In this document: positions 1-64,000 of the stretch, piece by piece
Numbering within the stretch: the stretch's first letter is position 1
How the letters are laid out: every line of letters begins with the position of its first letter
Assembly: GCA_964497095.1 (NCBI GenBank)
Contig: CAZCCL010000001.1
Span: 348-64,347 of the forward strand
Reading direction: 5' to 3'
From: an uncultured Gaiellales bacterium
GTDB taxonomy: Bacteria; Actinomycetota; Thermoleophilia; RBG-16-64-13
Length of the DNA stretch: 64,000 nt
Notes under the pieces: generated by a model
Seen by the model: the letters and a program-made list of their open reading frames with translations, nothing else
What the model was told of the DNA's origin: nothing
The model's database searches: none
Position numbers and translations under genes: made by a program

Positions 1-93
1 ACCAGGGAGCCGTTCATCCGGCGCCGATCCCGCCGGCCATCATGCCGCCGCCGACGGCTTGGGCGAGGATCCCGATCGCAAGGAGCCGGGGGT

Positions 94-357
94 ATGAGTT
101 CCTTGGCCCAGCTTCCCTGCGGCGCGCGGGCCGTGGTCGCAGCGCTACCTCACTCCCACGGGCTGGCGAAGCGCCTGATCGCCCTGGGACTCATCCCCGG
201 AGCGGAGGTGCACGTCCTGCAGAACCGGGGGCGGGGGGCGATCATCGTCGAGGTGCACGGGGCCAGATTGGCCTTGGGCCGCGGCCAGGCGGAGCGCGTC
301 GCGGTAGACCCCGCCGCCGGCCCCGTCCCCGCGGGAGCCTGCCCGCCTGAGGAATAG
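94..357 (+). CDS. feoA: Ferrous iron transport protein A (FeoA, SH3-like)
   Basis: 87-aa ORF with the FeoA pattern (…RLIALGLIPGAEVHV…IIVEVHGARLALGRGQAERVAV). AAGGAG RBS 8 nt upstream of ATG. Directly precedes feoB. Confidence 0.75.
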   Translation: MSSLAQLPCGARAVVAALPHSHGLAKRLIALGLIPGAEVHVLQNRGRGAIIVEVHGARLALGRGQAERVAVDPAAGPVPAGACPPEE

Positions 358-362
358 CGGAC

Positions 363-2372
363 TTGGCGGTCCAGCGCCCCGCCGGTCTCACCCTGGCCCT
401 GGCGGGCCAGCCCAATGTGGGGAAGAGCACCGTCTTCAATGTCCTCACCGGGCTCAACCAGCATGTGGGCAACTGGCCGGGAAAGACGGTCGAGCAAAAG
501 ATCGGCCACTTCACCCACGGAGGCCGGCGGGTCGAGATCGTCGACCTCCCCGGGACGTACAGCCTCACTTCGGGGTCTGAAGAGGAACGGGTAGCCCGAG
601 ACTATCTGATCAAAGGATCGCCGGACGCGGTGATCGCCATCATCAATGCGGCTTCGCTGGAGCGCAATCTCTACCTGGTGGCCGAGCTGCTGAAACTTCC
701 CGTCCCGGTGGTCGTGGGTCTCAATATGGTGGATGTGGCCCAGTCCCACGGGGTGCACGTGGAGGCGCGGGTGCTGGAGGCGGCTCTGGGGCTGCCGGTG
801 ATAGAGCTGGTGGCCAGCAAGCGGAAAGGCATCCGCGACCTGGTCGACGCCGCCGCAGCCTTGGCCGCCGACCCGGGATCCTTCGAACCCAACCGGCCGA
901 CCATCCGGGCCAAACACCAGCCCGTGCTCGAGGAGATCGAGGGGTTGCTCGCCGGCCGCTCTTTGAACGGCTATCCGGTCCCGTGGGTGGCCCTCAAGCT
1001 CCTGGAGGGTGACGAAGACGTGGCTCGGCTGGTGCAGACCTACGCCCCCGATGTCTGGGAGCCCATCTACGAGATCCTCGGACAGCACGAGGACGCCTAT
1101 CTCGATATCGCCGGCGGTCGCTACGACTGGGTGGCGCGCATGGTGCGGGCGGCGGTCGTCCACCCAAGGCGGGGGATCACGGTGGTCACCGACCGCGTCG
1201 ATCGGGTGGTGACCCACCCCTTCTGGGGCCTTCTGTCGCTGCTGGTCGTGCTGGCGGCGCTGTTCTGGGTTACCTACTCGGTGGCAGGCCCGGCGGCAGG
1301 CGCTCTGAACGGGGCGATCACCGGGTGGTTCTCCGAAGTGCTCAGAAACCTTCTCGAGTTCGCGCCGGAGTGGCTGAGCGGCTTGATCGTCGATGGGGTG
1401 GTGGCCGGCGCTGGGACGGTGCTCTCTTTCGTGCCCATACTGGTGATCTTCTTTGCCGCGCTGGGTTTCCTCGAGGACACCGGCTACATGGCTCGGGCGG
1501 CCTACGTCATGGACCGCTACATGCACTGGATGGGCCTGCACGGGAAGTCCTGCATGCCGTTGCTGCTGGGATTCGGCTGCAACGTACCCGCCATCCTGGG
1601 CACGCGCATCATCGAGGAGCGGCGGGCCCGCCTGCTCACCATGATGCTCACTCCCTTCGTGCCCTGCACGGGTCGGCTGGCCGTCTTGGCCTTCCTTGCC
1701 CCGGCCTTCTTCGGTAGCGCGGCTCCGTGGGCCCTGCTCCTGCTGGTGGGGGGCAATCTGGTGGTGCTCGGCGCGGTCGGGGTGAGCGTCAACAAGCTGG
1801 TGTTCAAGGGGGAGCGGAGCACCTTCATCATGGAGATGCCGCTCTATCACACCCCCAATGCCCGTACGATCGGTCTGTACGTGTGGCGTAACACGCTGGC
1901 CTTCGTCAAGAAGGCGGGCACCTTGATAGTCATCGTCTCCGCGATCGTGTGGGCGCTCTCCAACTTCCCGGGGTCGGACCCGGCCGATAGTGTGCTGGGA
2001 GTCATCGGGACGGCGCTGCAACCGGTCTTAGTCCCCATGGGCCTGGGAGATTGGCGGCTGATCGTGGCCTTGCTCTCCAGCTTCGTCGCCAAGGAGAACA
2101 GCGTGGCGACGTTGGGAGTGCTGTTCGGTGGAGCGGGGACGGCGGGGGCGGCCAACGCTACTTTGGCCGCCCAGGTGGCGGCCGTGTTGACTCCGGCCGC
2201 CGCCGCCGCCTTCCTAGTGGTGCAGATGACCTTCGTTCCCTGTGTGGCCACGGTGGCGGCCATTCGCCAGGAGTCCAAGTCCTGGCGTTGGACGGGGGCC
2301 AACGTGGGTCTCATGCTCGTGGTCGCGTACGTGCTGGGGGTCCTGGTGTACCAGGTGGGATCACTGCTGTAG
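363..2372 (+). CDS. feoB: Ferrous iron transporter B (FeoB), G-domain plus polytopic membrane domain
   Basis: N-terminal GTPase motifs (GQPNVGKSTVFN, DLPGTYSL) followed by a long hydrophobic C-terminal half. TTG start 5 nt after the feoA stop. Confidence 0.9.
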   Translation: MAVQRPAGLTLALAGQPNVGKSTVFNVLTGLNQHVGNWPGKTVEQKIGHFTHGGRRVEIVDLPGTYSLTSGSEEERVARDYLIKGSPDAVIAIINAASLERNLYLVAELLKLPVPVVVGLNMVDVAQSHGVHVEARVLEAALGLPVIELVASKRKGIRDLVDAAAALAADPGSFEPNRPTIRAKHQPVLEEIEGLLAGRSLNGYPVPWVALKLLEGDEDVARLVQTYAPDVWEPIYEILGQHEDAYLDIAGGRYDWVARMVRAAVVHPRRGITVVTDRVDRVVTHPFWGLLSLLVVLAALFWVTYSVAGPAAGALNGAITGWFSEVLRNLLEFAPEWLSGLIVDGVVAGAGTVLSFVPILVIFFAALGFLEDTGYMARAAYVMDRYMHWMGLHGKSCMPLLLGFGCNVPAILGTRIIEERRARLLTMMLTPFVPCTGRLAVLAFLAPAFFGSAAPWALLLLVGGNLVVLGAVGVSVNKLVFKGERSTFIMEMPLYHTPNARTIGLYVWRNTLAFVKKAGTLIVIVSAIVWALSNFPGSDPADSVLGVIGTALQPVLVPMGLGDWRLIVALLSSFVAKENSVATLGVLFGGAGTAGAANATLAAQVAAVLTPAAAAAFLVVQMTFVPCVATVAAIRQESKSWRWTGANVGLMLVVAYVLGVLVYQVGSLL

Positions 2373-2499
2373 GTCAGGAGACGGCCCGGCTGTGGACGGT
2401 TCCACGGGTGGCGGCGCGGCGGTCCCGGCCGGGAGTGGACCAGATTTTGTATACTCTGGTTCTCTATGGAGCGGCCCGGACGGGCTCAGGGAGGCTCAC

Positions 2500-3381
2500 A
2501 TGCAGATCTATATCGACGGCGAGTTCTACAGCAAGGAAGACGCCAAGATCAGCGTCTTCGACCACGGTCTTCTCTACGGGGACGGGGTGTTCGAAGGGAT
2601 CCGGGTCTATGAGGGCCGGGTATTCGAACTCGATCCCCATATCGACCGGCTGTACGCCTCGGCCCAGGCGCTCGCTCTCGAGATCCCCCTGCCCCGGGCG
2701 GACTTAGTGGAAGCCCTGATGGAGACCATCCGCCGCAACGAGATCCACAACGGGTACGTACGCCTGGTGGTCACCAGGGGCATCGGCGATCTGGGACTGA
2801 ACCCGGTGAAGTGCCCCAAGGCCACGGTGTTCTGCATCGCCGACGGCATCACGCTCTACCCGGCGGACGTCTATGAGAAGGGCTTCAAAGTGGCTACGCT
2901 GGCCACGCGCCGGAACGATCCCCAGACCGTCAATCCCGCCGTCAAGAGCCTCAACTACCTGAACAACGTCTACGGCTCCCTGGAACTGCGGGGCAGGCCG
3001 GTCAACGAAGGCCTCTTCTTGACCACTTCGGGCTACGTGTGCGAGTTGACCGCCGACAATTTCTTCCTGATCAGGGGACGGAGGCTGATGACCCCGCACC
3101 CCGTTCTCGGTGCTCTTCGCGGGATCACCCGGGCGGTGGTCCTCAGACTGGCCGCGGACATAGGGTTGGAAACGGAAGAGGGCTTCTACACCCTGTACGA
3201 CGTGTACAACGCCGACGAGGCCTTCCTCACCGGGACGGCCGCGGAAGTGGGGCCGGTGGTGGAGGTCGACAAGCGACCCATAGGTGCGGGCGTTCCCGGG
3301 CCCATCACCCGCGAAATCATTTCCCGGTTCCGCGAGTACGCGCTCAGCACCGGCACTCCGGTTAATGCGGTCAACGGCTAG
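2500..3381 (+). CDS. ilvE: Branched-chain amino acid aminotransferase, class IV fold
   Basis: MQIYIDGEFY…DHGLLYGDGVFEGIRVYEGRVFELDPHIDRL… is typical of class IV BCAT/D-AAT. ATG at 2500 preceded by GGGAGG. The ORF-track N-terminal extension from 2242 is rejected. Confidence 0.8.
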   Translation: MQIYIDGEFYSKEDAKISVFDHGLLYGDGVFEGIRVYEGRVFELDPHIDRLYASAQALALEIPLPRADLVEALMETIRRNEIHNGYVRLVVTRGIGDLGLNPVKCPKATVFCIADGITLYPADVYEKGFKVATLATRRNDPQTVNPAVKSLNYLNNVYGSLELRGRPVNEGLFLTTSGYVCELTADNFFLIRGRRLMTPHPVLGALRGITRAVVLRLAADIGLETEEGFYTLYDVYNADEAFLTGTAAEVGPVVEVDKRPIGAGVPGPITREIISRFREYALSTGTPVNAVNG

Positions 3382-3390
3382 ACGGCAGCA

Positions 3391-5016
3391 GTGATGGTCG
3401 CCCGCCCCCTTATGCTGTACGACACCACGCTGCGCGATGGGATGCAGCGTGAGGGGCTGAGCATCTCGGTCGACGAGAAGGTCCGTATCGCCGCTCGGAT
3501 CGCCGATGTGGGCGTCCACGTGATCGAAGGCGGCTTCCCTGGCTCCAACCCCAAGGACCAGGAGTTCTTCCACACATTGGAGAACGTGCCGCTGGCCGGG
3601 GCGGTGGTGGCGGCCTTCGGGATGACCAGGGGCAGGGGAGTGACCGCCGAGAATGACTTCCAGCTACGGGCATTGGCCGAGTGCTGGGCTCCGGTCGCGG
3701 CCGTCGTGGGTAAGACCTGGGACCTCCACCTGGAGAAGGTCCTCCGCGTGGACCGCGAGGAGAACCTGCGCATGATCGCCGAGTCGGTGGCCTTCCTGCG
3801 GGGCGAGGGGAAGCGCGTCTTCTACGACGCCGAGCACTTCTTCGACGCCTTTGCGGCCCACCCCGACTACGCCTTGGCCTGTCTCCGGGCTGCGGCGGAG
3901 GCCGGGGCGGAGGCCGTCTGTCTGTGCGACACCAACGGAGCCGCTCTTCCCACCCAAGTGGCCCAGGTGGTGGAGCGGGTGGGGTTGGAGGTGGGCGCCG
4001 TCTGCAGGGTGGGCATCCATACCCACAACGACGCGGGCTGCGCGGTGGCCAACTCCCTGGTCGCGGTGGAGCGGGGGGCCGACATGGTGCAGGGCACTAT
4101 CAACGGCTATGGCGAGCGGTGCGGCAACGCCGACCTCTGCGCCGTCATCCCGGCGCTGAAGCTCAAGATGGGCATCGACTGCGTATCGGACCGGGATCTG
4201 GCGCAACTCACCGATGCCGCTCATTTCGTGGCCGAACTCTGCAACGTGTCGCCCGACCCACATCAGCCCTACGTGGGTCGGAACGCCTTCGCCCACAAAG
4301 GGGGCATGCACGTAGCGGCGGTGGAGCGGGATCCCAGTACCTTCGAGCACGTTGATCCGGCCCTGGTAGGGAACGCTCCCCACGTGTTGGTGTCGGAGCT
4401 GTCCGGGCGCGCCACCATCGCCCAGCGGGCCCAAGAGCTGGGCTATCCCTTGGAGGACGACGAGGAACTGCTGGACCGGGTGCTGAACAGCGTGAAGCGG
4501 AAAGAGCATGTGGGCTATCACTACGAGGCCGCCGACGCCTCGTTCGAGTTGCTCCTGCGAACCGAGATGGGCCTGCAGGTGGAACTGTTCCATCTGGAGA
4601 CCTTCCGCATCATCGTGGAGAAGCGGGAAGACGGCGAGACGGTGAGCGAAGCCACGGTCAAGGTGCACGTGGGTGGGGACCGCTTCATAGAGACCGCCGA
4701 GGGCAACGGTCCGGTCAATGCCCTTGACAAGGCCCTGCGCATGGCCATCGAGCGCAGGTTCCCCGAGGTGCACGATATCCGCCTCGTGAACTATAAGGTG
4801 CGTATCCTGGACGAGGACAAGGGCACGGCCGCGAAGACCCGGGTGCTGATCGACAGCTCCGATGGTCGTGACAGCTGGGGCAGCGTGGGGGTGAACGTCA
4901 ACGTGGTCGAAGCCTCGTGGCAGGCTTTGGTGGACTCCATCACCTACGGTCTACTGCGTGTCGCCGGCCCAGGACCCGTTCCGGAAGCGGAGAGTGAGAA
5001 CGAGGAGAGCGCATGA
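3391..5016 (+). CDS. cimA: (R)-citramalate synthase / 2-isopropylmalate synthase family (LeuA-related, CimA-type)
   Basis: N-terminus LYDTTLRDGMQREGLSISVDEKVRIA…IEGGFPGSNPKDQEFF matches the citramalate-synthase branch of the LeuA/HMGL-like family. C-terminal LeuA-dimer-like region. Adjacent to ilvE. Confidence 0.75.
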   Translation: MMVARPLMLYDTTLRDGMQREGLSISVDEKVRIAARIADVGVHVIEGGFPGSNPKDQEFFHTLENVPLAGAVVAAFGMTRGRGVTAENDFQLRALAECWAPVAAVVGKTWDLHLEKVLRVDREENLRMIAESVAFLRGEGKRVFYDAEHFFDAFAAHPDYALACLRAAAEAGAEAVCLCDTNGAALPTQVAQVVERVGLEVGAVCRVGIHTHNDAGCAVANSLVAVERGADMVQGTINGYGERCGNADLCAVIPALKLKMGIDCVSDRDLAQLTDAAHFVAELCNVSPDPHQPYVGRNAFAHKGGMHVAAVERDPSTFEHVDPALVGNAPHVLVSELSGRATIAQRAQELGYPLEDDEELLDRVLNSVKRKEHVGYHYEAADASFELLLRTEMGLQVELFHLETFRIIVEKREDGETVSEATVKVHVGGDRFIETAEGNGPVNALDKALRMAIERRFPEVHDIRLVNYKVRILDEDKGTAAKTRVLIDSSDGRDSWGSVGVNVNVVEASWQALVDSITYGLLRVAGPGPVPEAESENEESA

Positions 5017-5813
5017 AGCTGGCCCGCGTGGAGTATGGAGGTGAGGTCTACGAGACCGCCGTCACCTGCGACGGATACATGGTCGAGGCGACGAGCGCCG
5101 GTCCCGGGGGCGCAGTCCCCGCCGGCACGGTGATCTCCGAGGCCGAGGCCCGTCTGTTGCCGCCGGCGGTCCCGGGAAAGATCCTGGGGGTGGGCTGGAA
5201 CTTCCGCGAGCACATCAAGGAGATGATCACCCGGCTCAGGGGGACGCCGACCCCCGAGCGCAAGGACGACCACGTGCCCCGTCCGCTGCTGTTCCTCAAG
5301 CCGCCCTCCAGCCTCATCGGGCACGGGGAGGCCATCATCTACCCCAAGGACGCTACGCGCGTGGAATACGAAGGTGAGCTGGCGGTGGTGATCGCCCGGG
5401 AGACGCGGAGGGTGACGCCCGAAGAGGCGCGACTGTGCGTGCTCGGCTGGACCTGCGCGAACGACGTGACGGAGCGCGATCTACAGCAGGAGGACAAGCA
5501 GTGGTGGCGGGCCAAGGGCTTCGACACCTTCGCCGTGGCCGGGCCCTATCTGGAGACCGAGGCTCCCCGACCCGAAGCCTGGCTGCGCACCCGGGTGAAC
5601 GGGGAGCTCCGCCAGGAAGCTCAGATGCTGGACATGATCCGCGACCCTTTCGAGATCATCTCCCTCGTCAGTCAGGCCATGACCCTCGAGCGGGGCGACA
5701 TGATCATGCTGGGGACCCCTTCGGGTGTGGGCGAACTGCACCCCGGGGACGAGGTGGAGGTCGAGATCGACGGGGTGGGCTACCTGCGCAATCCGGTCGA
5801 GTCGGAGCGGTAG
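5013..5813 (+). CDS. Fumarylacetoacetate hydrolase (FAH) family protein
   Basis: …FLKPPSSLIGHGEAIIYP…YEGELAVVIA…GWTCANDVTERDLQ…KGFDTFAVAGPYL… is an FAH/HpcE-like fold. ATG overlaps the cimA stop (ATGA). Confidence 0.8.
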   Translation: MKLARVEYGGEVYETAVTCDGYMVEATSAGPGGAVPAGTVISEAEARLLPPAVPGKILGVGWNFREHIKEMITRLRGTPTPERKDDHVPRPLLFLKPPSSLIGHGEAIIYPKDATRVEYEGELAVVIARETRRVTPEEARLCVLGWTCANDVTERDLQQEDKQWWRAKGFDTFAVAGPYLETEAPRPEAWLRTRVNGELRQEAQMLDMIRDPFEIISLVSQAMTLERGDMIMLGTPSGVGELHPGDEVEVEIDGVGYLRNPVESER

Positions 5814-6571
5814 TGAGCGGCCCGCCTTCCCGGGACGAGGCGTCGGACTTCTCTCGGGCGGGGCTCTCACCGGCTGGGAAGGAAGTCCTGGACCGTGTGG
5901 CCGGCGGGGCCTCGGCGGCTGAGGTGGCCGAGGCGCTGGCCCTCAGGCCTCATCGCGAGGGCGGGTTCTTCCGGGAGACCTACCGATCGCCGCTCACGCT
6001 CCCTACCAGTCTCGGCGAGCGCTGCCTCGCGACCTCGATCCTATACCTCCTGACCTGCGAGAGTCCCAGTCGTTTCCATCGGCTGCGTTCGGACGAGATC
6101 TGGTTCTACCACGCGGGCTGCCCTGTGGAACTGGCTTTGCTGCCGGTGGACCGCGGCCGGCAGCCGGAGGTGGTGCCGCGCCCAACGGGGCTGCAGTCAG
6201 CGTTGCGCCCAATGGGGCCGCAGGGAGCGTCGCGCCCAACGTGGCCGCCACGGCCGCCCGGTGGGCAAGAAGGCCGGCTGCGACTCCATCTCCTGGGCCC
6301 GGAGCGGCCCCAGGTGTTTGTTCCCGGCGGCTGGTGGTTGGGTGCGCGGGTGGCGCCCGGAGGACCGAGCGGTGAGGGAGCGGGTGGGCTGGGCGACGGA
6401 ATCGGCGACGGGGCGGGCGAAGACGAGAGGGCCGGAGCGGGACGGGACTGGACCCTGGTCGGCTGCGTGGTCACACCCGGTTTCGAGTACGAGGACTTCG
6501 AACCGGCGGAGCCCGCGTCCCTACTGCGGGAGTTCCCGGAAGCGGCGGACATCATCAGGGCTCTGACCTGA
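5813..6571 (+). CDS. Cupin-fold protein (DUF985/cupin_5 family) with internal 9-aa tandem repeat insertion
   Basis: …RPHREGGFFRETYRSP…ATSILYLLT…SRFHRLRSDEIWFYHAGCPVEL…DWTLVGCVVTPGFEYEDFE matches DUF985 cupins. GTG overlaps the FAH stop (TAGTG). The upstream part of ORF 5435..6571 is a shadow frame. Confidence 0.6.
   Translation: MSGPPSRDEASDFSRAGLSPAGKEVLDRVAGGASAAEVAEALALRPHREGGFFRETYRSPLTLPTSLGERCLATSILYLLTCESPSRFHRLRSDEIWFYHAGCPVELALLPVDRGRQPEVVPRPTGLQSALRPMGPQGASRPTWPPRPPGGQEGRLRLHLLGPERPQVFVPGGWWLGARVAPGGPSGEGAGGLGDGIGDGAGEDERAGAGRDWTLVGCVVTPGFEYEDFEPAEPASLLREFPEAADIIRALT
6178..6258 (+). repeat. Three tandem imperfect 27-bp repeats (GCGCCCAAYGKGGCYGC…) inside the cupin gene, encoding APNGAAVSV / APNGAAGSV / APNVAATAA
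   Basis: Direct reading of sequence 6178-6258; the repeats are in frame. Confidence 0.7.
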
Positions 6572-6677
6572 GACCGGCGTCGGGCCCGGGGCCGTGGAGC
6601 CCGGTCGAGGGGCCGTCTCACGGGCGACGGAAACCCGCTCTCAGCGGATTTTGTTCACCACCAGCCGCCGTCTCGGC

Positions 6678-6706
6678 TTGAGGGGGCCGGAACCTTCCGG
6701 TAGAAT
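6678..6706 (+). promoter_or_regulatory. Putative sigma-70-type promoter for dnaE: TTGAGG-17 nt-TAGAAT, spacer contains palindrome CCGGAAccTTCCGG
   Basis: Hexamers with 17-nt spacing about 50 nt upstream of the dnaE RBS (AAGGAG at 6743). Confidence 0.3.
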
Positions 6707-6758
6707 CGAGCGATAGAGGGGCGTCCGCCCTGGGGTGTTTCCAAGGAGATAGGTCGTT

Positions 6759-9700
6759 TTGTCGTCCGTTTTGCCGCCCGTCGCAGGCGAGACCATCGGG
6801 GGTAGTCCTATTCCCACTGCTGAAGAGACTGCGGGTGGAGCCGCCGCGGCGCCGGTCGATGCGGCTGCGGGCGGATCGGCTGCAGGGACGAGCCCCGGGC
6901 CGGCGGGCGAGACGGACCCCGCCCGCCCGGCCGCCGGCTTCTGCCACCTGCACGTGCACACTCACTACTCCGCTCTGGACGGGGCCTGCAAGGTGGAGGA
7001 CCTGGTGGCTCGGGCTGCTGAGCTCGGCATGCCCGCGCTGGCCATCACCGATCACGGGGTGCTTTCGGGTGCCATCAAGTTCTACGAAGAGTGTCTCAAG
7101 GCCGGCGTCAAGCCCATCATCGGACTCGAGACCTATGTGGTGGACGACCGCTTGCGCAAGGAGGGGATGAACGAGGAGCGCTGGCACCTCACCCTTCTCG
7201 CCCGGGACGACACGGGCTATCGCAACCTGCTCAAGCTGGGCAGCCTCGCCTTCCTCGAGGGCTACTACTACAAGCCGCGCCTCGACTACCAGGTCCTCAG
7301 GGAGCACGCAGAGGGCCTCATCTGCCTGACGGGATGTGCAAGCGGGCGGCTGTCGCGCGCCCTCCAGAACGGGCAGACAGCCGCCGCCGAGGCCGAAGTG
7401 CAGCGACTGGTCGGCATCTTCGGCGAGGGGAACGTGTATCTGGAGATGCAGGAGACCGGTATCCGCGAGTTGGCGGAAGTGAACCCGCGGATGGGGGAAC
7501 TGGCCGAGCGCACGGGCCTGAAGTTGGTGGCCACCAACGACGTGCACTACCTCCGCGAGGGCGACGCCGACGCGCATGACGTGCTGCTCTGCATCCAGAC
7601 GGGATCCCGGCTGTCGGAGGAGAACCGCCTGCGGTTCAACTCGCAGGAGTTCTACTTCAAGAGCCCAGAAGAGATGAGGGCCGTGTTCTCCGATCACCCG
7701 GAGGCCGTCTCGAACACCCTGGAGGTGGCGGACCGCTGCAACGTGCATATCGCGCTCGACGAGATGCTCATCCCCCGGTTCCCGGTACCGGAAGGGTACG
7801 ACGAGTCTTCGTATCTGCGGGAGCAATGCGAAAGAGGACTGGTCCGCCGCTACGGGGATGCGGTGACATCCGAGATAAGGGAACGGCTCGAAAGCGAACT
7901 GGAAGTGGTGGAGAAGATGGGCTTCCCGCCCTACTTCCTCATCGTGTGGGATTTCGTCACGTTCGCAAAGGAGGCCGGTATCCCCGTGGGACCCGGCCGC
8001 GGCTCGGCGGCGGGCTCTCTGGTGTCGTACCTGCTGGGTATCACCGACCTCGATCCCATCGCCTACGACCTGCTCTTCGAGCGATTCCTCAACCCCGACC
8101 GTATCAGCATGCCCGATATCGACATCGACTTCTCCGTGAACGGACGCGAGAGGGTGATCGAGTATGTGGCCGACAAATACGGACGCGACCGGGTGGCTCA
8201 GATCGCCACTTTCGGCACCATCAAGGCCCGGCAGGCCATTCGGGACGCTGCCCGGGTGATGGATGTGCCCTACGGGCAGGCCGACCGTATCGCCAAGCTG
8301 GTGCCCGAAGTGCTCAACATCACTTTGGATCAGTGCCTGCGAGACCCGAAGTGCGAGCTGCGCGCCGCCTACGACGGCGACGAGTTGGTCCGCGAGGTGG
8401 TGGACATGGCCCGGCCTCTGGAAGGGCTCATCCGCCAAGATTCCATCCATGCCGCCGGGGTGGTCATCTCCATGGGGCCCCTCACCGATCATCTTCCCCT
8501 CATGCAGAAGGGGGACGCCGAGGTGGTCACCCAGGTCTCCATGGGGGACGTGGAGAGGCTGGGCCTGCTCAAGATGGACTTCCTAGGACTGCGAAACTTG
8601 GACGTCATCGACAGCGCCGTCGGCATCATCCGAGACGGGGGTCACCCGGAATTCGACATCGAATCGATCCCCCTGGACGACGCCCGGACGTACCAGATGT
8701 TGGCCAAGGGGGACTCGGAAGGGGTGTTCCAGTTCGAATCCAGCGGGATGCGGGAAGCCTTGCGCGAGATCCAGCCTACGCGGCTGGACGATCTGATTGC
8801 GCTCGTCGCCCTGTATCGGCCTGGGCCGATGGAGTTCATCCACGACTACGCGCGCAACAAGCGCGATCCCGAGAGCATCAGGTACGAGGACGAGCGGTTG
8901 CAGTCCATCCTCAGCCCCACCTACGGAGTGGCCATCTATCAGGAACAGCTGATGGAGATCTCCAAGCGGATCGGTGGGTTCAGCCCCGCGGAAGCCGACG
9001 ACCTGCGCAAAGCCATCGGCAAGAAGATCCGGGCAAAGATGGACCGGCTCGAGCCCAAATTCCGCGCCGGAGCGGCCGCTTCAGGAACGTCACCGCGGGT
9101 GATCGATCACCTGTGGTCGCTGATGGAGAAGGCGGGGGATTACTCGTTCAACAAGTCACACGCCGCCTGCTACGCCCTCATCTCCTATCGCACCGCCTAC
9201 CTCAAAGCCAAGTTCCCCGTGCAGTACATGGCCGCGCTCATCTCCAGCGTCATGGACACCAAGGACAAGGTCCCCTTCTACGTGACGGTGGCCAACGAGA
9301 TGGGCATCGAGGTGTTGCCTCCGGACATCAACGAGTCGGTCCTCGACTTCCGCGGCGTGGAGGGGCGCATCCGCTTCGGTCTGAACGCGGTCAAGAACGT
9401 GGGGGAGACGGCCATCCGCGTCATCCTGGACGCCCGGCGAAGCGGCGGACCATTCCTGGATCTGTTCGACTTCTGCGAACGCGTCGACCTGGGCGTGGTG
9501 AACGGGCGGGCTATCGAGAGCCTTATCAAGTCGGGGGCCATGGATTCCGTCGGCCCTTCGCGGCGGGGGATGCTCCTCGTCATGCAGCAGGCGATGGCCC
9601 ACGGCAAGAAGGTCAGGGCCGACGCCGATAGAGGCCAGGGATCCATCTTCGATCTCATGCCGGAGCCGGAAGCGCCGGCGGCCGATAGCCGGGGTGCCGC

Positions 9701-10478
9701 CGCCGAGTCCGACTCTCCGGCAGGCGCCCGCGTCGGGACGAACGGCTCGCCGGGGAACGGGTCTCGGGGCAATGGACGGCCGCCGGTGGAGATACCCCCC
9801 GATGACTTCAGCCGGGAAGAGCTTCTGGCATTGGAGAAGGAGACGTTGGGACTGTATGTGAGCTCGCACCCCCTGAAGGATCTCCGGCAGCACATCAAGA
9901 GAGAGGCAGGCCATTTGATCTCCCAACTAGGGGAACTGCCGGACGGCACGGTCACTACCATCGTGGGCATGGTGACGGCGGTGAAGCGGATCACCACGAA
10001 GAAATCGGGCGAGCTCATGGCCTTTGTCACCGTCGAGGGTATGGAAGGCTCCGTCGAGATCATCTGTTTCCCGGCGATCTACCAGGAGAACAAGGAGATC
10101 CTGATACAGGACAAGGTGGTGAAGATCAAGGGCCGGGTGGATCACAAGGACGAGGCCGAGACCAAGTTCATCCCCATGGCCATCGAAACGTTCTCGCCCC
10201 GGACGGGACTGGAGCCTCTGGCTCTTTCCGTCGATGGCGACAGCTTCCCCAGCACGGTCATAGAGGACCTCAAGCGTATCCTGGCCCGCTTCCCCGGGCA
10301 GTGTTCCGTCGACATGTACGTGCAGGTGGGGGCGGATGCGCGCCGCCTGCGTTTCGGGAACGGCTACCGGGTCGACCCCCAAGCCAGTCTTTTCGCGGAA
10401 CTGAAGGAATTGCTGGGGGAAAGCTGTGTGCTGCACGGGTCGGGATCGTCGACCCTCGGCAACGGTTCCGCGAGGTAG
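6759..10478 (+). CDS. dnaE: DNA polymerase III alpha subunit (PHP + polymerase + OB domains)
   Basis: FCHLHVHTHYSALDGA… PHP N-terminus with a long polymerase core. TTG start with AAGGAG RBS. The first about 55 aa are a low-complexity Ala/Gly/Pro extension, so the true start could be later. Confidence 0.9.
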   Translation: MSSVLPPVAGETIGGSPIPTAEETAGGAAAAPVDAAAGGSAAGTSPGPAGETDPARPAAGFCHLHVHTHYSALDGACKVEDLVARAAELGMPALAITDHGVLSGAIKFYEECLKAGVKPIIGLETYVVDDRLRKEGMNEERWHLTLLARDDTGYRNLLKLGSLAFLEGYYYKPRLDYQVLREHAEGLICLTGCASGRLSRALQNGQTAAAEAEVQRLVGIFGEGNVYLEMQETGIRELAEVNPRMGELAERTGLKLVATNDVHYLREGDADAHDVLLCIQTGSRLSEENRLRFNSQEFYFKSPEEMRAVFSDHPEAVSNTLEVADRCNVHIALDEMLIPRFPVPEGYDESSYLREQCERGLVRRYGDAVTSEIRERLESELEVVEKMGFPPYFLIVWDFVTFAKEAGIPVGPGRGSAAGSLVSYLLGITDLDPIAYDLLFERFLNPDRISMPDIDIDFSVNGRERVIEYVADKYGRDRVAQIATFGTIKARQAIRDAARVMDVPYGQADRIAKLVPEVLNITLDQCLRDPKCELRAAYDGDELVREVVDMARPLEGLIRQDSIHAAGVVISMGPLTDHLPLMQKGDAEVVTQVSMGDVERLGLLKMDFLGLRNLDVIDSAVGIIRDGGHPEFDIESIPLDDARTYQMLAKGDSEGVFQFESSGMREALREIQPTRLDDLIALVALYRPGPMEFIHDYARNKRDPESIRYEDERLQSILSPTYGVAIYQEQLMEISKRIGGFSPAEADDLRKAIGKKIRAKMDRLEPKFRAGAAASGTSPRVIDHLWSLMEKAGDYSFNKSHAACYALISYRTAYLKAKFPVQYMAALISSVMDTKDKVPFYVTVANEMGIEVLPPDINESVLDFRGVEGRIRFGLNAVKNVGETAIRVILDARRSGGPFLDLFDFCERVDLGVVNGRAIESLIKSGAMDSVGPSRRGMLLVMQQAMAHGKKVRADADRGQGSIFDLMPEPEAPAADSRGAAAESDSPAGARVGTNGSPGNGSRGNGRPPVEIPPDDFSREELLALEKETLGLYVSSHPLKDLRQHIKREAGHLISQLGELPDGTVTTIVGMVTAVKRITTKKSGELMAFVTVEGMEGSVEIICFPAIYQENKEILIQDKVVKIKGRVDHKDEAETKFIPMAIETFSPRTGLEPLALSVDGDSFPSTVIEDLKRILARFPGQCSVDMYVQVGADARRLRFGNGYRVDPQASLFAELKELLGESCVLHGSGSSTLGNGSAR

Positions 10479-10508
10479 CGGCAGGTAGCGCATCCGGGCC
10501 GCAGCCGA

Positions 10509-10547
10509 CCCTGCCGGCGAAAGGTCATTCTGAAACGAGTTCTAAGG
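10509..10547 (+). promoter_or_regulatory. Copy A of conserved 39-nt motif CCCTGCCGGCGAAAGGTCATTCTGAAACGAGTTCTAAGG, 29 nt upstream of the Mo-oxidoreductase ATG
   Basis: 36/39 identical to 33417..33455 upstream of selD. Same orientation and same distance to the RBS and start codon. Confidence 0.5.
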
Positions 10548-10576
10548 TGGGGCACCACAACCGGAAGGAGCGGGGC

Positions 10577-13219
10577 ATGAACGGGGGCGGGTGCGGCGGC
10601 AAGGACACTCCCGGTTCGGAAGCGCCCGGCGCAGAAGTGCGCGGTGAGAGGACGCTCATCCGGGACATCAGCTTCTGTGGCGTGGCCAACGGCGCGAACT
10701 CCTGCCTGGTGGATATCGCCGGCGGCAAGATCCTGCGTATCCGGCCCATGCACTACGACTGGAAGTACCGCCTCGACGAACTGGGTCAATGGGAGATGCA
10801 CGCCCGGGGCATGACTTTCAGGCCCACCACCAAGAGCCTGATCCCTCCGCTCAGCCTCGCGTACAAGAAACGGGTGCAATCTCCAGCCCGGATCAGGTTC
10901 CCGATGAAGCGGGTCGACTTCGATCCAGACGGGGAGCGGAACATCCAGAACCGGGGTGTGAGCAAATACGTACGCATCTCCTGGGACGAGGCTCTCGACA
11001 TCATCACCGGCGAGATGCTGCGCGTTCGGGAGAAGTACGGGCCTACCGCCATCCTGTATCAGGCCGACCAGCACGGCGAGAACAAGGTCGTTCACGGTCC
11101 CCACGGCTGCGGGAGGAAGCTCCTACGGTTGTTCGGGGGGTTCACGCTCCAGGCCCGGCAGCCGGACAGCTGGGAAGGCTGGTGCTGGGGGGCGAAGCAC
11201 GTATGGGGCATGGAGCCGGTCGGGCAGCAGGTGCCACAGAGCAACTTGGTCTATGACATCGCCAAAAACACGGAGTTGTTGCTCTTCTGGGGCTGCGACC
11301 AGGAGACGACCACCTGGGGTTGGATGGGGCAACTACCCAGCCGTCTCAGCTTCTGGTTCACGGAGTTGGGGATCAGACAGGTCTATATCGCGCCCGACCT
11401 CAACTACGCGGCGGCGGTGCATGCCGACCGCTGGATCCCCATACTCCCCAACACCGATGCCGCTCTCTACCTGGCCATCGCCTATCAGTGGTTCGAGGAG
11501 GGCACCTACGACAAGGAGTACCTCGAGACCCACGCCTGCGGCGTCGAAGCATTCGAGGCATATGTGATGGGAGTGCAGGACGGGGTTCCCAAGAGCCCGG
11601 CGTGGGCGGCCCCGATTACCGGTGTGCCGTCGCGCATCATCAAAGCGCTGGCTCGGGAGTGGGCGTCCAAGCGAACGACGATCGCCATCGGGAACGGGGG
11701 ACCGATGATCCGCGGCCCCTACTCGAGCGAGCCGGCCCGCCTGCAGGTGCTCTGCCTGGCCATGCAGGGATTGGGCGGACCTGGGGCCAATCAGGCCAAG
11801 ATGGAGGATTGGGGCTTCATGGACGATCTGGCCCAGGTCGGGTGCCCCGAACCCGTCATGATTCCCAGCCTGTTCGCCGCCTACACCGGGGGCACCGGCG
11901 GCGAGACCAACCATGCCTTCGTGCCGAAGACCCTGGTCCCCAAAGCCATCATGGAGGGGAGCTGCGAGTGGTGGGGCAACGAGCACGAGATGGCCCCCCG
12001 GGAGAACCAGTTCGTCCACTACCGTTATCCGGCCGAGGGATGTTCCCGGATCCACATGGTCTGGACCGACTCCCCCTGTTTCATGACCTGCTGGAACGAC
12101 GGCAACAGCTTCGTGCGGGCCATGCGCCACCCCGATATCGAGTTCGTCTTCGCCCAGCATCCCTGGTGGGAAAACGATTGCCTCCTGGCCGACGTGATCC
12201 TGCCGGTCAGCACCAAGCTGGAGGAAGACGACATCAACGCCGACCTCTACAGCGGCCAGTCCATCCTGGTCTTCCCGGAGGAGCGATGCGTGGAACCGGT
12301 CGGGGAGTCCTTCAGCGACTACGAGATCGTCTGCAAGATTGCGGAGAGGCTGGGACTGCTCGAGGCATACACCGGGGGCAGGTCCGTCGACGACCTGAGG
12401 CGCCTGGGTTTCGAGACCTCCGGGGTCCGGGACCTGGCGGCCGGTGGGCCTGCAACGTGGGAGGAGTTCGTGGAGCAAGGCTATGTCACGCTTCCCACCA
12501 ACCCGGAGTGGGAGAAGGTGCCCGCCGGTCTCATCGACTTCTATCGCGACCCCGAGAGCCATCCGCTCAGCACTCCCACCGGCAAGATCGAGTTCTACGC
12601 TACCGGTCTGGCCGAGCACTTCCCCGACGACGAGGAGAGGCCGCCGGTACCCCGGTGGATCCCAGCCGGTCCCACCCACCAGGAGACGCTGGGGACAGAG
12701 CGGGCCAAGAGGTTTCCCCTGCTGGTGGTGTCGAACCACCCTCGTTGGGGCATACACGCCCAGCACGAAGACATCACGTGGCTCCGCGAGATCGAGACCT
12801 GCAAGGTCGGCGGCCCAGACGGCTACAAATACCAGCCTCTGTGGGTCCATCCCAGGGATGCAGCCACCCGGGGCATCGAGCACGGTGATGTGGTCATCAT
12901 CCACAACGAGCGCGGGGCGGTCTTGGCCGGCGCGTACGTGACCGAACGCATCATTCCTGGGGCGGTAAGCATGGACCACGGGGCCAAGTTCGACCCGATC
13001 GTCCCTGATGCTCTCGACCGGGGAGGCAACATCAACGCAATCGTACCCGGCCACACCACCTCCAAGAACGCGGTGGGCATGGCGGTGAGCGGTTTCCTGG
13101 CTGAGGTGGAGAAGGCCGACCTGGCGGGTCTCAGGGCCAAGTACGCCGAGGCATTTGCCCGGCCGTTCCACGCAGACGCCGGTCCGGGCGTGGAGGCATG
13201 GCTTGAAGCCGACACGTAG
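10577..13219 (+). CDS. Molybdopterin-dependent oxidoreductase, DMSO-reductase superfamily (catalytic subunit without N-terminal Fe-S motif; BisC/TorA/pyrogallol-transhydroxylase-like)
   Basis: 880-aa protein with molybdopterin-oxidoreductase-like organisation (…IAIGNGGPMIRG…, MDHGAKFDP…). GGAAGGAG RBS then ATG at 10577. No Tat motif, no CxxCxxxC. Confidence 0.65.
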   Translation: MNGGGCGGKDTPGSEAPGAEVRGERTLIRDISFCGVANGANSCLVDIAGGKILRIRPMHYDWKYRLDELGQWEMHARGMTFRPTTKSLIPPLSLAYKKRVQSPARIRFPMKRVDFDPDGERNIQNRGVSKYVRISWDEALDIITGEMLRVREKYGPTAILYQADQHGENKVVHGPHGCGRKLLRLFGGFTLQARQPDSWEGWCWGAKHVWGMEPVGQQVPQSNLVYDIAKNTELLLFWGCDQETTTWGWMGQLPSRLSFWFTELGIRQVYIAPDLNYAAAVHADRWIPILPNTDAALYLAIAYQWFEEGTYDKEYLETHACGVEAFEAYVMGVQDGVPKSPAWAAPITGVPSRIIKALAREWASKRTTIAIGNGGPMIRGPYSSEPARLQVLCLAMQGLGGPGANQAKMEDWGFMDDLAQVGCPEPVMIPSLFAAYTGGTGGETNHAFVPKTLVPKAIMEGSCEWWGNEHEMAPRENQFVHYRYPAEGCSRIHMVWTDSPCFMTCWNDGNSFVRAMRHPDIEFVFAQHPWWENDCLLADVILPVSTKLEEDDINADLYSGQSILVFPEERCVEPVGESFSDYEIVCKIAERLGLLEAYTGGRSVDDLRRLGFETSGVRDLAAGGPATWEEFVEQGYVTLPTNPEWEKVPAGLIDFYRDPESHPLSTPTGKIEFYATGLAEHFPDDEERPPVPRWIPAGPTHQETLGTERAKRFPLLVVSNHPRWGIHAQHEDITWLREIETCKVGGPDGYKYQPLWVHPRDAATRGIEHGDVVIIHNERGAVLAGAYVTERIIPGAVSMDHGAKFDPIVPDALDRGGNINAIVPGHTTSKNAVGMAVSGFLAEVEKADLAGLRAKYAEAFARPFHADAGPGVEAWLEADT

Positions 13220-13225
13220 CGGGGC

Positions 13226-14332
13226 TTAGGGTGTTTCCTCCTCGCGGAGGATGCGCAGGCCTTCCGTCCTGAGGCTGATACGGATCGGGGCCCCTTTGCT
13301 CAGGTCGAGTTGCTGATAGAAGTAGTTCGCGCCCCGCGCCTCCAACTCGTGGCCGTTCGTGAGAGACAACCGGATGACCCGCATCTCCCGCTGGTTCTCA
13401 ACACCGAGCACGGTGGCGTCCAGTTGATTGAAGGCCAGTCCGCCGAGCGCCGGCCGGTCGGGGTAGAGGATCTTGACGTCCTCCGGAGCGATGTAGACGG
13501 GGACTATCTCGCCCGGAGAGCTGGGCTGGGCAGGCGCGTACAGCTTGAGGCCGTCCCACACGAGGGTCACGTGGTCGGCGGTCGCGGCGGAGACCCGGGC
13601 GTGGAAGATGTTGCGGATGGCAAGCACTTCAGCCGCCCGCATGCTGGAGGGCCGACGGAACACGTCACCCACCGCTCCGACCTGCTGTAGCTCCCCGTCC
13701 CGCAAGACCGCGAGTCGGTCACCGAGCGCGAAGGCGTCCTCCACGTTGTGAGTGACGCAGATCACTATGAGGCTTCTCTCCACCTGGAGCGCCCTCAGAT
13801 CGGTCCTGAGCCTCTCCCGAAGCCCCGGGTCGAGTGCGGAGAAGGGCTCGTCGAGCAGCAGGACTTCGGGGTCCCTGGCCAGGGCTCGGGCGATGGCTAC
13901 TCGTTGCTGCTGCCCCCCGGAAAGCTGGTGCGGGAGACGGTCGACCAGCGGACCCAGGCCCATCTGGTCGACCAGAGTCAGGGCCCGCTCGCGGCTGTTC
14001 GAATCGCGACCCAGCGGATAGCGCACGTTCTGAAGGACGGTCAGGTGGGGGAAGAGCGCGTAGCTCTGGAAGACGTACCCGATGCCGCGTTTGCGCGCGG
14101 GCAGATTCACATGCTCTCCGGCCGTTCCTCGCCGGAACAAGACCTGGCCGTCCAGGACTATCTCTCCCTCGTCGGGTGACACCAGGCCGGCTATCGACTC
14201 CAAGGTCATGGTCTTGCCGGATCCGGACGGACCGAAGAGGACCAGGACCTCCTCTTCCACCTGAAGACTCAGATCCAAAGTGAAAGAGGGCAGCCGTCTG
14301 TGGATATCCACGGTAAGTTGACGTTCTTTCAT
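13226..14332 (-). CDS. ABC transporter ATP-binding protein, ModC/WtpC-like with C-terminal TOBE/MOP domain
   Basis: Walker A GPSGSGKT, signature [15 protein letters not shown], Walker [12 protein letters not shown], then a roughly 110-aa TOBE-like tail. ATG at 14332 with AGGAG RBS. The upstream part of the called ORF is rejected. Confidence 0.75.
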
Positions 14333-14627
14333 GCGCTCCTGACAAGACGCAGAGCGTGGCGCGGGCGGGTGCGACGGTCCCGCCACCAGCCGGTTACCCC
14401 GCGGCCGGATCGGGCCTGCCCCGGCCGGACCCTGACCGTCCCGAGCCTCCTTCCTGGTTCCTCCGGTTATCCGCCGAGAAGTATAACGACTGGGAAACCC
14501 CATTCCTAGCTCCGTTGGACGGCGAAGGACGGATCCGGCACCGGGGCCCGCCGCGATCGCCGGGAGCAGCCGGTACGGTATTCTTAGGCGGCGTGCCCGA
14601 GCGATCCGACGGTCCGGAGTCCGCAGC

Positions 14628-15944
14628 ATGAGGATCAAAGAACTGAGCACCGCCTCCGTGTCCGATGAGGTAACCGCTTTGCGGGTGCCGGAGTCGGCGA
14701 ACCGGGAGGTAGCGGCGACTGTGGCCGCCCTGATCGCCGACGTGCGCCTGAGGGGCGATGCTGCCGTGGTGGAAGCCAGCGTTCGGTTCGACTGGGAAGG
14801 GGCGAGCGCCTCGGAATTGGTGGTGGCGGTCGATGACCTGGAGGCAGCCTACCGCCGGGTCGATCCCCGAGTGATGGCTGCGCTTGAAACCGCCCGCGAC
14901 AACTGCACCTTCTTCCACGAGCACGAGCTGAGGCCGGACTGGGAGGACGAGGGCGCCCAGGGGCAGAGGCTGGGTATGCGCTACCGTCCGGTGGAGCGCA
15001 CCGGTCTGTACGTGCCGGGCGGGCTGGGCTCCTATGCCTCCACGGTCATCATGAACGCCGTCCCTGCGCGCGTGGCCGGAGTGAAGGAACTCGTCATCTG
15101 CACCCCTCCTGGCCGGGACGGAGCCGTCGACCTCGCTGTGCTGGCCGCGGCCCGGCTCATGGGCATAGAGCGGGTGTTCCGAGCGGGCGGCGCCCAGGCT
15201 ATCGCGGCCCTGGCCTACGGGACCGAGACGATCCCGCGGGTGGATGTGATCTGCGGGCCCGGCAACGCCTACGTGATGGAGGCCAAGCGCCAGGTCTACG
15301 GGGCCGTAGGCATCGACAGTCTGGCCGGCCCGAGCGAGGTACTGGTGGTGGCCGATGGAACGGCCCGCCCTGATTGGATCGCCGCAGACATGCTCGCCCA
15401 GGAGGAGCACGGGAGCGGGGCCCAGGCGGTCCTGATAGCCGAGTCGGAACGTCTCTGTCTGGAGGTGGGCGACGCCCTCGAGCGCCTGCGTCCCGCCACC
15501 CTGGCCGGCGGCCCCGACCGCATCCGGACCGGGCGCGAAGACGACGGCCTCCGGGCTTTCTATCCCGCAGCGGACGAGGAGTTTCTGGATCTCGCGGCCC
15601 GGTTCGTCAACTCCTACGCCCCCGAGCATCTCGAGATCCAACTGGCCGAGCCCGGGGCCTTTCTTCCCGGGGTGAGGTCGGCGGGCGCCATATTCGCCGG
15701 CCATTTGACGGCGACGGCCTTCGGCGACTACGTGGCCGGCAGCAACCATGTGCTCCCCACCGGAGGGACGGCCCGTTTCGCCTCTCCGCTCTCGGTGGAT
15801 ACGTTCATGCGCAGATCGTCGCTCGTGGAGATGACGCCCGAGGCGGTGGCGGCCCTTGCTCCTCACCTCGCCGAATTGGCGGACAGTGAGGGTTTCTCGT
15901 TTCACCGCGTGTCCGCCGAGTTGCGCGCCGCCGACACGCACTGA
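14628..15944 (+). CDS. hisD: Histidinol dehydrogenase
   Basis: Full-length HisD pattern (…GGAQAIAALAYGTETIPRVDVICGPGNAYV…HLE…). Confidence 0.9.
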   Translation: MRIKELSTASVSDEVTALRVPESANREVAATVAALIADVRLRGDAAVVEASVRFDWEGASASELVVAVDDLEAAYRRVDPRVMAALETARDNCTFFHEHELRPDWEDEGAQGQRLGMRYRPVERTGLYVPGGLGSYASTVIMNAVPARVAGVKELVICTPPGRDGAVDLAVLAAARLMGIERVFRAGGAQAIAALAYGTETIPRVDVICGPGNAYVMEAKRQVYGAVGIDSLAGPSEVLVVADGTARPDWIAADMLAQEEHGSGAQAVLIAESERLCLEVGDALERLRPATLAGGPDRIRTGREDDGLRAFYPAADEEFLDLAARFVNSYAPEHLEIQLAEPGAFLPGVRSAGAIFAGHLTATAFGDYVAGSNHVLPTGGTARFASPLSVDTFMRRSSLVEMTPEAVAALAPHLAELADSEGFSFHRVSAELRAADTH

Positions 15945-16067
15945 TTCCGGCGGGACGACCGGGAGCGGCCCTGTGCTATCCTCCTCGGGTCGCTTCGGAA
16001 GCCGGCTCCGTGCCCGAGGAAAGACTGGGCCCAAGGATTGGCCGAAGGGCTCGTCCCGATCAGATTC

Positions 16068-16703
16068 ATGGAGGAGACAGTGCAGCCCGATAGCTCCACG
16101 CGCCCTCTCGATACCGCTCCCCGGGGGGCCACCATAGAGCGGAAGACCCGGGAGACCACGGTCCGGGTCAAACTCGACCTCGAAGGTTCGGGTCAGAGCA
16201 AGGTCAAGACCGGTCTGGGCTTCTTCGATCACATGCTGGAACTCGTGGCCGGCCACGGTCTGTTCGACATCACCGTGGAAGCGAGCGGTGATCTGCAGAC
16301 GGGCGGACACCACACGGTCGAGGATGTCGGCATCTGTCTCGGGTTGGCTCTGGCCGAAGCCGTGGGCGACAAGAAAGGCATCTACCGCTACGGGAACATG
16401 GTCGTGCCCATGGACGAGGCCTTGGTCCTGGTCGCCTTGGATCTGAGCGGGCGACCCTACTTCGCTTACGAGGGAGGCCCCGTGGGGGAGAGCATCGCCG
16501 GGTTCGACAGCAGCTTGGTGGCGGAGTTCTTCCGGGCATTGGCCAACAACGCCCGCATGACCATGCACGCACGCGTGCTCTCCGGGGGAGACGCCCACCA
16601 CACCATCGAAGCCGTCTTCAAAGCCTTCGCCAAGGCCCTGAGGCAGGCGGTCTCTCTCGACCCGCGGGCCACCGGCGTCCCCTCTACCAAAGGGGTCTTG
16701 TGA
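16068..16703 (+). CDS. hisB: Imidazoleglycerol-phosphate dehydratase
   Basis: …RKTRETTVRVKLDLEGSG…GFFDHMLELVAGHGLFDITVEASGDLQTGGHHTVEDVG… An alternative TTG start at 16038 is possible. Confidence 0.85.
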   Translation: MEETVQPDSSTRPLDTAPRGATIERKTRETTVRVKLDLEGSGQSKVKTGLGFFDHMLELVAGHGLFDITVEASGDLQTGGHHTVEDVGICLGLALAEAVGDKKGIYRYGNMVVPMDEALVLVALDLSGRPYFAYEGGPVGESIAGFDSSLVAEFFRALANNARMTMHARVLSGGDAHHTIEAVFKAFAKALRQAVSLDPRATGVPSTKGVL

Positions 16704-17353
16704 GCGGTCTCGGACCCGCGGGTGGAGCCCGGTCCCTCTACATCGTCGACTACGGTTCCGGGAACCTTCGCTCGGTACAAAAAGCGTTCGAGCACGTGGG
16801 GGTGACGGCGGTCGTAGGGCACGATCCCCGGGGGATGGCCGGCGCCGCCGGTGTGGTTCTGCCCGGAGTGGGGGCTTTCGGTGCGGCGATGGAACAACTG
16901 GAGGAAAAGGGCCTGGTGGAGCCGCTTCTTGAGCGGATCGAGGCCGGGGTGCCGTTCCTAGGGGTCTGCCTGGGTCTGCAGCTTCTCTTCGAGAGCAGCG
17001 AGGAGGACCCCGGGGTCTCGGGGCTGGGGTTGGTGCGCGGGGACGTCCGGGCGCTGCCGCCCACGGTCAAGGTGCCCCACATCGGTTGGAACCAAGTGCA
17101 GGTGTGCACGTGCTCCGATCTGTTCGAGGGGATCCCCGACGGGTCGGCCTTCTACTTCGTACACGGCTACGCCGTGGTGCCCCGCTCGCCTTCGGACGTG
17201 CTGGGCATAACCGACTACGACGGGGTGGCCTTCACCTCGGCGGTGGAGGTGGACAATGTGGCGGCTGTGCAGTTCCACCCGGAGAAATCGAGCAGCCTTG
17301 GCCTTCGCTTCTATCGCAACTTCGCCAAGCGCGCCGGGCTGGTAGACGGATGA
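16700..17353 (+). CDS. hisH: Imidazole glycerol phosphate synthase, glutamine amidotransferase subunit
   Basis: …YIVDYGSGNLRSV…GVGAFG… class I GATase. GTG overlaps the hisB stop (GTGA). Confidence 0.85.
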   Translation: MSGLGPAGGARSLYIVDYGSGNLRSVQKAFEHVGVTAVVGHDPRGMAGAAGVVLPGVGAFGAAMEQLEEKGLVEPLLERIEAGVPFLGVCLGLQLLFESSEEDPGVSGLGLVRGDVRALPPTVKVPHIGWNQVQVCTCSDLFEGIPDGSAFYFVHGYAVVPRSPSDVLGITDYDGVAFTSAVEVDNVAAVQFHPEKSSSLGLRFYRNFAKRAGLVDG

Positions 17354-17381
17354 TGCCGCGGCCGATGCCGACCACGGACTG

Positions 17382-18155
17382 ATGCGACTCATCCCTGCCA
17401 TCGACATCCGGGGAGGGCGCTGCGTGCGCCTGCGCAGGGGCGACTTCGCCGACGAGACCGTGTTCGGGGACGATCCCGTGGCTATGGCCAAGCACTGGGT
17501 GAGCGAAGGAGCCCGCTACCTGCACGTGGTCGATCTCGACGGGGCCCGCGAAGGGGCACTGCGCAATTTCGACCTAGTGCGAGCGATCGCCGAGGCGGTG
17601 CCGGTGCCCGTGCAGACCGGGGGAGGCATCCGCACCGAAGCGGCCCTGGAGTCGATCGCCGGCAGCCCGGTGGCCAAGGCGGTCATAGGGACGAGCGCAG
17701 TGGAGGACGAGGCCTTTTTAGAACGCGCGCTTGCCGTCCTGGGGGCCGGGCGGGTGGTGGTGGCCCTCGACGCCGAGCAGGGGTTCGTCAAGACCAAAGG
17801 CTGGCAGGAGAGAAGCGAGATATCGGCGCTGGATCTTGCCCGCAGGCTGCGAGAGAAGGGCGTGCGCGAGATCCTGTACACGGACATCAGCCGGGATGGG
17901 ATGATGCAGAGCGTGAACCTGGAGGGCGTCCGGGAAATGGCCTTGGGCAGCGGGTTGGAGGTCATAGCCTCGGGCGGGGTCAGCAGCCTCGACGATCTGC
18001 GGGCTCTGGTGGCGCTGGAGCCTGTGGGCGTGACGGCGGTCATCATCGGTCGCGCCCTCTACGAGCAGCGGTTCACAGTGGCGGAAGCCCTGGCGGTCCT
18101 CGACCATTCGCCGGACGGCCGGTCCGGTGGCGACGAGTCCGGGAGGGGGCGCTGA
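17382..18155 (+). CDS. hisA: ProFAR isomerase (phosphoribosylformimino-5-aminoimidazole carboxamide ribotide isomerase)
   Basis: [22 protein letters not shown]… HisA TIM barrel. Confidence 0.9.
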
Positions 18156-18949
18156 TGCTGCTCAAGCGGATCATTCCCTGCCTGGACGTGGACAAAGGCC
18201 GAGTCGTGAAGGGCACCAACTTCGTCGACATCCGCGATGCCGGCGACCCGGTGGAGTTGGCGTCGCGGTACGACCGAGAAGGGGCCGACGAGGTGGTCTT
18301 CCTCGATATCACCGCTTCGCACGAGAAGCGCGACACCATCGTGGAACTGGCTCGGCACTGCGCCGAAGAGCTGTTCATACCGTTCACCATCGGGGGCGGC
18401 ATCCGCGGCGAGGAGGACGTGCGCGAACTCCTGGGGGCCGGTGCCGACAAGGTGTCGCTGAACTCGGCGGCCATCCGGGACCCATCTCTCATCACCACGT
18501 GTGCCCGCCGCTTCGGCTCTCAGTGCGTGGTCATCGCCATCGACGCGAAGCGGGTAGAGGCGGCCGAGGGGCGGGCGACGCCCGATCCGGCCTCGCCGCT
18601 ACGGTGGGAGGCGTACCTCAACGGCGGGCGCGTGCCTACCGGGCTGGACGCGGTGGAGTGGGCCGTCCGGGCCGTCGGAATGGGGGCTGGGGAGATCCTG
18701 CTCACCTCGATGGACCGGGATGGGACCAAGGACGGGTACGATCTGGAGCTGACCCGGGCCGTGGCGGAGGCCGTCAACGTGCCCGTGATCGCCAGCGGGG
18801 GAGCGGGGACGCTCGACCATCTGGTGGAAGTGATCCAGGAGGGCAAGGCCGATGCGGTCTTGGCCGCGTCGATATTCCACTACGGGGAGTTCAGCATCCA
18901 TCAGGCCAAGGAACACATGGCGGCTCGGGGTATCCCGGTCCGCGTGTAG
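18155..18949 (+). CDS. hisF: Imidazole glycerol phosphate synthase cyclase subunit
   Basis: [23 protein letters not shown]… ATG overlaps the hisA stop (TGATG). Confidence 0.9.
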
Positions 18950-19001
18950 CCGGAGCGCTGCCGGTCGGCTCCAAGCCTCTTGTAGACCGATGCTTCATAT
19001 T

Positions 19002-19016
19002 TTGCTAGAATAGCAA
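19002..19016 (+). promoter_or_regulatory. Extended -10 promoter element TGcTAGAAT embedded in palindrome TTGCTA-GAA-TAGCAA, 10 nt before the peptidase ATG (leaderless-type)
   Basis: AT-rich island in a GC-rich genome. The TGn-TAGAAT extended -10 sits in a perfect 6-3-6 inverted repeat. Confidence 0.35.
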
Positions 19017-19021
19017 GTTGT

Positions 19022-20197
19022 ATGAGCCTTACCCGGACACCGGAAGCGCATACACGGCGGGCCGTGAAGTGGGTTATCCCGTCCCTCCTCGCCTTGATGG
19101 CGCTCGTCTTCTTGCCGGCATCGCCCTGGCTCTCTCCTGCACAGGGCTCTACGCTCACGCAGAAACAGGCCGAGCTCAGAGAGGCCAGTGCCCAGCTCAG
19201 CAAGTTGCAGGACTCCCTGGACGAGCTGGCTGTGAACTACAACAATGCCGAGGTCCGGCTCGCCGCTCTCGACGACGCCATCGCGGAGATCGAGAACGAC
19301 ATCGCCCGCTCGGAGAAAGACTACGGGATCGCGCAGGCCCAGCTGGCGAAGCGTCTGGTAGACCTCTACAAGAACGGAGGCTCGGCCACTCCGGGATATC
19401 TGGAGGTCCTTTTCTCGGACAGCGATATGGGCTCCATCCTCCAGCGGTTCTCTCTGCTCAGCAAAGTGGCGGACGACGACCAGGAGCTCTTCGACGAGAT
19501 CAAGGCCCACATCCAGAAGTCTGAAGAGCGTCAGGCGACCCTCGCAGAGAAGAAGCAGGCTCAGGCCGCCCAGGTGAAGGAACTGCAGGCGCTTCAGGCC
19601 GAGATGAACGACAAGATGAAAGCCTCGGCCAAGGAGTATAGACGGCTCAAGAATCAGGTGGCGGCGCTCAAAGAGGCGGAGCGCAAGGCGGCCGAAGCTG
19701 CGGCCAGGGCCAAGGCGGCAGCTGCCGCGGCCGCCGCGGCCAAGAAGAGGAGCAGCAGCGGCGGAGGCAGCAGCGGCGGGACGGTGCAGTCCGGTTCTTT
19801 CGTGTTCCCAGTGGACGGGCCGCATAGCTTCACGGACACGTGGGGCGCGCCTCGTTCAGGCGGCCGCACGCACAAGGGTACCGACATCATGGCGCCGCAC
19901 GGGACCCCGGTGGTGGCCTGTGTGAGCGGGACCATCCTCCGCACCAATCCCACCAACAGCGGATTGGGGGGGATCACCATCTGGCTGCGGGGCAAGAACG
20001 GCTCCAGCTACTACTACGCGCACCTGGACGGCATCGCTTCCGGCATCCACGGGGGAGTCTCGGTGGGGGCCGGACAGACGATCGGGTGGGTCGGCTGTAC
20101 GGGGAACGCCAACGGCTGCTATCACCTGCACTTCGAGATACACCCCGGAGGCGGGGCGGCCGTCAACCCGTACGCGACCTTGCGGGCGGCCGACTAA
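19022..20197 (+). CDS. M23 family metallo-endopeptidase (murein hydrolase activator type) with N-terminal signal/anchor and long coiled-coil
   Basis: Hydrophobic N-terminus, about 200 aa of coiled coil, C-terminal LytM/M23 domain (HKGTDIMAPHGTPVVA…YAHL…GCTGNANGCYHLHFEIH). Confidence 0.8.
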   Translation: MSLTRTPEAHTRRAVKWVIPSLLALMALVFLPASPWLSPAQGSTLTQKQAELREASAQLSKLQDSLDELAVNYNNAEVRLAALDDAIAEIENDIARSEKDYGIAQAQLAKRLVDLYKNGGSATPGYLEVLFSDSDMGSILQRFSLLSKVADDDQELFDEIKAHIQKSEERQATLAEKKQAQAAQVKELQALQAEMNDKMKASAKEYRRLKNQVAALKEAERKAAEAAARAKAAAAAAAAAKKRSSSGGGSSGGTVQSGSFVFPVDGPHSFTDTWGAPRSGGRTHKGTDIMAPHGTPVVACVSGTILRTNPTNSGLGGITIWLRGKNGSSYYYAHLDGIASGIHGGVSVGAGQTIGWVGCTGNANGCYHLHFEIHPGGGAAVNPYATLRAAD

Positions 20198-20206
20198 CAA
20201 CTCGTT

Positions 20207-23200
20207 CTAAGACATCGCTTCTGCTACGAGCGCCTGTCCGTTTGAGTCCGGGCCGGTTCCCGGCTTCAGGATCACCCCGCGCTGATGCTTCCCGTCTATC
20301 TTGATGACCAAGGGGTGGGAGAAGTGGAGGTGCCGGACGAAGGCAGCCTCCTGCATAGACGACTGTCCCTCCAGCCATTCCCAATCGAGTATGCCCTCTC
20401 CGCTTTCCGGGTTGACCGTGAAGTACCCGACTCGGAAGGAGGTCAGGTTCTGGAAGAAGTGGCTGCCCTGGGAAGGGGTGACCTTGATGTCCTTCAGGCC
20501 TGATTCCACGATCACCCGGGCCCCGGAGATCTGCTCCCAGGTGACGGGGATGCCCAGCCAAGGATCGGCCGAGCCCCAGCGGCCCAACCCGATCAGGATG
20601 TAGGGGACGCCCCGGGCGGCCAATCCCGCGTTGAAGCGGGCGACCTCCATCGCGATGTCCTGGCATTTGGCCCGGTCGAAACTGGCGTGGTCCACCATGA
20701 CCACGTCTCTGATGTGCACAAGCGTGCCGTTACCGAGCACGCTGCTCGACCACACCAGCACCTTTTCCGGCTCGACGTCTTCGGTATCCAACTCCTCCGA
20801 CTCTCGGGACAGAGCCATGGGACGCATCTGCAGGAAGCCGAAATCTGCCAGGGCGTCGGTCGATTCGGGCAACTGGACGGCGAACTCTATCTCTACTTCC
20901 GTGTTCATCCCCCAGCGTCCCAACTCCAGCAGTCGGTCCAGCGCCGCGGGGAGGGGGACGCTGCGCTGCTTGAGGATGGGGGCAAAACTGACCAAGCGGA
21001 TGCCCGGCCGGGAGATGCCGTCGTAAACCGCGTCGTTCTCGGGCGAATAGGTGGAGGCGACCGGGCCCAGGGTGCCGTCGGTCTCGGCGACGGCCAGGGG
21101 ATGAGGCTGTTCGGTGGTCTCGTCGCTATTGCTGTGGAGTTCCAGAGCAATGAACTGCCGCTGCGAGTTGGCGAGCATGTCCTCGGGCGTCGAGAAGTGC
21201 ATGAGGTGCTGGGGATGGCGGGGGCTGAACGAAAGAGCCCGGCCCCCATCGACGACCGTGCGGCCGAGACCCAGCGCCATCGTCACCACCCCGTCCGCCG
21301 CCTCCAGAGGGGGAGAGGGGTAGAAGTTGTGCGAGCGGGCCACTCCGGCGAGCGACGGGTAGAAACGGGTCCCGTGCTGCGCTCCCACTAGCCTCTGGAC
21401 GATCACCGCCATCTTCTCTTCCTCCAAGAGGTATGGCGTGACTTTGAAGTAATTCTTGGCGTAGGTCAGGAAGGTGGAAGCGAAGACGCGTTTGACCGCT
21501 CCGATCAACTGACGGAGCCGGACCGCGCGTTCCGGGTGGTTGTTGGGCAGCATGTAAGTCTTGTACACGCCGGCCAGCGGCTGATACTGGGAATCCTCGA
21601 GCAGGCTGGACGAGCGGACCGCCAGGGGGTAGGGGACCAGGTCGAGGAAAGCTGCCAGTTTGCTCTCGATCTCCTCGGGGAACGAAGCAGCGAGGAACCG
21701 CTCCTCGATCCCCCGGTCGTCCTCGGTCCCCATCGCGAACGGACGGAGGTCGTTCTCTTGGAGAAAGCGGTCGAAGACGTCCGTGCCCAGCACTACGCAG
21801 GGGGGGACGGTTATCTGCATCCCCGGGAATTGCTCTATCACGCCGAAATCACGGAGTAGGTGGCGCACGAACGCTAAGGCTCTGGCCTTGCCGCCGAGCG
21901 ACCCCTCGCCGATGCGGGCGAAACTGTTCTCGGGATCGAAGGTGGCCGGGTCGAAATCGGTCACCGATTCCCTGGTCCGCTCGCGTCGGTAGGTGTCTAT
22001 CTGCTCGATGAGATAGCGGCGGCGGCTCTCGATGGTGTCGTAGTCGGCGGAAGTACGCGGCCGCAGGTGATGCGCCAAGCGGAACTCCGTGCGTGCCTTC
22101 AACCAGCGCGAGAAGTCGTTTCGCTCCGCATGCAAGGCGATCGATTCGGCCGGCACGGTCCGCAGCATCTCCAGCAGGCTCTTCATATCCTTGGCCCGGC
22201 CCACCGGGGTGCCGTCGGGCAGGCTAAAGACGAAGTCACCGAAGAAGAAGTTGTCCACCACGAACCGGCGGAGGTCTTGCAGGAGCGTCGGGGAGCCCTT
22301 CAGGAGAAAATCGGCTCCCATCTTCCGGGCCAGGGCTTCGCTCTCGGGACGGCTCGACTGGAGGAGGATGGGGATGTCCTTCCAGGCCTCCTTCACTCTG
22401 CGGGCGAACTCCATCCCCGCCTCGGGGTTCAAAGTGCCCTCTTGGGGGAACTCGATGTCGGAGATGACTCCGAGCACCTCCTCTTGATACGCGGAGAAAT
22501 ACTCCCATGCCTCCTCGAACGTGCTGCAGAGGAGGATCTTGGGGCGCGCCCGCATGCGGAGGATCTTGTGGGCCGTGTTGACGCCTTCGGCTATGAGGCT
22601 CTGGGAGTGGTGGATGATCTCCGTGTAGATCATGGGCAGGAAGGCAGAGTAGTAGCGGATGTTGTCCTCGATGAGGAGGATGACCTGGATGCCCGCCACA
22701 CCCGTGTCGTAGGCGACGTTCAGCTTGTCCTCGATGTACTTGGTGATGGCCAGGAGGATGCGGGAGTCCCCTTCCCAGAGGAAGATGCGCTCGATCTCCG
22801 AGGTATCGCGGTGAGACATGAACTCGGCCAGCTCGCCGCCGTCGTAGGCCAGGATGACCACGGGGATGTCGAGACCTGCCGCTCGGGCCTCGCGCGCCAA
22901 CTCGACGGCGTTCATGTCGCCCAAGTTCACCGCGCTTACGATGAGATTGAAGCGGCTCTCCGCCTTGGCCAGGGCGATGGCCTCGGCGCCGCTGGACACG
23001 TGGGTGAGCCCGGTCGTGTGGTGAAGGTTCAGGTCGAGGAACTCGCCCAGTAGCAACTCGCTCAGTTGGCCGTCTTCCTGCAGGATGAAGGTGTCGTAGG
23101 TGCTCGACACCAGGATGATGTTCTCAACCCGGCGGGCCATGAGGTACTGGAAGTCGTATGCGTGACTCCAGTCCAGCTTCATCGGCTGGGTCGCTTCGGA

Positions 23201-23236
23201 CATGTCCCGCGCGCCGGCCTCGATGGCTACCGGCAC
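20207..23236 (-). CDS. Large PEP/pyruvate-binding (PPDK_N-type ATP-grasp) domain protein with two N-terminal receiver-like domains
   Basis: C-terminal half has a PPDK_N-like nucleotide-binding signature (IGEGSLGGKARALAFV…VVLGTDVFDRFL…). The N-terminal half contains two CheY-like segments (…ILLIEDNIRYYSAF…VISDIEFP…). No swivel His domain is recognised. Confidence 0.5.
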   Translation of the reverse strand: MPVAIEAGARDMSEATQPMKLDWSHAYDFQYLMARRVENIILVSSTYDTFILQEDGQLSELLLGEFLDLNLHHTTGLTHVSSGAEAIALAKAESRFNLIVSAVNLGDMNAVELAREARAAGLDIPVVILAYDGGELAEFMSHRDTSEIERIFLWEGDSRILLAITKYIEDKLNVAYDTGVAGIQVILLIEDNIRYYSAFLPMIYTEIIHHSQSLIAEGVNTAHKILRMRARPKILLCSTFEEAWEYFSAYQEEVLGVISDIEFPQEGTLNPEAGMEFARRVKEAWKDIPILLQSSRPESEALARKMGADFLLKGSPTLLQDLRRFVVDNFFFGDFVFSLPDGTPVGRAKDMKSLLEMLRTVPAESIALHAERNDFSRWLKARTEFRLAHHLRPRTSADYDTIESRRRYLIEQIDTYRRERTRESVTDFDPATFDPENSFARIGEGSLGGKARALAFVRHLLRDFGVIEQFPGMQITVPPCVVLGTDVFDRFLQENDLRPFAMGTEDDRGIEERFLAASFPEEIESKLAAFLDLVPYPLAVRSSSLLEDSQYQPLAGVYKTYMLPNNHPERAVRLRQLIGAVKRVFASTFLTYAKNYFKVTPYLLEEEKMAVIVQRLVGAQHGTRFYPSLAGVARSHNFYPSPPLEAADGVVTMALGLGRTVVDGGRALSFSPRHPQHLMHFSTPEDMLANSQRQFIALELHSNSDETTEQPHPLAVAETDGTLGPVASTYSPENDAVYDGISRPGIRLVSFAPILKQRSVPLPAALDRLLELGRWGMNTEVEIEFAVQLPESTDALADFGFLQMRPMALSRESEELDTEDVEPEKVLVWSSSVLGNGTLVHIRDVVMVDHASFDRAKCQDIAMEVARFNAGLAARGVPYILIGLGRWGSADPWLGIPVTWEQISGARVIVESGLKDIKVTPSQGSHFFQNLTSFRVGYFTVNPESGEGILDWEWLEGQSSMQEAAFVRHLHFSHPLVIKIDGKHQRGVILKPGTGPDSNGQALVAEAMS

Positions 23237-23266
23237 CTCCTACTTGAGGGGTCTCGGACCGCCCCG

Positions 23267-24733
<1,467 letters not shown>

Positions 24734-25162
24734 TCACCCGGCCGACACGAGCAAGAGGGCGATCATCCCCAGAACGAGAACCAGTTGCACGGTCATGCCG
24801 ACCAGGGGACCGGCCTTGCCGTGAGGGAATCCCTTCCAGTGACTGGGGAACCAGCGCCTGCGCTTCGCGCCGGGTAGAAGCGCGTCGAACACGTCGAGGT
24901 CGGGGGCGGCGGAGACGATGGCGGCGACCAGCGCCCGACCGGGCAGGTCGAGAAGAAGGAAGAGCGCCGGGACGGCGGCGACGGAAACGGTGACGTCCAA
25001 GAGCGCCCACAGGGTGCGCCGGCGGTCGCGTGTGTAGTCCCAGTGGGGCACGAGGTCCAGCAGGAGATGCAGGAAGAGGGCGCAAACGACCGTGAGGACG
25101 ATCCCCAGAGGAACCCGAGCGCCCAGCGCAAGACCGGTCAAGGCGTGTACGATGACCCACAT
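24734..25162 (-). CDS. Small polytopic membrane protein (DUF457/YdjM-like?)
   Basis: 142 aa with three or four hydrophobic helices. Weak resemblance to LexA-regulated membrane hydrolase-like proteins. Confidence 0.35.
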   Translation of the reverse strand: MWVIVHALTGLALGARVPLGIVLTVVCALFLHLLLDLVPHWDYTRDRRRTLWALLDVTVSVAAVPALFLLLDLPGRALVAAIVSAAPDLDVFDALLPGAKRRRWFPSHWKGFPHGKAGPLVGMTVQLVLVLGMIALLLVSAG

Positions 25163-25245
25163 GCGTGGGATTCTAATGCGTCGGGAAAGGGAAGACTAAC
25201 GCGTTGCCCGCTTGAGTACTGTGGTTGTCTGTGCGGGAGTCGAAG

Positions 25246-26463
25246 ATGGAGCTTGTACAGGTCGATCGGGGACGGATCGAAGGCCTGCGCGAAGAGAGAC
25301 GGCGCGAGTCGTCTCCGATCATCGTGCCCGGCTTCTACTCCCGCCTGGCCGAAGAAGCCGTGGCCCACCTGGTGCAGGAGACAGGGCGAGATGAGGGATC
25401 CCCTGAGGACGTCGGCTATGTGCTTGCGGTCGAGAGGCCCCACGGCGGTCACACACACATCACGCTGGTAGAACTGTATGTGACTGCGGCTTATGGGACG
25501 CGCCTCGAGGACTTGCTCGACCTGGTCCGGGAGCATCTGAAGCCCACCGCCTACCTGGTCCGCACCGACGACTGCCGGCTGAATGCCACCCTCCTTGCCA
25601 GGGGACACCAGGTGGAGGCGGCCGCCTTGGTCATGCTGGCGGAGGAGGCGGGTGGTCCTGTCGAGGACGAGGCGGCGCCAACCCCGGCGGATGCCACGCT
25701 GGCCGCGTTCGGTCTTGAGCATTTGGTCGGGCTTCGAGAATTGCTGGAGGGCGCCGCCGGCGGGCAGAGAGAGGACGGTGGAGCGCACCATCACGAAGGC
25801 GGCGATCAGGCTTCGATGGTCGATCAACTGGATGCCTTGGCCCGGCAGGGACACAACTGGGTGCTGCTGGTGGGCGGGCGTCCTGTGGCCGTGGTCGCCC
25901 GGCTGGACGGAGGAGACGGGAGGCACGAGCTGCTCGACTTGGTCGTCGCCCGCGCCGACGAAGACGTCTTGGCCTGGGCCGTCGAGCGCTGCACGGACGA
26001 GCTGCGGAGGGAAGGCCGCCGGCCTGCCGCGGTCATCGATGCGGCTGAGCCCGCCCGGAGGCGTACCTTTCGAAAGGCCGGATACTACAGCGCCGCCGCC
26101 TACATGGTCTTCTACGATCCCGAGGCCGGCAGACCCAGTGTGGGCACGATGGCGGTGCAGGAACTGCGCGAACTCATGGACGGGCGGGAGCACTTCCGGC
26201 TAATCGATGTGCTCGGGGAGAAGCACTGGCGGGCGGGTCATCTCCCCGGATCCGAGTGGATGGACTTCAGGGGTCTGGCCCGGGAGGCTCGGCGCCGGTT
26301 CGAGGTCGACGAGCCCGTCATCCTCTACTGCGACGGCTTCACCTGAGAGGCGAGCGCGATCGCAGCTGATAAGCTGCGACAGTTGGGTTTCACGAACGTG
26401 CGCGATTTCGCCGGCGGCGTGGGCGAATGGGTGGCGGCCGGCTTCCCCTTGGAGGAGTCATGA
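25246..26463 (+). CDS. GNAT-like N-terminal region fused to C-terminal rhodanese domain; in-frame TGA (26344-26346) in the rhodanese active-site loop (…VILYCDGFT-TGA-EASAIAADKLRQLGFTNVRDFAGGVGEWVAAGFPLEES). Candidate selenocysteine; alternatively a nonsense pseudogene
   Basis: The reading frame continues for 38 codons after the TGA with canonical rhodanese C-terminal residues, then ends at a proper stop at 26461. Hairpin 13 nt after the TGA. ATG at 25246 with GGGAG RBS. Confidence 0.5.
26360..26379 (+). other. SECIS-like hairpin (7-bp stem TCGCAGC / GCTGCGA, loop TGATAA) starting 13 nt after the in-frame TGA of the rhodanese ORF
   Basis: Perfect inverted repeat read from the sequence. Same 13-nt offset as the selD hairpin. 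Confidence 0.4.
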
Positions 26464-27446
26464 AGGACTCGTTGGTGGACGGCGCGGCCGTGGAGCGGCT
26501 CCTGCTGTTCTCGGGCGCTCTGCGCGCCGGTCTGATCGACGCACTGGCGAACGGAGAAGCTTCGACGGTCGAGGAGGTTTCTCGAAGAGCGGAGACCGAT
26601 CCTCGGGCTACTCAGATCGTGCTCGAGGCTCTGGCGGCGGAAGGCGTGGTCGAGCGCCTGCAGGTGGAGCCGGCGACCACAGCGGAAGAAAGCGTCCGCT
26701 ACCGCCTCTCGGAGGTGGGGAGGGAGCATCTTCTCGGCGGCGGTGCGCAGGTGGAGCGCTTCGGTCTGATGCACCAGGTGAACAAGCTGCGGGGCTGGCT
26801 CGAGCTGCCGGAGGTCATCCGCACAGGACGGCCCGTGCCTCGTGATCCGGCCAAACGCGACGTCCGCACCATGGTGGGCGCGATGGGAGAGCGCGATCCG
26901 GCCCTGCTCGATGAGATCGTGGAGAGGTGTCTGGCCTATTCCGGTCCCATCCACACCATGTTGGACGTCGGGGGCGCCGTCGGTCACGTGGCCCGGCACT
27001 TCGCGCGCTGTGGCGTGCGTGCGACCTTGTACGACCGAGAGAATGTGATCCCGTTGGCTCGCGAGTTTCTGGGAGACGAGGGCGGTGACATCGCGCTGGT
27101 AGCAGGAGACTTCACCGAGTCTCTTCCCGCCGGGCCCTTCGACCTCGTCTACTTGGGCAATGTCCTTCACATCTACAGTCCGGCCACCAACGCGCGCGTG
27201 ACCCGGTCGGTCTTCCCGATCCTTCCTCCGGGGGGGACGATCGCCGTCCAGGACCACATGTGGGGACGGAGCCCCCGGGCGGCACGGTTCGCGGTGAACA
27301 TGCTACAGGCGACCGAGGAAGGTGGGGTCCGGACGGAGGCGCAGTACCGTGAGTGGCTGACGACGGCCGGGTTCGTGAAGATCGAGGTCTTGGACCTAGA
27401 GGCGGCCGCGGTGCAGCTCATCCTGGGCATGCGGCCGCGGATCTGA
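26460..27446 (+). CDS. SAM-dependent O-methyltransferase (class I MTase with N-terminal winged-helix dimerisation domain)
   Basis: N-terminal wHTH (…LIDALANGEASTVEEVSRRAE…) and Rossmann MTase motifs (MLDVGGAVGHVARHF…). ATG overlaps the rhodanese-ORF stop (ATGA) with GGAGGAG RBS. Confidence 0.75.
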   Translation: MKDSLVDGAAVERLLLFSGALRAGLIDALANGEASTVEEVSRRAETDPRATQIVLEALAAEGVVERLQVEPATTAEESVRYRLSEVGREHLLGGGAQVERFGLMHQVNKLRGWLELPEVIRTGRPVPRDPAKRDVRTMVGAMGERDPALLDEIVERCLAYSGPIHTMLDVGGAVGHVARHFARCGVRATLYDRENVIPLAREFLGDEGGDIALVAGDFTESLPAGPFDLVYLGNVLHIYSPATNARVTRSVFPILPPGGTIAVQDHMWGRSPRAARFAVNMLQATEEGGVRTEAQYREWLTTAGFVKIEVLDLEAAAVQLILGMRPRI

Positions 27447-27524
27447 GCGGGCGTGGGTAGGTTTACGAAAACGTCCTAGCGGGCAGCCCAGATTAGACTG
27501 TGGCTTCGAACCGAGGAGGTGATC

Positions 27525-27737
27525 ATGGGCAAGGTGCCGGACACGGAAGAGAACATGGCGAAGTGCATCTGCGGGGAATGCCCGTCGAAACCTCATGACG
27601 ACATGAGCTTCTACTGTGCCAAGGGCAAGAGTCGCCAACACGTGCGCCGCCGGGGCTGTGCCTGCGGTGACTGTCCGCTCTGGCCGGCATATGGGTTGAC
27701 CAAGGGTTACTACTGTGACGAAGGTGTGACCGAGTAG
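27525..27737 (+). CDS. Small Cys-rich protein, DUF2769 family (KCICGECP…GCACGDCP motifs)
   Basis: 70 aa with two CxCGxCP motifs plus extra Cys, characteristic of DUF2769. GAGGAGG RBS. Confidence 0.6.
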   Translation: MGKVPDTEENMAKCICGECPSKPHDDMSFYCAKGKSRQHVRRRGCACGDCPLWPAYGLTKGYYCDEGVTE

Positions 27738-27745
27738 GAGCGTGC

Positions 27746-28951
27746 ATGGAGCGATATCTACTAAGGGACGACATATGGTGGGCGGGTGCCATCGATTGGG
27801 ACGTCCGTGATTTCCACGGCTACGAGACCCCGCGGGGGACCACATACAACGCTTACCTGATCCTGGATGAGAAGGTGGCCCTGGTCGATGGCTGCCGGGA
27901 GGGCTTCGGCCCGGAGGTGTTGGCCCGGATCCGCGGCTGCTGTGGCATGCGCCCGGTAGACTACCTGGTCGTCAACCACGTGGAGCCCGATCATTCGGGG
28001 GCGATCCCCTGGCTGGTGGAGCGACTGAGACCTGAGCGGATCTTCTGCTCGAAGCGGGCGAGGGACGTGCTGGGCCTTTACTACGGGGCGGAGACGGTGG
28101 ACGGCTGGAATATCCAGACGGTCGCCACCGGGGACGAGGTCTCCCTCGGGCGCAACACGTTGCAGTTCATCGAAGCGCCCATGCTGCATTGGCCGGACAG
28201 TATGTTCACCTACGTCAGAGAGGCCAAGACCCTCCTGCCCAACGACGGTTTCGGCCAGCACCTGGCCACGTCCAAGCGTTTCGCCGACGAAGTCGACATG
28301 AGCTTGGTCATGGAGGAGGCCAGCAAGTACTACGCCAACATCCTCATGCCGTTCGGGGGACAGATCCAGAAGATGCTGGCCAAGATAGGCGAGCTGGGCC
28401 TGGAGATCGAGACGATCGGCCCCAGCCACGGGGTGATATGGCGCCGGCCCGAGGACGTGTCCCGCATCGTGGAGTCGTACGCTGCGTGGAGCGACTTCCA
28501 GGCGCCGGAGCGGGTGTCGCTGATCTACGACACCATGTGGCACGCCACCGAGCAGATGACCATGGCCATCGCGGACGGCGTGGCTCAGCAGGGAGTGGAC
28601 TGCGTGGTCGCCAGACTCAGCAGCAACCCCCGGTCCGAGATGGCACGCCTGGTTCTCGAGTCCAGGGCCTTCCTGGTGGGGTCGCCCACCCTGAACAACA
28701 ATATGTTCCCGACCGTCGGGGAATTCCTCACCTACATCAAGGGTCTCCGGCCGCGTAGGCGTGTGTCCGGCGCCTACGGCTCCTGCGGGTGGGCAGGAGG
28801 GGCGGTGAAGCAGCTCGACGCGGAGCTCACGGCCCTGGGTCTCGACATGGTGGAGCCCATCGAAGTCAAGTACAGGCCGAGCAAGGCCGAGTTGGAGACG
28901 TGCGTGGAACTGGGCCGGCAGGTGGCCCGCAAAGTCAGGACCACCGGATAG
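27746..28951 (+). CDS. Flavodiiron protein (FprA/rubredoxin:oxygen oxidoreductase type; metallo-beta-lactamase plus flavodoxin domains)
   Basis: …LVNHVEPDHSGAIPWL… di-iron site region. C-terminal flavodoxin-like domain (…FLVGSPTLNNNMFPTV…). 401 aa. Confidence 0.85.
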   Translation: MERYLLRDDIWWAGAIDWDVRDFHGYETPRGTTYNAYLILDEKVALVDGCREGFGPEVLARIRGCCGMRPVDYLVVNHVEPDHSGAIPWLVERLRPERIFCSKRARDVLGLYYGAETVDGWNIQTVATGDEVSLGRNTLQFIEAPMLHWPDSMFTYVREAKTLLPNDGFGQHLATSKRFADEVDMSLVMEEASKYYANILMPFGGQIQKMLAKIGELGLEIETIGPSHGVIWRRPEDVSRIVESYAAWSDFQAPERVSLIYDTMWHATEQMTMAIADGVAQQGVDCVVARLSSNPRSEMARLVLESRAFLVGSPTLNNNMFPTVGEFLTYIKGLRPRRRVSGAYGSCGWAGGAVKQLDAELTALGLDMVEPIEVKYRPSKAELETCVELGRQVARKVRTTG

Positions 28952-28966
28952 CGGGGGAGTAGAGGC

Positions 28967-29566
28967 GTGAGCGTTACCGTGCTCGGCTTGGCAGGCAGCG
29001 CCCGCCGCGGGGGGAACACCGAGACCCTCCTCGACTGGTGTCTGGCGGCAGCTGCAGGGGAGGGTGCCGAGGTGGTCAAGTTCCGGCTCTGCGACCTCGA
29101 ACTTCACGGCTGCCGGGCCTGCGAGTCCTGCTCGCGTGACGGCGTGTGCGTGGTCAAGGACGACATGCAGTCGCTCTATCCGCACCTTAGAAGGGCCGAC
29201 TCTATCGTGCTGGCCGCCCCGGTCTACTCCATGGGCATACCGGCGGTACCCAAGATGGTCATCGACCGCTGCCAGCCCTTCTGGGCGCTCAAGTACGTGC
29301 TCAAGCAGGCCGTCGCCGAGCCGGGTGGCCGGCAGAGGTTGGGGGCGTTCCTCAGTTGTGCCGGGACCTCGTTCAGCTATGTCTTCGACGGCTGCCGGCT
29401 GGTGATGCGCACCTTCTGGCACATGCTGGAGGTGTCGCCGGCCGGAGACCTGCTCTGCCCGGGAGTGGATGCCAAGGGAGACATACTCGAGCATCCCGAG
29501 GCCCGGGAGGTGGCCGAGGATATCGGTCGGCGTCTGGGGCGCGGGCGGGGTCCGCGCACGGGTTGA
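28967..29566 (+). CDS. Iron-sulfur flavoprotein (Isf-like NADPH-dependent FMN reductase fold with compact Cys motif)
   Basis: MSVTVLGLAGSARRGGNTETLL… flavodoxin-like start. CRACESCSRDGVC compact 4-Cys motif typical of Isf. Confidence 0.7.
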   Translation: MSVTVLGLAGSARRGGNTETLLDWCLAAAAGEGAEVVKFRLCDLELHGCRACESCSRDGVCVVKDDMQSLYPHLRRADSIVLAAPVYSMGIPAVPKMVIDRCQPFWALKYVLKQAVAEPGGRQRLGAFLSCAGTSFSYVFDGCRLVMRTFWHMLEVSPAGDLLCPGVDAKGDILEHPEAREVAEDIGRRLGRGRGPRTG

Positions 29567-29591
29567 ACACGCGATCTAGGAAGGGGGACAG

Positions 29592-29795
29592 GTGGTAGAC
29601 GAGATCAAGACCTGCATCGAGTGCGGCAAGCCTCTCGTTGATCGGGTCGAGGAGGAGGAGCGCACCGGCACGGGCACCAGCCTTTCGACGGGCGAGTGCA
29701 GCACGTATCGGGTCTGGTCCTGCGCGAACAGCGAATGCGTGCTGTACAAGACCGACATATACAGGGACCAGATAGCCGATCGCAGCGACCGCTGA
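29592..29795 (+). CDS. Small zinc-ribbon protein (CxxC…CxxxxC)
   Basis: 67 aa: TCIECGKPL…WSCANSECV. GTG start with AAGGGGGA RBS. Confidence 0.4.
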   Translation: MVDEIKTCIECGKPLVDRVEEEERTGTGTSLSTGECSTYRVWSCANSECVLYKTDIYRDQIADRSDR

Positions 29796-29821
29796 GCAAG
29801 GCACGACGATAGGAGGCTCAC

Positions 29822-30025
29822 ATGGAGAAACGCTTGCAGCGGTCCCGGACCGAGAAGATGCTCGGCGGGGTTTGCGGAGGTCTGGCGGCTTATTTCGGCG
29901 TGGATCCCACCTTGGTGCGGGTCCTCTGGATCGCCATGACGCTGATCGTCGGGGTGGGGATCCTGCTTTACCTCATCCTGTGGGTGGTGATGCCCCTAGA
30001 GGCTCCCGCGCAGCCCTTGGACTGA
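29822..30025 (+). CDS. PspC-domain membrane protein
   Basis: …[52 protein letters not shown] matches the PspC domain consensus. Confidence 0.65.
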
Positions 30026-30817
30026 CGGCCGGGGCGGGACGAAGCCGTAGGGCAGCTCCAGATCGTAGGCCGCGAGTAGAGGTTCGTTCAGCAGTATCTC
30101 CTCGATCGGCCCGTCCGCTACGACCCGGCCCTCCGCCAGGATAAGCGCGCGCTCGCACAGTTCGTAGGCGACCGGTAGGTCGTGAGTCACGACGATCTTC
30201 GTGACCGGCAGATCCTGCAGGATGTCGATGAGCTGCCGCCGGGACTTGGGGTCCAAGTTGGAGGAGGGTTCATCCAATACGAGGACCTCCGGACGCATGG
30301 CAAGCACGGTCGCCGTGGCCACCCGCTTCTTCTGACCGAAAGAAAGATGATGAGCGGGCCGGTCTTCGTAGCCCTGCATACCCACGGCGGCGAGTGCTTC
30401 TCTGACTCGCAGGAGGATCTCGTCTTTCTCCAGACCCATGTTGACCGGGCCGAACGCCACATCCTGAGCCACGCTGGTGAGGAACAGTTGATCCTCGGGG
30501 TCCTGGAAGACCACCCCTACCCTGCGCCTTATCTCACGCAGATTCTTGTCCTCGACGTTCAGGCCGAACACGCGGAGACTTCCCGTCCCCCGCAGGATGC
30601 CGTTGAGATGAAGGAGAAGGGTGGTCTTGCCGGCTCCGTTCGGACCGATGATGGCCACCGACTCCCCCTGTTGTACGTTGAAACCGACCCCGCGCAACAC
30701 TTCGGTACCGTCCGGATAGGCGAAATGGAGGTCTTCGGCCTCCACAGCCGGCGGCTTTCCTCCGACCAAGGACAGCTCGGTCAAAGGGTGCGGCCTCGGG
30801 CTCCTCCCGTCTTTCAC
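29996..30817 (-). CDS. cbiO: ECF transporter ATPase (CbiO/EcfA)
   Basis: GPNGAGKTT Walker [17 protein letters not shown] signature, [11 protein letters not shown] Walker B. GTG start overlaps the cbiQ stop (GTGA). Confidence 0.85.
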
Positions 30818-31590
30818 AGTGACGACACCGCGCGGACGGAGACAACGAGTAGCAAGAGGCCGCCGAGGAACACGGCGTCGGTGGTCCGAAAGCGGCCCCC
30901 CTCGACCAGTCTCACCGTGCCGTCGTAGCCCCGGCTGAGCATGGCCACGTACACGCGCTCCCCGCGGCTGTAGCTGCGGAGAAACAGCGCGCTCAACATG
31001 TAGCCGAGGGTGGGAGCGTTCCAGAGCCACCGGGCTCGGTAGTTGCGGGCGGTCATGGCTCGGCGCATGCGCCGCAGTTCGTCGGCGAACACAAAACTGT
31101 ACCGGTACATGAAGCTGACTATGAGCACGAAGACCTTGGGTGTCTTCAGGCGCTCGAAACCGGACACCATCTCGGCGAAGGATGTGGTCGAGCTCAGGAT
31201 GATCATGCTGATCACGCCCAGAATGGCTTTCGCTCCCACGTTCCAGAGGACGAGCAGGCCTTCACCCGTGACCCGCATGCCCCCCAGGCTGTAGCCGCCG
31301 CCCCCCGCTTGGTGGAAGAAGGGGAGGAAGATGGCTACCACTAGGATGAAGGGCAACACCACCAGGGCGCGTCGGAGCACGTGCTTGAGGGGGAGGCGCG
31401 AGACCCCGATCAGGAAGAACAGGATGCCGGCGTAGAGCGCGTAGGGCCACATGGGTAGAGCCGGCGTGGTGACCACCACCACCGTGAAGCCGATGAATCC
31501 GAGGATCTTTGCCCGGGGATCGAGACGGTGCAGCGGGCTTTGCTCCGCGCGGATCTCGGTCAGGAAGGAGTCGGCCTCGATCAGCGCCAT
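30814..31590 (-). CDS. cbiQ: ECF transporter transmembrane T component (CbiQ/EcfT)
   Basis: 258-aa polytopic protein with CbiQ-like features (…LDPRAKIL…LSRGYDG…). ATG at 31590. Confidence 0.8.
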   Translation of the reverse strand: MALIEADSFLTEIRAEQSPLHRLDPRAKILGFIGFTVVVVTTPALPMWPYALYAGILFFLIGVSRLPLKHVLRRALVVLPFILVVAIFLPFFHQAGGGGYSLGGMRVTGEGLLVLWNVGAKAILGVISMIILSSTTSFAEMVSGFERLKTPKVFVLIVSFMYRYSFVFADELRRMRRAMTARNYRARWLWNAPTLGYMLSALFLRSYSRGERVYVAMLSRGYDGTVRLVEGGRFRTTDAVFLGGLLLLVVSVRAVSSL

Positions 31591-31622
31591 AGTGCAGTCG
31601 TCCTCACAGGATCGAGCCGGGT

Positions 31623-32693
31623 CTAGGATCGGCCGGAGGGCCCAGAAGGCGGCAAGTCGCGGATCTCGTCGTTCCTCCTCGCAGGCTGGGTGGCTGGGGT
31701 CATGCGCCGGCCTCTTCCACCAAGCGCACGGCCGGCCAGGACCACGAGCCCGAAGAGTACGACCGTGCCCGCCAGACCGGCGATGGCCGTAGCCACCCTC
31801 TCGTTGCCGACTCCGGGCAGCTGGTAGTCGCCGAGTGGAGAAAGACCCCACGTAGGTTCCTCAGCAGCCGCCTGTTCGAATCCCCTGTCCGCTGCGACCT
31901 TCTCCAGGCCATCGGGAGAGCCGGAGGCGAAGGGCGAGACGAACACCGCCAGGGCGACGGCGACGACCAGCGCACCGGCGACGAACGACCAGAAGCGCGC
32001 CCTTCCACTCATGCGCATGCCTGGTCGTCCGGCGGCGCGGCGCACCGTCTCACGAGGTAGGTCGAACGTCTTGACCAGATCGGGGCGGGTGGCCAGGACC
32101 GCAGCCACCACAGCCGTGGTGATCAGGGCCTCGCCGACGGCTATGACCATGTGTACGGAGACCATCGCGGGTAGAGCGATACGGAGCGGCGTGGTCCCGG
32201 AGACGGCCAGTTCGGCCGAAGCCACGGCCGAAGCTGCGACCACCGATATCCAGGAAGCCACGGCTACCGAGACCAAGTAACCGGACAGAGTGCGAGGAAG
32301 GAGCCTCTTCAGTCCAACGAAGACTGCATACCCGACGAAGACCGCGACCACGCCCATGTTGAACACGTTGGCTCCCAAGGCGGTGATGCCCCCGTCGGCC
32401 ATACCCAAGGCCTGGACCACGAGGACGACGGTCATCACAATCGGGGCCGACCACACTCCCAGAAGTGCGACGGCGAACATCGCCCCCAGAAAGTGCCCGC
32501 TTGTGCCGCCGGCGACGGGGAAGTTGAGCATCTGAGCGGCGAAGATGAAGGCCGCACCGACCCCGAGCAGCGGCACGGTCCTCTCGCCCAAGTCGTTCTT
32601 GGTCTTGTGGACCGCGTACGCCACCGTCCCAAGCGATACCGCTCCGGTCGCGACTGCAGTGGGGATGTTTACGAACCCGTCAGGGATGTGCAT
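31623..32693 (-). CDS. cbiM: CbiM/NikM substrate-capture component fused to PDGLE (CbiN-like) domain
   Basis: MHIPDGF… N-terminus diagnostic of CbiM/NikM. C-terminal roughly 130 aa contains the PDGLE motif plus two TM helices. AGGAG RBS. Confidence 0.8.
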   Translation of the reverse strand: MHIPDGFVNIPTAVATGAVSLGTVAYAVHKTKNDLGERTVPLLGVGAAFIFAAQMLNFPVAGGTSGHFLGAMFAVALLGVWSAPIVMTVVLVVQALGMADGGITALGANVFNMGVVAVFVGYAVFVGLKRLLPRTLSGYLVSVAVASWISVVAASAVASAELAVSGTTPLRIALPAMVSVHMVIAVGEALITTAVVAAVLATRPDLVKTFDLPRETVRRAAGRPGMRMSGRARFWSFVAGALVVAVALAVFVSPFASGSPDGLEKVAADRGFEQAAAEEPTWGLSPLGDYQLPGVGNERVATAIAGLAGTVVLFGLVVLAGRALGGRGRRMTPATQPARRNDEIRDLPPSGPSGRS

Positions 32694-32708
32694 CGCTCTC
32701 CTCTGCTC

Positions 32709-33161
32709 CTAGTCTTCCCGGCAGGCGCTGCAGAGGCCGAAGACTGTGACTTCGCGGGTCGCAAAACCCTGGTCTTCAAGCAAGGTGGTACCCAGGCCTC
32801 CCAGATCCTCGTCGTGCACGTGGGTCACCCGACCGCACGTTTCGCAGACCAGGTGGTGATGGGGGACCTCTTCTTCCACCTCGAAGAAGCGCCGAGTGGG
32901 ACCGAGGTGGGTCTCCCGGACCAGATGAAGGTCGACCAGCAACTCCAGAGTGCGGTACACGGTGGACATGTTGATGTTCGGAAACCGGTCCTGCACCCGG
33001 GCACAGACCTCTTCGGCGCTCATATGCGAGCCGTGCTCGCGGAGCACATCCCATACCAAAGTGCGCTGGGGGGTCAGTCTGTACCCCATCTCGTGGAGCG
33101 TGCGGGTGGCATGATGGGTCACGGTTCTTGCAAGCTTATTGCAATAGCCTTTTGTTGTCAA
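32709..33161 (-). CDS. nur: Fur-family metalloregulator, probably nickel-responsive Nur
   Basis: Fur-family DNA-binding helix (…YRLTPQRTLVWDVL…) and metal-site HHH/Cys residues (…HHHLVCETCGRVTHVHDE…). Directly precedes cbiMNQO. Own promoter carries a Nur box. The start is ambiguous: TTG at 33161 or GTG at 33122. Confidence 0.7.
   Translation of the reverse strand: MTTKGYCNKLARTVTHHATRTLHEMGYRLTPQRTLVWDVLREHGSHMSAEEVCARVQDRFPNINMSTVYRTLELLVDLHLVRETHLGPTRRFFEVEEEVPHHHLVCETCGRVTHVHDEDLGGLGTTLLEDQGFATREVTVFGLCSACRED
33128..33144 (-). promoter_or_regulatory. Nur-box-type operator TTGCAA-N5-TTGCAA overlapping the nur promoter -10
   Basis: Perfect TTGCAA-gctta-TTGCAA read from the sequence, matching the published Nur box (tTGCaa-N5-ttGCAA). 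Located in the nur leader. Confidence 0.55.
33133..33161 (-). promoter_or_regulatory. Putative nur promoter TTGACA-17 nt-TAAGCT (valid only if nur starts at GTG 33122)
   Basis: Perfect -35 hexamer with 17-nt spacer read on the minus strand. Under the TTG-start model the -35 is instead codons 1-2. Confidence 0.3.
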
Positions 33162-33280
33162 CAGCAGTCAGGATGCGGGGGACCTTCGCCCCCTTGGCCC
33201 CCAGCGCCTCGGTCTGCTAGTGTCTCGGGTGCTCGCGTATGTGCGGTCCAGGACGCCTACGCAGGCCTCTGAAGGAGCGG

Positions 33281-33314
33281 CGCCTGAGAACTCGTTTCAG
33301 AGTGGCATCTCGGC
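33281..33314 (-). promoter_or_regulatory. Copy C (inverted, partial) of the conserved motif; core CTCTGAAACGAGTTCTCAGG on the minus strand
   Basis: Reverse complement of 33281..33304 matches the cores of copies A and B (14-nt identical run CTGAAACGAGTTCT). Confidence 0.4.
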
Positions 33315-33416
33315 CACCGAGGCCGCGCTTGGCGGCCGGACGCTTCGTTCTTTCGTCGCGTCCGTGTCTCCAGAACGCCTGCTTCCTGCGTCCTTGCCGC
33401 GGGCATGCCAATCTCA

Positions 33417-33455
33417 CCCTGCTGGCGAAAGGTCATTCTGAAACGAGCTCTGAGG
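33417..33455 (+). promoter_or_regulatory. Copy B of conserved 39-nt motif CCCTGCTGGCGAAAGGTCATTCTGAAACGAGCTCTGAGG, 33 nt upstream of the selD ATG
   Basis: See copy A. Followed by AAGGAGG RBS. Confidence 0.5.
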
Positions 33456-33488
33456 GCTATCGAACGGGAAGAAAGGAGGTGATGGTCG

Positions 33489-34556
33489 ATGGAGGCGATC
33501 CCGAGGCTGACCACGCTCTCGCACGGTTCGGGCTGAGCGTGCAAATTGGGCCCCAAGGACTTGGGGCAGGTGATGGAGATGCTGCCACGCGTGGGTGATC
33601 CCGCTCTGCTCGTGGGCGCGGATACGTTGGACGATGCGGCCGTCTACCGCGTGACGGGTGAGATCGCCCTGGTGCAGACGATCGATTTCTTCACGCCGGT
33701 GGTCGACGACCCCTACGATTTCGGTCGTATCGCCGCCGCCAACGCTTTCTCCGACGTCTACGCCATGGGCGGCCGGCCCCTGACCGCGCTCAATATTGTG
33801 TGCTTCCCTTCGGGGGTCCTGCCGTTGGAAACCCTGGGGAGGATCCTGCAGGGCGGGGCGGAGACGGCTCGGCTCGCCGGGGCTACCATCGTTGGTGGGC
33901 ACACCATCGACGACCCCGAACCCAAGTATGGGCTGGCCGTCACCGGCGTGCTGGAGCCGGGCCATGAGCTGACAAACGCCGGCGCCAGGCCAGGCGACGC
34001 CCTCATCCTCACGAAGCCGTTGGGTACCGGGGTGATCTCGACCGCCATCAAGCAGGGGACCGCCTCTGCCGAGGCCATCGCGGCCGCCACCGCCTCCATG
34101 GCGACTCTCAATCGGGGCGGGGCCGAGGTAGCTCGTGCTTGCGGTGCCCATGCGCTCACGGACATCACCGGCTTCGGCCTCCTGGGCCACCTCAGCGAGT
34201 TGTGCCGGGCGAGCGGGGTGCTCGCCGAGGTGTGGTACGACCGGTTGCCCCTGCTGGTCCAAGCAGAAGCACTGGCCCAGACCGGGGTCGTCCCGGGCGG
34301 CACGAGACGCAACCTGGAGTATGTGCAGCCCTGGACGGCGTTCGACCCCGAGTTGGAGCCTTGGCAGCACCTCCTGTGCGCCGATGCGCAGACGTCCGGC
34401 GGTCTCATTCTTGTGGTCTCGCCTGAGAAGGTGCCGGAAGCACTCGAGGCGCTGACGGCCGGAGATACCCCGGCTGCGGTGGTCATCGGCCGGGTCATCA
34501 CCAGGGAGGAAGCAAAGGGGTCCCTACTCACAGTCGGATTCGCCGGAACCGGGTGA
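33489..34556 (+). CDS. selD: Selenophosphate synthetase (selenide, water dikinase), selenocysteine-containing form; UGA-Sec at 33534-33536
   Basis: With ATG at 33489 the N-terminus reads MEAIPRLTTLSHGSG-U-ACKLGPK…, matching the SelD consensus SHGAG(C/U)GCK with TGA at the Cys17 position. The rest is a full AIR-synthase-like SelD body. The ORF caller started at 33546. Confidence 0.9.
33550..33567 (+). other. SECIS-like hairpin GCCCCAA-GGAC-TTGGGGC, 13 nt downstream of the selD UGA
   Basis: 7-bp perfect stem with GGAC loop read from the sequence. Confidence 0.6.
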
Positions 34557-34577
34557 AGGCCACCGGCTGCTGTTGAT

Positions 34578-35042
34578 TCAAACAGGCTGGACCGCGATCC
34601 GGTCGAGCAGCACCGACAGGCTCACCGTGGTGCCTCCCCCGGGAGCACGGGCGAAGCTGACCTCGTCCATGAGCGCCACCATCAGCGGCATCCCCAGACC
34701 CCTGTTTCGGGCGTCTTCCCGGGCTGGGGTTAGCCTGCGGAACGGGCCGTTGTCGGTCACGACGAAGGTCAAACGCCGGGCCTGCAGCCGGGCGCTGATC
34801 TCCAGGGGGAGAGAGTGGCCGCCGGCATGCTCGACGGCGTTGGCGCAGGCCTCGGAGACGGCCACCTTGCAGTCGAAGATCCGCTCCAGGTCGAGCGCGG
34901 CTTCACCAGCGGCCTCCTCCACGAACCGTCTTATCTCCGCGAGACGCGCCGTCTCCGCTTCAACGCGGATGACACGGTGGAACGTGAGATCGTCCGCGGA
35001 TCTCAGATCGTCAAGCGGCCGCAAGTCGTCTGTGGGTATCAA
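34578..35042 (-). CDS. rsbW: Anti-sigma factor / serine protein kinase (RsbW/SpoIIAB-like HATPase_c)
   Basis: …AVSEACANAVEHAGG…LTFVVTDNG…GLGMPLM… is typical of GHKL anti-sigma kinases. Overlaps the upstream antagonist gene. Confidence 0.7.
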   Translation of the reverse strand: MIPTDDLRPLDDLRSADDLTFHRVIRVEAETARLAEIRRFVEEAAGEAALDLERIFDCKVAVSEACANAVEHAGGHSLPLEISARLQARRLTFVVTDNGPFRRLTPAREDARNRGLGMPLMVALMDEVSFARAPGGGTTVSLSVLLDRIAVQPV

Positions 35043-35392
35043 GCCGTCACTTGTCCCTCTAGGGCGGCAGAAGCCGTCCCTTTATCCTCAAACAATTGAA
35101 AGCTGGGGTCGACGAGCAACCCCACGATCTCCAGCAGACGACGGACGTTCGCATTCGGGCCGATGACCCCGAGCGTCCCACGGTCCCGCATGAGGCGCAC
35201 CCCGGTGAGAAGCACCGACAGCCCGCCGCTATCGATGTACGTGACTTGACTCAGATCGAGAAGGACATTGCCGCTGCCCGTCTCCAGAGCCTCGGCAAGG
35301 GCCGTCTCGATGGAGCCGCAGGTACTGTGATCTATGTCTCCCCAAGCCTCGATGAGCGGCGTCTCGCCGAGACTGGTCACCCTTACATCCAT
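35039..35392 (-). CDS. rsbV: Anti-sigma factor antagonist (STAS domain, RsbV/SpoIIAA-like)
   Basis: 117-aa STAS protein with the conserved phospho-Ser context (…LDLSQVTYIDSGGLSVLL…). Confidence 0.75.
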   Translation of the reverse strand: MDVRVTSLGETPLIEAWGDIDHSTCGSIETALAEALETGSGNVLLDLSQVTYIDSGGLSVLLTGVRLMRDRGTLGVIGPNANVRRLLEIVGLLVDPSFQLFEDKGTASAALEGQVTA

Positions 35393-35431
35393 AGCCGCCA
35401 GGTCGATCGGGTTTCGCTCAATGTGTCGCTA

Positions 35432-35456
35432 ATACCCGCGTGACGACATACTAAAC
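35432..35456 (-). promoter_or_regulatory. Sigma-B/sigma-F-type promoter GTTTAG-13 nt-GGGTAT upstream of rsbV
   Basis: Read on the minus strand: GTTTAGtatgtcgtcacgcGGGTAT. Matches the GTTTAA-N12-14-GGGTAT consensus of the general-stress sigma. Lies about 40 nt before the rsbV ATG. Confidence 0.55.
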
Positions 35457-35501
35457 ACGGAGCCCGAAACTTCGGCGATGGAGCATACTTCTCGGCGCGC
35501 G

Positions 35502-36629
35502 TCAAAGCAGCTGTTCCACCGTGGTCAAGGAATAGCCGTGGGCGAAGAGCCAGTCGACGATGACCGGGATGGCCGCCACCGTCTGCGAGCGGTTCTTTCC
35601 GCCATCGTGCATGAGGACGATGGCGCCCGGTTTGGTCTGGGCTTTGACATAGGACATGATGGAGTCCACGTCGGGATACTCCCAGTCCCGGGTGTCTACG
35701 GTCCACATGGCTATACGCAGTCCCTGCGCGCGGGCCTCGGCCGCCACGGCGGCGTCGTATATACCGTAGGAGGGCCGCAGGAAGCGGCACCCTCCGATCA
35801 CGGCATTGGTCCGCGAGATCTCGCTGCGCAGTCTCTCCGGACTCACCTCGGTGAGGATGACGTGGCTCCAGGTGTGGTTCTCCACCTCGTGACCGGCGGC
35901 CTTCATCTCCTTGATCATGGCTTTGTTTCCGGCGGCAGCGCTGCCCAAGACGAAGAAGGTGGCCGGCACGTGCTTGGCCGCCAGAGCATCCAGCACCGCC
36001 TGTGTGAACTCACCCGGACCGTCGTCGAAGGTCAGGGCGGCCAGCTTCTGTCCCGGCTTCGCCGACGTGCTGAGTTGGACGACCATGTTCTGCGGAGGCG
36101 ACAGCATGAACGCCGCCGCCTGCTTTCCGCTGGCCGACCCCACAAAAAGCTGCCGCTCGCCCGAGGTGCCGGACTGCACGAGGCTGACGATGGGTCCGCT
36201 GCCTTCGTAGACGGTCTCGAAGGGTATGGCTTGAGTCTTCTGCTTTATGGTCTCGAGCCTGTGCTCGCCGTGGCGTACCTGCACGAGGGCTCCGTCGGTG
36301 AGAACGGAGCCTTCGGACAGCGGGAGGCCGTCGATCTCTCGCGTGGCCGGGACCCCCTGCCCCATGGATAGCACGTCCCCCGTTAGGTCCAGAGTCGATC
36401 CGGGTCGGGCGAGCAGGGCCGAGATCTCGCCGAGGTCGGCGGCTGTAACGGCCGGGGGGACAGAGTAGGTCCCGCCGTTGACTTGAACCAAACTGCGGGT
36501 GTTGAGGTGGGCAGTCGGTAGTAGCAGGTAGGCCAGAGCTGAAAGGACGACCACGCCGACTATCAACAGCGGTAGATGTCGGCGGGATCTACGGCCTGGA
36601 GGGCGCTGGGTCGCGATGCTGGTCTCCAT
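35502..36629 (-). CDS. Polysaccharide deacetylase family protein (NodB domain) with N-terminal membrane anchor
   Basis: …ALTFDDGPGEFT…FFVLG…HEVENHTWSHV… NodB motifs. N-terminal TM helix. Confidence 0.8.
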   Translation of the reverse strand: METSIATQRPPGRRSRRHLPLLIVGVVVLSALAYLLLPTAHLNTRSLVQVNGGTYSVPPAVTAADLGEISALLARPGSTLDLTGDVLSMGQGVPATREIDGLPLSEGSVLTDGALVQVRHGEHRLETIKQKTQAIPFETVYEGSGPIVSLVQSGTSGERQLFVGSASGKQAAAFMLSPPQNMVVQLSTSAKPGQKLAALTFDDGPGEFTQAVLDALAAKHVPATFFVLGSAAAGNKAMIKEMKAAGHEVENHTWSHVILTEVSPERLRSEISRTNAVIGGCRFLRPSYGIYDAAVAAEARAQGLRIAMWTVDTRDWEYPDVDSIMSYVKAQTKPGAIVLMHDGGKNRSQTVAAIPVIVDWLFAHGYSLTTVEQLL

Positions 36630-36909
36630 GGTGGCGCCTGATTATCCCCCAAACCTCGATGGGCGGCAAATCGGAGAAGTCGGCCAAGGCCCGGATCCTC
36701 AATAGGGCCGCTGCGGACGTCAGAGTAGTCCGCGTTCAGGGCTGCTTCCTCGCCGCGAGTCTCATAGCGCATCATGGTCCGCTCGGACTGTGAGGTGCGC
36801 GATCTTGTTGGATATTTCGGGATTTGTTAACAGTTCCCTCATATTCCTGCACGAGACTGGACCCGGCAACGCGGTATCGGCGAACAAGGAGGTGTGTGCC
36901 TTGAGGGGT

Positions 36910-37317
36910 ATGTGGAAACGCAGATGGCTCTTGATAGTCCTAGCGCTGGTGATCTTCTTGTCGGTGGGGGCAGTGGCTTGGGCCGCCGGCAACGATGACG
37001 ACCAGCCGGTTGCGGGCGGCCCCCAGGTCGCGGCCGATCTGAAAGTCCTGACCGCCGCCGGCGGGCCGGGGCCACTGACGCGGGAGGCACTGAAGGAGAA
37101 GCGGCAGCAACGGGCCGAGCGCCGGAAGGCGATGCTGGAACTGGTCGAGGAAAAGATGAGCGCCGAAGACCAGGCAGCATATGACCGGCTGGTCAAAACG
37201 GCCGAAGAGCAGCGTGAGGCGCTGAAACAGGCCAGGGAGGCTCTCAAGTTCACTCTCGAAGAGCTCCGTGATCTGACCGATAAGTATCTTGGCTTGGGCG
37301 ACGGGCCGGCCGGCTAG
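36910..37317 (+). CDS. Small secreted/anchored coiled-coil protein of unknown function
   Basis: Signal-peptide-like MWKRRWLLIVLALVIFLSVGAVAWA then a charged helical region. The start is uncertain. Confidence 0.35.
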   Translation: MWKRRWLLIVLALVIFLSVGAVAWAAGNDDDQPVAGGPQVAADLKVLTAAGGPGPLTREALKEKRQQRAERRKAMLELVEEKMSAEDQAAYDRLVKTAEEQREALKQAREALKFTLEELRDLTDKYLGLGDGPAG

Positions 37318-37564
37318 ACCGGGCCGGCGCCGGCGACGGACTGAACCAGAGAATCCGCGACGCCGAGGCGGGGCGCCCGCGATCATGAGATCGCGGGCGC
37401 CCCGGCCCCAACCCTGGCCGCAGAGACCTGCTCCCCGCGGCCGGGGTAGACTGCGCTCGAGCGCCTGCAGGACGGGGGAAAAGGGCAGAGCGAGGTAAAG
37501 TACTAGTGCGCCCCCGACCGGCGGGCAGTGGCGGATCGAGGAGCCGAGGAGGGCAAGACCAGAG

Positions 37565-38293
37565 GTGCTTCCCGGCGAAGGAGCGACAAGTGAGCAGGTC
37601 GTCGTTGTGGTGGAGGACGACCCTTCCATCTCGGAGTTGCTCGAGCTCTATCTGAGCCGAGAGGGCTACGTGGTGCACGTCACTCCCCTGGGCGAGGACG
37701 GCATCGACCTTGTGAAGCTCAAGGCCCCGGCTCTCGTGGTGCTGGACCTGATGCTGCCGGACCGGTCCGGCTTCGAAGTATTGAAAGCCATAAGACGGTC
37801 TTCACCGGTGCCGGTGATCATCCTCACTGCCAGAGACGCGGAGCAGGACAAGATCCTGGGTCTCGAGCTGGGAGCCGACGATTACATGGTCAAGCCGTTC
37901 AGCCCGGGTGAGCTGGTCGCCAGGACGAGAGCCGTTCTCCGCAGGGTGGCGGCGCCAGTGGAGCTTTCGATTGACGACCAGGCCTTACGGGGGATCGAAG
38001 TCCTGGGAGGGATCGAAGTGTCGCTCCTCGAGCACACGGTGCGGGTCGACGGCCGGTCGGTGGACCTTACTCCCAAGGAGTTCGAGCTCCTGCACTACCT
38101 GCTTCTGAACCGGGGTCTGGCCCTGACCCGGGAAAGGTTGTTGGAAGAGGTATGGGGCTACAGCTTCTACGGGGATGCCCGCACGGTGGACGTCCACATC
38201 GGCCAGCTACGCAAGAAGCTGGGGCCTTGGGGCCGGGTCATCCAGACGGTGTGGGGTCTCGGATATCGAGTCGACCCGGAAGCGTCGCCATGA
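37565..38293 (+). CDS. Two-component response regulator, OmpR/PhoB family
   Basis: Receiver (…VVVVEDDPSISELL…VLDLMLPDRSGFEVL…) plus winged-helix trans_reg_C (…LTPKEFELLHYLL…VWGLGYRV). Confidence 0.85.
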   Translation: MLPGEGATSEQVVVVVEDDPSISELLELYLSREGYVVHVTPLGEDGIDLVKLKAPALVVLDLMLPDRSGFEVLKAIRRSSPVPVIILTARDAEQDKILGLELGADDYMVKPFSPGELVARTRAVLRRVAAPVELSIDDQALRGIEVLGGIEVSLLEHTVRVDGRSVDLTPKEFELLHYLLLNRGLALTRERLLEEVWGYSFYGDARTVDVHIGQLRKKLGPWGRVIQTVWGLGYRVDPEASP

Positions 38294-39726
38294 GCGGGAG
38301 TCGGTCCATCCGAGTGCGCCTGGTGCTTGCCTTGGCCGGAGTCTCGGTCTTCACCCTCGTGGTGGTGGGCCTTGTCTTCTACTTCTTCCTGGGAGGGTAC
38401 ATCCTCGACCGCCAGAAGGAGATACTGCTCGACCAAGCCGTCCAGGTGGCGGAACAGGTGGAAGGTCTGGACCAGTCCCTACCTGGGGGACTTGCCGGGC
38501 CAGGACTCCTGAACATCCTCTTGCGCTCCGATGTGCGGGGTTTACCGAATGGAGCAGGGATCCTGGTCTTTCGGGGCTCGGACATGGTGGCGAAGGCGGG
38601 AGTCGTCCCCGTAAGAGCGCAGAACCTGGACCGGCTCCGGGAGCAGGCGGAGTCGATCGGGGATGCCGGTGCGGGCGCCGAGAGGGTGAGATCCGTGGTC
38701 GATGCTACAGGCGGACGGACCGACCTACTGGTGGCGGCCGCTCCCATCCGGCTTGGCGACGCGAATCAAGGCCAAGCCGTGGTCACCCTGGCCGTGGCCG
38801 ACGCCTTCTCAGGTCGGCGAGACCTTTTTCGAGTCCTGTTCTTCTCCGGAGTGGTCGCGGTGGCTCTGGCAGTGGCGGTGGGCCTGGGACTGGGATCCTG
38901 GATGACCCGGCCGCTTCGCAGGCTCTCGACGGCCGCTCGGGCCATGGCCGCAGGCTCGTACGACCAACCGGTAACCGGCACGTATCCGGGGGAAGTCCAG
39001 GAACTGGCGACCAGCCTCGAGACCATGCGCCGGGAGGTCAGGCACAGCGAGGAATCGCTGCGTGGATTCGTGGGATCCGCCGCTCACGAGCTACGTACTC
39101 CGCTCACGTCCATACAAGGTTTCGCCCAGGCGCTTCTCGACGGGACGGCGGCCACGCCGGAGCAGAGACAGCGCTCAGCGGCGGCTGTCTACCGCGAGTC
39201 GTCGAGGCTGCAAAGACTGGTGGATGCTCTTCTTACCCTCTCCCGCTACGATTCCGGCGAATATCAGCCCATCTTCACGGCCGTATCGGTGGAAGCCCTG
39301 GCACAGGAAGAGGTCGATCGGCTCGTTACGGCCGGTCTGGCCGCGCCGGACCGTGTCGCTGTGGAGGCCGTTGGGCATACCCGGGCCGTCACCGACCCCG
39401 ACATGCTCCGCCAGGTCGTCGGGAACCTCCTTCGCAACGCTGTACTGTATGGAGGCGACGACCCGGTGACGGTCCAGGTGTGGACCCAGGGGACGGAGCT
39501 CGTGTTCCAGGTCTCCAACGGGGGTCCAGCCTTGGGAGACGAAGAAAGGGCGCATATCTTCGAACGCTTCTACCGCGGACAGGAGGGTCGGCGTAAGGAC
39601 GGGTTCGGACTTGGGCTGGCGCTCACGCGCGAGATCTGCGCCGTGCTCGGCGGCCGGGTGGAGCTCATGGATGAAGGACCTTCCACCGTGTTCCGGGTGA
39701 CGCTCCCCCTGGCTCCCAAGGGGTAG
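38290..39726 (+). CDS. Sensor histidine kinase (2 TM, periplasmic loop, HAMP, HisKA, HATPase)
   Basis: H-box SAAHELRTPLTSIQGF, then N, G1 and G2 boxes (…NLLRNAVLYG…GFGLGLAL…). ATG overlaps the RR stop (ATGA). Confidence 0.85.
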   Translation: MSGSRSIRVRLVLALAGVSVFTLVVVGLVFYFFLGGYILDRQKEILLDQAVQVAEQVEGLDQSLPGGLAGPGLLNILLRSDVRGLPNGAGILVFRGSDMVAKAGVVPVRAQNLDRLREQAESIGDAGAGAERVRSVVDATGGRTDLLVAAAPIRLGDANQGQAVVTLAVADAFSGRRDLFRVLFFSGVVAVALAVAVGLGLGSWMTRPLRRLSTAARAMAAGSYDQPVTGTYPGEVQELATSLETMRREVRHSEESLRGFVGSAAHELRTPLTSIQGFAQALLDGTAATPEQRQRSAAAVYRESSRLQRLVDALLTLSRYDSGEYQPIFTAVSVEALAQEEVDRLVTAGLAAPDRVAVEAVGHTRAVTDPDMLRQVVGNLLRNAVLYGGDDPVTVQVWTQGTELVFQVSNGGPALGDEERAHIFERFYRGQEGRRKDGFGLGLALTREICAVLGGRVELMDEGPSTVFRVTLPLAPKG

Positions 39727-39813
39727 AAGGCAGGACCGGGTAGCGGGGGGTCCGGCGGGGGGCTTGTGCTACCATACTTTGCGCGCGATGAATCGAGTAT
39801 CTGCGAGGTTAGC

Positions 39814-41259
39814 GTGCACATCACCTTCATCGAACCCGCCGCTCCCGGCTTCCACGTATACAGCTTTGTGAAGCAGCTGCGACTGGGTCTGCCGCTCCTG
39901 GGTGCCATGATGGCCCAGCGCGGGCATCAGGTGCGCGTATATGCGGAGAGTCTCTCCGAGATCGATTGGGACGACGTGCTCTCCTCCGACCTGGTGGGCA
40001 TCTCCTCCACTACCTCCACAGCCGTGCGCGCCTATCGCTACGCGCGCCGGGTACGGGATGCGGGCGTGCCCGTGGTCATGGGCGGACCCCATGTGACCTT
40101 CTTGGCCGACGAGGCCATGGACTTCTGCGACTACGTGGTCCGTAACGAAGGGGAGGAGACCCTTGTAGAGTTGGTCGACTACCTTCACGGCCGCGGTTCG
40201 CTGGAAACGATTTTGGGTCTCACCTACCGTGACGGCCAGGGCCAGGTCGTGCACAACCCGTCGCGTCCTCTTCTCACTTCGCTCACCGACCTCCCCTGGC
40301 CGGACATGAGTCTGGTGGTCGGTGGCGAGCAGGTGAAGCCCACGCCGATCCTGGCGTCACGGGGTTGCCCGTTCGGATGCGAATTCTGCTCGGTGGTCCT
40401 CATGTTCGGCCGCCGGGTGCGTACCGTCGAGCCGGTCGAGGTCGTGAAGCAGATAAAGAGGATAAAACCGAAGAAGCTCTTCTTTTACGACGACAACTTC
40501 TTCATCAGCAAGCGGCGGGGCAAAGAGCTGCTGACAGAGATGATCCGGCAAAAAGCGCAAGTGGAGTTCTTCGCCCAGATCAGGGCCGATTCCGTCTGCA
40601 AAGACGGGAAGGTCGACCGGGAGCTGCTGGACCTGCTGTGGAACGCGGGCTGCACCATCGTCTACTTGGGGCTGGAGTCCGTCAACCCGGCTACCCTCAA
40701 GGAGTACCACAAGGAATCGAGCATAGACGATATGGCCGGAGGGCTGGAGGCCCTGGCGCAGAGAGGCATCAAGACCCACGGCATGTTCGTGTTCGGCGCC
40801 GACTCCGACACCCCGGAATCGCTGCAGAAGACCGCAGATTTCGCCACTCAGCACGGACTGAACAGCATACAGTTCCTGGCTCTGACTCCCCTGCCCGGTA
40901 CCAGGCAGACGGCCCAGTTCGAAGCCGAGGGGCGTATCTTCACCAAGAATTGGAGTCTCTACGATGGGCACCACGTGGTGTTCTGGCCCAAGCAGATGAC
41001 CCCCTTCGAGCTGCAAGAGATAATCCTTCAGGCTCACAAGCGCTTCTACAAAGGGCGCCGGGTGTTTGCGGTCAGACACAGAGCCCCCATGTTCCACAAG
41101 CACCAGCTTCAGGGATACCTGCTCAGCCGGGCCTGGGAGCACGTGCGCGAGAACCGCGAGTTCTTGCGCGAACTGAAGGACTTCTCCGAGTCGCACACGC
41201 CACCCGTAGCGGTGGGTCGGGGTTTCCTCAAATCTGGGTTGGAGACGGTCACGCGATAG
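39814..41259 (+). CDS. B12-binding-domain radical SAM protein (class B rSAM)
   Basis: N-terminal cobalamin-binding-like domain, then CPFGCEFCS radical-SAM cluster motif (CxxxCxxC variant). About 480 aa. Confidence 0.7.
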   Translation: MHITFIEPAAPGFHVYSFVKQLRLGLPLLGAMMAQRGHQVRVYAESLSEIDWDDVLSSDLVGISSTTSTAVRAYRYARRVRDAGVPVVMGGPHVTFLADEAMDFCDYVVRNEGEETLVELVDYLHGRGSLETILGLTYRDGQGQVVHNPSRPLLTSLTDLPWPDMSLVVGGEQVKPTPILASRGCPFGCEFCSVVLMFGRRVRTVEPVEVVKQIKRIKPKKLFFYDDNFFISKRRGKELLTEMIRQKAQVEFFAQIRADSVCKDGKVDRELLDLLWNAGCTIVYLGLESVNPATLKEYHKESSIDDMAGGLEALAQRGIKTHGMFVFGADSDTPESLQKTADFATQHGLNSIQFLALTPLPGTRQTAQFEAEGRIFTKNWSLYDGHHVVFWPKQMTPFELQEIILQAHKRFYKGRRVFAVRHRAPMFHKHQLQGYLLSRAWEHVRENREFLRELKDFSESHTPPVAVGRGFLKSGLETVTR

Positions 41260-41421
41260 CGGTTCGTTCGCGTTCGGAGCGGAATGAGTGCTTGGAAATG
41301 AAGCGACCTCTGCTGCCCGCCGCCGATGGCAGGCTCCAGCAGAGAGGATTCCGGGGCTTTCTTTCGAAAAGGTAATCATTCTAGACCTAGGCAATCCCCA
41401 TTCGACCAAAGGGAGCGTTGT

Positions 41422-42180
41422 TTGGCCAAAGTATTGGCCTTCGCGAACCAGAAGGGCGGCGTGGCGAAGACCACGACCACTCTCAATCTGGGCGTAGCGT
41501 TCCAAGAGTTGGGTCACCGGGTGCTCACGGTGGACATGGATCCCCAGGGCAATCTCACCATGAGCTTGGGGCTGAATCCCAACGACGCGCGGCCCAGCAT
41601 GTTCGACGTCCTCGTGAACGGGGTGAGCATAGAGGACGTTCTCGTTCAGCGGGAACTGGATGTAGCGGTGGCGAGCATCGATCTGGCCGCGGCGGAGATC
41701 TCGCTGAGCTCGTTGATCGGCAGGGAGAGGATGCTGAGCAAGGCGCTGCTCGAGGTGCGCGACCGCTATGATTTCATTCTGATCGACACGCCTCCCTCTT
41801 TGGGCCTGCTGACGGTGAACGCGCTCACTGCTGCCGACGGGGTGATCGTCCCCGTGCAGTGCGAATACCTCTCGCTACGGGGTCTGGCTCAATTGGAGCG
41901 GACTCTCGAGCTGGTACGAGACAATCTCAATCCCAAGGTCCATATTGCCGGGATCGTGGCCACTATGTACGATTCTCGTACGATTCATGGACGGGAGGCC
42001 GTCGAGGTGCTCAGGAACAGCTTCGGCGACCTCGTGTTCGAGACGACGATCATGAAGACCATCAGGTTTGCGGAGGCGCCGGTCAAAGGGGAATCGGTGC
42101 TCAAGTACGCTCCAGGAAGCAAGGCCGCTCAGGCGTATCGGCAGCTCGCGAGAGAGGTGCTCAATGGAAAAGAGATCTAG
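41422..42180 (+). CDS. ParA/MinD-family P-loop ATPase (orphan ParA-like)
   Basis: MAKVLAFANQKGGVAKTTTTLNLG… deviant Walker A. 252 aa. TTG start with GGGAG RBS. No parB nearby. Confidence 0.8.
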   Translation: MAKVLAFANQKGGVAKTTTTLNLGVAFQELGHRVLTVDMDPQGNLTMSLGLNPNDARPSMFDVLVNGVSIEDVLVQRELDVAVASIDLAAAEISLSSLIGRERMLSKALLEVRDRYDFILIDTPPSLGLLTVNALTAADGVIVPVQCEYLSLRGLAQLERTLELVRDNLNPKVHIAGIVATMYDSRTIHGREAVEVLRNSFGDLVFETTIMKTIRFAEAPVKGESVLKYAPGSKAAQAYRQLAREVLNGKEI

Positions 42181-42181
42181 C

Positions 42182-43519
42182 ATGAAAGACAGCGGCCTCA
42201 GCTCTCTGTTCAGGGCGACGGAGGCGGGTAAGCCCGGCGAGGAGCAGGCCTCCGTCGCCGCCGAAGGCGAGGCCGATCTCACGGCTCAGGCCGCGACGCA
42301 GGCAGAGGATGGACCCGAGGCCGAGAGCGCAGTCTCCGAGGACGTGGAAAGCCCTTGGGACATGCCGTCCCACCCCAGCACCGGCCGTCGGACCCTGATT
42401 CAGCCTTCACGGAGCTTTCCTGCCGTCATCCGGGTCGTCGGGGTGGGGGGCGCGGGAACGAACGCCATCAACCGCATGCTCGAGGCCGGGCTGGAAGGGG
42501 TGGAGTTCATCGCCATCAACACGGACGCCCAGGCGCTCAACATGTGCGAGGCCGACCACAAGCTGCGCATCGGTCGGGAGCTGACCAAGGGCTTAGGAGG
42601 CGGCTCCGACCCGAGGGTAGGACGGGAGGCGGCCGCCGCTGCCTACGACGAGATCAAAGGCGTGCTCAAGGGCAGCGATATGGTGTTCATCACGGCCGGT
42701 GAAGGGGGCGGCACCGGTACCGGTGCCGCGCCGGTGGTGGCCGAGATAGCCAAGTCCTTGGGCGCGCTCACCATCGGGGTGGTGTCGCGGCCGTTCATCT
42801 TCGAGGGCAAGCGCCGTGGCCTGCAGGCTCTCGAGGGCGTCCGGGTCCTACGGCAGAAGGCCGACACGGTCATCGTCGTCCCCAACGACAAGCTTCTCGA
42901 GGTCGCCGACAGAGGCACCTCGATGGTGGCGGCGTTGCGGCTGGCGGATGACGTGCTCCGTCAGGGCGTGCAGGGGATCTGCGACCTGGTCACCGTTCCG
43001 GGGCTCATCAATCTCGACCTGGCCGACGTGCGCACCATCATGACCGGCGCGGGCACGGCCCACATGGGGATCGGCCGCGCGCGAGGCGAGCAACGTTCTC
43101 AGAAGGCGGCGGAGATGGCCATCAACTCCTCTTTGCTGGAGAGCTCGATCGAGGGTGCCCGGGGGATCCTGCTCAACGTCAGCGGGGGGCAGGATCTGTC
43201 GCTTCACGAGGTCAACGAGGTGGCGGAGATCGTCAATGCCGCTGCCGATCCGGAGGCCAACATCATCTTCGGCGCTGTCGTGGACGAAGCTTTGGGCGAT
43301 ACTCTATGGGTGACGGTGGTCGCCGCCGGGTTCGATGCGACAAGCGAAGAGATCTTGACCGAGCAGGTGGTCAGCGCCACGAGACATGATCATCCCCAGG
43401 CGGTGGGCACCCCTCAGCGAGTCGCTCCCGAGTTTGTCCCCACTGAGGAGGTCCGTGCGGAGCCCGACGGGATCGCGGGCCCCGAGGACGAGCTGGAGGT
43501 CCCGCCGTTCCTAAGGTAG
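42182..43519 (+). CDS. ftsZ: Cell division GTPase FtsZ with about 90-aa acidic N-terminal extension
   Basis: GGGTGTG tubulin signature, T7 loop, C-terminal conserved peptide DELEVPPFLR. ATG 2 nt after the parA-like stop. Confidence 0.9.
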   Translation: MKDSGLSSLFRATEAGKPGEEQASVAAEGEADLTAQAATQAEDGPEAESAVSEDVESPWDMPSHPSTGRRTLIQPSRSFPAVIRVVGVGGAGTNAINRMLEAGLEGVEFIAINTDAQALNMCEADHKLRIGRELTKGLGGGSDPRVGREAAAAAYDEIKGVLKGSDMVFITAGEGGGTGTGAAPVVAEIAKSLGALTIGVVSRPFIFEGKRRGLQALEGVRVLRQKADTVIVVPNDKLLEVADRGTSMVAALRLADDVLRQGVQGICDLVTVPGLINLDLADVRTIMTGAGTAHMGIGRARGEQRSQKAAEMAINSSLLESSIEGARGILLNVSGGQDLSLHEVNEVAEIVNAAADPEANIIFGAVVDEALGDTLWVTVVAAGFDATSEEILTEQVVSATRHDHPQAVGTPQRVAPEFVPTEEVRAEPDGIAGPEDELEVPPFLR

Positions 43520-43540
43520 GCCGCCGGCCTGGCCGGGTCC

Positions 43541-43990
43541 TCAGTCGATTAGGGCGCGCTCGAAGTAGAGGCAGGTCTTTTCTGCCAGACCCAGACTGCG
43601 GTAGAAGGCGTGAGCCTCGAGGTTCCAGGCCTCGGCCAGGAGGAACACCCGGCTGCATCCCCGGGCCTGGGCAAGAGACTCCGCAGCGTCGACGAGACCC
43701 CGGCCCACGTGCTCGCGGCGACGGATCTCCGTGACCACGACGTCCTGCAATTCGCATACCAGTGAACTCGACCACGTGCTGTAGGAGAATATGAGGACGC
43801 ACATGCCTATCAGGCGGCCGTCGGCCTCGGCCACCAGTAGGGAATGGCCGGACGAGGAGAGTATGGTCTCGATGATCGTCTCGAGGCGGTCCTTCGAGGG
43901 AGGTGATACCCCGTGGTGCTGCATGATCTCGGCGAGGAGAGGAAGCAGTTGCGAGATGTCCGCACGCGAGGCTGGGCGGTAGTCGATCAT
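43541..43990 (-). CDS. GNAT family N-acetyltransferase
   Basis: 149 aa with GNAT motif A (…VVVTEIRRREHVGRGLV…) and C-terminal …AHAFYRSLGL…. Confidence 0.75.
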   Translation of the reverse strand: MIDYRPASRADISQLLPLLAEIMQHHGVSPPSKDRLETIIETILSSSGHSLLVAEADGRLIGMCVLIFSYSTWSSSLVCELQDVVVTEIRRREHVGRGLVDAAESLAQARGCSRVFLLAEAWNLEAHAFYRSLGLAEKTCLYFERALID

Positions 43991-44007
43991 GGACGTGAGG
44001 GTAGCAG

Positions 44008-44931
44008 ATGGATGACGAGTTGCTGTATTTGAACGGGAGATTCATGCCCCTTTCCGAAGGTCGGATCGGCGTGGAGGACCGCGGTTTCCAACTTGGTGAC
44101 GGGGTGTACGAGGTCATCAAGGTCATGAACGGCCGGCTCGTCTGGCTGGACGACCACCTCGACCGGTTGCGACGTAATCTGGAGGCATTGAGGCTGGCGG
44201 AGGCTCTCGAGAGCCACTCCCTCGAGGAGGTCCTGCCCGATCTGGTTCGGCGTTCAGGAGTCACCGAAGGTATGGTCTACGCCCAGGTGACCCGGGGGAC
44301 GTCGCCCCGGGAGTTCGTGTTCCCCGACCCTCCTCGTCCCACCGTGCTGGCCTACACGAGGAGCAAGGCTCCTCCCGAGGTCGTCGAGATCATGGCGGGG
44401 ATGGTCCTTCACCCTGTTGAGGATCAGCGCTGGGCTCGAAGCGACATCAAGTCGACCAACCTGCTGGCCACGGTGCTGGCCAAGGAAGCGGCCTACGAGG
44501 CCGGGGCGGATGAGGCCCTCCTGCTGAGCCCCGAGGGATTGGTCCGCGAGGGGGGGTCGTCCAGCATCTTCGCCGCACTGGGAGGTGTCGTCCGCACCCA
44601 TCCGCTGGACAACCGGATCCTGGGCGGCATCACCCGCAAGCACGTGCTCGAGATAGCCCGGCGTCTGGGCTACCAGGTGGAAGAGCGGGCCTTCACTCTC
44701 GAGGAGGTCATCGAAAGCGGTGGAGGCACGGCCGCCGATGATGCTCGTGAGATGTTCGCGGCCTCGACCCTCAAGGACATCCACCCCGTGGTCCGCATCG
44801 GCACCCATGTGGTTGGCGACGGCCGCCCGGGCCCCGTAACGTTGGCGTTGCTGGACGCTATGCGCCGCGAGCAGGCCCTCTCCGTCGGGCTGTCGCCTCC
44901 CGCCGCATTAGCTTCACTAGGGCCACGTTAG
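44008..44931 (+). CDS. Class IV aminotransferase (D-amino-acid / branched-chain transaminase-like)
   Basis: …NGRFMPLSEGRIGVEDRGFQLGDGVYEVIKV… class IV PLP fold. Second paralog in this window. Confidence 0.7.
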   Translation: MDDELLYLNGRFMPLSEGRIGVEDRGFQLGDGVYEVIKVMNGRLVWLDDHLDRLRRNLEALRLAEALESHSLEEVLPDLVRRSGVTEGMVYAQVTRGTSPREFVFPDPPRPTVLAYTRSKAPPEVVEIMAGMVLHPVEDQRWARSDIKSTNLLATVLAKEAAYEAGADEALLLSPEGLVREGGSSSIFAALGGVVRTHPLDNRILGGITRKHVLEIARRLGYQVEERAFTLEEVIESGGGTAADDAREMFAASTLKDIHPVVRIGTHVVGDGRPGPVTLALLDAMRREQALSVGLSPPAALASLGPR

Positions 44932-45820
44932 CCGCATCCGGCCCGTGGCCGTCCTCGCCCGGAACCTCCAGTACGAACGGGACGGCAGCAAACGCCGGGT
45001 GCCGGACGACGCGGCCCAGCCCGGGCCGGCCTATGTAACCGGCACCAGGGTTCTCATGTTGGTCGCGCTTCGAGGCGAAAGGCGTCTTCGAATCATTGAG
45101 ATGGATCAGCGACAACCGCTCCAAGAGGCTGTCGTCGCGGAGCCCCGTCACGAAGCGCTCGAGCCCCGCCGTGGTGTGTACCGGGTAGCCTGCGGCGAAG
45201 AGATGAGCCGTGTCGAGACAAAGACCGCACGACGAGGGAAGGGCTTCCAGGAGTGCGGACAACTCCTCGAGATCGCCGCCCACGGTATGGCCCGAACCCG
45301 CGCTGTTTTCCAGGAGCAGGGGCGGGAGAGCGTGCCCGCAACCGGTCATCGTCAGAGAACGGCGGGCCTGGTCGATCGCCGCCTGCACCGTTTCGCGGAT
45401 CCGCGCCAAAGCGGCGCGGAAGCCGTCTCCCCGGTGGGAGCCCAAGTGGGTGACCACCCCAGCCGCGAGAGTGAGGGCGCCGACGGCGAGCGCCGTGGAA
45501 AGGGCATCGCGGGACCGGCGGCGGAGCTCATCGTCCGGCGAGGCGAGGTTGAGCAGGTAGATCGTATGAAGGTAGAGCGGGATCCCGTTGCGTCGCAGGC
45601 CTGCAACCAAGGCCGCGATCTCCTCAGGTGAGGGAGAGCGCGGCCGCCACGTCCGGGGATTGGAGGAGAAGATCTGCGCCACTTCGGCACCGATCGTGAC
45701 GGCTCGCTCCGGGACCGGGGCGAAACCTCCGGCCGTGGAGAGTTGGGCTCCGATGAGAGGGAGGAGAGCGCGACCCGCCCGCCGCGTCTCAACGGTCTTT
45801 CTCATCGTTTTCCGGGCCAT
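44858..45820 (-). CDS. nfo: Endonuclease IV (AP endonuclease family 2)
   Basis: …IGAQLSTAGGF…IHLNDSK… TIM-barrel AP endonuclease motifs. ATG at 45820 with GGGGGAGAGGG RBS. Confidence 0.85.
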   Translation of the reverse strand: MARKTMRKTVETRRAGRALLPLIGAQLSTAGGFAPVPERAVTIGAEVAQIFSSNPRTWRPRSPSPEEIAALVAGLRRNGIPLYLHTIYLLNLASPDDELRRRSRDALSTALAVGALTLAAGVVTHLGSHRGDGFRAALARIRETVQAAIDQARRSLTMTGCGHALPPLLLENSAGSGHTVGGDLEELSALLEALPSSCGLCLDTAHLFAAGYPVHTTAGLERFVTGLRDDSLLERLSLIHLNDSKTPFASKRDQHENPGAGYIGRPGLGRVVRHPAFAAVPFVLEVPGEDGHGPDAANVALVKLMRREATARRRGPARGA

Positions 45821-45993
45821 CCCTACGGTCCCTCTCCCCCCACGCTCACTGTGTCTCGGCCGAGTCAGCATATAGAATCAGCAACGTAGCCGCCAGGGGC
45901 GCGCCGGGGTACCGCAGGCCCGCGAGTTGAGAGGACGCTCTTGACCGGGCCGACCGAGTGTCGAAAAGGGCGCAGAGGAGACGAGAAGAACAC

Positions 45994-47250
45994 ATGGACC
46001 ACGTGGACCGGCAAGCGGGACTCGAGGTCTGGGCGCTCGAGCCCTACTTCGGAGGCTCTCACAAGTACTTCTTGGAGGGGCTGTCGAGGCAGTCCGCCCA
46101 TCGTTTCAAGCTGTTCACCCTCCCTGGCCGGCACTGGAAGTGGCGGATGCACGGAGGGGCTCTATCGTTGGCTCAAAGGGTGAGTGAAGAGGGTCGCTTG
46201 GGATCTGCACCCGACTCGGCCGCCCCAGGACCCGATGTGCTGTTCGTGTCCGATATGCTCGATCTAGCCGTCTTCTTAGCGGCGGTCGAGCCGGGGATCG
46301 CCGGCGCCCCGGCGATCGCCTACTTCCACGAGAACCAGCTCACGTATCCCCTGCCCCCGGGCGTCGAGCGAGACCTGAGTTACGGCTTCAAGAACTTGAC
46401 CACAGCAGTAGCGGCCCGCACCGTCCTCTTCAACAGCGAATACCATCGCCGGGAATTCCTGGAGGCCTGCTCGGCTCTGCTGAAGGCGATGCCGGACAAG
46501 ATCCCCCACTCGTATCTGGAGGAGATCGAGGCGAAATCAAGGGTTCTGCCGATCGGCTGCGACCTGCGCCGGTTCGACCGCCATCGGCCGACGGGGAGAT
46601 CGCAGGCGGCGAACGGTCGCTGGGGCGATCCCCAAGCCGGACCCCTCATCGTGTGGAACCAGCGCTGGGAATACGACAAGGCCCCGGGGGCTCTCTTCGC
46701 GGCCCTGTACGAGCTGAAGGCTCGGGGGGTACGGTTCCGCCTGGCGATGGCGGGGCCCAACCAAGGCACACCGACGGCGGAGTTCCTGCGCGCCAGGCGA
46801 GAGTTGAAGGACGAGATCGTGCAGTGGGGGAGGGTCACACGAGCCACCGATTATGCGTGTCTTCTATGGTCTTCCGACGTAGTGGTCTCCACGGCCGTCC
46901 ACGAGTTCTTCGGCATAGCGGTGGTCGAAGCTCTCTACTGCGGGTGCCGGCCGGTCCTGCCTCGCCGGCTCAGCTACCCGGAGATCATCCCACCCGAGGT
47001 GCATGAAGATGTCTTGTACGGGGAAGGTGAGCTGGTAGGAGCCCTCGCCGGAGCGTTGGCTCGGCCGCGCGGCTGGTCGGAGGACTGGCAGAGGACGTGG
47101 GTGAGCCGCTTCGATTGGGCGAGCCTTCGGACTCGCTACGATGAAGAGATCCGGCGGTGTTGGGAGAACGAGGCACGCACCCGGAGCCCGCGGCGCCGGG
47201 TCGGTGACCAAGTGGGAGGGAGAGACGGTGGCGGAGAGACTATCGCTTGA
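45994..47250 (+). CDS. Glycosyltransferase family 4 with N-terminal DUF3524 domain (tRNA-queuosine mannosyltransferase-like architecture)
   Basis: …VWALEPYFGGSHKYF… DUF3524 start and C-terminal GT1 fold (…EFFGIAVVEALYCGCRPVLP…). Confidence 0.6.
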   Translation: MDHVDRQAGLEVWALEPYFGGSHKYFLEGLSRQSAHRFKLFTLPGRHWKWRMHGGALSLAQRVSEEGRLGSAPDSAAPGPDVLFVSDMLDLAVFLAAVEPGIAGAPAIAYFHENQLTYPLPPGVERDLSYGFKNLTTAVAARTVLFNSEYHRREFLEACSALLKAMPDKIPHSYLEEIEAKSRVLPIGCDLRRFDRHRPTGRSQAANGRWGDPQAGPLIVWNQRWEYDKAPGALFAALYELKARGVRFRLAMAGPNQGTPTAEFLRARRELKDEIVQWGRVTRATDYACLLWSSDVVVSTAVHEFFGIAVVEALYCGCRPVLPRRLSYPEIIPPEVHEDVLYGEGELVGALAGALARPRGWSEDWQRTWVSRFDWASLRTRYDEEIRRCWENEARTRSPRRRVGDQVGGRDGGGETIA

Positions 47251-48625
47251 TATCGGGCGTTGCTTGGCAGGGGCCGGCGGAGAAGAAGTGTCGATGCCCG
47301 GGGGACTGGAGCCCGTCGCGCTGACCCCCGCCATGCTGGCGGAGCTCCGGCCTCGCCTCGAGGAAGCCCGCAAGGTGCTGCTGGAGCGGGCCGGAACAGG
47401 GATGCTGGGCTGGATGGAACTGCCGTACCAAGATCCATCCGAGATTCTGACCTTTGTGGATCGGAACCGAGCCAACTTCGACTCCTTGCTGGTCATCGGG
47501 ATCGGCGGGTCGGCTCTGGGGATCGCCGCCCTGGCGACCGCCCTTCTGCCCTTCCACTACAACGAGCTCGACCCTGCCGAGCGCGGTCAGAGGCCTCGTC
47601 TCTACGTGCTCGACAACGTCGATCCGGACGAGACGGCCGCCATCCTCAGCCGCCTCGATCCGGAGCGCACCTTGGTGAACGTCATCTCGAAATCGGGGAC
47701 GACGGGCGAGACCATGGCCGGGTATCTGGTGGTCCGGGAGCGATTCGAAGCCGCCCTAGGAGCGGAAGCGCTGAAAGACCATCTGGTGTTTACCACCGAC
47801 CCGACGAGCGGAGTGCTTCGCAAGATCGGGGACGCGTCGGCAGTACCCATGTTCGACCTCCCCCCGGGGGTGGGTGGGCGTTTCTCGGTCCTCAGCCCGG
47901 TGGGACTACTGCCGGCCGCACTGACGGGGATGGACATCGGCGCGCTTCTCGCCGGGGCTCGGGATATGGCCGGGTGGATCGCGGACAGCGAGGGGTGGGA
48001 GAATCCGGCCTGCGCCTTCGCGGGGGTCCACTATGTGGAAGACACCGGCCTCGGACGGAGGGTGAGCGTCATGATGCCATACTCCGCCCGCCTCCGCGAC
48101 CTGTCCGACTGGTATCGGCAGCTGTGGGCGGAGAGCCTGGGCAAAGCTCTCGACCGGCGCGGACGCCAGGTCAACGTGGGGCCTCTGCCGGTCAAGGCGC
48201 TCGGCGTGACCGACCAGCACTCCCAGCTGCAGTTGTACGCGGAGGGCCCGGACGACAAAGTGATCACATTCGTGGGAGTCGGAGAGTTCACGGAGAAGGT
48301 ATCCATACCCATTCCGGGCCCCGACGCGGAGGAGCTCGGGTATCTCGGGGGTCACAGTCTGGCCGAGTTGCTCTGGGCCGAGCAGAAGTCCACCGCATGG
48401 GCGTTGGCGCAGAAGGGCAGGCCTTCGCTCACGGTCAGCCTGCCCCGGGTCGACGCTTTTTCGGTGGGGGGTCTGCTCTACCTGCTGGAGATGGCGACGG
48501 CGATCGCCGGCGAACTGTACGATATCGACGCTTTCGACCAACCCGGAGTGGAGCTGAGCAAGCAGGCTACTTACGCCTTGATGGGGCGTCCCGGCTACGG
48601 GGCCTTGGCCGGAGAAATCGCCTGA
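47228..48625 (+). CDS. pgi: Glucose-6-phosphate isomerase (short bacterial/archaeal PGI type)
   Basis: …VIGIGGSALG…ISKSGTTGET…GGRFSVLSPVG… SIS domain motifs. GTG at 47228 with GGGAGGG RBS; overlaps the upstream GT by 23 nt. Confidence 0.8.
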   Translation: MAERLSLDIGRCLAGAGGEEVSMPGGLEPVALTPAMLAELRPRLEEARKVLLERAGTGMLGWMELPYQDPSEILTFVDRNRANFDSLLVIGIGGSALGIAALATALLPFHYNELDPAERGQRPRLYVLDNVDPDETAAILSRLDPERTLVNVISKSGTTGETMAGYLVVRERFEAALGAEALKDHLVFTTDPTSGVLRKIGDASAVPMFDLPPGVGGRFSVLSPVGLLPAALTGMDIGALLAGARDMAGWIADSEGWENPACAFAGVHYVEDTGLGRRVSVMMPYSARLRDLSDWYRQLWAESLGKALDRRGRQVNVGPLPVKALGVTDQHSQLQLYAEGPDDKVITFVGVGEFTEKVSIPIPGPDAEELGYLGGHSLAELLWAEQKSTAWALAQKGRPSLTVSLPRVDAFSVGGLLYLLEMATAIAGELYDIDAFDQPGVELSKQATYALMGRPGYGALAGEIA

Positions 48626-48648
48626 GGTGAACCCCTGGTGAGGCGGAG

Positions 48649-49245
48649 GTGACGCTGGTCCGGCGGGCGTTGTGGTTGGTCGGCGCGACCCTCGTCTACA
48701 ACGTCATCGAGGCCGTCATCGCCGTCTGGGCGGGGACGGAAGCCGATAGCATCGCCCTCCTCGGCTTCGGTCTGGACAGTGTCATCGAGTGCGCGGCGGC
48801 AGCGGTGCTGCTGTGGCGGCTCTGGGTCGAGACGGGCTCGCACGACGCGGAGCGCATCGAGAAGGCAGAGCGTCGGGCGCATCGCTTCGTGGGCCTGACC
48901 TTTCTCGCTTTGGCCGCGTACGTGGTCGTGCAGGCTGCCCTCAACGTGGCCTCGGGGGATCGTCCGGAAAGCAGTACGGTGGGCATCGTGCTGGCTGCGG
49001 CCTCGCTGGTCGTCATGCCTCTTTTGGCTTGGGCCAAGCTGCGGACCGCCGCCGGCCTGGGTAGTGGGGCGCTCCGGGCCGAGGCCAGAGAGACGCTCGC
49101 CTGCGCCTATCTGTCGTTCACCCTTCTTCTCGGCCTTACGCTCAACGCGGCCGCCGGTTGGTGGTGGGCCGACCCGGTCGCTGCCTTGTTCATGGTGCCC
49201 TGGTTGATCAGGGAGGGTCTGGAAGGAGTACGGGGCGAAGACTGA
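48649..49245 (+). CDS. Cation-diffusion-facilitator-like membrane protein (TM domain only, no C-terminal cytoplasmic domain)
   Basis: 198 aa with 5-6 TM helices and CDF-like polar residues in the helices. Confidence 0.45.
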   Translation: MTLVRRALWLVGATLVYNVIEAVIAVWAGTEADSIALLGFGLDSVIECAAAAVLLWRLWVETGSHDAERIEKAERRAHRFVGLTFLALAAYVVVQAALNVASGDRPESSTVGIVLAAASLVVMPLLAWAKLRTAAGLGSGALRAEARETLACAYLSFTLLLGLTLNAAAGWWWADPVAALFMVPWLIREGLEGVRGED

Positions 49246-49439
49246 GCGGCTCCGAGGACCGGGTGTTTCGGGCCAGGCGGCCGCTGAGTGGGCGGCGGGC
49301 ACCCGGCAGCCGCCGGCTGGGCACCCGATTGGCGGCCGCTCAAGAGGCACCCACTAGGGGGCCGGTAGACACTCGTTGGCTGCGTAGCGACCCCGTTGGC
49401 GGCGTGGCGCACCCCTCCTTTGAGTAGCCCCCTTGTCAG

Positions 49440-49453
49440 CGAACATATGTTCG
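49440..49453 (+). promoter_or_regulatory. LexA/SOS box (Cheo-type) CGAACATATGTTCG inside the dinB promoter (TTGTCA … TATATT)
   Basis: Perfect CGAAC-N4-GTTCG palindrome between a -35-like TTGTCA (49433) and a -10-like TATATT (49454), 15 nt before the dinB ATG. Confidence 0.7.
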
Positions 49454-49468
49454 TATATTCTGGGGACC

Positions 49469-50773
49469 ATGGAGGGACGGATCACATCCGCCGGACTCAG
49501 CACCGAACTCAGCACCGGACTCGATGCCGGCAGCGGCGCCGGTGCCATCGTGCGGCCGCGCGCCGCTCATCGGGTGATAGCCCACCTGGACTTCGACGCT
49601 TTCTTCGCCGCGGTGGAAGAGAACCGGGATCCTTCGCTACGAGGCAAGCCTGTTATCGTCGGCGGCGGGGAGCGGGGAGTGGTCTCCACCGCCAATTACG
49701 TGGCCCGGCGGTACGGCATACATTCGGCTATGCCCCTCCGCACCGCCAGGCGCCTCTGCCCCCATGGGGTGTATCTCACCGGACATCACCGGCTCTACCT
49801 CGAGTACTCCCGCCGTCTGATGGCCATGCTGGACGGCTACTCGCCCTTGGTTGAGCAGATGAGCCTGGACGAGGCCTATCTCGACCTCACCGGCACCGAG
49901 CGGCTGTTCGGGTCGCCGGTCCGGACGGCCCGGCTCATCCAACGGCGGGTGGAGGACGAACTTGATCTGACCATCTCCGTGGGGCTGGCTACGAACAAGC
50001 TGGTGGCCAAGGTGGCTTCCGATCATCACAAGCCGGCCGGCTTCACCGTGATCCCGCCGGGAAAGGAGGCGGAGTTCCTAGCCCCTCTGCCCGTGGAGCG
50101 ACTGCCGGGGGTAGGGCCGGCACTGCTGGAAAAGCTGCGAGACCGGGGGGTAGCTACCGTGGGTGATCTGGCCCGGGTCCCGCCGCATCTATTGCGTCTT
50201 TCTTTTGGCGAATGGGGAGAACTACTCGCCCACCGGGCCCGGGGTGAAGACCTGCGCCGGGTGATACCCCACGAAGAAGTGAAGTCCATCTCCCGGGAGC
50301 ACACCTTCGAAGAAGACGTCTCCGACGTGAGCCTGCTCGAGTCGACACTGATCGCGCTCACCGAGGATGTCTGCCGCCGCCTGCGCCGCAGGCGGTTGGA
50401 GGCCCGTACGGTGACCGTCAAGATCCGCTACTCGGACTTCGTCACCCATACCTGTTCGCACACCTTGTCCCGGCCGCTGGATGTGGACGAGACGTTCTTC
50501 AAGGAAGTACTGGCTCTCTTCCGCCAGGGGCGTCGCAGGCGCTATCACCTGAGGTTGGTGGGGGTGGGGCTCAGCAATCTGGTGCCGCGCGCCTGGCAGG
50601 ACGACCTCTTCGACCAAGAACTGCCTTTGCTGAGAGAACTCGATCTCAAGGTGGATACCATCCGGGAGAAGTACGGAAAGCAGGCCGTGTGCCGGGGGGC
50701 GGCGCTCCCCTACTGCTCGTTGGGCACCGCGTATATGCGTACCTCGGAAAGGGCCGCATCCTCCCACTCGTAG
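49469..50773 (+). CDS. dinB: DNA polymerase IV (Y-family translesion polymerase)
   Basis: …VIAHLDFDAFFAAVEENRDPSLRGKPVIVGG… with palm, fingers and little-finger regions. An alternative in-frame GTG start at 49574 gives the canonical MIAHLDFDAFF N-terminus. Confidence 0.85.
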   Translation: MEGRITSAGLSTELSTGLDAGSGAGAIVRPRAAHRVIAHLDFDAFFAAVEENRDPSLRGKPVIVGGGERGVVSTANYVARRYGIHSAMPLRTARRLCPHGVYLTGHHRLYLEYSRRLMAMLDGYSPLVEQMSLDEAYLDLTGTERLFGSPVRTARLIQRRVEDELDLTISVGLATNKLVAKVASDHHKPAGFTVIPPGKEAEFLAPLPVERLPGVGPALLEKLRDRGVATVGDLARVPPHLLRLSFGEWGELLAHRARGEDLRRVIPHEEVKSISREHTFEEDVSDVSLLESTLIALTEDVCRRLRRRRLEARTVTVKIRYSDFVTHTCSHTLSRPLDVDETFFKEVLALFRQGRRRRYHLRLVGVGLSNLVPRAWQDDLFDQELPLLRELDLKVDTIREKYGKQAVCRGAALPYCSLGTAYMRTSERAASSHS

Positions 50774-51507
50774 TCCGGATAGACGGAAACGATGGTCAGC
50801 TTGATCCACTCGGTGGCTCTGTGTGTGGTGGTGACGGACTGAAGATCCTTGGTATCCAGTAGCTCGACCAGCTGAGTGGCCCCGTTCGAGTATTCAACCT
50901 TCAATGACTTGACACGGGCGGCGCTGAAGAAACGATCGTCGTCTTTCTGATAGCCGTTCGCGATCTCGAGATGGTCGACGACCACCGGCTCCAAGAACTC
51001 GAAGCGCACCCATTCACCCGTCCCCGGCCCCTTCCTGCCTTCGGACCACGCCGTGGTCAGGTCGCCGTCCACCAGGTTGGGTGGGCGGAAGTTGCTGGTC
51101 GCGGTCGGTTCCAGCACCGAGGAAGCGGAGGTGGCCCGAGGCCGGATGAGCATGGCCGCCTTGGTCGAAGATGAACTGCCGGGGTTGCTGCCGCCACCGC
51201 CGGGATTGGCGGAGGACTCGGTGACGATGGTGGCCGTGGTGCCGGTGCGACCGGCGTAGGGGTCGACCGTCTTGCCCAGATCGAGCCCGCGGTAGACGAT
51301 GAAACCCAGACTGAACGTCGTGGCCAGCAGAACGAGGAAGAGGGCGAACCCCATCGCCACCCCGGCGGGCGTGACCCGGCTGCCCCGGGGCAACGCCCCC
51401 CCAGGGACCGAGCCGGTGAGAGAAGCGCCGCAGCGGCTGCAGAACAGCGCACCGGGCTCGTTCGGAGTCCGACATTGGCGACACCTTATGTAGTCAGCGG
51501 GGCTCAT
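50710..51507 (-). CDS. Zinc-ribbon membrane protein with C-terminal discoidin (F5/8 type C)-like domain
   Basis: CRQCRTPNEPGALFCSRCG zinc ribbon, one TM helix, Ser/Thr/Gly-rich linker, C-terminal beta-rich domain (…NLVDGDLTTAWSEG…). Confidence 0.45.
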   Translation of the reverse strand: MSPADYIRCRQCRTPNEPGALFCSRCGASLTGSVPGGALPRGSRVTPAGVAMGFALFLVLLATTFSLGFIVYRGLDLGKTVDPYAGRTGTTATIVTESSANPGGGGSNPGSSSSTKAAMLIRPRATSASSVLEPTATSNFRPPNLVDGDLTTAWSEGRKGPGTGEWVRFEFLEPVVVDHLEIANGYQKDDDRFFSAARVKSLKVEYSNGATQLVELLDTKDLQSVTTTHRATEWIKLTIVSVYPDYEWEDAALSEVRIYAVPNEQ

Positions 51508-51695
51508 CGGTGGTTGCCGTTCCCGTGATCGCGTGATCGCAGTCGTCGTCGCACAAGCAGCAGCCTTCCCCGGCCATTATGGCAGGAAGAGCCGGTCTTC
51601 CGGAATACCCAGTCTTGCCAAGGACCCGGTCGGTCGTTCCCCCTCTGCTAGAATCTGCTGGTCCGTTCAATGCCGGCTCATATGGAGAACCATCC

Positions 51696-52580
51696 ATGCC
51701 AGATATCGACAGCCTCAAGGAATCCAAGAACTACTATCTCGACATACCGCAGCGGCATGAGGCCTTCTTCCTCAAGGGTTCCGTTTCGCTCGACTGGGGC
51801 ATGCAGAGCCGGCTGGCTCGTATATTCCGCCCTGAATCCGGCCGCACGGTGATGCTCGCCGTCGACCACGGCTACTTCCAGGGACCCACTTCAGGTCTGG
51901 AGAGAGTGGACGTCAACATCCTTCCGCTGGCCCCGTACTCCGATGCCCTGATGCTCACGAGGGGCATCCTGCGCTCTATCGTCCCCCCGACCTACGAGCG
52001 CGGTGTAGTCATGCGGGCGAGCGGAGGGCCGAGCGTCCTGCGGGAGCTTTCGAACGAGCAACTGGCGGTCGACATGGAGGACGCGGTACGCATGAACGTG
52101 TCCGCCGTTGCGGTCCAGGTCTTCATCGGCGGGGAATACGAGACTCAGTCGATCTACAACATGACCCGTCTGGTCGACATGGGCTACCGCTACGGCATCC
52201 CCGTCCTAGGCGTCACTGCGGTGGGCAAGGATATGACCCGGGATGCCCGCTACTTCCGGCTGGCCTGCCGCATGGCGGCCGAACTGGGCGCGAATTTCGT
52301 CAAGACGTACTACATCGAAGAAGACTTCGAGACCGTGACCGCTTCCTGTCCGGTCCCCATCGTGATGGCGGGCGGTAAGAAACTCCCCGAGCTGGACGCC
52401 CTCACCATGGCGTACAAGGCGGTGAGCGAAGGCGCCTCGGGTGTGGACATGGGCCGCAACATCTTCCAGTCGGACGCCCCGGTGGCCATGATCCAAGCGG
52501 TGAACAAAGTCGTGCACGAGTTCATGAAGCCTGCAGAGGCCTACGAGCTCTTCCAGACCTTGAGGAACGAGAAGAAGTAG
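51696..52580 (+). CDS. Class I aldolase of the DhnA/LsrF/FbaB family
   Basis: …[12 protein letters not shown]… and the Schiff-base Lys region (…ANFVKTYY…) are typical of the DeoC/FbaB family. GGAGAA RBS. Confidence 0.7.
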
Positions 52581-52671
52581 GGCCACGTTGGGCGGCGTTG
52601 ACAGGGGCGGCTCCGGGGCCGGCGACTCCTCACCGGGGGGTCCCGTGACCGTACCTGCTGTCGTTAGCACC

Positions 52672-53382
52672 TTGGAGCGCCTGCGGTCGCTGTGTCCCAC
52701 GGTCAGCGTGGGCACTCTCACCGCCGATCTCATGCATCTGGGGGACGAGCTCGCACTGCTCGAGGAAGCGGGCGTGGGAATGGTGCACGTGGACGTCATG
52801 GACGGCTGCTTCTGCCCCGCGCTCACCGTCGGCCCGCCGTACATCAAGGGCCTACGCACGCCACTCCTCAAAGATGTGCATCTGATGGTGCACGAGCCTC
52901 TTGATCGACTGGGGGACTACGTGGCCGCGGGGGCCGATATCATAACGGTCCAGGTGGAGTCGGCGGTCCACATCCACCGGGTGCTTCAGCATCTCGGCTC
53001 GATGGAACATGTGTCCGGGCCGGGCCGGGGCCTGGTGCGAGGATTGGCGCTCAACCCTGGCACCGCCCTGGAGTGGTTGACCGGACCTCTGCTCGACGAG
53101 ATCGATCTGATCGTGCTTCTGGCCGTGGATCCCGGGTGGAGTGGGCAGGCGCTTTCCCCCGCTATCTACTCCCGGGTGGCCAAGGTGAAGGAACTGATCG
53201 CATCCTCGGGTAGAGAGATCCTGGTTTCCGTCGACGGCGGGGTCACACGAGACAACATCGCCGGTCTGGCCGCCTCCGGGGCGGATATCGTCGTCACGGG
53301 CAGTGCCGTCTTCGATGGAAAGGCGGCGCTGGCGAATGCCAGGCTCATGCTCTCGGCCATGCAGGGGGCGGGAGCGGAGTAG
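52672..53382 (+). CDS. rpe: Ribulose-phosphate 3-epimerase
   Basis: …HVDVMDGCFCPALTVGPPYIKGLR…VDGGV… RPE motifs. The start (TTG 52672) is uncertain. Confidence 0.75.
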   Translation: MERLRSLCPTVSVGTLTADLMHLGDELALLEEAGVGMVHVDVMDGCFCPALTVGPPYIKGLRTPLLKDVHLMVHEPLDRLGDYVAAGADIITVQVESAVHIHRVLQHLGSMEHVSGPGRGLVRGLALNPGTALEWLTGPLLDEIDLIVLLAVDPGWSGQALSPAIYSRVAKVKELIASSGREILVSVDGGVTRDNIAGLAASGADIVVTGSAVFDGKAALANARLMLSAMQGAGAE

Positions 53383-53405
53383 CTCGAGAGCAGAGGTGGC
53401 TGTTC

Positions 53406-55652
53406 ATGCGGTCGAAGTGGTCGGAGGAAGAAGCCGCCGGGTTCGTCGCCCGGTACGCGGCTGAGTGGGGAGAGCCGCTTGCTCTCCGCACCTATTCCAG
53501 CCGGCTGCTGGGGGGCGAGCCGACGCTGGTGCTGCATGGGGGCGGCAATTCCTCGGTCAAGACTCCGTGGAAGAACATCCTCGGGGAGACGGTGGCCGCC
53601 GTATTCGTGAAGGCTTCGGGGGTGGACATGGCCCTCATGGAGCCGGGTGATCACACCGGTCTCGAGCTGGACTACCTGAGGCGCCTGCGGTTGCTGGCAG
53701 GCTTGGACGATGGGCAGATGGTCGACCAACTGAGGACCCATCGGCTGCGGGCGGACGGCTTGACTCCGTCGATCGAGGCGCTGGTTCATGCGTTTCTCCC
53801 GGCCTCCTATGTGGACCACACTCATGCCGACCACATCTTGGCGCTCACGAACCGGCCTGACGGTGAGGCCCTGGCAGGGCGGGTCCTCGGAGAAGAAGTC
53901 ATCGTGCTCCCTTACGTCACTCCGGGCTTCGACCTGGCCTTGGCGGCGGTTGCGGCCCTGGAGGGCCGGACTTCCGCTAGAGGGATGGTCTGGGCGCATC
54001 ACGGCCTCACGACCTGGGGCGAGTCGGCCCGGGAGTCGTACGAGGCCACGGTCGACTTGGTATCGCGGGCGGAGCAGTTCCTTGAGGCACATAGGGTGCC
54101 ACGTCGACCGCCGGCCCATGGCTCCGCGGACCCCGCGCCGCCGACTTTCCCCGGGGCAGAGGTCGACGCGCCGGCTGTGGAGCCTACGCCCGCCGAGACG
54201 CCCTCCGTTGCGGCTACGCCGGCGGAGACCGGAGAGGCCGAAGAGAGACTGGCGGCGGTGGCGCCGGTGATACGCGGGCTGTTGGCCGCCCGCACCGATG
54301 ACTGCGACCGGCCCTACCAGCGGGTGGTGCTACAGACGCTCACCGGGCGCGGGGTCCTAGCTGCTCTCGCCGCACCGGGAGCGCGCGACATGCTGGTCAG
54401 CCCGCCGCTCACCACCGATCACCTGATCCGCACCAAAGCGCTGCCGTTGTGGGTGGAGGGGCTTCCGTACGAGGATCCCGTTGCGCTCCACGAGCGACTC
54501 GAGGCGGCGGTCGAAGGCTACTGCACTTCCTACGCGGCCTATCTCGAACGCCACGCTCAAGACATGCCACCGGGCATCGAGCCCTTCGATCCTCGGCCGC
54601 GGGTGGTTCTCATCCCCGGCCTGGGCGCGCTCTGCGCGGGACCGGACCTGCGCGAGTCCGTCATCGCCCGTGACATAACCGAGCACGCTCTGGCCGTGAA
54701 GACCCTGGTCGCAGAGACCTCTGCGGTGGGAGGCCCGTACCAAGGGTTGCACGAGGACGAGCTGTTCCGCATGGAGTATCGGCCTCTGCAGCACGCCAAG
54801 CTGGCTTCGAGCGCGCCCAAAGCTACTTCGGGCAAAGGCAGGTCCTCGGAGCTTAGTGGGCAGGTGGCTCTCATCACCGGAGCGGCGGGAGCCATCGGGA
54901 CCGGCGTCTGCCGGGGTCTTCTGGAGGCCGGCTGCCTGGTAGCCGCCACCGATCTGAACGGCGCCCCTCTCGATACCTTGCTTGGGGATATGGAGCGTGA
55001 TTTCCCCGACAACGTGATCGGCGTACCCCTCGACGTGACGGACGCGGCCTCTGTGTCGGCCGCTTTCGCCCAGGTGTCGCGCACCTGGGGCGGCATCGAT
55101 CTGGTGATCGCCAATGCCGGTATCGCCATGGTGGCGCCGCTCACCGAACTGGATCTGGAGCGCTATCGCAAGCTCGAACGGGTCAATGTCGAAGGCACTC
55201 TGCTGGTCCTTGCCGAGGCGGCTCGATTGTTCCGGCGCCAGAGGACCGGGGGAGACATCGTGCTCGTCTCCACCAAGAACGTCTTTTCCCCGGGGGCCAG
55301 TTTCGGCGCCTACAGCTCTACCAAAGCAGCGGCTCATCAGCTGGCCCGTATCGCCAGCTTGGAACTGGCCGGGGACGACGTACGGGTCAACATGGTCTCA
55401 CCCGATGCCGTGTTCTCGTGCGGCACCTGCCGCTCCGGTCTATGGGCGGAGGTCGGCCCCGAACGGATGAAAGCCCGGGGGTTGGATGAGGCCGGTCTCG
55501 AAGCCTACTACCAGAGCAGGAACCTACTGAAGACTCAAGTCACAGCCGCCCATGTGGCGAACGCGGTGCTCTTCTTCGCCACCCGCCAGACTCCGACCAC
55601 CGGGGCCACCATCCCCGTGGATGGCGGACTACCCGATTCGACGCCTCGCTAG
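53406..55652 (+). CDS. Bifunctional class II aldolase (adducin-like) / short-chain dehydrogenase (rhamnulose-1-phosphate aldolase / lactaldehyde dehydrogenase type)
   Basis: N-terminal aldolase_II domain (…[12 protein letters not shown]…) and C-terminal SDR (…[13 protein letters not shown]…YSSTKAA…). 748 aa. Confidence 0.8.
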
Positions 55653-55662
55653 GGAGGGAGGG

Positions 55663-56730
55663 ATGACGCTTCTCGCCCAACCGATTGATCTGCGCAGTGA
55701 CACGGTCACCAGGCCGAGTCCGGAGATGCGCCGGGCCATGGCCGAGGCTGAGGTCGGGGACGACGTCTACCGCGAGGACCCGACCATCAACCGTCTCCAG
55801 GATCTGGTGGCGGACATGCTGGGTAAGGAAGCGGCCCTTTTCGTGCCTTCGGGGACGATGAGCAACCAACTTTGCCTGCGCACCTTGACCCGCCCGGGCG
55901 ACGAAGTCATCGTCCACGAGGACGCCCACGTGCTGCATTATGAGGGTGGTTCCGCGGCGGCCCTGTCCGGCCTGCAACTGAGGCCGCTTGCCGGGGAACA
56001 CGGTATCCTCGACCCCGGAGCGGTGGAGGGGGCCATCCGGCCGCTGGGGGAACATTTTGCCCGCACGGGCGCCGTGGAGATGGAGAACACCCACAATCGG
56101 TGCGGCGGCACCATCTGGCCCCTGGAAGCGATGGAGGCGGTCGCGCGGCTGGCTCGAAGGCGCAACATAGGCGTGCATCTGGACGGCGCCCGCATCTGGA
56201 ACGCCCACAGGGCCACGGGGAGCCCGCTTCGAGCGTATGCGGCCGCGGCCGACTCCGTGTCGGTGTGCTTCTCGAAGGGGCTGGGGGCTCCGGTCGGCTC
56301 GGCTTTGGCCGGATCGGTCGAGTTCGTGGAGGAAGCACGCGACAATCGCAAGCGCTACGGCGGAGCGATGCGGCAGGCCGGCATCTTGGCGGCCGCCGCC
56401 CTCTATGCGCTGGAGCACAACCTCGATCGTCTGGGGGAGGACCATGAGAAGGCCCAGGTGTTGGCGGACCTTCTGGGGGAGGTCCCCGGACTCGAGATCG
56501 TGCATCCGGTGCAGACCAACATCCTCATCGTCGACGTCGGTCCCTTGGGTGTGACGGCGGAGCAGGCGGTGACGGCGCTGCGAGAGCGGGGCGTATGGTG
56601 TGGGGAGGCTGCGCCCACCCGAGTGCGGTTCGTGACCCATCTCGATGTCAGCGCTCGGCAGGTGCGCCTCGCAGCCGAGGAAGCGGCGCGGCTCCTGCCC
56701 ACGCTCGCTGCCGCGGGGAAGGACAGATGA
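55663..56730 (+). CDS. ltaE: Low-specificity L-threonine aldolase (PLP fold type I)
   Basis: …[38 protein letters not shown]… and the PLP-Lys region (…[11 protein letters not shown]…). Confidence 0.8.
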
Positions 56731-57209
56731 GTCCCACCGGACCCGCGGGCGACCCTCGAGCGCCGTACGCCCGGGTCGCCGTGGTCGGCCTGGTTTCTCG
56801 TCACGACGAGCGTTCAGGCGACGACAGATGGCTCCTCGTCCATCGCGAACAGCCCGCGGACGCCTGGGACCCGCCCGGGGGTCGGATGGAGAAAGACGAA
56901 GACCTTGCGGCGGCTGTGATTCGGGAGGTCGCCGAAGAGACCGGGCTGCAGATCGAGGTGGGCGGCCCGTGCTACGCACTCTTGACCGTATACAAGGGCG
57001 AGCGTCTTCTAGCCGTGAGCATGGCCTGCCGCCCGGCGAGCCACCCCGACCATCTGCACCTCGACCCTGAGGCGGCGAGCGAGTGGCACTGGGTCTCATC
57101 CGAGGAGTGGGAGCGGCTGGCAGGCCTCGGCGGGAGCAGTTGGTCTGTCGACGACGTAAGGAGAGCGACCCGGATGGCCAGGGTCTTGTGGCAAACGGAG
57201 GAGCGGTGA
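56727..57209 (+). CDS. NUDIX hydrolase
   Basis: Nudix box [27 protein letters not shown] overlaps the ltaE stop (ATGA). Confidence 0.7.
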
Positions 57210-57760
57210 ACAGGGACGACGCGCTACGGATCGTGCAGACTCGTGTCGAAAACGAGAACCTGGTCAAGCACATGCTGGCCGCCGAGGCGATAATGGGGGC
57301 ACTGGCGCGGCGACTGGGGGAGGACGAGGGATCGTGGCGGCTGGCCGGACTGCTCCACGACCTGGATGCCGAAATGACCGCCGATACCATGGAAATGCAC
57401 GGGGTCCTGACCGTCCAGTGGCTGCGGGAGGAGGGGCTGGACGACGAGGCCGTCCTGCACGCGATCGCCGCTCACAACTCCGCGAACGGCTCGAGCGTGG
57501 AGAGCCGGATGGACAGGGCGCTTTTCGCCGGCGACCCCTTGACCGGCCTGGTGACGGCGGCAGCCCTGATCAGACCGGAGAAACGGCTCGAGGCGGTGGA
57601 GTTGAAGAGCCTCAAGAAGCGATTCAAGGAGCCCTCGTTCGCCAAGGGGGCCCGCAGGGAGGACATGATGACCTGTACGGAACTCGGCATCGACCTCGAG
57701 GAATTCCTGGCGATAGGACTGGAGGCCATGAAGGAGATAAGCGATGACCTCGGACTCTGA
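57206..57760 (+). CDS. HD-domain phosphohydrolase
   Basis: …KHMLAAEAIMGALARRLGEDEGSWRLAGLLHDLD… H…HD motif. GTG overlaps the NUDIX stop (GTGA). Confidence 0.6.
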   Translation: MNRDDALRIVQTRVENENLVKHMLAAEAIMGALARRLGEDEGSWRLAGLLHDLDAEMTADTMEMHGVLTVQWLREEGLDDEAVLHAIAAHNSANGSSVESRMDRALFAGDPLTGLVTAAALIRPEKRLEAVELKSLKKRFKEPSFAKGARREDMMTCTELGIDLEEFLAIGLEAMKEISDDLGL

Positions 57761-58124
57761 GACGAGCCTTCCTGTTCTTCTGACCACGGTCTTCGATCCC
57801 CTGGAGGCCGAGATCATCGTGGGCAAGTTGCGCAGCGCCGGGATCGAAGCCATGGTCCGCCATGAGGCGCTGTCGGTGGTGTACGGCTTGACCGTGGACG
57901 GTTGCGGCCAGCAGGATATCCTGGTGCGCCCCTCCGACCTCGAAGTGGCCCGAGCGGCCCTCGAGCCGGCGGTCGAGGGCTCGGAGGGCGTGGGTTCCCT
58001 AGAGGAGCTCGCGGGTGATGACTCGAGCGCGCCGGACGAGATGGGCGCGCCCGCAGGTGCCGACCGGTCCGCGGCTGCCGAGCCGCCCGCAGGTGCCGAG
58101 CCGCCCGAGGAGGCGAGACGATGA
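57744..58124 (+). CDS. DUF2007-like small protein (putative signal-transducing domain) with acidic Ala/Pro-rich tail
   Basis: N-terminal roughly 70 aa resemble DUF2007 (…LEAEIIVGKLRSAGIEAMV…). Overlapping start and stop contexts on both sides. Confidence 0.45.
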   Translation: MTSDSETSLPVLLTTVFDPLEAEIIVGKLRSAGIEAMVRHEALSVVYGLTVDGCGQQDILVRPSDLEVARAALEPAVEGSEGVGSLEELAGDDSSAPDEMGAPAGADRSAAAEPPAGAEPPEEARR

Positions 58125-59077
58125 AGTCGGTGCTGGGCGTGGATGTCGGGGGGACGAAGGTCGCTGTGGGTCCCGTGGACCGGACCGGCAGGCAGTTGGC
58201 CCGGCCGCTCATCGAGTCCAGTCAGGCGGTAGGGACGGCGGCCTTCATCGGCGGTCTGGAGGCCACGTTGCGCAAGGCGATGGCGGATTTCTCGAAGTTC
58301 GAACCGGAAGCGGTGGGCTTGGCCTGCGCCGGGACCGTGGACGGCGCCGAGGGCCTCGTATACTCCTCCCCCAACCTCCCGCTCAAAGAAGTGCCTCTGG
58401 CCGGGATACTCCAGAGAGCTCTGGGGATTCCCGTGGTTCTCGAGAACGACGCCAATGCGGCCGTCCTGGGAGAGGCGGTAGCGGGCGCCGCCGCCGGGTT
58501 GCGGCATGTAGTCATGCTGACTCTAGGCACTGGGGTGGGTGGTGGCCTCTTCTTGAACGGCCGCCTCTACCGGGGCGCGAGCGGCGGGGCCGGCGAGCTA
58601 GGGCACGTCATCGTCCAGGCCGATGGCCTGCCCTGCCGATGTGGTAACAACGGTTGCCTGGAGATGTACGCCTCCGGGATGGCGTTGGGGCGGTTCGCGG
58701 AGGTCCGGGCCGGAGATGAGAGAACGGATCCCACGGGCGCCCTAAGCAGACTACGAAAACAGGGTCGGCTGACCGGGCGTGAGGTGAGTCGTCTCGCGCG
58801 TGAGGGAGACACGGGAGCGCTGGGTGTGGTGCAGGAGTTGGCCGGATGGTTGGGTATCGGTCTTGTGAACATCACCCATGTCTTCGACCCGGAGATGATC
58901 GTGGTCGGCGGAGGGGTGGGAGAACTGGGCGAGTTGCTCATAGGCCCGGCCCGGGCATTCGTGCAGGAGCATGCCATGCCTCCGGCGCGGGATCGCGTTC
59001 GCGTGGCCCCGGCCAAGCTGGGGAACAAGGCCGGTCTCGTCGGTGGCGGGCTGGCCGCCTGGGAGGCTTTCGGGTGA
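58121..59077 (+). CDS. glcK: ROK family glucokinase
   Basis: …LGVDVGGTKVAVG… ATP site and ROK zinc motif CRCGNNGCLE. Confidence 0.8.
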   Translation: MKSVLGVDVGGTKVAVGPVDRTGRQLARPLIESSQAVGTAAFIGGLEATLRKAMADFSKFEPEAVGLACAGTVDGAEGLVYSSPNLPLKEVPLAGILQRALGIPVVLENDANAAVLGEAVAGAAAGLRHVVMLTLGTGVGGGLFLNGRLYRGASGGAGELGHVIVQADGLPCRCGNNGCLEMYASGMALGRFAEVRAGDERTDPTGALSRLRKQGRLTGREVSRLAREGDTGALGVVQELAGWLGIGLVNITHVFDPEMIVVGGGVGELGELLIGPARAFVQEHAMPPARDRVRVAPAKLGNKAGLVGGGLAAWEAFG

Positions 59078-59080
59078 GGG

Positions 59081-59971
59081 ATGCTGTACATCTGCCCGAC
59101 ACCCATCGGTAACCTCGGGGACGTCACTCTGCGCGTCCTGGAGACTCTGGGGCGGGCAGATCTGATCGCCTGCGAGGACACCAGGCGCACCAGGGTCCTA
59201 CTCGCCCACCACGAGGTCGACGCCGGGCGGCTAATGAGTTTCCACGATCACAACGAGGAGCAGAGACTTCAAATGCTGCTCGCGCCCCTCCGCGAGGGCA
59301 AAGATGTGGCCCTCGTCTCGGATGCGGGAATGCCGGGGCTCTCGGACCCCGGCTTCAGCCTGGTGCGGGCATGTGCCGCGGAAGGCATCCCGGTGACGGT
59401 GCTCCCGGGCGCTTCGGCCGTCTCGACGGCGCTGGTCCTCTCGGCCGTGCCCGCCGACCGCTTCGCCTTCGTCGGTTTTCTCGCTCGGGGTAAGCACAAG
59501 CTGCAGGCCCAGTTGGAGCTCTTCGAGGGGACGGGGGCCGCTCTGGTGGCCTTCGAGTCACCTCGGCGGATCCGGACCTCTCTCGCGACCATCGCCGAAC
59601 GCTGGCCCCAACGCCGCCTCGCTGTGTGCCGAGAGCTGACGAAGCTGCACGAGGAGGTCGTCCGGGGGACGGCCGCGGAAGTGCTCTGCCGGCTCGGGGA
59701 TCCCGTGCGGGGCGAGATCGTCGTGGTCTTGGAGGCTCATGGCGAGACCAGGAGGGAAAGGCCGATCGCCGGCGGGCAAGGCGCACGCGGTACGGGCACC
59801 GGCTTGAGCGGTGGGAGAGACTTGGAGGAGCGGGCTGAAGAAGCCCTCGCCCAGTTGATGGACTCGGGAGTGGGTACCAAGTCGGCGGCCCGGATCACGG
59901 CCGATCTGACCGGACTCTCGACTCGGAAGGCATACGCTCTGGCGCTGAAGGCCAAGGAGCGGGACCGGTGA
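59081..59971 (+). CDS. rsmI: 16S rRNA (cytidine1402-2'-O)-methyltransferase
   Basis: MLYICPTPIGNLGDVTLRVLETL…DAGMPGLSDPG… tetrapyrrole-methylase fold typical of RsmI. Confidence 0.85.
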   Translation: MLYICPTPIGNLGDVTLRVLETLGRADLIACEDTRRTRVLLAHHEVDAGRLMSFHDHNEEQRLQMLLAPLREGKDVALVSDAGMPGLSDPGFSLVRACAAEGIPVTVLPGASAVSTALVLSAVPADRFAFVGFLARGKHKLQAQLELFEGTGAALVAFESPRRIRTSLATIAERWPQRRLAVCRELTKLHEEVVRGTAAEVLCRLGDPVRGEIVVVLEAHGETRRERPIAGGQGARGTGTGLSGGRDLEERAEEALAQLMDSGVGTKSAARITADLTGLSTRKAYALALKAKERDR

Positions 59972-60077
59972 TAGGCACTGCAGGCGGTCCACTCTGCCAC
60001 CCCGGCTGAGGCGGGCATGGCCGCTCCCGGCCGGGCCGCCCCGGGCCTGGGCCGCGAGCGGTGGCCTACAGACCATC

Positions 60078-60086
60078 TGTTAGAAT
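60078..60086 (+). promoter_or_regulatory. Extended -10 element TGtTAGAAT 9 nt upstream of the metG ATG (leaderless-type)
   Basis: AT-rich motif read from the sequence, same TAGAAT hexamer as at dnaE and the M23 gene. Confidence 0.3.
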
Positions 60087-60095
60087 AGCGCGGCC

Positions 60096-61712
60096 ATGGG
60101 CCGCTTCTACATCACCACTCCCATCTACTATGTCAACGACGTGCCTCATATCGGGCACGCCTACACCACTACGGCGGCCGATGTGGCGGTCCGTTTCCAC
60201 AGACAGATCGGAGACGACGTCTATTTTCTCACCGGCACCGATGAGCACGGCAGCAAGATCGAGCAGGCCGCTCTCGCCCGGGGCGTGACTCCCAAGCAGC
60301 ACGCCGACGAGATCGTGGTCAAGTTCCGCGAGGTCGCTCAGAAGGTGGATGCCAGCATCGACTTCCTGGTGCGGACCACCGACCCGGAGCACGAGAGGTT
60401 CGTGCAAGACTTTGTCCAACGCTGCTACGACAACGGCGATATCTACACCAGCTCCTATGCCGGTCTCTATTGCTCGGCCTGCGAGGCCTACTACACCGAA
60501 GAGAACCTGGTGGACGGGCTTTGCCCGGACCACGGCACGGCTCCGGTGCGGATGGAGGAGCAGAACTACTTCTTTCGCCTCTCCGACTATCAGGGCCGGC
60601 TGATCGAGCACTACAGGCGGCGTCCCGATTGGATTCGTCCCCGGCACCGCTACAACGAGGCCCTCTCCTTCATCGAGCAAGGCCTGGAAGACATCTCCAT
60701 CTCTCGAGCGACGCTCAAGTGGGGGATCACCGTCCCTTGGGACTCCTCGCAGGTGATCTATGTGTGGATCGACGCGCTCATCAGCTACATGAGTGCTCTG
60801 TATTTCGCTCCCGGTCAAGATCTTGTCTCCCGCTTCTGGCCGGCGACGTACCACCTGATGGCCCAGGACATCCTCAAGTTTCACGCGATCATCTGGCCGG
60901 CCCTGCTGATGTCGGCCGGATACGAACTGCCGGAACATCTGTTCATACATGGATACTTGAAGCTGGGCGGCGAGAAGATGTCGAAGACCCGGGGCAACGT
61001 CATGGATCCCTTCCCGCTCATCGAGAAGTACGGGGCCGACCCGTTCCGGTTCTACTGCCTGCGTGAGGTAAGCTTCGGTCAGGACGGGATGGTGAGCGAG
61101 GAGGGCTTCAAAGCCCGCTACAACGCGGAGCTGGCCAACGAGCTGGGCAACCTGGTGTCGCGGACTACTTCGATGATCGGCAAATACCGGGGCGGCGCCG
61201 TTCCGGCGCCGCCCCCCGGCCGCACCCCGACCGATTCGCCGCTGGCCGCCGAGGCGGTGGCGACCGCCAAGACGGCGCGGATCCAACTGGAGGAGATGGA
61301 CCTGAGCGCCGCCTTGGACACCATCTGGGGCTTCGTGCGCCGGCTCAACCGCTACGTGGAAGAACAGGCGCCTTGGAAGCTGGCCAAGGAGGCTGGCGCC
61401 CAGTCCAGCGGTGGGGCCGGAGACGCCGGGGCGGCAGGGCGAGGGGCCCCCGAGCCTGCGCAGCCCGCCTCCGGTGCAGCTGCCGAGCTTGACGCCACTC
61501 TCTGGGATCTGGCGGAGGGCCTCCGTCTGCTCACCGTTCTCCTCTATCCGTTCATCCCGGAGACCGCGCTGGCCATCCGGGGGCGGCTCGGGCTACAGCC
61601 GGACCTTGTGTCCGCTCGAGCACCCGGATGGGGCGAGGCCCGCTGGGGCCTGCTGCCCGAAACGGCGGCCGTGATCGGCGGCGCCCCTCTGTTCCCCCGC
61701 ATCGAGGACTGA
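60096..61712 (+). CDS. metG: Methionyl-tRNA synthetase (short form, no C-terminal dimerisation domain)
   Basis: HIGH motif (PHIGHAYTT), KMSKS (KMSKTRGN), Zn-knuckle-like CPDHG. Low-complexity Gly/Ala insertion at 61381-61490. Confidence 0.9.
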   Translation: MGRFYITTPIYYVNDVPHIGHAYTTTAADVAVRFHRQIGDDVYFLTGTDEHGSKIEQAALARGVTPKQHADEIVVKFREVAQKVDASIDFLVRTTDPEHERFVQDFVQRCYDNGDIYTSSYAGLYCSACEAYYTEENLVDGLCPDHGTAPVRMEEQNYFFRLSDYQGRLIEHYRRRPDWIRPRHRYNEALSFIEQGLEDISISRATLKWGITVPWDSSQVIYVWIDALISYMSALYFAPGQDLVSRFWPATYHLMAQDILKFHAIIWPALLMSAGYELPEHLFIHGYLKLGGEKMSKTRGNVMDPFPLIEKYGADPFRFYCLREVSFGQDGMVSEEGFKARYNAELANELGNLVSRTTSMIGKYRGGAVPAPPPGRTPTDSPLAAEAVATAKTARIQLEEMDLSAALDTIWGFVRRLNRYVEEQAPWKLAKEAGAQSSGGAGDAGAAGRGAPEPAQPASGAAAELDATLWDLAEGLRLLTVLLYPFIPETALAIRGRLGLQPDLVSARAPGWGEARWGLLPETAAVIGGAPLFPRIED

Positions 61713-61770
61713 TCGGGTCGGGGTCGTCCCACCGAACAGGCTACTTCACCGGGGCAGCACGGCCGCGATC

Positions 61771-62550
61771 ATGCTCATCGACTCCCACACCCACCTCGAT
61801 CACTGCCGGGAGGATGCCGCCGACCTCATCGCCGACGCCCGCCAGGCCGGGGTGGGTCTCATCATCCAAGCGGGAATCGACCTGACCCGATCCCGCTGGT
61901 CGGTCGAGCTGGCCGAGCAGAACCCGGGAGTCTTCGCTACGGTCGGTTTCCACCCGCACGAGGCGGGCCACGCCACGGATGAGCAGATCGCCGCCATCGA
62001 ACAACTGACGGCACATCCTCGCGTGGTCGCGGTGGGGGAGACCGGCTTTGACTTCTTTCACGACTTCTGGCCGCATGACATCCAGGAAGACGTGTTCGTG
62101 CGTCATATCGAACTGGCCAGACGAGCCGGCCTCCCGGTGGTGATCCACACGCGGGAGGCGGCTGAACCCACTCTTTCGGTGCTGGCCGAGCATGCCTTAG
62201 GGATGAACGTGGTGCTCCACTGCTTCTCGCTACCCGAACATCTGGACGCGGTGGTCGAACGGGGGTACTACGTCAGCTTCGCGGGCAACGTGACCTACAA
62301 GAACGCGGTCGATCTGCAGGCCGCCGCCGCCGCGGTCCCCGCTGACCTCATCCTGCTGGAGACGGACGCCCCCTGGCTCACCCCGGTGCCTGTGCGGGGC
62401 CGTCCCAACCGCCCGGCGCTGGTGGCGAAGACCTACGAGTTCGTGGCCGACCTACGGGGGGTCACGGCGGATGAGCTCGCGACGCAGATCGAGTCGAACG
62501 TACGCGCGGCGTTTCCGCGGCTGGCGGTACCGCTTGGGGGCCTTGAGTGA
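61771..62550 (+). CDS. tatD: TatD-family metal-dependent hydrolase
   Basis: MLIDSHTHLD…VAVGETGFDF…HCFS…ETDAPWL TatD motifs. Confidence 0.85.
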   Translation: MLIDSHTHLDHCREDAADLIADARQAGVGLIIQAGIDLTRSRWSVELAEQNPGVFATVGFHPHEAGHATDEQIAAIEQLTAHPRVVAVGETGFDFFHDFWPHDIQEDVFVRHIELARRAGLPVVIHTREAAEPTLSVLAEHALGMNVVLHCFSLPEHLDAVVERGYYVSFAGNVTYKNAVDLQAAAAAVPADLILLETDAPWLTPVPVRGRPNRPALVAKTYEFVADLRGVTADELATQIESNVRAAFPRLAVPLGGLE

Positions 62551-63476
62551 CCGCGCGTGATCCCGCCCGAGGAAAGACTCCCCGGAGGGAGCACGGCGCG
62601 GGCGGCGCGGGCGCAGGCGGCGTCGGCGATGACCCGAGGCCGTCTTCCGGCCTGCGTCAGATCTCGCTTGCCCGGCTGGCGGAGTTCGGGGTCACGCCCA
62701 AGAGGGATCTGGGACAGAACTTCCTCATCGACGACAATATCCTGGGGGTGATCCTCGGCTATCTGGGATGTGGTGCCGAGGACGTGGTCCTTGAGGTCGG
62801 TGCCGGGTTGGGGGTGCTCACCAGCGCGCTGGCCGGGGTTGCCAAGCATGTGCACGCGTTCGAGGTGGACAGAAGTCTGGAAGCGCCCCTCACCGCGACC
62901 CTGCAGGGCGATCCCAAAGTGAGCCTCCACTTCGAGGATGTGCTGAAGGCTCCTCTCGACGACTTGGCACCGTCTCCCAGCCTGTGCGCGAGTAATCTCC
63001 CGTATTCGGTGGCCGGCCCTTTCGTCATCGAGTCGCTCCAGCGACTGCCCGACGTGCGCCGCTACTGCCTCATGGTCCAGCGCGAGGTGGCCGAGCGCAT
63101 GGCCGCGGTACCCGGGACCAAGGCCTACGGCGTGCTTTCCGTATGGGTACAGCTCTACGCCCGGATCGTCCGTGTGAGGCCGCTGGCGCGGTCTATCTTC
63201 TATCCGCAGCCCCACGTGGACTCGAGCCTGGTGGTGCTCGACCGACTCCCCCGCGAGGAACTGCCGCGCACCGACCCGGAGGATCTGCGGGCGGTGGTCC
63301 AGGCGGCCTTCGGACAGCGGAGGAAGATCTTGGTCAACGCGCTGAGCGGGGGATTGGGCGTGCCCCGGGATTACGCGCTGCAAGCCGTCAGGAAGCTCGA
63401 CCTGCCCGAGGGTGTGCGCGCGGAGCGCCTGGCGCCGGGGCAGTTCGTTCTGTTGGCCGGAGAGCTCTTCCCTTAG
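62547..63476 (+). CDS. rsmA: 16S rRNA (adenine1518/1519-N6)-dimethyltransferase
   Basis: …LGQNFLIDDNIL… SAM site …LEVGAGLGVLT… …NLPYSV… The first about 50 aa are low-complexity, so the real start may be later. GTG overlaps the tatD stop. Confidence 0.85.
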   Translation: MTARDPARGKTPRREHGAGGAGAGGVGDDPRPSSGLRQISLARLAEFGVTPKRDLGQNFLIDDNILGVILGYLGCGAEDVVLEVGAGLGVLTSALAGVAKHVHAFEVDRSLEAPLTATLQGDPKVSLHFEDVLKAPLDDLAPSPSLCASNLPYSVAGPFVIESLQRLPDVRRYCLMVQREVAERMAAVPGTKAYGVLSVWVQLYARIVRVRPLARSIFYPQPHVDSSLVVLDRLPREELPRTDPEDLRAVVQAAFGQRRKILVNALSGGLGVPRDYALQAVRKLDLPEGVRAERLAPGQFVLLAGELFP

Positions 63477-63546
63477 CCGGAGCCGCGCTCGGCCTCGGCG
63501 GAGGCGGTTCGTCCGGACTCGTCTTCGGCCGGTGCCCGGCAGGCGG

Positions 63547-63930
63547 TCAGACGGAGTACGGTACCAACACGAAGGGGAATCTGTCGGGCCCCAGGTGGCG
63601 AGTGTCACGAGTCACGAGCCTGAGGCGGTGCTGAACCGCTAAAGCTACCTGGAACGCGTCGGGCAATCTGAGTCCATGCTCGCGTCTGAGCCGCGCGGCG
63701 CCGTCGGCAGTGTCCGAATCGATGCGTAGAATGGGGAAGAAGTCGACCAGCCGTTTCGGTAAGTCGATGTCTTCTGCGTCAAACCCTGCGAGGACCTCCG
63801 CTCGGGTGATGACCGAGATAGAGATCCTGTTGCGGTTGCTGCGCAGGAACTGGGTGGCCTGAGGAAGCCCGGCGAGGTGATCGATGAGAATGACCGAGTC
63901 GATGAGGAGGGTCAAGCCCCGGACTCCCAT
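63547..63930 (-). CDS. vapC: PIN-domain toxin, VapC family (type II TA)
   Basis: 127 aa. LLIDSVILID… N-terminal PIN Asp, …VITRAEVL…, C-terminal …LVTRDTRHL… PIN acidic residues. Confidence 0.7.
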   Translation of the reverse strand: MGVRGLTLLIDSVILIDHLAGLPQATQFLRSNRNRISISVITRAEVLAGFDAEDIDLPKRLVDFFPILRIDSDTADGAARLRREHGLRLPDAFQVALAVQHRLRLVTRDTRHLGPDRFPFVLVPYSV

Positions 63931-63937
63931 TCGTCTC

Positions 63938-64000
63938 TCAGGCGCTGCTGGTAGTGGAGACCATCAGCGCCGGGCCACATCCCTCGAGTCCTTTCGAGCA
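63938..64000 (-). CDS. 3' end of a truncated ORF immediately upstream of vapC (possible cognate antitoxin; 5' part outside window)
   Basis: Open frame from the window edge ending …PALMVSTTSSA* with stop at 63938-63940, 8 nt before the vapC ATG. Confidence 0.2.
   Translation of the reverse strand, partial: CSKGLEGCGPALMVSTTSSA

Follow-up and report, generated by a model that had tools for sequence, protein, structure and literature searches.

In the window (the whole 64-kb stretch of DNA that was analysed), the gene for the cell-division protein FtsZ directly follows and overlaps a gene for a Soj-like ParA ATPase, and the FtsZ protein starts with a short conserved amino-terminal peptide (NTP). 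The chances that FtsZ is the activating partner and the cargo of this ParA are, in our judgement, evenly balanced; the ParA would then be nucleoid-bound and dedicated to FtsZ, and the two genes would form a class-wide division module. FtsZ is suggested as the direct partner of the positioning ATPase by its exit from the dcw cluster, by the overlapping gene for a dedicated ParA and by the conserved NTP, carried on a floppy acidic tether. A full-text literature search found no paper describing either the ParA-ftsZ operon or the NTP of FtsZ. The features of the locus are the following:

41408..41415, plus strand: Shine-Dalgarno-like sequence AAAGGGAG, 6 nt 5' of the ParA TTG, found by sequence inspection
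41422 (TTG) to 42180 (TAG), plus strand: ParA coding sequence, 252 amino acids, with the deviant Walker A motif KGGVAKTTT; Soj-type, apparently dedicated to ftsZ
42151..42157, plus strand: Shine-Dalgarno-like sequence AGAGAGG within the 3' end of the ParA gene, 6 nt 5' of ATG 42164, found by sequence inspection
42164..42180, plus strand: 17 nt shared by the ParA stop region and the start of ftsZ (translational coupling); the pairs of relatives likewise overlap
42164..43519, plus strand: ftsZ, 451 amino acids from ATG 42164 (445 if read from ATG 42182), TIGR00065
42164..42226, plus strand: NTP, FtsZ residues 1–21, MEKRSSMKDSGLSSLFRATEA, conserved across relatives
42227..42373, plus strand: acidic, non-conserved linker, residues 22–70, with an aromatic ESPWD motif near its end and 13 D/E versus 1 K/R
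42374..42427, plus strand: conserved basic pre-core segment, residues 71–88 (ending ..GRRTLIQPSRSFPAV), from an alignment of 42 homologues
42428..43336, plus strand: globular GTPase and carboxy-terminal domains of FtsZ (Pfam Tubulin 83–242 and FtsZ_C 291–385 in the 445-residue numbering), with GGGTGTG
43487..43516, plus strand: canonical carboxy-terminal peptide DELEVPPFLR, of which L444, P447 and F449 are invariant among 42 homologues

The ParA protein matches the Pfam domains AAA_31 (2.8e-59) and CbiA (6e-26) in a Pfam scan. Its TTG start codon, preceded at 6–7 nt by GGGAG or GGAG, is kept in all eight closest relatives; a longer version starting at ATG 41326 is ruled out because seven of these eight have in-frame stops immediately 5' of the TTG. 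In Bacillus Soj numbering, K11, G12, K16, T17, D38, D40 and D125 are invariant in 61 of 61 orthologues. At the sequence level, R189 is arginine in all 61, while R218 is arginine in 57 and lysine in four; we take these two to be the Soj arginines for non-specific DNA binding (Hester & Lutkenhaus 2007). With its catalytic and DNA-binding residues complete, the protein looks active and DNA-binding. It ends in ...AREVLNGKEI and does not contain a MinD-type carboxy-terminal membrane helix.

The best matches of this ParA among PDB sequences are Soj-type ParAs, at about 185–198 bits (five sequences), with Helicobacter pylori Soj at 136–139 and MinD at 70 bits; no MipZ structure is present among the matches at E <= 1e-5. 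It scores 118 bits against the NCBIfam model ParA_partition (NF041546; cut-off 180) and 65 bits against TIGR01968, the bacterial MinD equivalog (cut-off 212.9), in both cases below the cut-off. The Pfam MipZ profile gives a partial match of 48 bits, covering profile positions 2–150 of 262, under a far stronger match to AAA_31. The original prediction of an orphan ATPase is borne out, as no parB gene adjoins it and by score it is neither a MinD nor a MipZ. In a neighbour-joining tree with few references, the FtsZ-linked ParAs form a tight clade of their own, with at least 67% mutual identity. Closest outside this clade are the orphan ParAs of the PldP/Rv1708 type and the Rv3213c type (PDB entry 4PFS), with 46–51% identity; these identities, and a tree built on few references, are not enough to assign our ParA to either type.

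Positions 42164–43519 are a bona fide ftsZ. The protein scores 407.3 bits against the TIGR00065 equivalog model, more than 100 bits above the cut-off of 295.2, and matches PF00091 (Tubulin, 2.8e-45) and PF12327 (FtsZ_C, 1.8e-33); the GGGTGTG motif and the DELEVPPFLR peptide that had been pointed out are both read in the sequence. The better-supported start is ATG 42164 (MEKRSSMKDSG...) rather than ATG 42182, which lies 1 nt past the ParA stop. An equivalent first ATG or GTG is found in 61 of 61 parsed relatives, and the public protein P0001 (451 amino acids) is an identical FtsZ called from ATG 42164. Adjacency of the two genes had been predicted correctly, but not the spacing of 2 nt between the ParA stop and the ftsZ ATG: the upstream start gives the 17-nt overlap, and overlaps of 8–35 nt are present in all 61 parsed pairs. 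A consensus scan for promoters and terminators between 41150 and 43700 gave zero sites.

Upstream of parA, a Pfam scan identifies genes for a response regulator, a histidine kinase and a B12-radical SAM protein, while a GNAT gene is located downstream of ftsZ on the minus strand; the B12-radical SAM and GNAT neighbours had been named in the original prediction. It had also reported parB, minC/minE and ftsA/ftsQ to be missing nearby, and the observation extends to the whole window, where Pfam scans of the 50 predicted open reading frames found no dcw, min (minC/minE), parB, sepF or divIVA gene. No second deviant-Walker-A ATPase is encoded in any frame of the window, and no ParB box (GERRxRA) is present in the window or in 81 loci.

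The loci surveyed are the top-ranking 80 out of 540 stretches that encode FtsZ in species-representative genomes. The same ParA is located directly 5' of FtsZ in 65 of these 80 species-level genomes, and three further long contigs contain the pair. Each of 65 genome loci (among the best 80 of 540), as well as L001, L087 and L088, has a single NTP, placed at the start of FtsZ. The carriers include Gaiellales, Thermoleophilaceae and RBG_16_64_13-like metagenome-assembled genomes; proteins named as Solirubrobacteraceae were added from one contig and from a protein search run separately. The genes flanking the pair vary between groups. In ten other actinobacterial loci, which do not contain the ParA, ftsZ sits within murG-murC-murB-ftsZ-pgeF-ylmE-sepF-divIVA; FtsZ in these dcw-type loci has a short amino-terminus and no NTP, unlike the ParA-linked FtsZ. 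None of the genes murG, murC, murB, pgeF, ylmE, sepF and divIVA is found within 10 kb of any ParA-linked locus. In the ParA-linked clade ftsZ has escaped the dcw cluster, in agreement with the original prediction, while the relatives without ParA have it inside one.

The pair recurs beyond chance and is not a local oddity. All carriers belong to one clade, the class Thermoleophilia of soil actinobacteria, so that the co-occurrence of ParA and NTP amounts effectively to one evolutionary event and not to 65 independent ones. The description of a lineage-specific ParA-FtsZ module is supported by the class-wide synteny with overlapping genes, by a ParA that has no adjoining parB and is neither MinD nor MipZ, and by the location of ftsZ outside the dcw cluster; the pair, for which a check in relatives had been proposed, is conserved throughout the class, and so is the overlap. 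Several database entries call for care. Locus L065, labelled Solirubrobacterales and devoid of the ParA, is a misbinned Firmicute, because its contig has a GC content of 32%. Protein P0237, an apparent ParA-FtsZ fusion of 751 amino acids, is a frameshift artefact whose junction is out-of-frame sequence, and not a Rosetta-stone fusion. Protein P0098 was called with a short amino-terminus, although the DNA of L087 encodes the NTP in frame, apart from a single stop codon within it; the many split genes in that assembly point to an assembly error. Some NCBI-derived FtsZ entries of the clade start only at the GTPase core or slightly ahead of it (for example MPPSRSFPAVIRV...), and at least some of these short calls miss the NTP, as at L087.

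The FtsZ protein has 88 residues ahead of the IRVVGVGG strand, with 16 D/E versus 8 K/R over the whole extension. An acidic extension of about 90 residues had been described; length and acidity stand, but the informative part is the basic and hydrophobic NTP of about 20 residues, and not the acidity. The consensus of the NTP is (K/R)RxSM(R/K)(D/E)(G/S)(P/G)LxxLF(R/K)xT(E/D), in which R, S, L, L, F and T are invariant, and the FtsZ of the window has four K/R in residues 1–21. Across relatives the arginine at offset -7 is invariant, and R or K is present at -3 in 60 of 61 and at +6 in all 61. As a helix the NTP is moderately amphipathic, with a hydrophobic moment of 0.41–0.47, and has a low mean hydrophobicity (0.1). 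Across relatives, 52 to 172 residues separate the start of FtsZ from its GTPase core, and the Pro/Ala/Glu linker within this stretch is always net acidic. The linker carries further conserved short motifs, which imply further FtsZ partners. In the basic pre-core segment, R75, R76, L78, I79, S82 and P86 show little or no variation among the 42 homologues. An AlphaFold2 model of full-length FtsZ, made with 42 homologues, is poor (mean pLDDT 52), with values below 50 for residues 1–83 and of 32–40 for the linker; the low values of the extension are compatible with disorder, though uninformative in a model that is poor overall.

The frame of FtsZ is open through the NTP in 57 of 57 loci, while the other two frames are open in 29 and none. 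Outside the overlap, codon positions 1 and 2 have entropies of about 0–0.6 bits versus 0.9–1.8 bits at position 3; with the first two positions nearly invariant and the third variable, selection acts on the protein. The R-x-S-M segment is still conserved in lineages where this segment lies outside the overlap with ParA. Judged from these codon patterns, the NTP is translated and under clear purifying selection at the protein level.

A comparison can be made with the amino-terminal motif of ParB. In Myxococcus xanthus, the determinants of this motif are L11, L15, L18 and I19 plus a central R/K, and its site on ParA contains V116, L150, L152, L155, L187 and L192 together with Y81, E82, D110 and E117 (PMC12462528). 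In the NTP, the corresponding residues are M or I in 60 of 61 relatives, L, L and F in 61 of 61 each, and R or K in 60 of 61. The L-x-x-L-hydrophobic spacing is common to both, while the register differs from LGRGLxxLI, with the basic residue located beside the first hydrophobic residue and not between the first and the second. On the ParA side, with the numbering validated on the 8RAY sequence, nine of the ten positions keep the same kind of residue in all 61 orthologues: the equivalents of the six aliphatic residues are hydrophobic in every sequence, Y81 is F or Y, E82 is D or E and D110 is D. The tenth is the equivalent of the "invariant" E117, which is A or S in 61 of 61. A profile of 15 NTP peptides retrieved nothing from the PDB sequences at E <= 10; this search is powerless, since the Thermus Spo0J peptide likewise retrieves only itself. 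The activating peptides of the ParA/MinD partners ParB, MinE, PomX and ParG are short, lie near the amino-terminus, contain one or more essential positive residues and are followed by a flexible region. At the level of sequence, the NTP and its acidic linker fit this description.

In the mechanism that we propose, dimers of ATP-bound ParA would bind the nucleoid non-specifically. The NTP, with its basic residue and four large hydrophobic residues on a presumably disordered acidic tether of 30–150 residues, would dock where the ParB peptide does, in the hydrophobic cleft of the ParA dimer interface, and stimulate ATP hydrolysis. An FtsZ filament or ring would show many NTPs and would therefore behave as a multivalent cargo, comparable to the ParB-parS complex, the PomXY cluster or the carboxysome. 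This cargo would deplete ParA locally and be steered by the resulting ParA gradient, so that no separate adaptors would be needed to place the Z ring relative to the nucleoid. We infer the ParA-NTP contact, the activation of the ATPase, the nucleoid binding and the positive direction of regulation, and the label of a Z-ring positioning system, given in the original prediction, likewise stays putative. The full proposal, that the FtsZ of Thermoleophilia acquired a ParB-like docking and activating peptide, making the Z ring the cargo of a ParA gradient in a minimal two-protein, adaptor-free positioning system, has in our view somewhat less than an even chance of being right. One possible origin of the module is that ftsZ took the place of the body of parB, behind a parA gene.

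Similarities to known systems are partial. As in ParABS, a Soj-type ATPase with intact catalytic and DNA-binding residues is followed by an overlapping partner gene, like soj-spo0J, and the partner begins with a short peptide containing a key basic residue and four hydrophobic ones; here, however, the putative partner is FtsZ and not a CTP-dependent parS-binding clamp, and contains no ParB domain or box. In the PomXYZ system of M. xanthus, the Z ring is under positive positional control by a ParA/MinD ATPase on the nucleoid, as proposed here. Its activator PomX has a positively charged amino-terminal peptide of 22 residues and then an unstructured Ala/Pro-rich region, comparable to the NTP and linker, and forms filaments with independently acting peptides, much as FtsZ would in our proposal. 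Our locus has no linked adaptor resembling PomX or PomY; the activating peptide would be on FtsZ itself. Modelling places the PomX peptide at the MinE-type site, as opposed to the ParB-type site proposed here. Caulobacter MipZ is another orphan ParA-like ATPase; like the ParA in our proposal, it binds DNA non-specifically and targets FtsZ directly, but it is an inhibitor patterned by ParB and contains KGGAGKS where our ParA has KGGVAKTT. We know of no amino-terminal docking peptide in Caulobacter FtsZ.

The unusual KGGVAKTT is common to the FtsZ-linked ParAs and the Rv3213c type. Deletion of pldP has a moderate division phenotype. The gene context of PldP (steA-pyrG-xerD-parA-scpAB in Tsukamurella) differs from the rSAM-parA-ftsZ order here, and at 50% identity PldP falls in a separate clade of the neighbour-joining tree. 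Parts of the pocket are missing from the two mycobacterial-type orphan ParAs compared, with K or D at L187 and, in the Rv3213c type, T at L192. A ParB was not found at the end of the Nonomuraea record. MinCDE likewise combines a ParA/MinD-family ATPase with an activator bearing a short amino-terminal peptide, while our ParA has no carboxy-terminal membrane helix and the window no minC or minE. Finally, the FtsZ of heterocyst-forming cyanobacteria has, comparably to the NTP, a clade-specific conserved amino-terminal extension, which is essential there for normal placement of the division plane; unlike what is proposed here, it acts on polymer curvature and SepF binding and has no ParA partner.

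The same ParA-NTP contact could also work with the opposite sign. ParA would then be a negative regulator, in the manner of MipZ or nucleoid occlusion: nucleoid-bound ParA-ATP would capture the NTP, blocking FtsZ above the DNA or sequestering it there, and rings would form only where ParA is scarce. The conservation of synteny, overlap, NTP and pocket applies identically to this reading; ParA/MinD systems of the Min and MipZ types inhibit FtsZ, and the partial MipZ match, of 48 bits over 150 of the 262 profile positions, would agree with it. We nevertheless consider it unlikely, as MipZ is missing from the PDB matches at E <= 1e-5 that the Soj-type ParAs lead, the MipZ gradient requires ParB and nothing equivalent is linked here, and a tethered activator peptide on each subunit would suit a cargo better than a stoichiometric inhibitor.

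A role of the NTP that does not involve ParA (at the membrane, with a SepF- or ZapA-type partner, or in polymer geometry) appears distinctly improbable. ParA would then be co-expressed for stoichiometry or timing only, and might serve a canonical ParB, encoded elsewhere, in chromosome segregation. Such a role would be in line with the Anabaena FtsZ peptide, which alters polymer shape and SepF binding without ParA, with the moderately amphipathic helix, with the additional conserved linker motifs and with a retained ParA pocket that could equally suit a genuine ParB. Against this, deeply diverged groups all retain the gene overlap although none of the flanking genes stays the same; the NTP, with acidic residues that never vary and a low mean hydrophobicity, differs from the membrane helices of MinD or FtsA, and FtsZ retains the canonical carboxy-terminal peptide for anchor proteins. 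It is very unlikely that the ParA-linked ftsZ is a specialized second paralogue with a side function, such as positioning of another structure or an alternative division mode, alongside a canonical dcw ftsZ elsewhere. FtsZ paralogues with extra domains occur in other phyla, and our survey covered the loci around ftsZ, but the protein passes the equivalog cut-off by a wide margin with its carboxy-terminal peptide kept, its relatives' cores are 65–66% similar to the query, with 58–68% for dcw-located FtsZ of Acidimicrobiia, and no assembly occurs twice among the best 80 of 540 FtsZ stretches, though dcw-type FtsZs of other classes rank high enough to appear there.

To our knowledge, the known ParA/MinD-based regulators of the Z ring all use adaptors (MinC/MinE, ParB or PomX/PomY). 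If FtsZ as activating partner and cargo of ParA is the true reading, an FtsZ bearing its own ATPase-interaction peptide would be the simplest ParA/MinD-based Z-ring machine. The system is small, with two proteins, one 20-residue peptide and published ParA-pocket residues, and hence directly testable. The carriers Gaiellales and Solirubrobacterales are abundant soil bacteria, as has been widely reported. How actinobacteria, having neither Min nor Noc, choose their division site is described as a long-standing open question (PMC3989709). If the proposal is true, the cargo logic of ParA can be grafted onto a cytoskeletal polymer.

The module is formed by two overlapping genes:

41422–42180 (+), ParA-like open reading frame of 252 amino acids with the motif KGGVAKTTT, from TTG at 41422 to TAG ending at 42180
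42164–43519 (+), ftsZ, with an extended amino-terminus

The ParA-like protein is matched by the Pfam families AAA_31 (2.8e-59) and CbiA (6e-26). Its TTG start is preceded by AAAGGGAG; the start and a feature of this type are kept in all eight of the closest relatives, seven of which have in-frame stops upstream. The start at TTG 41422, as originally predicted, is therefore correct, and the longer reading frame from ATG-41326 was discarded. For ftsZ, the ATG at 42182 is located 1 nt past the ParA stop, in line with the prediction that ParA ends just before the ftsZ start, but the ATG at 42164 is better supported: it has a better Shine-Dalgarno sequence (AGAGAGG, 6-nt spacing), overlaps ParA by 17 nt and is the start from which a public protein identical to the window FtsZ (P0001, 451 amino acids) has been called. 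The product is a genuine FtsZ, as had been claimed from its GGGTGTG and terminal DELEVPPFLR sequences, both of which are present; it scores 407 bits against a TIGR00065 cut-off of 295 and contains the Pfam Tubulin and FtsZ_C domains. Counted from ATG 42164, the stretch ahead of the first GTPase strand is 88 residues long. An AF2 model of this FtsZ was of too low quality to be used.

Pfam scans of 50 predicted open reading frames across the 64 kb revealed no dcw, min, parB, sepF or divIVA genes, bearing out the reported lack of parB, min and dcw genes nearby, and neither a ParB box nor a second deviant-Walker-A ATPase is present in any frame of the window. The Pfam identities found elsewhere in the 64 kb include FeoB, LeuA, DnaE, the his operon, an M23 peptidase, a two-component system, a B12-radical SAM enzyme, GNAT, PGI, DinB and MetRS. 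A consensus scan of 41150–43700 for promoter and terminator sites found none, and the cumulative GC skew is monotonic across the window. The M23 peptidase, located 22 kb upstream of ftsZ, contains a PcsB-like coiled-coil domain (19022–20197 (+), PF01551 and PF24568), which makes it a candidate for a septal peptidoglycan hydrolase similar to EnvC or PcsB.

To survey relatives, one genome per GTDB species was queried with the window FtsZ, and the best 80 of 540 loci were taken. In 65 of these best 80, a ParA 65–92% identical to the window ParA is located immediately upstream of FtsZ, while in two more the contig ends inside the extension. The titles of the survey records name Gaiellales, Gaiellaceae, Gaiella, Thermoleophilia, Thermoleophilaceae, 'Actinobacteria bacterium RBG_16_64_13' and many uncultured Actinomycetes bins; in a second protein search, FtsZ with a long amino-terminus was also found in proteins labelled by NCBI as Solirubrobacteraceae and Thermoleophilaceae. 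A 3.25-Mb metagenome contig from the same clade, whose FtsZ has the same amino-terminal peptide, also has the ParA upstream. In every pair parsed end to end (61 of 61), the ParA stop and FtsZ start overlap, by 8–35 nt, so the synteny seen in the window extends to its relatives. In the window clade, the module is flanked upstream by a response regulator, a histidine kinase and the radical SAM gene, and downstream by a GNAT, an aminotransferase, an AP endonuclease and a QTMAN-like gene; the flanks in Gaiellales and Solirubrobacterales are unrelated (for example Fpg, gamma-glutamyltranspeptidase and a GGDEF-EAL protein). Across groups, the two-gene unit alone is kept. The QTMAN_N protein (tRNA-queuosine alpha-mannosyltransferase amino-terminal domain, with GT1), which recurs in the window clade some genes downstream of the module, is located as follows:

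45958–47250 (+), window
13748–14950, retrieved locus L001
9791–11096, retrieved locus L087

The module is found at 45–57% of the record length in three chromosomes that are complete or nearly so (L051, OY970337.1, 1.31 of 2.89 Mb; L052, OY970312.1, 1.43 of 2.64 Mb; L001, 2.0 of 3.56 Mb), which would be near the terminus if the records begin at dnaA.

The remaining 13 of the 80 loci lack the ParA and comprise two low-GC Firmicute contigs, one Anaerolineaceae and ten other Actinomycetota, mostly Acidimicrobiia. One of the two Firmicute contigs, L065 (JBLNDT010000089.1, labelled Solirubrobacterales MAG92), was rejected as an apparent ParA-less member of the class: its GC content of 32% and an FtsZ similar to that of the Clostridium locus L071 make it almost certain that a Firmicute contig was misbinned here. 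All ten actinobacterial loci without ParA encode a short FtsZ amino-terminus (M..QNYLAVIKVVGIGGGG) and, taken together, have the neighbourhood murG-murC-murB-(ftsQ)-ftsZ-pgeF-ylmE-sepF-divIVA. None of murG, murC, murB, ftsQ, pgeF, ylmE, sepF or divIVA is found within 10 kb of the ParA-linked loci, which extends to them the position outside any dcw cluster noted for the window ftsZ. Therefore, in this class, ftsZ has departed from the dcw cluster, become coupled to a ParA gene and gained its extension. The carriers all belong to one clade, so this was a single evolutionary event that was then maintained, not 65 independent associations.

When the window ParA is compared with solved structures, Soj-type proteins match best (185–198 bits for M. 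smegmatis 4PFS/5IF9, M. xanthus ParA 8RAY and Thermus Soj), with H. pylori Soj at about 136–139 bits. MinD (at most 70 bits), McdA (57 bits) and FleN (48 bits) are weaker matches, and no MipZ appears among the structure matches at E ≤ 1e-5. None of the NCBIfam equivalog cut-offs is reached, ParA_partition scoring 118 versus 180 bits and MinD 65 versus 213 bits. The closest relatives in annotated collections are orphan ParAs of two actinobacterial types: the xerD-parA-scpAB (PldP/Rv1708) type, with 50% identity, and the Rv3213c type, with 49% identity, which shares the unusual KGGVAKTT with the window protein. In a small neighbour-joining tree, the FtsZ-linked ParAs form their own tight clade, at least 67% identical within and 42–51% identical to all references; the phylogeny suggested for the ATPase thus sets it apart, although with few references the sister group is not resolved. 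The KGGVAKTT form of Walker A (41452–41478), in which alanine replaces the glycine of almost all ParA/MinD proteins, is present in all 61 FtsZ-linked ParAs and also in the mycobacterial Rv3213c-type orphan (PDB entry 4PFS; Tsukamurella locus L084). Several 'plasmid' records in the PLSDB collection are chromosome pieces or whole chromosomes, such as those of Nonomuraea (11.85 Mb) and Neisseria (2.17 Mb) and the Tsukamurella steA-pyrG-xerD-parA-scpAB locus L083 (NZ_LR134450.1).

The signature lysine, G12, the P-loop lysine, both Motif-2 aspartates, the Walker B aspartate and the equivalent of Soj R189 are invariant in the 61 orthologues, and the equivalent of Soj R218 is arginine or lysine; both arginines have reportedly been assigned to DNA binding by Hester & Lutkenhaus (2007). 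The carboxy-terminus of the window protein (...AREVLNGKEI) has no MinD-type membrane helix. With its catalytic and DNA-binding residues kept and no membrane helix, the FtsZ-linked protein thus appears to be a ParA that is active, dimerises and binds the nucleoid.

The extension of FtsZ aligns into three zones: a peptide, an acidic linker and a basic pre-core segment. The peptides of the three groups are:

Window clade: MEKRSSMKDSGLSSLFRATEA
Gaiellales: MARRRASMREGPLAELFRATEAAQRQ
Thermoleophilaceae and Solirubrobacteraceae: MASGKRASMREGPLAALFRKTEE

Their consensus is (K/R)RxSM(R/K)(D/E)(G/S)(P/G)LxxLF(R/K)xT(E/D), in which R, S, L, L, F and T are invariant (n = 61), and the peptide is found exactly once per locus, at the FtsZ amino-terminus. 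The second zone is net acidic, consists for about 60% of proline, alanine, aspartate and glutamate and varies in length, the distance from FtsZ start to GTPase core being 52–172 residues across relatives. An acidic extension of roughly 90 residues had been predicted, and its length and charge stand (in the window FtsZ, residues 22–70 include 13 acidic versus 1 basic), but the highly conserved zone is the extreme amino-terminal peptide, the linker being unalignable between groups. The linker carries clade-specific short motifs (TVEHVPxWE, ESxWD, RIPTPQERLRNAFSSEIPE), often an aromatic residue in an acidic setting, which suggests further binding partners:

42340–42360, window: ESPWD
Loci L051, L024 and others: TVEHVPxWE
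Proteins P0187, P0181 and P0211: PTPIEEIPPREVPHPSL and RIPTPQERLRNAFSSEIPE

The conserved basic pre-core segment reads GRRTLIQPSRSFPAV in the window clade.

The FtsZ frame is free of stops from start to core in all 57 loci, against 29 and 0 for the other two frames. Outside the ParA overlap, codon entropy is about 0–0.6 bits at positions 1 and 2 versus 0.9–1.8 bits at position 3. This coding pattern indicates translation of the peptide and selection at the protein level. In Gaiellales, the 3' end of the ParA gene covers the RxSM part; as this part is still conserved in lineages where the overlap is just 8–14 nt, it is not merely a shadow of the ParA carboxy-terminus. Public FtsZ entries with short-called amino-termini can be artefacts: for P0098, the DNA of locus L087 encodes the peptide in frame, and the short call is due to an error-rich long-read assembly, with one in-frame stop inside the linker (5740–6060) and many neighbouring genes split in two (AIRS, aminotransferase IV, QTMAN). 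Likewise, P0237, a chain of 751 amino acids annotated with both ParA and FtsZ Pfam domains, is not a natural fusion but a frameshift artefact, because its junction is out-of-frame sequence.

Activators of ParA/MinD ATPases (ParB, MinE, ParG, PomX and probably McdB and TlpT) act by means of a short peptide of positive charge, located at the amino-terminus or close to it; in PomX, a filament-forming protein, it is followed by an unstructured alanine- and proline-rich region (PMC7993993). [quoted passage not shown] These positions were mapped via the 8RAY sequence, with 10 of 10 residue identities matching the published numbering. The six pocket positions are hydrophobic in all 61 FtsZ-linked ParAs; Thermus Soj and both mycobacterial-type orphans used for comparison preserve the pocket less well. 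At the adjacent site, Y81 is F or Y, E82 is D or E and D110 is D, while E117 is uniformly A or S (AAAEISLSS in the window).

The FtsZ peptide contains four near-invariant large hydrophobic residues (M/I, L, L, F) and near-invariant R/K residues, and its L, L and F share the L-x-x-L-hydrophobic spacing of ParB L15, L18 and I19. The ParB amino-termini compared are:

Thermus: SGLGRGLEALLP
Bacillus: KGLGRGINVFFP

The register differs, however: in the FtsZ peptide the basic residue is directly next to the first of the hydrophobic ones, whereas in ParB it lies between the first and second. That the change of E117 to A/S goes with this difference is speculation. A profile of the peptide had no match among PDB sequences, and a genuine Spo0J peptide, used as control, found itself alone, so that this search neither shows nor excludes homology with the ParB peptide. 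Our claim, made from the sequence comparison, is therefore that the FtsZ peptide 'works like' the ParB motif, not that it is derived from it.

We consider, with moderate confidence, that the peptide docks on nucleoid-bound ParA and activates it. ParA-ATP dimers would be present on the nucleoid, and the tethered peptide would dock at the pocket on the dimer edge and stimulate hydrolysis; FtsZ polymers, being multivalent, would act as ParA cargo and be positioned by the ParA gradient. The logic would resemble that of PomXYZ, but without the adaptors. The same contact might instead be inhibitory, in the manner of MipZ or nucleoid occlusion, which we think unlikely. Slightly less likely still is a ParA-independent role of the peptide, with ParA just sharing the transcript or partnering a ParB elsewhere, for which there is a precedent in Anabaena, where the FtsZ amino-terminal peptide affects polymer shape and SepF binding. 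It is improbable that the ParA-linked gene is a specialised second FtsZ paralogue: the TIGR00065 equivalog cut-off is passed comfortably, and no assembly gave two loci in the best 80 of 540, although dcw-type FtsZs of other classes ranked there.

Searches of the full-text searchable literature found no description of the ParA-ftsZ arrangement. Of the lineage-specific Z-ring positioning originally predicted, the conserved overlapping module across Thermoleophilia stands, while the positioning role itself remains a proposal, sharpened to activation of ParA by peptide docking. The module, kept throughout Thermoleophilia, may well represent a new variant of division-site control by ParA/MinD proteins, and the finding yields a specific, testable molecular hypothesis.
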